A stretch of 15,908 nt of DNA from Armatimonadota bacterium (GTDB lineage Bacteria > Armatimonadota > Armatimonadia > Armatimonadales > Armatimonadaceae). Location of the stretch: NCBI GenBank assembly GCA_043754515.1, contig JAYUUO010000064.1:1-15908 (forward strand), read 5' to 3'. Both the position numbers and the translations under genes were made by a program. Every line of letters starts with the position of its first letter. Position 1 is the first letter of the stretch. Positions 1-15,908 of the stretch are shown piece after piece. The notes beneath the pieces are model-generated. The model was given only the letters and a program-made list of their open reading frames with translations, made no database searches and had not been told where the DNA came from.

Positions 1-91
1 GCCGTCCGTCGCGCCCGCGAGTATTTCTTGCTTTAGAAACACGACGGTTATGTAATCGCCCTGCTGTACCGCCCGATCCCCCGCGCTCCTA

Positions 92-129
92 TAGTAGCAG
101 TGCGATAGTCTAGTAGCAGTGCGATAGTC
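92..129. repeat. Perfect 19-bp tandem direct repeat (TAGTAGCAGTGCGATAGTC x2)
   Basis: 92-110 and 111-129 are identical and abut with no spacer; intergenic, downstream of the ParB-family gene. Confidence 0.9.
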
Positions 130-205
130 CGCGACCCGCGTGGGACGCGCTCATTTCTCAACTCCCCCTCCGGCGCGAAGAGGGGGCGGTGGCGGTTCCG
201 CAGAC

Positions 206-1207
206 CTACCGCCGCCGTCGAATCTCGCCCAATAGCCGCTCGATGTCCGCTTTCGCGGTGGTCAGCGCGGCCTCCAGATCGTCGAGTTCATCCTCCGACA
301 CCGCCGACACGCGCAGTTCGCCCAGCACCTGCGGTAGCCGCTCCGCAATCCCGACCATGGCGCGGCTCGCCGAGAACGGCGCGGGGCCGTCCTTGCCCAG
401 TGGCCCGCCGTCGTACGCGCCCTCGTGGTAATCCATCTCGCGCGGCTCGCGGCTCCCACCGCCGCCCCCGGAGCCGCGCCCGCCCCCGCCGATCCCGTCG
501 CCATCGCCGCCCTTGCCGAACCGCTTGCGCAACCCGTCCGCGCCTTCGCCTAAGATCGCCTCGAAGTCGTCAGGGCTTTCGCGCAGGGCGCGTGCATACA
601 AGGACGTCTCGTCGGACGACAGTTTGTCGCCCTTGATCTTCTCCACGAGGGCCGCCTGCGCGTCGGGGTTGTCGTTAAGTTGGCGCAGGAACCGCCCGTG
701 CTTCTCAGTCAGGTTGCCCGCCGAGGGACGGTTCGGGGACGAAATGATCTGCTCGCCGATCTCCTCCGGCAGGTCCATCAGGTCGAGCAGATAGCCCACG
801 GTGCGCTCGGAAAGCGCGAGCCTCCCCGCGACTTCCTTGTTGGTCGCACCAATGGTCTCCTTCAACGCCTTGATCGCGCGCGCCTTGTCGAGCGGCGCGA
901 GCTCCTCGCGTTGCAGGTTCTCGATCAGTTGCTCGGTCGCTTTTTCGGAGATGTCGGTCGGGGCTTCGGGGCGCACGATACACGGGATCTCGAACTGCCC
1001 CGCGATCTGCGAGGCGCGCCAGCGGCGTTCCCCGGTGATGATGCGGTAGCCGTCCACGCCTTTGAGCGGCGCGACCGTGATCGGATTCAGAACGCCGTGC
1101 TGGCGGATCGAGTCGGCGAGTCCTTGCAGGGCGACGTCGTCGAGTGCCCTTCGCGGCTGGTCGGGGTCTTCGACGATGCGGGAAACTTCTATAACTTGCA
1201 AATCCAC
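206..1207 (-). CDS. ParB/RepB/Spo0J family partition protein (solo, no adjacent parA upstream)
   Basis: N-terminal ParBc domain (DPDQPRR...LADSIRQHGVLNPITV...IITGERRWRA, the Arg-patch CTP-binding motif), then LIENLQREELAPLDKA and an HTH (TNKEVAGRLALSERTVG). A Gly-rich linker precedes a helical C-terminus. GTG start. Confidence 0.92.
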   Translation of the reverse strand: MDLQVIEVSRIVEDPDQPRRALDDVALQGLADSIRQHGVLNPITVAPLKGVDGYRIITGERRWRASQIAGQFEIPCIVRPEAPTDISEKATEQLIENLQREELAPLDKARAIKALKETIGATNKEVAGRLALSERTVGYLLDLMDLPEEIGEQIISSPNRPSAGNLTEKHGRFLRQLNDNPDAQAALVEKIKGDKLSSDETSLYARALRESPDDFEAILGEGADGLRKRFGKGGDGDGIGGGGRGSGGGGGSREPREMDYHEGAYDGGPLGKDGPAPFSASRAMVGIAERLPQVLGELRVSAVSEDELDDLEAALTTAKADIERLLGEIRRRR

Positions 1208-1281
1208 GGCGTGGGTTCTCCAGAAAGGGTCGGTGCCGCGCGGTTGGTGATGGTGAACTGTTTGCCCCGCGCGTTTGCCGT

Positions 1282-1311
1282 ATTATAACCCTTGCGGGTA
1301 TGGCCGGTCAA
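1282..1311 (-). promoter_or_regulatory. Sigma70-type promoter for the ParB-family gene, overlapped by an inverted repeat
   Basis: Minus strand TTGACC (1311-1306), 18 bp spacer, TATAAT (1287-1282). Inverted repeat AACCCTTG (1287-1294) / CAAGGGTT (1309-1316) overlaps both hexamers. Confidence 0.65.
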
Positions 1312-1315
1312 GGGT

Positions 1316-1395
1316 TGCGAACGGCACTGTTGCCCGAACCCTCCACACGCCGTACTGCGAACGGCATTGTTGCCCGAACCCTCCACACGCCGTAC
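1316..1395. repeat. 40-bp tandem duplication with 1 mismatch
   Basis: TGCGAACGGCA[C/T]TGTTGCCCGAACCCTCCACACGCCGTAC at 1316-1355 and 1356-1395. Confidence 0.92.
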
Positions 1396-1398
1396 AAT
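1370..1398 (+). promoter_or_regulatory. Sigma70-type promoter for the nanE operon
   Basis: TTGCCC (1370-1375), 17 bp spacer, TACAAT (1393-1398), ending about 40 bp upstream of the nanE ATG. Confidence 0.55.
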
Positions 1399-1436
1399 GC
1401 GCGAGCAACCACGGCGACCTATACCGATCCCTCCCC

Positions 1437-2144
1437 ATGAACATGTTCCCCCTCCTCCCCCCGCTCGCCGCGCTCGAAAGGGGGCTAATCGTCTCCTGTC
1501 AGGCGCAACCGGGCGAACCGCTCCATTCGTCCTACATCATGGCGCGGATGGCGGTCGCGGCGCACGAGGGCGGGGCGGTTGGGATCCGCGCCGAATCGCC
1601 GGATGACATACGCGCCATCCGCGCGGCCGTCCCCGACCTGCCGATCATCGGGCTATGGAAGGTGACGCTCCCCGGCTACGAGCACACGGTATATATCACC
1701 CCGCGCCTGTCCGACGCGCGGGCCGTCGCGGACGCGGGCGCGGACATTATCGCGTTGGACGCGACGCTTCGTCCCCACCCCGAGGGCACGGCGGCGGAAC
1801 TGATCCGTGCCGTGAAAGCCGCGACCGGGAGGCTAGTCATGGCGGATATTGATAACGAAGCGGCGGCGTTGGCGGCGATTGACGCGGGCGCGGATTGCGT
1901 TTCGACCACGCTCTCCGGCTACACAGACGATTCGCCGCGCTCGGACACGCCCGACTTCGTGCTGATCGAGCGGCTGGCGTCGCTAAACCTGCCGGTGCCC
2001 GTTATCGCGGAAGGGCGCATTCACACGCCCGAAATGGCGCGGCGCGTGCTCGATGCGGGCGCGTTCGCGGTCGTGGTCGGCGGCGCGATCACGCGCCCGC
2101 AACAGATCACCGCGCGGTTCGCGAGAGCGGTGCGCGGCGAATGA
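1437..2144 (+). CDS. nanE: N-acetylmannosamine-6-phosphate 2-epimerase
   Basis: NanE motifs [84 protein letters not shown]. Start placed at ATG 1437 (1443 is an alternative); the ORF-track extension to 1275 merely reads through the tandem repeat. Confidence 0.95.
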
Positions 2145-3097
2145 ACGTGCTCGGCGTGGACATCGGCGGCACCAAAATCGCGGCGGGCGTGGTGGAAAGC
2201 AATTCCGGCATCGTTTTACACAGCGAACGCGTCCCGACCGACGCGCAAGAGGGCGGCGCGGCGGTGCTAGCGCGGGCGATCGCGCTGGCGCGGCGCGTGG
2301 TCGCCGCCGCGAACGCTTCCATCGGCCTCATCGGGGTCGGCGCGGGTGGGCAGATTGACTTCCGCACCGGGGTGGTGCTGTCCGCGACGGATATCCTGCC
2401 CGGCTGGGCGGGCACTCGCCTCGCGGAGTCGTTCGGGGACGCGTTCGGCGTACCCGCCTTCGCCGACAATGACGTCAACGCGTTCGCGCTCGGCGAGCAT
2501 CGGTTCGGGGCGGGACGAGGGACGGGCGACGCGGTGTTTCTGGCCCTCGGGACCGGAGTCGGGGGCGCGATCATCGCGGACGGCAGACTGCACCGCGGCA
2601 GGCGCGGCACCGGGGGCGAACTCGGGCACATGCTGATCGGAGACACGGAAGGCGAGTCGTACTACACGCTGGAGGACACCACGAAGGGCGACCGCCTCGC
2701 CGACCTGTACCGCTTTCACACGCGATCCCCATCCCGCTTCGGCGCGAGCGGCAAATCGTTGCTGTCGGAGCCGATCACGGGGCTTGTCGTCGGTCACGCG
2801 GCACTGCGGCAACCCGGAAGCGACGCGGGCGAAGCGGTTCGCGTTCTGGGCGCGGACCTGGGCGTTGGCCTTGCTTCGCTCGCCAATATTCTAGACACAG
2901 AGCGGTTCGTGATCGGCGGCGGGCTTGCGACACTCGGCGACCTGCTATTAGAGCCGGCGCGGGCGGCGTTCGCGCGTCACGTGTTGCCCCTCTACGGCGA
3001 CACGCGGATTGTCGGCGCGGGGCTGGGCGCAAAATCTTCGGTGATCGGCGCGGCGTGCGTTGCGCTTGTGGGTATAGAAAGAGATGTCGTTGCCTGA
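2141..3097 (+). CDS. ROK family sugar kinase (probable N-acetylmannosamine kinase-like)
   Basis: [12 protein letters not shown]-binding motif, [37 protein letters not shown] 2141 overlaps the nanE stop (ATGA). Substrate inferred from context only. Confidence 0.9.
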
Positions 3098-4655
3098 ACC
3101 ATTGCGCGCTACCAGCGTCGCCCTGTTGCCACTGGACGAGCGCCCCGTAAACACGCGCTATCCGCTCATGCTGGGCGCGATCGCCGGGGTGTCCGTCAAG
3201 TTACCCCCGTCGGAGATTCGCGGCGAGCACAAGCGCGGCGCGAGCACGGCGGTGGTCGCCGAGTGGCTTCAGGACACGGGCGCGGATGCCGTGATCGCGT
3301 CCGCCGAGTACCTGCTCTACGGCAACCTCATTCAATCGCGGATCTCCACGGAGTCCGTCGCCGACGTCATGCCGCGCCTGTCCGTCCTCGAGGATGTGGC
3401 GCGCGGGGGGAAAACAGTGTACGCGTTCGGTCTGATCACCCGCGTCTCGAACGCCGACGTGGATGTCGAGGAGCCGGGCTATTGGAACCAGTACGGGACG
3501 CGCTTCTACCAGCTCTCGCAACTCCTGCACAAGCAGGAAGTCTATGGTGAGCTGGACGCGGGCGATTCCGAGCAGCTGACGTGGCTCCGCATGGAACTGC
3601 CCGCCGAACTGGTCGCCGACTTCCTGACGCGCCGCCTTCGCAACCACACGGTTAACCTCGCCCTGCTGGATCTCGTGGCGCGGGGGCGGCTGGATCTGCT
3701 CCTGCTGACATCGGACGACACCTCGGTTTATGGACTCCCGACCCGCGAAAAGTCGTGGCTGGAGGGCTGGATGAGTTTGCTCGGTGACGCGGCGAAGGGG
3801 CGGGTGCTGATGCACCCCGGCGCGGACGAGGTAGGCTCCGCGCTTCTGTGCCGCCTGATCTGCGCGGGGCGGGGCGCGGCTCCCGCCATTTATCCGCTGT
3901 ACGCGGTCCCCGGCGGCGAGGAGATCGTCGCGCCGTACGAGGACCGCGCGGCGCGGATCACGGTCGAGGCACAGATCCGCGCGTGCGGCGGGTCCGTGGC
4001 GACAGCGATGGAGGGGGCGGACATCGTGCTGGGTGTTCTGCCGCCGTCACCGCGCCGCACCGAATGGCGCGCGAGTTTCGCTGCGTCCGAACGCGCCGAG
4101 CGCGAGGATCTGTACCGCGATTTCATCGGCGTACTCGGTGAGCGACAACGCGCCGGGGTGCCGGTCGCGGTCGGGGACATCGCTTATCCGAACGGCTCCG
4201 ACCCGCTCTTTATCGAGCTACTTTTTGCGGCGGGTTGCCCACTCGTGCCCGGACGCCTCGCGGCGTACGGTGCCTGGAACACGGCAGGCAACACGCTCGG
4301 CACCACGGTTGCGCAGGCGATCCTTTCTACTTTCACTGAAGGGAACACGGAGCGCGAGGCGGCGCAGGCGACGTTTCTGGCGCACCGCTTCCTGGAGGAC
4401 TGGGGTTACCAGGCGGTCACGCGCCACGTCGCCCGCGACGTGCTTCAGAAGCGGAGCGGGCGGCGCGACCCGTCCCCCGACAGCGACGACGAGCAGACGC
4501 TCGCCCGCCAGACCATCGAGAGCGGCCTCGTCGAGAAGTTGCGCGAACTGCAAGCCGTCGGCGTCGGCGTCGGCTTGACGCTGGCCCAGGGTTCGGTCCG
4601 CCTGCCGTGGAAGCGGACGTTCGAAGTGGACTTCGACCTGGTGCCCGGCTTGTGA
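3084..4655 (+). CDS. DUF4127 family protein
   Basis: Recognised motifs LLPLDERPVN, LLYGNLIQSR, RRLRNHTVN, SDDTS, PGADEVG, DIAYPNGSD, AYGAWNTAGNTLGT, RFLEDWGYQ and C-terminal LPWKRTFEVDF. Start overlaps the end of the ROK gene by 14 nt. Confidence 0.82.
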   Translation: MSLPEPLRATSVALLPLDERPVNTRYPLMLGAIAGVSVKLPPSEIRGEHKRGASTAVVAEWLQDTGADAVIASAEYLLYGNLIQSRISTESVADVMPRLSVLEDVARGGKTVYAFGLITRVSNADVDVEEPGYWNQYGTRFYQLSQLLHKQEVYGELDAGDSEQLTWLRMELPAELVADFLTRRLRNHTVNLALLDLVARGRLDLLLLTSDDTSVYGLPTREKSWLEGWMSLLGDAAKGRVLMHPGADEVGSALLCRLICAGRGAAPAIYPLYAVPGGEEIVAPYEDRAARITVEAQIRACGGSVATAMEGADIVLGVLPPSPRRTEWRASFAASERAEREDLYRDFIGVLGERQRAGVPVAVGDIAYPNGSDPLFIELLFAAGCPLVPGRLAAYGAWNTAGNTLGTTVAQAILSTFTEGNTEREAAQATFLAHRFLEDWGYQAVTRHVARDVLQKRSGRRDPSPDSDDEQTLARQTIESGLVEKLRELQAVGVGVGLTLAQGSVRLPWKRTFEVDFDLVPGL

Positions 4656-4706
4656 ATGGCGAGGTGCTCATAGCGCGTAGCCTCACCGGTCCGGTAAAAT
4701 AGCGAC

Positions 4707-4942
4707 GTGGAGAAGTCGTCATTATCTTTCGAGATCGAAACGCCAACCGGCTGGGAGCTAGCTCGGTTGCCGCGCGGGGCACACGACCGTTTGCAACAAC
4801 TATTGGATCGGCAGGACTCGGGACAGCGGCTCGCGCCGGGCGAAGCGGACGAGGCGCAGGGTCTCTGGCTGACCTCGCCGAGTGGCTGTCGCTCGTGCGT
4901 CTGCGCTCCGAGCGGGTCGTCCGCGAGACCCCCGCGAAGTAG
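4707..4942 (+). pseudogene. Frameshifted small helical protein of the type found upstream of HNH endonuclease genes (putative antitoxin-like partner)
   Basis: Reads ...RLPRGAHDRLQQLLDRQDSGQRLAPGEADEAQGL. Removing the duplicated CT at 4863-4866 continues ADLAEWLSLVRLRSERVVRETPAK* to TAG 4940-4942, which overlaps the next GTG. Length 236 nt = 3n+2. A TAAAAT hexamer (4695-4700) lies 6 bp before the GTG, suggesting a leaderless transcript. Confidence 0.65.
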
Positions 4943-5070
4943 TGGCTGATATTCCCGCGTCACTACGGCGATTCGTTGTGGAACGCGCCGTTTCCCGTTG
5001 CGAGTATTGCAGGGACTCAGACCGGACAAGAAGCGACATTTCACCTCGATCATATGACGCCTGACCCAAC
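4942..5070 (+). pseudogene. HNH endonuclease N-terminal fragment (frameshifted and truncated)
   Basis: GTG 4942: MADIPASLRRFVVERAVSRCEYC, then after a shift near 5011-5017 QTGQEATFHLDHMTP. This gives the CxxC plus (I/L)DH start of an HNH. The second half (NL..C..C) is absent and the sequence runs into the convergent mazF stop. Confidence 0.78.
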
Positions 5071-5407
5071 TCACAAGCCCGTCGTGGTTAGAACCGTGTC
5101 ACGCACCCAGTCAAACCGAGCCGGAGTCAGTTCACCGATCTTGTTCGGGAGGCGCACCTTGCCGCGCACCTGCACCTGATAGCCGAAGCACTACCGACTC
5201 TTGCGGCAGACTCGCTTCTCCGGCGTCTAGTTGGAGCGTCGCGGGCATGAGGAGGCACCTCATATTCGCAGTTGATGGGACCACGACCACGGTTGTTAAA
5301 ACGTCGTTTAGCGCGTCGTCTTGCATCACGATCGCGGGGCGTTGTCCCGCTTGTTCAGGCCCCGAGGGCGCACCGAAATCAGTCGTCCAGACCGCGCCCT
5401 GCTTCAC
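5071..5407 (-). pseudogene. MazF/PemK family mRNA interferase toxin with a +1 frameshift
   Basis: MKQGAVWTTDFGAPSGPEQAGQRPAIVMQDDALN...TVVVVPST is the PemK/MazF signature. Skipping one base near 5185 gives GYQVQVRGKVRLPNKIGELTPARFDWVRDTVLTTTGL* (stop 5073-5071), a typical MazF C-terminus. Length 337 nt = 3n+1. Confidence 0.85.
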
Positions 5408-5668
5408 GCGCTGTCTTCGGCGGCAAGTAGCGCGGCGCGGTGGGTCGGGTCAGAGTCGGCGAGCGCGGCGTCTTCACCGGCGAAGGCGGCGGCATTCGCG
5501 GATCGCCTCCAGGTCCCGGGTCGGCTCTGGGCGTGGGCGCGATTTGGCCTCCTCTCGCGCCAGATAGACGCGTATGGCGTCGGCGATCAGCGCGTCCGTG
5601 CCGATATGTCGGGCGGTAGCGAGGCGTTCAAGGCGCGTCAGGAGTTCCGGGGCGAGCGTAGCGGTCAT
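5404..5668 (-). pseudogene. Ribbon-helix-helix (CopG-like) antitoxin, frameshifted in its C-terminal part
   Basis: MTATLAPELLTRLERLATARHIGTDALIADAIRVYL is RHH-like. After a shift near 5497-5500 the other frame reads ANAAAFAGEDAALADSDPTHRAALLAAEDSA*, whose TGA overlaps the toxin GTG (GTGA). Length 265 nt = 3n+1. Confidence 0.72.
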
Positions 5669-5683
5669 GGTGTGATCACACCA
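5668..5683. promoter_or_regulatory. Perfect 16-bp palindrome TGGTGTGATCACACCA, probable TA autorepression operator
   Basis: Self-reverse-complementary and touches the antitoxin ATG. It contains a -10-like TGTGAT 6 bp before that ATG on the minus strand. Confidence 0.65.
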
Positions 5684-5876
5684 GACCTGGCGAGGGGTGC
5701 GTCACCGGCCGCGCGACGCTGAGGGCGATCAGGTTACTGGCGGGTTGCTCCGGCGGCGAACAGTCGCGGCGCATTCACGACGGATGATTTGCCCGCGTGC
5801 AAAGCATGACGCGGGAACCCGCCCGCCCGCCGCGTTCGTAATCCCATTTAGACGTGCCCGAAGCCGCCCTCCCGCC

Positions 5877-5905
5877 TTGACAGGCACGGGGCGGCGTGGT
5901 ACGAT
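5877..5905 (+). promoter_or_regulatory. Near-consensus sigma70 promoter for secE-nusG-rplK-rplA
   Basis: TTGACA (5877-5882), 17 bp spacer, TACGAT (5900-5905), with extended -10 TG at 5897-5898. Confidence 0.85.
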
Positions 5906-5916
5906 TTCCCTTGATG

Positions 5917-5949
5917 AACAGGGAGCGGGAACGCACCCTGTTTTTTGTT
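5917..5949 (+). terminator. Intrinsic terminator-like hairpin in the secE 5' leader (possible attenuator)
   Basis: AACAGGGAGCG-GGAA-CGCACCCTGTT stem with one A.A mismatch and a GNRA loop, running into TTTTTTGTT. It begins just after the predicted transcription start. Confidence 0.6.
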
Positions 5950-6000
5950 GCCGATTTCGTAGCGGAATCGGCACGAGACGAACGAAAGTATCCAGCAACC

Positions 6001-6237
6001 ATGGCTATCGCGACCGACACCGTGAAGAGCGAAGACGGGAACAAGGGGTTTAACATCGGGCAGTACCTGTCCGAAGTGCAGATCGAACTCCGCAAGGCCG
6101 AGTGGCCTACCCGCGCCGAACTGATCCGCCTGACACAGGTGGTACTAACCCTTATTTTCATCGTCGCCATCTACTGCGGCGGTCTGGACGCCCTGCTGGG
6201 TCTGCTCACCAACGGTTTGTTTAACCGGAAACATTAA
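6001..6237 (+). CDS. secE: Preprotein translocase subunit SecE
   Basis: YLSEVQIELRKAEWPTRAEL motif, one transmembrane helix, then GGLD. Directly upstream of nusG. Start at ATG 6001. Confidence 0.95.
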   Translation: MAIATDTVKSEDGNKGFNIGQYLSEVQIELRKAEWPTRAELIRLTQVVLTLIFIVAIYCGGLDALLGLLTNGLFNRKH

Positions 6238-6265
6238 AGTGGCCGGTGCCACTGGATAATCAACG

Positions 6266-6799
6266 ATGCAACAGCGCAACTGGTACGCGATACATACCTA
6301 TTCCGGTCACGAGAAAAAAGTCAAGACCAACATCGAGCGGCGGGCGGAGACGATGGGCCTCGGCACCAAGATCTACGAGATACTGGTGCCCGAAGAATCC
6401 GAACAGCGCAACCGGGACGGCGTCAAGACCGAGGTCAAGCGCAAAGTCTTCCCCGGCTACGTCCTGATTGACATGATTCTGGATGACACGACCTGGTACC
6501 TGGTGAAGTCCACGACTGGCGTCACCGGCTTCGTCTCGTCCGGCAACAAACCGGTCGCCCTGCAACCGCACGAGGTGTACCAGATCAAGGAAGCCCTCGA
6601 CCCCGCGAATGCGGCGGCGAACCCGAAAAAGATCTGGGAGAAGGGGATGGTCGTGCGCGTGATATCCGGCCCGTTCGAGGATTACACGGGCAAGATAGAC
6701 GACGTGAACGACCAGAAGTCCACGCTCCGCGTGCTGATCTCGCTCTTCGGGCGCGACACGCCGACCGAACTCGACTTCAACCAGGTCGAGAAACTGTAA
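6266..6799 (+). CDS. nusG: Transcription termination/antitermination factor NusG
   Basis: NGN domain WYAIHTYSGHEKKV...VFPGYVLIDM...TGVTGFV; KOW domain VRVISGPFEDYTG...ISLFGRDTPTELDFNQVEK. Confidence 0.98.
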   Translation: MQQRNWYAIHTYSGHEKKVKTNIERRAETMGLGTKIYEILVPEESEQRNRDGVKTEVKRKVFPGYVLIDMILDDTTWYLVKSTTGVTGFVSSGNKPVALQPHEVYQIKEALDPANAAANPKKIWEKGMVVRVISGPFEDYTGKIDDVNDQKSTLRVLISLFGRDTPTELDFNQVEKL

Positions 6800-7021
6800 C
6801 CGACGCCGTCCAGCCCCGCCCCGTCTCGATCCACATTCGGACAGGGCGACGGGCGGGACGGCGGGTTTGATTTCCTCCCTATTCGCCCGCGCATTACCCG
6901 TACAAACGGAAGACGGTGCCAGGACGCGGGAGGGACGTAGGAGACCCGCCTATCAATTACAACGGGTCGTTAACACTACTTACGCGGGGCGCGAAACCCC
7001 GCCGAAGAAAGAAGAAGAACA

Positions 7022-7450
7022 ATGGCAAAGAAAGTCGTCGGCGTCGTCAAACTCGCGATCAACGCGGGTAAAGCGACCCCCGCCCCGCCCGTCGGCCCCG
7101 CGCTCGGTGGCTATGGTATCAACATGATGGAGTTCATAAAGGGTTATAACGCTAAAACAGCGGATATGATCGGCTCCATCGTCCCGGTCGTGATCACGAT
7201 CTATGACGACCGCTCGTTCGTGTTCGTCACCAAGACGCCGCCCGCCTCTGACCTCATTAAAAAGAAACTCGGACTGACGGCGGGTTCCGGCACGCCGAAC
7301 ACGATCAAAGTCGGCACCTTGACCACCGTCCAACTCCGCGAGATCGCCGAGCAGAAAATGCCCGACCTGAATGCCGGGGGGAACGTGGAAGCCGCGATGC
7401 GCATCATCGCGGGCACGGCCCGATCAATGGGTGTGGTAATCAAGGACTAG
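7022..7450 (+). CDS. rplK: 50S ribosomal protein L11
   Basis: [15 protein letters not shown]...INMMEF...KTPPAS...KMPDLNA...[10 protein letters not shown]. Confidence 0.99.
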
Positions 7451-7463
7451 CAATCAGTTTGAA

Positions 7464-7492
7464 GTGGGAGGGGCGAACCCCGTTAGCACCAC
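7464..7492 (+). promoter_or_regulatory. Ribosomal protein L1-binding leader (translational autoregulation site)
   Basis: GTGGGAG-GGGCGAACCCC-GTTAGCACCAC matches the GGGAG/hairpin/ACCAC architecture of L1 mRNA sites, and lies immediately before the rplA ribosome-binding region. Confidence 0.75.
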
Positions 7493-7507
7493 GCAAGGTA
7501 GTAAACC

Positions 7508-8248
7508 ATGACAAAACAAGACCGAAGGGCGAAGGGCTTATATGTCTCGTCCAAGCGATACAAGGCGGATGCGGCGAAGGTCGAGCAGCGCGAGTACGAC
7601 CCGACCGAGGCACTCGATCTCGTAAAAGCGACCTCCACGACCAAGTTCGACGGCACGGTTGATCTCGCGGTACGCCTCGGGGTTGACCCCCGGCAGGGCG
7701 ACCAGGTCGTGCGCGGCACCACTGACCTGCCGCACGGCACCGGCAAGTCGCAACGCGTCGCGGTCTTCGCGCGCGGCGCGAACGCGGAGCTTGCGACGGC
7801 GGCGGGCGCGGACGAAGTCGGCGCGGAAGATTTGATCACCAAGATTCAGAACGGCTGGCGCGAGTTCGACGTGCTGGTCGCCACGCCCGACATGATGCCG
7901 CTGGTGGGCAAACTCGGTCGTACCCTGGGACCGCGCATGCCGAACCCCAAGTCCGGCACCGTGACCACCGACGTGACCCGCGTCGTGAACGCGATTAAGA
8001 AGGCGACCCGCGTCGCCTACCGCGTCGAAAAAGGCGGGATCATCCACGCCCCGATCGGCAAAGCGTCGTTCCCAGTTGAGCAACTGGAGCAGAACATGTA
8101 CACGCTCCTGAACGCGCTGTTTAAGGCGAAGCCGAGCGGTGCCAAGGGCCGATACATCGAGAAGATAACCGTCTCCGCGACAATGGGACCCGGCATTGAC
8201 GTCGAACTGCAAAAGACGACGACTACCGCCGAGCGTTTCATGCTGTAG
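7508..8248 (+). CDS. rplA: 50S ribosomal protein L1
   Basis: [32 protein letters not shown]...[13 protein letters not shown]...KPSGAKG...SATMGPG. Confidence 0.99.
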
Positions 8249-8254
8249 TCGGAC

Positions 8255-8314
8255 TAGAGACTCAATAAGGATGGCCGGGCGGTATATCGCCCGGCCATCC
8301 TTATTGAGTCTCTA
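8255..8314. repeat. Perfect 27-bp-arm inverted repeat (bidirectional terminator and/or MITE-like element)
   Basis: TAGAGACTCAATAAGGATGGCCGGGCG (8255-8281), GTATAT loop, CGCCCGGCCATCCTTATTGAGTCTCTA (8288-8314). Located between convergent genes. Confidence 0.9.
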
Positions 8315-8394
8315 TGGGAACATCGTCACACCCGCCCGGTCATGTTCTCGCGGACGGGTCGGCTCGCGAACCGAGGCAACCTTCCGCCGTTTCT

Positions 8395-11300
8395 TTAGCC
8401 GTGGCGTCGCGCCACGAGCAGGCAGACATCGTCGCGGAACGTCCCGCTGTCGCTGTAAGAGCGTGCCGCGCCCATGATGCCCCGCGCGATGGCGTCCGGG
8501 TCGCTTGTTCGTCGGGCGGTGCTCTCGACCTGTTCCGCCACGCCCTCGTTTCCGAAGAAGTCATGCCGCCCGCGCCGCGACTCCGTGATCCCGTCCGTAC
8601 ACAGCACCAGCAGATCGCCCGGCTCCATGCGATGCGGGATCGTGTCGTACTTGCTTTCCTCGTACGCGCCGATTACTAGTCCCCTCGTGCGGATTTCCTC
8701 GCACGCGCCCGTGCTCGCGTGCCACCAGAGCGGGAACTCCACGCCGCCGCCCGCGACTTGTAATTCCCCGCTCCCCGTTTCCAGCACCGCGACCGTGATC
8801 GCTGCCATCGCGTTGCTATCCTCGCTACCGCCCGCCTGCGGGTCAAGCTCCTCCGCGTCGGTTAAAAGGCGATTCAGCCGCGCCAGCGCGATGCCGGGGT
8901 CTGGGTTCTCGCGCAGGAAGGCCCGGAGCGCGTACTTGATCTGGCCCGTGTGCTCCGCCGCCTTCAGCCCCTTGCCGGTCACGTCGCCGACCACGAGCGC
9001 GACGCGGCTATTTCGGAGCGCGAAAACGTCGAAGAAGTCGCCGCCGACCTGCGCCTCGTCCAGCGCGGGTTCGTACTCGGTGGACACTATGATGCCGGGG
9101 AACGCGTTGCCGGGCGGCGTGCTGAGCAGCGAGCGTTGCAACGTTTCCGCGACGCGGGCCTGCTTCGTCGCGTACTCGGACAGTGCGAACTCGGCCTCCT
9201 TGCGGTCCGTGATGTCTGTATGAACCCCCACCCACTCGCGCACCGCCCCGCCCACCGCAGGAACAGGCACGGCGCGAACGGACATGTATCGGTAGGTCTC
9301 GTCGGCGTGACGCAGGCGATGCTCCCCGACGAATGACGAGCGAGTGGCGACCGCCTCGCGCCACAGCCGCGTCGTCTCCTCGTGGTCATCCTCGTGTATC
9401 GCCTCCAGCCAGCCCAACCCCGCGTACTCGTCATACGATTGACCGGTGAACGCCGCCCATCCGGGTTGCTCGGCGGCGAACGCGCCGCCCGCGTCCGTGG
9501 TCCACACGATCTGCGCGGTCGCCGTGGTCAGCGAGCGGAACCGCTCCTCGCTCCGGCGCACCTCCTCCTCGGCGCGGCGCGACTCGGTGACGTCGGTGTT
9601 GGTGCCGAACCAGCGCATGATGTTGCCCGCCGCGTCGCGCAGGGGGACCGCGCGGGATAGGAACCAGCGGTACTCGCCGTCCGCGCCGCGCAGGGGGAAC
9701 GTGTCCTCCCACTCCGCGCCGCGCGCCATGTGATCCGCGAACCGCGCGGTGACCGGCCCCACGTAATCCGGGTGATGCACGGCCCGCCAGCCCCAGCCGC
9801 GCATTTCGTCTATCGTGGTGCCGGTATAGTCGAACCAGCGCCGGTTGTACCAGAACAGCGAGCCGTCCCTGTCCCCCATCCACGCCAGTTGCGAGATGTT
9901 GTCGGCGAGGGCGCGGAACCGTTCTTCCGACTCGCGCGACAGCCGCTCCGCTTCGCGCCGCTCGGTGTGGTCCTCGAAGTAGGCGTAGACCAGGTACGGC
10001 TTCGCCTCGCCGGGGCGGGTCAGCGGCACGGCGGACACCGATAGCCAGCGGTAGCGGTTCTCGTCCGGGTGGAAGACGCCCATCGGCACGTCGCGCACGC
10101 TCCGCCCAGTGCGGAGCGCGACCGGCCCCGGGTGCTCGTCGCCGGGAAGATCCGAGCCGTCTTCGCGCACGGTCCTCCAGCGCGGGTCGAACGAGTCACG
10201 CCCGGTCATCTGCGCGAGTGTCAGCCCCAGTATCCGTTCGGCGGCGGGGTTCGCGTCCAGAATCCGCGCGTCCCCGTCCTGATAGACGACCCCGCTCGCG
10301 ACCGTGTTAAACAGGAAGCGGTAATGCTCCTCGCGCGCCGCCAGTTCGTCCGCCGCACGCGTCTTCTCGGTGACGTCGAACGCGACCCCGATGATGCCGT
10401 CCGGCTCCCCGTCGTCGTTCATGACCGGGCTACAGCGCATCTCGAACACGATGCCGTTCACCGGCACGTTCCAGGAGACGGATTCGCCGTCCAGGGCGCG
10501 GCGCAGGTTAGCGGTCAGTTCCGGGAAATCCGCGTAAACGTCCCACGCCGATCTCCCGACGACCTCGCCCGGCTTCAGACCGATGCTGGCAAGCCCCGCG
10601 CCGTCGCTGAACGTGAACATGCCGTCTTTATCCAGCGCGAACGCCGTGATCGGCGCGTTCCCGATCACGGTGCGGAACCGTGACTCCGACTCGCGCAGGG
10701 ACTCGGCGGATTCACGCAACGCGTCCAGGGTGTTCCGCTCGTCCGTGATGTCGCGGAGCACGCCCACGATCCGGCCCCCGTTATCGCCGCTCCCCGGCAA
10801 GCGGGTGCCCAACGCGGACACCCAGCGCACGGTGTGGTCGGCGCGTCGCACCCGGTACTGCTCGGAGTAGACCGTGTCCGGCGCGTCATACGGGGGCAGT
10901 TTACGCAGGTAGTCCCCGAACACGGCCACGATCCGCTCCCTGTCCGTCTCGTGGATTCGCTCCCGCCAGTCATTGACCGCGAGCGGTTCGCCGGGCGCGA
11001 CCTGGAACAGTTCTGACGAGGCGGCGTCCGCGAGGATGCAACTACCCGCCTCATCATACTCCCACATCCCCAGTTTCGCCGACTGAACCGCTATCGCGAG
11101 GCGACTTTGCGACTCGCGCAGTTCGTCCAGGATCCTGTGCGAGTCGTCAATATCGGTGCAGGTGCCGATCCACATCCGCACCGCGCCCGTCGCGGCGTCG
11201 CGCACCGGCATCGCCCGCCCGACGAACCAGCGGTACACGCCGTCGTGCCGCCGGAACCTGTACTCTATATCGTAGTCCTCGCCCGCTTCCCACGCCTGCC

Positions 11301-11556
11301 GCCAGCGCGCCAGGGTTCGCTCCAGATCGTCGGGGTGGAGCGGGTTTACGAAGCCGAAACCCAGGCTGTCAGCCTCGGTCATCCCAGTGTACTCATACCA
11401 GCGGCGGTTGAAGTAGAAGTGCGAGCCGTCCGCGTCCGTCGCCCAGACGAACTGCGGCATGGCGTCGGCGAGCGTCGAAAAAAGCCCGCTGACGGTGTCC
11501 GCGACGGAGTCGGGGGACGGGTTATCCGCTAGTTTTGTGGAGATGTTATCTAGCAT
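8395..11556 (-). CDS. Multi-PAS sensor with C-terminal SpoIIE/PP2C (RsbU-like) serine phosphatase
   Basis: About six PAS/PAC repeats (e.g. WATDADG..YFNRRWYEYTG..HPDD..YRWF..WIGTCTDI), then PP2C motifs VGGDFFDVF, VVGDVTGKG, LCTDGITE, DDVCLLV. No obvious transmembrane segment. Confidence 0.93.
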   Translation of the reverse strand: MLDNISTKLADNPSPDSVADTVSGLFSTLADAMPQFVWATDADGSHFYFNRRWYEYTGMTEADSLGFGFVNPLHPDDLERTLARWRQAWEAGEDYDIEYRFRRHDGVYRWFVGRAMPVRDAATGAVRMWIGTCTDIDDSHRILDELRESQSRLAIAVQSAKLGMWEYDEAGSCILADAASSELFQVAPGEPLAVNDWRERIHETDRERIVAVFGDYLRKLPPYDAPDTVYSEQYRVRRADHTVRWVSALGTRLPGSGDNGGRIVGVLRDITDERNTLDALRESAESLRESESRFRTVIGNAPITAFALDKDGMFTFSDGAGLASIGLKPGEVVGRSAWDVYADFPELTANLRRALDGESVSWNVPVNGIVFEMRCSPVMNDDGEPDGIIGVAFDVTEKTRAADELAAREEHYRFLFNTVASGVVYQDGDARILDANPAAERILGLTLAQMTGRDSFDPRWRTVREDGSDLPGDEHPGPVALRTGRSVRDVPMGVFHPDENRYRWLSVSAVPLTRPGEAKPYLVYAYFEDHTERREAERLSRESEERFRALADNISQLAWMGDRDGSLFWYNRRWFDYTGTTIDEMRGWGWRAVHHPDYVGPVTARFADHMARGAEWEDTFPLRGADGEYRWFLSRAVPLRDAAGNIMRWFGTNTDVTESRRAEEEVRRSEERFRSLTTATAQIVWTTDAGGAFAAEQPGWAAFTGQSYDEYAGLGWLEAIHEDDHEETTRLWREAVATRSSFVGEHRLRHADETYRYMSVRAVPVPAVGGAVREWVGVHTDITDRKEAEFALSEYATKQARVAETLQRSLLSTPPGNAFPGIIVSTEYEPALDEAQVGGDFFDVFALRNSRVALVVGDVTGKGLKAAEHTGQIKYALRAFLRENPDPGIALARLNRLLTDAEELDPQAGGSEDSNAMAAITVAVLETGSGELQVAGGGVEFPLWWHASTGACEEIRTRGLVIGAYEESKYDTIPHRMEPGDLLVLCTDGITESRRGRHDFFGNEGVAEQVESTARRTSDPDAIARGIMGAARSYSDSGTFRDDVCLLVARRHG

Positions 11557-11829
11557 GCGCGCGTTTAGGCGGTTATTATACCCAACTATTGGGTGCGACC
11601 TACATTATCCGCGCGGCGCGACGCGGGGTTAAGTGGAACTGTGTGACTCCTTTAGATGAATCCTCTATGCACACGGAAGGTTGCGCCTTTATGTTCCGGT
11701 ATTAGCCTGAATAAGTCAGTCGCCTTCCGAGGGTACGGCGATCCTGATACTGTCTATCTTCTAACGCCGCGTTAGGTGGGTTGGTTCCGGGTATGGCGAT
11801 TTGAAGGCGCGTGTCAGCCGACGCAGCGA

Positions 11830-11877
11830 CGAAAGCAGACCGCCCCGCTGGATTCTCCGCGGGGCGGTCTACTTTCG
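11830..11877. terminator. Hairpin terminator downstream of the PEP-CTERM gene
   Basis: AGACCGCCCCGC (11837-11848) pairs with GCGGGGCGGTCT (11859-11870), extended by CGAAAG/CTTTCG. Lies just past the stop at 11890. Confidence 0.65.
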
Positions 11878-11889
11878 CGGCGGGTCAGG

Positions 11890-12675
11890 TTACGCGACGG
11901 TCTTGCGGCGGCGCGCGACGATGACCGCGGCGAGGGCGGGGAGGCAGGCGGCGAGCAGGGCGGGGGTGCCGCTTTCCGGGACGACGGTGATGGACCAGCC
12001 GAAGTTCGCGACGGGACTCCCGCTGAAGTTTGAAAAGGTTCCTATCGGGTTGTTCGCCAAAAAGCTACCCGCCGCCGTGGTTCGGAAGAAAGTGTCCTGA
12101 CTGGTTCCGGCGGTAGGCGGGTTGAAGATCCCCTGACCGAGATTGTTCAACTGCGCGGCGGTTGCCCCTGTCGCTCCTGTGTTGTCATCGAACGTGATTC
12201 CTGCCCAGAGCAGATTGTTCGTGATTGGCGCGAGGCTGACATAGTTCGCGGTGGTGAGCGTCGCGGTGAAGGTCGAGACGGTAGTACCCGCCGCGGTACC
12301 GGCGGCGAAACTGATGGGGTTGAAACTAAAACCGCCTAGAAACGTGCCGGGGCCGTTGCTCGCGCCATCACCTGCATAGAAGCGGATGCGTGGGCGCGCG
12401 GAGACAGCGGTAAGGTTCGCGTTGCCAACCGAGAAGGTAAACGCGGAGATGAACTGGCCCGCGGCGAAAAGGGGCGAGGACAGATCGTCTGCAACCAGGC
12501 TAGTGATGGTATTGCCAGCGGTGGGCGTCGCGTTGCCGTTGCTGAACGCCCCGATGAGGGTGGCAGTGTTGCTGTAGGCGACAATCTGGGCGTTCGCGCC
12601 CGGAGCGGCGAGTGACAGCACGGCGGCGAGGGCGAGGGCGCGAACGGCGGTGCCCAGGGTATTGAAACGATTCAT
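11890..12675 (-). CDS. PEP-CTERM-type exosortase-targeted surface protein
   Basis: Signal peptide (MNRF...LAAPGANA|Q) and a Thr/Gly/Asn/Phe-rich body. The C-terminus is VPESGT + hydrophobic helix + RRRK, a variant PEP-CTERM sorting signal. Confidence 0.85.
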   Translation of the reverse strand: MNRFNTLGTAVRALALAAVLSLAAPGANAQIVAYSNTATLIGAFSNGNATPTAGNTITSLVADDLSSPLFAAGQFISAFTFSVGNANLTAVSARPRIRFYAGDGASNGPGTFLGGFSFNPISFAAGTAAGTTVSTFTATLTTANYVSLAPITNNLLWAGITFDDNTGATGATAAQLNNLGQGIFNPPTAGTSQDTFFRTTAAGSFLANNPIGTFSNFSGSPVANFGWSITVVPESGTPALLAACLPALAAVIVARRRKTVA

Positions 12676-12859
12676 AAAGATGGCACTGACTCCTAAATCG
12701 GTGACGGTCCGGGCACCCTGTCCGGCGCGGCGTAGCGCGGGTCAGGATGCGGGCGGTATATGAGTGGCTAAGGCGCGGAGCGACGGGTCGCCGGGGGCTT
12801 GTCTACGTGGGCAGCCACCGCGCGGTAGGGGAAGGTTCGGTCGGCTTCGCCTGTTGGTC

Positions 12860-12888
12860 AGTATACACCTAAGTCGCTATATTTTCAA
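12860..12888 (-). promoter_or_regulatory. Sigma70-type promoter for the PEP-CTERM gene
   Basis: Minus strand TTGAAA (12888-12883), 17 bp spacer, TATACT (12865-12860), in a locally AT-rich patch. TAGGAG Shine-Dalgarno-like sequence upstream of the ATG. Confidence 0.6.
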
Positions 12889-13018
12889 CCTGTTTGTCAT
12901 ATTTTTTCGCCGATACACAGGAATCCAGAAGTCTCGCGCCGCCATACAGACGTGACGCGCCCGTAGATCGGCTTCCCCCTCGCTTAGAAGAGTCAAACTC
13001 GTTCATTCAGACGAGGTC

Positions 13019-14632
13019 TCACGGCAAAGGCGATAAGTCAAGCTCTGTGAGGAACCGGTTGTACTTCTTTGTTGCCTCAATAATTCTTACTTCAATTTCG
13101 AGCAGAGAGGCGTTCACCTCGGCCAGGTCGATCTCTTTCTCGGAGGAAGAGGTGCTGATATAGCGGGAGATATTCAGGTTGTACTCGTTCGCTTCGATCT
13201 CTTTGAGGGAGACGCGCCGGGAATAATGCTCCTCTTCGCTGCGGAACTGGTAGGTGGCGACAATCTTTTCTATGTGCTCCGGCAATAGGCGGTTCTGACG
13301 TTTGTCTTTTACGAAGTTCCCAGGCCCGGCGGCGTTGATAAAGAGCACATCGTCGAATTTCTTGCACTTTTTCAGCACCAGAATACAGACCGGGATACCC
13401 GTCGAGAAGAATAGATTGGCGGGCAGGCCGATCACGGTGTCGATGTGGTTGTCTTTGAGCAGCTTGGTACGAATACGGTCTTCGACGCCCCCCCGGAACA
13501 GGACGCCGTGGGGCAGGATAATCGCCATCGTGCCTTCCTGCTTCAGGTAGTGGAAGCCGTGCAGCAGAAAGGCGAAGTCGGCGGCGGACTTGGGTGCGAG
13601 GCCGTAATTCTTAAAGCGGACATCGTCGCCGATGGCGTCGGTGGGTTCCCAGCGGTAGCTGAAGGGCGGATTGGCGACCACGGCATCGAACTGGGGCTTT
13701 CGCGCCGGGTTGGCTTCGCGCAGCCTGTCCCAATCGTTGGTGAGGGTATCGCCGTGGAATATCTCAAACTCCGAGTCCTTTACGCCGTGCAGCAGCATAT
13801 TCATGCGGGCGAGGTTGTAGGTGGTGATGTTCTTTTCTTGCCCGTAGATCTTGCCGATGCCGTGGAGTCCCAGCCGGTTGCGAACATTCAGCAGGAGGGA
13901 GCCGGAACCGCAGGCAAAATCGAAGACACTTTCCAGGTGCTGCTTCTTACCGGTTGCCGGTTCCTGGCTATCCAGCGTAACGATGGCGGAGAGGATGCTG
14001 GAGATCTGTTGCGGGGTGTAGAACTCGCCTGCCTTCTTGCCAGAACCGGCGGCGAACTGCCCGATCAGGTACTCGTAGGCATCGCCCAGGGTGTCAATGT
14101 CGGTGGAGAACTGCGCCAGCCCCTCGGCAATCTTGCCGATGATGGCGCAAAGCTTGGCGTTGCGTTCGGTGTAGTTCTTTCCGAGCTTTTCCGAGTTGAG
14201 GTTGATTTCGGAGAACAGACCGTTGAACGTGCTGGCGAAGGACTCGTTCTCGATATAATCGAAGCCCTTTTGCAGGGTGTGCGATAGCTCCCCGTTCTGT
14301 GTCCGGGCCATCTCCGCGATACTTCCCCAGAGATGGGACGGCTGAATGACATAATGCACCTTACGGCGCATCTGCGCTTCAAATTCCGCCGTATCGTCCG
14401 AGTTCTCGTCGTACCAGACGGCGAGGGGGGTGCGCTTGTCTGTCCTGTCCAGCGCGGGATAGTCGTTCCCTAGTTCTTTGCGGGCGGTGGTTTCGTAGTT
14501 GTCGGAGAGGTAGCGCAGAAAGAGAAAGGAGAGCATATAGTCGCGGAAGTCGTCCGCGTTCATCGCGCCGCGCAATTGGTCGGCGATAGCCCAGAGGGTG
14601 TTACCCAGTTGTTTGTTTGTTTGTTCGTTCAC
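13019..14632 (-). CDS. hsdM: Type I restriction-modification system methyltransferase subunit M (N6-adenine)
   Basis: LWAIADQLRGAMNADDFRDY N-terminus, GDAYEYLIGQFAAGSGKKAGEFYTP, motif I FDFACGSGSLL, motif IV NPPF, LPHGVLFRGG, YNLNISRY. GTG start overlaps the upstream stop (GTGA). Confidence 0.97.
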   Translation of the reverse strand: MNEQTNKQLGNTLWAIADQLRGAMNADDFRDYMLSFLFLRYLSDNYETTARKELGNDYPALDRTDKRTPLAVWYDENSDDTAEFEAQMRRKVHYVIQPSHLWGSIAEMARTQNGELSHTLQKGFDYIENESFASTFNGLFSEINLNSEKLGKNYTERNAKLCAIIGKIAEGLAQFSTDIDTLGDAYEYLIGQFAAGSGKKAGEFYTPQQISSILSAIVTLDSQEPATGKKQHLESVFDFACGSGSLLLNVRNRLGLHGIGKIYGQEKNITTYNLARMNMLLHGVKDSEFEIFHGDTLTNDWDRLREANPARKPQFDAVVANPPFSYRWEPTDAIGDDVRFKNYGLAPKSAADFAFLLHGFHYLKQEGTMAIILPHGVLFRGGVEDRIRTKLLKDNHIDTVIGLPANLFFSTGIPVCILVLKKCKKFDDVLFINAAGPGNFVKDKRQNRLLPEHIEKIVATYQFRSEEEHYSRRVSLKEIEANEYNLNISRYISTSSSEKEIDLAEVNASLLEIEVRIIEATKKYNRFLTELDLSPLP

Positions 14633-14832
14633 GTTGCGTCTTTTTCGTCGGGGGGGGCAGACTGGAGGAGTTCCTGCGTGGAAATACGAGTGAGTTGCCC
14701 ATTCTTAACGACTATAAGGTCGGTGCCGGTCTGGATTGCTGTTTTGCGTGCCAGCAAGGCAGCACGTTTCAGCGCACCCAGGGCGGCGCGTATGTCGGGA
14801 TCTTTGGCTTTGGAAATATCTTCGGGCTTCAT
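14629..14832 (-). CDS. Small hypothetical protein, partner of the upstream zeta-like kinase
   Basis: 67 aa. ATGA overlap with the upstream gene and GTGA overlap with hsdM. Helix (ALKRAALLARKTA) followed by a beta hairpin (LIVVKNGQLTRI), as in small ORFs that follow COG4185-type genes. Confidence 0.75.
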   Translation of the reverse strand: MKPEDISKAKDPDIRAALGALKRAALLARKTAIQTGTDLIVVKNGQLTRISTQELLQSAPPDEKDAT

Positions 14833-15347
14833 TTATTTTCTCCCCATCCGAGCAGGATCGGTTCCTCGCCGTCGTTATCAAACTTAGACCAGGTATCCAC
14901 CTCGGTCTTGTAGACGTGTTCAAAATTTCGTAACCCGGCGGCAAAGCGGCGGCGTATCGTTTCTTCCGGGATATGGTGCCCCCCTTGACGAACTCGCTCC
15001 GCCACCCGGGCGACAGCCGTCTCGACGTTAGACAAAGCCAGAAAAAACAGGCTGACATGATAGCCTTGCAATTGCCATTGCTTGAGTTGTGCCAGGTAGC
15101 CCCGTCCGGAGAGCGTCGTCTCAAGAGCAAAACTTTCTCCACGTCGCACGCATGCTGCAATTTCTTCCAGCATCAAGCGTGCCGATTTGATCGCAACCGT
15201 TTCCGGCGCAAAGGGCGATAGCCCCGCCGCAATCAGGTCAGCATTGAGGAAGCGCAGTGTCTGCGCTTCTTCCGGCAGGAACGAACGGGCAAACGTCGTT
15301 TTCCCTGCGCCATTGGGTCCCGCAATGATGATGACTTTTTTACTCAT
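14829..15347 (-). CDS. Zeta-toxin-like / AAA_33 P-loop kinase (COG4185-like)
   Basis: MSKKVIIIAGPNGAGKTT Walker A, FLNADLIAAGLSPF, SFALETTLSG, RVAERVRQGGHHIPEETIRRRF, FDN. 172 aa from ATG 15347, which overlaps the upstream stop (ATGAGTAA). Confidence 0.88.
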   Translation of the reverse strand: MSKKVIIIAGPNGAGKTTFARSFLPEEAQTLRFLNADLIAAGLSPFAPETVAIKSARLMLEEIAACVRRGESFALETTLSGRGYLAQLKQWQLQGYHVSLFFLALSNVETAVARVAERVRQGGHHIPEETIRRRFAAGLRNFEHVYKTEVDTWSKFDNDGEEPILLGWGENK

Positions 15348-15908
15348 CCTTATTGCTCTCCTGGCGGGTTTCTTCCAGAGCAAGTTCTGGTATCTTGAAC
15401 TGGTAACGATCCATGAATGCCTGGAAGATCTTCTGGAAAAGTCGTTTTGTATCTTCTACCATTTCCCTGGGTTCGTACAGGGAGTAGTTTCCATGACTGA
15501 GTAGGTTCAAGGCTCTGGCATACAGAACTTCATCGTCCATGCCTTGAAGACAATAGGAAAAATCATCGTGCCCGAAAAAGGTGGCCGTTTTCTCCATAAT
15601 GCTTCGCAGCATGTTGAAGTGACAGGTATAAAGTGGGCCGTCTTTTGCCGCCTTGTGCAGTTCACTCAGCAACGCGACATGATGAAAAAACGGCGTCGCA
15701 TCGGTGGCACGCAATACATACTGTTCGGTTGCCGCACTCTTGTGTAAGAAGTATTTTTTATGCTTCCTTTTTCTGAGTTCATTACATACCACATTGAAAA
15801 ACAGGCCATGATGCGAGGAGATGACCGCTTTTATTTCCGTGGTTTGCCTTAGTAGATCCGCGAGATGACAGGCGACGGCAATAGCATTGTTATCGTCGAG
15901 CGAGGAGA
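15340..15908 (-). CDS. prrC: PrrC-like anticodon nuclease (ABC-ATPase + HEPN), C-terminal part, truncated by the window edge
   Basis: Frame is open to the window end: SSLDDNNAIAVACHLADLL (ABC D-loop), VISSHHGLFFNV (H-loop), TPFFHH, HFNMLRSIMEKTATFFG (R-x3-E), RALNLLSHG (catalytic His region). Linked to hsdM. Confidence 0.85.
   Translation of the reverse strand, partial: SSLDDNNAIAVACHLADLLRQTTEIKAVISSHHGLFFNVVCNELRKRKHKKYFLHKSAATEQYVLRATDATPFFHHVALLSELHKAAKDGPLYTCHFNMLRSIMEKTATFFGHDDFSYCLQGMDDEVLYARALNLLSHGNYSLYEPREMVEDTKRLFQKIFQAFMDRYQFKIPELALEETRQESNKDE

Follow-up and report, generated by a model that had tools for sequence, protein, structure and literature searches.

Toxicity and rescue have been demonstrated for the short zeta kinase system Rv0366c-Rv0367c (PezAT-Mtb; PMC6362051, PMC6504116), a two-gene operon whose toxin is described as having neither the N-terminal helical region nor the GTxR motif, with its residues given as GPNGAGKS, N34, D36, E75, R116 and H122 (PMC6362051), and whose 129-aa antitoxin, predicted to be of the RHH type, is encoded upstream. 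The canonical epsilon/zeta and PezAT systems (1gvn, 3q8x, 2p5t) carry an upstream epsilon or HTH-type PezA gene, and share a common kinase fold with EzeT and AvrRxo1-ORF1/ORF2 (4z8q). A 2023 survey states that many PezT/zeta homologues have no known antitoxin and describes the search for new ones as confined to upstream genes (PMC10532202). Toxin genes nested in type I restriction-modification (RM) operons are described for EcoprrI/PrrC, Ronin and PARIS (PMC12409349, PMC3025547), the order in EcoprrI being hsdM-hsdS-prrC-hsdR. The locus studied here lies in a stretch of 15,908 nucleotides from an Armatimonadota bacterium (the window), where a short zeta/PezT-like kinase and a 67-aa partner stand inside an RM operon of the order hsdR-hsdS-prrC-hsdM. 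With a probability of about 0.6, the pair is predicted from its sequence features to be a type II toxin-antitoxin cassette with the toxin gene first, riding host operons.

Four minus-strand genes overlap in series in the window, as the preliminary description had stated. These are the C-terminal half of prrC with its ABC D-loop, H-loop and nuclease domain (15340-15906, with the feature spanning to the contig end at 15908; PADLOC PrrC E 8e-63 and alignment with PrrC homologues); the P-loop kinase of 172 aa, the predicted toxin (14829-15347; Pfam, invariant columns, structure model and fold matches); the 67-aa partner, a predicted antitoxin of no catalogued family (14629-14832; conserved pairing and natural fusions); and hsdM for the 537-aa methyltransferase subunit of type I RM (13019-14632; TIGR00497 E 1e-119). 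The junctions are a ATGAGTAA overlap between prrC and the kinase, an ATGA overlap between the kinase and the 67-aa ORF, and a GTGA overlap between the 67-aa ORF and hsdM, which starts at a GTG with no match in the Shine-Dalgarno scan. The chain is confirmed, as the coordinates and the three junctions agree and positions 14538-15908 are matched letter for letter by contigs from two runs of the study that is the likely source, while one contig from those same runs spans the host/RM junction near 13000. The statement that all the genes are intact holds for the kinase and the 67-aa ORF, whose reading frames are both open, but not for prrC, whose 5' end is severed by the contig end, only the last 188 codons being inside the window. 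Operons of relatives have the order hsdR-hsdS-(slot)-hsdM, with hsdM as the last gene; a search beyond the contig recovered an HsdR at the end of contig C5 of the assembly, about 80% identical to the HsdR of operons of the window's HsdM clade, and found no matching hsdS in the assembly. No repeats or target-site duplication flanking the pair, no promoter-like site within the RM genes and no tRNA at the locus were found.

The zeta/Pnk-like character proposed for the kinase was borne out by two Pfam matches that exceed their cut-offs, one to Zeta_toxin (PF06414; E 2e-10, 40.7 bits against a cut-off of 22.3) and one to AAA_33 (E 2e-9), and by the predicted structure (pLDDT 90), whose fold matches include zeta, PezT, AvrRxo1 and Pnk (TM 0.81 to zeta 1gvn; rmsd 2.3-2.7). 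The key residues are the Walker A segment G10-T17, N35, D37, E76, R114/R118 and H124, of which G10-T17, D37, E76 and R118 are invariant or nearly so in an alignment of 38 sequences, and they were equated with zeta D67 (Asp), E116 (Glu) and R158 (Arg) through the residue numbers given in PMC6362051. The Rv0366c set recurs in the window kinase at near-identical spacing (Walker A GPNGAGK[S/T], Asn-x-Asp, Glu, Arg, His), as compared by published residue numbers rather than by direct alignment. By fold, Pfam match and catalytic residues, the kinase is a predicted member of the zeta/PezT toxin kinases. It differs from those of epsilon/zeta and PezAT in being about 100 residues shorter, at 15-17% identity, and in reading E76-T-T-L-S where the GTxR UDP-GlcNAc-binding motif, as defined in its published description, follows the Glu; because this motif is absent, UDP-GlcNAc held the streptococcal way is probably not the acceptor. 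The kinase presumably corresponds to COG4185, the label used in the preliminary description, and the name 'predicted ABC-type ATPase' came up among longer proteins bearing the partner domain.

Polynucleotide kinase domains (4gp6, 4xrp, T4 Pnk 1ly1) belong to the same fold class (Z 13.6-16.9) and share the Walker A motif, the catalytic Asp and the RxxxR lid, at 12-20% identity. In the fold search, polynucleotide kinase (Z 16.9, rmsd 3.0) and zeta (Z 15.9, rmsd 2.3) come out level, a point against the pair being a toxin-antitoxin cassette, and the best sequence match among solved structures is Pnkp1 (E 0.002). The tie therefore leaves some room for a non-toxic two-subunit kinase of a nucleotide, a cofactor or an RNA 5'-OH, in which the small protein would be a structural or activating subunit, as would also fit the frequent natural fusions, which are no less expected of a subunit than of an antitoxin, and the kinase homologue that 29 of 40 relatives carry, at about one copy each. 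Such a role is judged unlikely, since no RNA ligase, phosphatase or Hen1 gene was found among the nearest neighbours scanned, the pair sits in different places even among members of a single family, about 13 of the 170 kinases are broken, toxicity is known for the related short PezT of mycobacteria, and plasmid copies of the pair lie among VapBC, DarTG and MNT genes.

The 67-aa ORF is a real gene, since a single-sequence search gave 29 homologues and the partner stands directly behind the kinase in 151 of the 156 loci with room for it; the same placement was observed in 27 of 29 loci of an evenly drawn genome sample, and the partner profile matched one non-adjacent ORF among 14,395. The offset between the two genes is -4 in 90 of 147 loci, with an overlap in some form in 127 of them, and this overlap is a property of the two-gene module itself. 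The kinase and its partner form a conserved, coupled unit, as is usual for type II toxin-antitoxin genes. Fusions of the two as a single ORF were observed 10 times in about 6 lineages, one fused protein being 86% identical to the window kinase, and Zeta_toxin/AAA_33 is present in 15 of the 21 longer proteins bearing the partner domain; these fusions, which recall EzeT (PMC10532202), hint at direct binding between kinase and partner. The proposal that the two genes form a module was upheld by this placement and by the fusions and, given so tight a pairing, neutralisation of a predicted toxin by the 67-aa protein becomes the leading reading.

No family was assigned to the partner by Pfam, NCBIfam, PADLOC, PHROGs or PDB sequences, and the ESM Atlas returned unnamed clusters only (0.85). 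Sequence and profile searches of the partner and its homologues gave no match to an HTH or RHH domain, nor to epsilon, PezA or ParD_like. Its secondary structure, a long helix, a beta-hairpin and a short helix, was read from the model of a natural fusion (L016; mean pLDDT 91, pTM 0.75), which gives no contact readout, docking being readable neither way. A split-off C-terminal part of a full-length zeta, considered as an origin of the partner, found no support, the alignments of the same fusion model reaching residue ~181 and hardly entering the partner. The partner also differs from the PezAT-Mtb antitoxin in its downstream position, its length of about 65 aa and its helix-and-hairpin build, and the window differs from PezAT-Mtb in that its kinase is a predicted toxin, and from canonical epsilon/zeta and PezAT in that prrC is the upstream gene and the toxin gene comes first. 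The reversed order, with the partner upstream of the kinase, was observed on a Paenibacillus plasmid, and more distant kinases have an upstream Arc/RHH gene instead of the partner, as in L218 (PF03869 above cut-off), which resembles Rv0366c-Rv0367c. Kinases were broken in about 13 loci and partners missing or truncated in 2-3, an asymmetry that carries no support because it is close to the gene-length ratio and the loci were found by their kinase; the Shine-Dalgarno match was stronger for the partner in 89 of 147 loci, which likewise carries none, because the partners had more candidate starts.

As a toxin-first cassette, the kinase would use ATP, through its Walker A motif, catalytic Asp37 and lid Arg118, to phosphorylate a hydroxyl of a nucleotide-type metabolite, while the partner, whose translation presumably starts at the kinase stop codon and is coupled to that of the kinase, would bind the kinase and keep it inactive. 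As no DNA-binding domain was detected in the partner, the pair would rely on the promoter of the host operon, which would account for its survival in such places. Silencing of the operon or loss of the island would lead to decay of the partner and to growth arrest by the kinase, an effect that would help to retain the RM island and might also slow phage as a by-product.

The window prrC product is 53-71% identical to plasmid proteins, some of which are annotated as anticodon nuclease. For the EcoPrrC nuclease residues compared (H295, H315, R320, N321, E324, R349, N352, H356), aligned through PrrC homologues and not through EcoPrrC itself, the window PrrC keeps the positions of the His, Arg, Glu, Asn352 and His356 residues, and the position of Asn321, essential in EcoPrrC, is Ser in the window and Ser or Thr in most of the subclade. 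The preliminary description had proposed a three-layer defence unit, the kinase either modulating PrrC or acting on its products by phosphorylating the cleaved tRNA, as the direct overlap of the kinase with prrC in the window and in L001, a decayed copy in L024 and the Pnk-like kinase fold might suggest. Such a dedicated unit is very improbable, since the pair was absent from all 51 PrrC loci within the fetched flanks of 1.5-4 kb, prrC lay near the kinase in only 2 of 172 loci scanned, which leaves the window, L001 and the decayed L024 as the only cases, and the nearest genomic relatives of the kinase (80%, 76% and 76%) have no PrrC. Within the window's HsdM clade, PrrC is encoded in 10 of the 16 operons without the pair against 3 of the 12 with it (Fisher p 0.07, the loci not being independent), contrary to a modulating role, and the pair takes the usual place of prrC in 9 of the 12 rather than adjoining it. 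Since this slot is by default occupied by PrrC, some co-occurrence with the pair is expected. A scan of viral contigs for PrrC returned nothing. PrrC is probably a co-passenger of the pair in the window operon, and the pair is unlikely to serve this adjacent tRNA-cutting enzyme as a dedicated helper.

A type I or III RM gene lies nearby in 45 of 74 judged loci of the window's kinase clade but in none of 50 loci of distant kinases, and every RM-adjacent row of the kinase tree falls within one 106-row clade. In the even sample 7 of 29 loci are next to RM genes, compared with 2% of the own genome; the claimed tie of the pair to RM therefore stands for this clade, whereas the enrichment looked for at prrC was not found. 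If the cassette were a purely neutral passenger, this RM bias would not be fully explained. The slots holding the pair are mod|res (12), hsdS|hsdM (8) and hsdS|hsdR (4), in type I and type III operons, with one pair ahead of hsdR (L082). Pairs were also observed inside sucC|sucD, sucB|lpd, gcvPA|gcvPB and nuoL|nuoM, so the overlaps in the window do not show, as had been argued from them, that the pair is built into the RM operon; tight upstream junctions are in modest excess at pair loci (79 of 153, against 172 of 479 own-genome genes). A start/stop codon overlap within a defence operon is, as a caution, no proof of functional integration. In the same family as the window, the prrC of one genome (G012; HsdM 81% identical) overlaps hsdM directly, an empty site; the 16 operons of this HsdM clade found among 400 genomes all lack the pair, other passengers filling their slots (RhuM, Bro-N, PIN-like, 23S-IVP), and the HsdM tree shows at least 6 changes in the presence of the pair. 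A distant kinase copy without an RM gene nearby was found in 18 of the 20 relatives' loci fetched.

The confinement of RM-adjacent kinases to one clade, the recurrent slots and the replacement of prrC in the window's HsdM clade are compatible with the pair acting as a second line behind RM systems, which it would guard from the slot that PrrC otherwise occupies; its kinase would be freed when phage inhibit the type I/III complex or the RM operon is shut off, so that the infected cell arrests. PrrC, PARIS and Ronin offer precedents (PMC12409349), and inhibition of phage SPP1 by zeta expression is reported (PMC10532202). A guard function is only tentatively entertained, because the type I and type III enzymes that accompany the pair are unrelated and its position among them varies, which leaves it no constant binding partner; 29 of the 74 close-kinase loci have no type I/III gene nearby, with PADLOC defence-like matches in only about a dozen of their 131 neighbours; and the same slots gather many unrelated passengers. 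In addition, the window kinase differs from Ronin, PARIS and PrrC in having its own partner and in not being confined to RM operons. If the RM-resident clade were a true guard, a kinase effector would be added to the back-up defences of RM. It is doubtful that two things hold at once, namely that a large group of 'orphan' short zeta toxins has its overlooked antitoxin family in the helix-hairpin protein, and that one clade has become a swappable kinase guard, replacing PrrC in type I operons, guarding type III operons as well, and triggered once anti-restriction proteins of phage knock out the RM complex or its expression. The pair is widespread and mobile, and in the window it is likely an independent passenger in the variable slot of hsdR-hsdS-prrC-hsdM.

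No published study of the pair was found in the open literature, although the supplements of PMC10532202 and PMC6504116 could include the partner in clusters, and the papers found hold no report of toxicity or rescue for any member. An even draw of 400 genomes from one large phylum yielded the kinase in 39, and its motifs occur in about 19,000 metagenome stretches, so that the downstream partner, of no catalogued family and near-constant with short kinases, is a candidate antitoxin for a sizeable class of orphan PezT/zeta homologues. A 64% identical kinase with the same partner was observed on pSYSG of Synechocystis PCC 6803, without prrC, behind hsdS and an MNT gene and ahead of DUF4433 and macro-domain (DarTG-like) genes. 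By gene order and size these are likely sll8004 and ssl8003, which were listed in 2016 as related to toxin-antitoxin modules and as failing the authors' criteria (PMC4963859).

The window is one entire contig (G000:C64) of a 5.1-Mb host genome. In its final 2.9 kb, four minus-strand genes follow one another, namely prrC (C-terminal half), the gene of a 172-aa kinase, a 67-aa ORF and hsdM, and GC content falls to 46-56% per gene, against 62% genome-wide. The four genes are joined by the overlaps ATGAGTAA (prrC/kinase), ATGA (kinase/67-aa ORF) and GTGA (67-aa ORF/hsdM), and the PrrC, Zeta_toxin/AAA_33 and HsdM assignments were confirmed by family scans, which returned zero matches for the 67-aa ORF; the four overlapping genes of the preliminary description thus stand. 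The sequence was also matched by contigs of the likely source study, where the junction to host genes is bridged too. The start codon of hsdM is GTG, with no match to a Shine-Dalgarno site; translation of hsdM therefore probably hinges on translation of the 67-aa partner, a case of coupling and no sign of shared function. Extension of the operon, as earlier suggested, gave a candidate HsdR at 3919-6564 of host contig C5, about 80% identical to the HsdRs of the window's RM clade and running off the contig end, which on sequence grounds is probably the 5' part of the operon; no matching hsdS was found in the host assembly. A promoter-like TTGAAA-17-TATACT (12860-12888, -) was observed after hsdM and ahead of a 261-aa exported-looking ORF without Pfam match (11890-12675, -).

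The kinase and the small ORF are the true unit. Kinase relatives were gathered from GTDB genomes (63 loci), genomes related to the host (20 regions), metagenomes (the best 80 of 579 confirmed, from 2/64 parts of the collection) and viral contigs (the best 80; the counts use only the 9 closest, and 12 of the remaining 71 were looked at individually). An iterated profile, with 1 non-adjacent match among 14,395 ORFs, placed the partner immediately downstream of the kinase in 151 of the 156 loci long enough to show it, and 2 of the 5 partner-negative loci do show it by eye. Across 400 genomes sampled evenly from one large phylum, the kinase was present in 39, and 27 of the best 29 kinase loci had the partner. 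Natural kinase-partner fusions were observed in 10 ORFs from about six lineages; the kinase family is carried by 15 of 21 longer database proteins with the partner domain, and one database fusion is 86% identical to the window kinase. The partner lies upstream of the kinase on a Paenibacillus plasmid, and it was not found beside distant gut-phage kinases in the 12 viral contigs inspected, some of which have an Arc/RHH or HTH gene upstream; this distant clade (loci L191-L261) is common among phage contigs. Three database proteins have the partner domain fused to DUF433 (P0035), a minimal nucleotidyltransferase (P0043) or another unannotated domain (P0032), which may represent read-through into adjacent genes. 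In a close strain (run X5, second study), a 3.5-kb contig shows a one-base insertion in the kinase gene at window position 15121 and a partner 99% identical to the window's, the two presumably linked on that contig.

The pair was also located between sucC and sucD, sucB and lpd, gcvPA and gcvPB, and nuoL and nuoM, indicating that nesting with tight junctions is a general habit of the cassette; the earlier argument that the overlaps show a pair built into the RM operon therefore loses its force. Loci with such interrupted housekeeping operons are L336, L338, L052, L048, L049, L061 and L041. No repeats were found around the window copy. The association with RM operons is real yet confined to one kinase clade: where the kinase shares 55% identity or more with the window kinase, 45 loci have type I (30) or type III (15) genes within 2.6 kb, 29 have none there and a further 34 are too short to judge, whereas below 55% none is RM-adjacent, 50 are not and 14 are too short. 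Every RM-adjacent row sits in one clade of 106 rows in a quick kinase tree (SH-aLRT only). RM state changes 16 times on this tree, where shuffled labels average 35 changes, and the rows of host relatives appear to cluster with Armatimonadota rows. RM-adjacent loci made up 7 of 29 in the even sample, versus 2% of their own genome near such genes, and the commonest slots are mod/res, hsdS/hsdM and hsdS/hsdR. The RM profiles, seeded from the kinase loci themselves, are blind to other RM types; a PADLOC scan of 131 genes neighbouring the remaining close loci contributed a type II RM pair (1), a phage methylase (1), an opposite-strand mod (1) and scattered candidates.

PrrC is not the partner of the pair, and the enrichment suspected at prrC/RM loci holds for RM genes in that clade and not for prrC. 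Kinase and partner were found in none of 51 PrrC loci within the fetched flanks (47 in genome samples, about 1.5 kb on each; 4 on plasmids, 4 kb; two share one replicon and three are partial), and only two of 172 kinase loci have prrC, L001 and the decayed L024. In window-type operons prrC is usually the immediate neighbour of hsdM, abutting or overlapping it. G012, a genome of the same family whose HsdM shares 81% identity with that of the window, shows this site empty of the pair, and the nearest genomic relative (G013, kinase 80% identical) lacks prrC and carries the pair ahead of hsdR. The proposed three-layer unit of restriction, tRNase and kinase is not supported by these counts, and a kinase that modulates PrrC, for which the window's own overlap would speak, is very improbable. 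The window's HsdM clade comprises 16 operons in the 400-genome sample, with prrC in 10 (one interrupted) and the pair in none of the fetched stretches (four cut by contig ends); RhuM, Bro-N, PIN-like and 23S-IVP genes occupy the same slots. Where the upstream side of a pair-bearing operon of this clade is visible, prrC was present in 3 of 12 cases (Fisher p 0.07, loci not independent). A guard alternating with PrrC would suit this lower share, but is a rather unlikely reading. Where EcoPrrC has Asn321, reported essential, the PrrC subclade of the window (15340-15906) mostly has Ser/Thr, and it may differ in activity or specificity.

The zeta-like P-loop call was upheld by the Zeta_toxin/AAA_33 match and by structure. 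The kinase model (pLDDT 90, pTM 0.86) ranked AvrRxo1, PezT and zeta on top in Foldseek (TM 0.81 to zeta), and Pnk (Z 16.9, rmsd 3.0, 156 aligned) tied with zeta (Z 15.9, rmsd 2.3, 166 aligned) in VIA-align. Of 156 intact kinases, 146-156 keep Walker A, N35-x-D37, E76, R114-V-x-x-R118 and GH-x-IP, which match by spacing the residues described for Rv0366c, a short mycobacterial PezT that, like the window kinase, lacks the GTxR UDP-GlcNAc motif (PMC6362051). Rv0366c causes growth arrest, from which its own upstream RHH gene rescues (PMC6362051, PMC6504116). In a natural fusion model, the partner part forms a long helix, a beta-hairpin and a short helix. Pairing, coupling, fusions, mobility and kinase motifs favour, with a probability of about 0.6, a toxin-first type II TA pair riding host operons, in which a kinase predicted to transfer phosphate to a nucleotide-type acceptor would be toxic, the partner would inhibit it, and the pair would depend on host operon promoters and could stabilise the RM island. 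A non-toxic two-subunit kinase would share the pairing and fusions and is unlikely, the growth arrest by Rv0366c pointing the other way.

The defence island on pSYSG of Synechocystis PCC 6803 contains a 64% identical pair, whose genes, presumably the same by locus tag, are rated by Kopfmann et al. as TA-related but below their own criteria (PMC4963859). The cluster there (L064, pSYSG 1920-6601: hsdS-MNT-kinase-partner-DUF4433-macro domain, DarTG-like) offers a tractable model for the pair. No study of the kinase-partner pair was found in the literature, the partner is not in Table 4 of TASmania, and a 2023 review looked for antitoxins of orphan zeta toxins only upstream (PMC10532202). Elsewhere in the window, a MazF/PemK-like ORF (5132-5668, -; Pfam E 2e-12, 91 aa), preceded by a 64-aa ORF, stands just before secE-nusG-rplK-rplA-like genes and is likely, by its sequence, part of a second TA pair; a multi-PAS SpoIIE-type phosphatase of 1053 aa (8395-11556, -) and a ParB protein (206-1207, -) were also observed.
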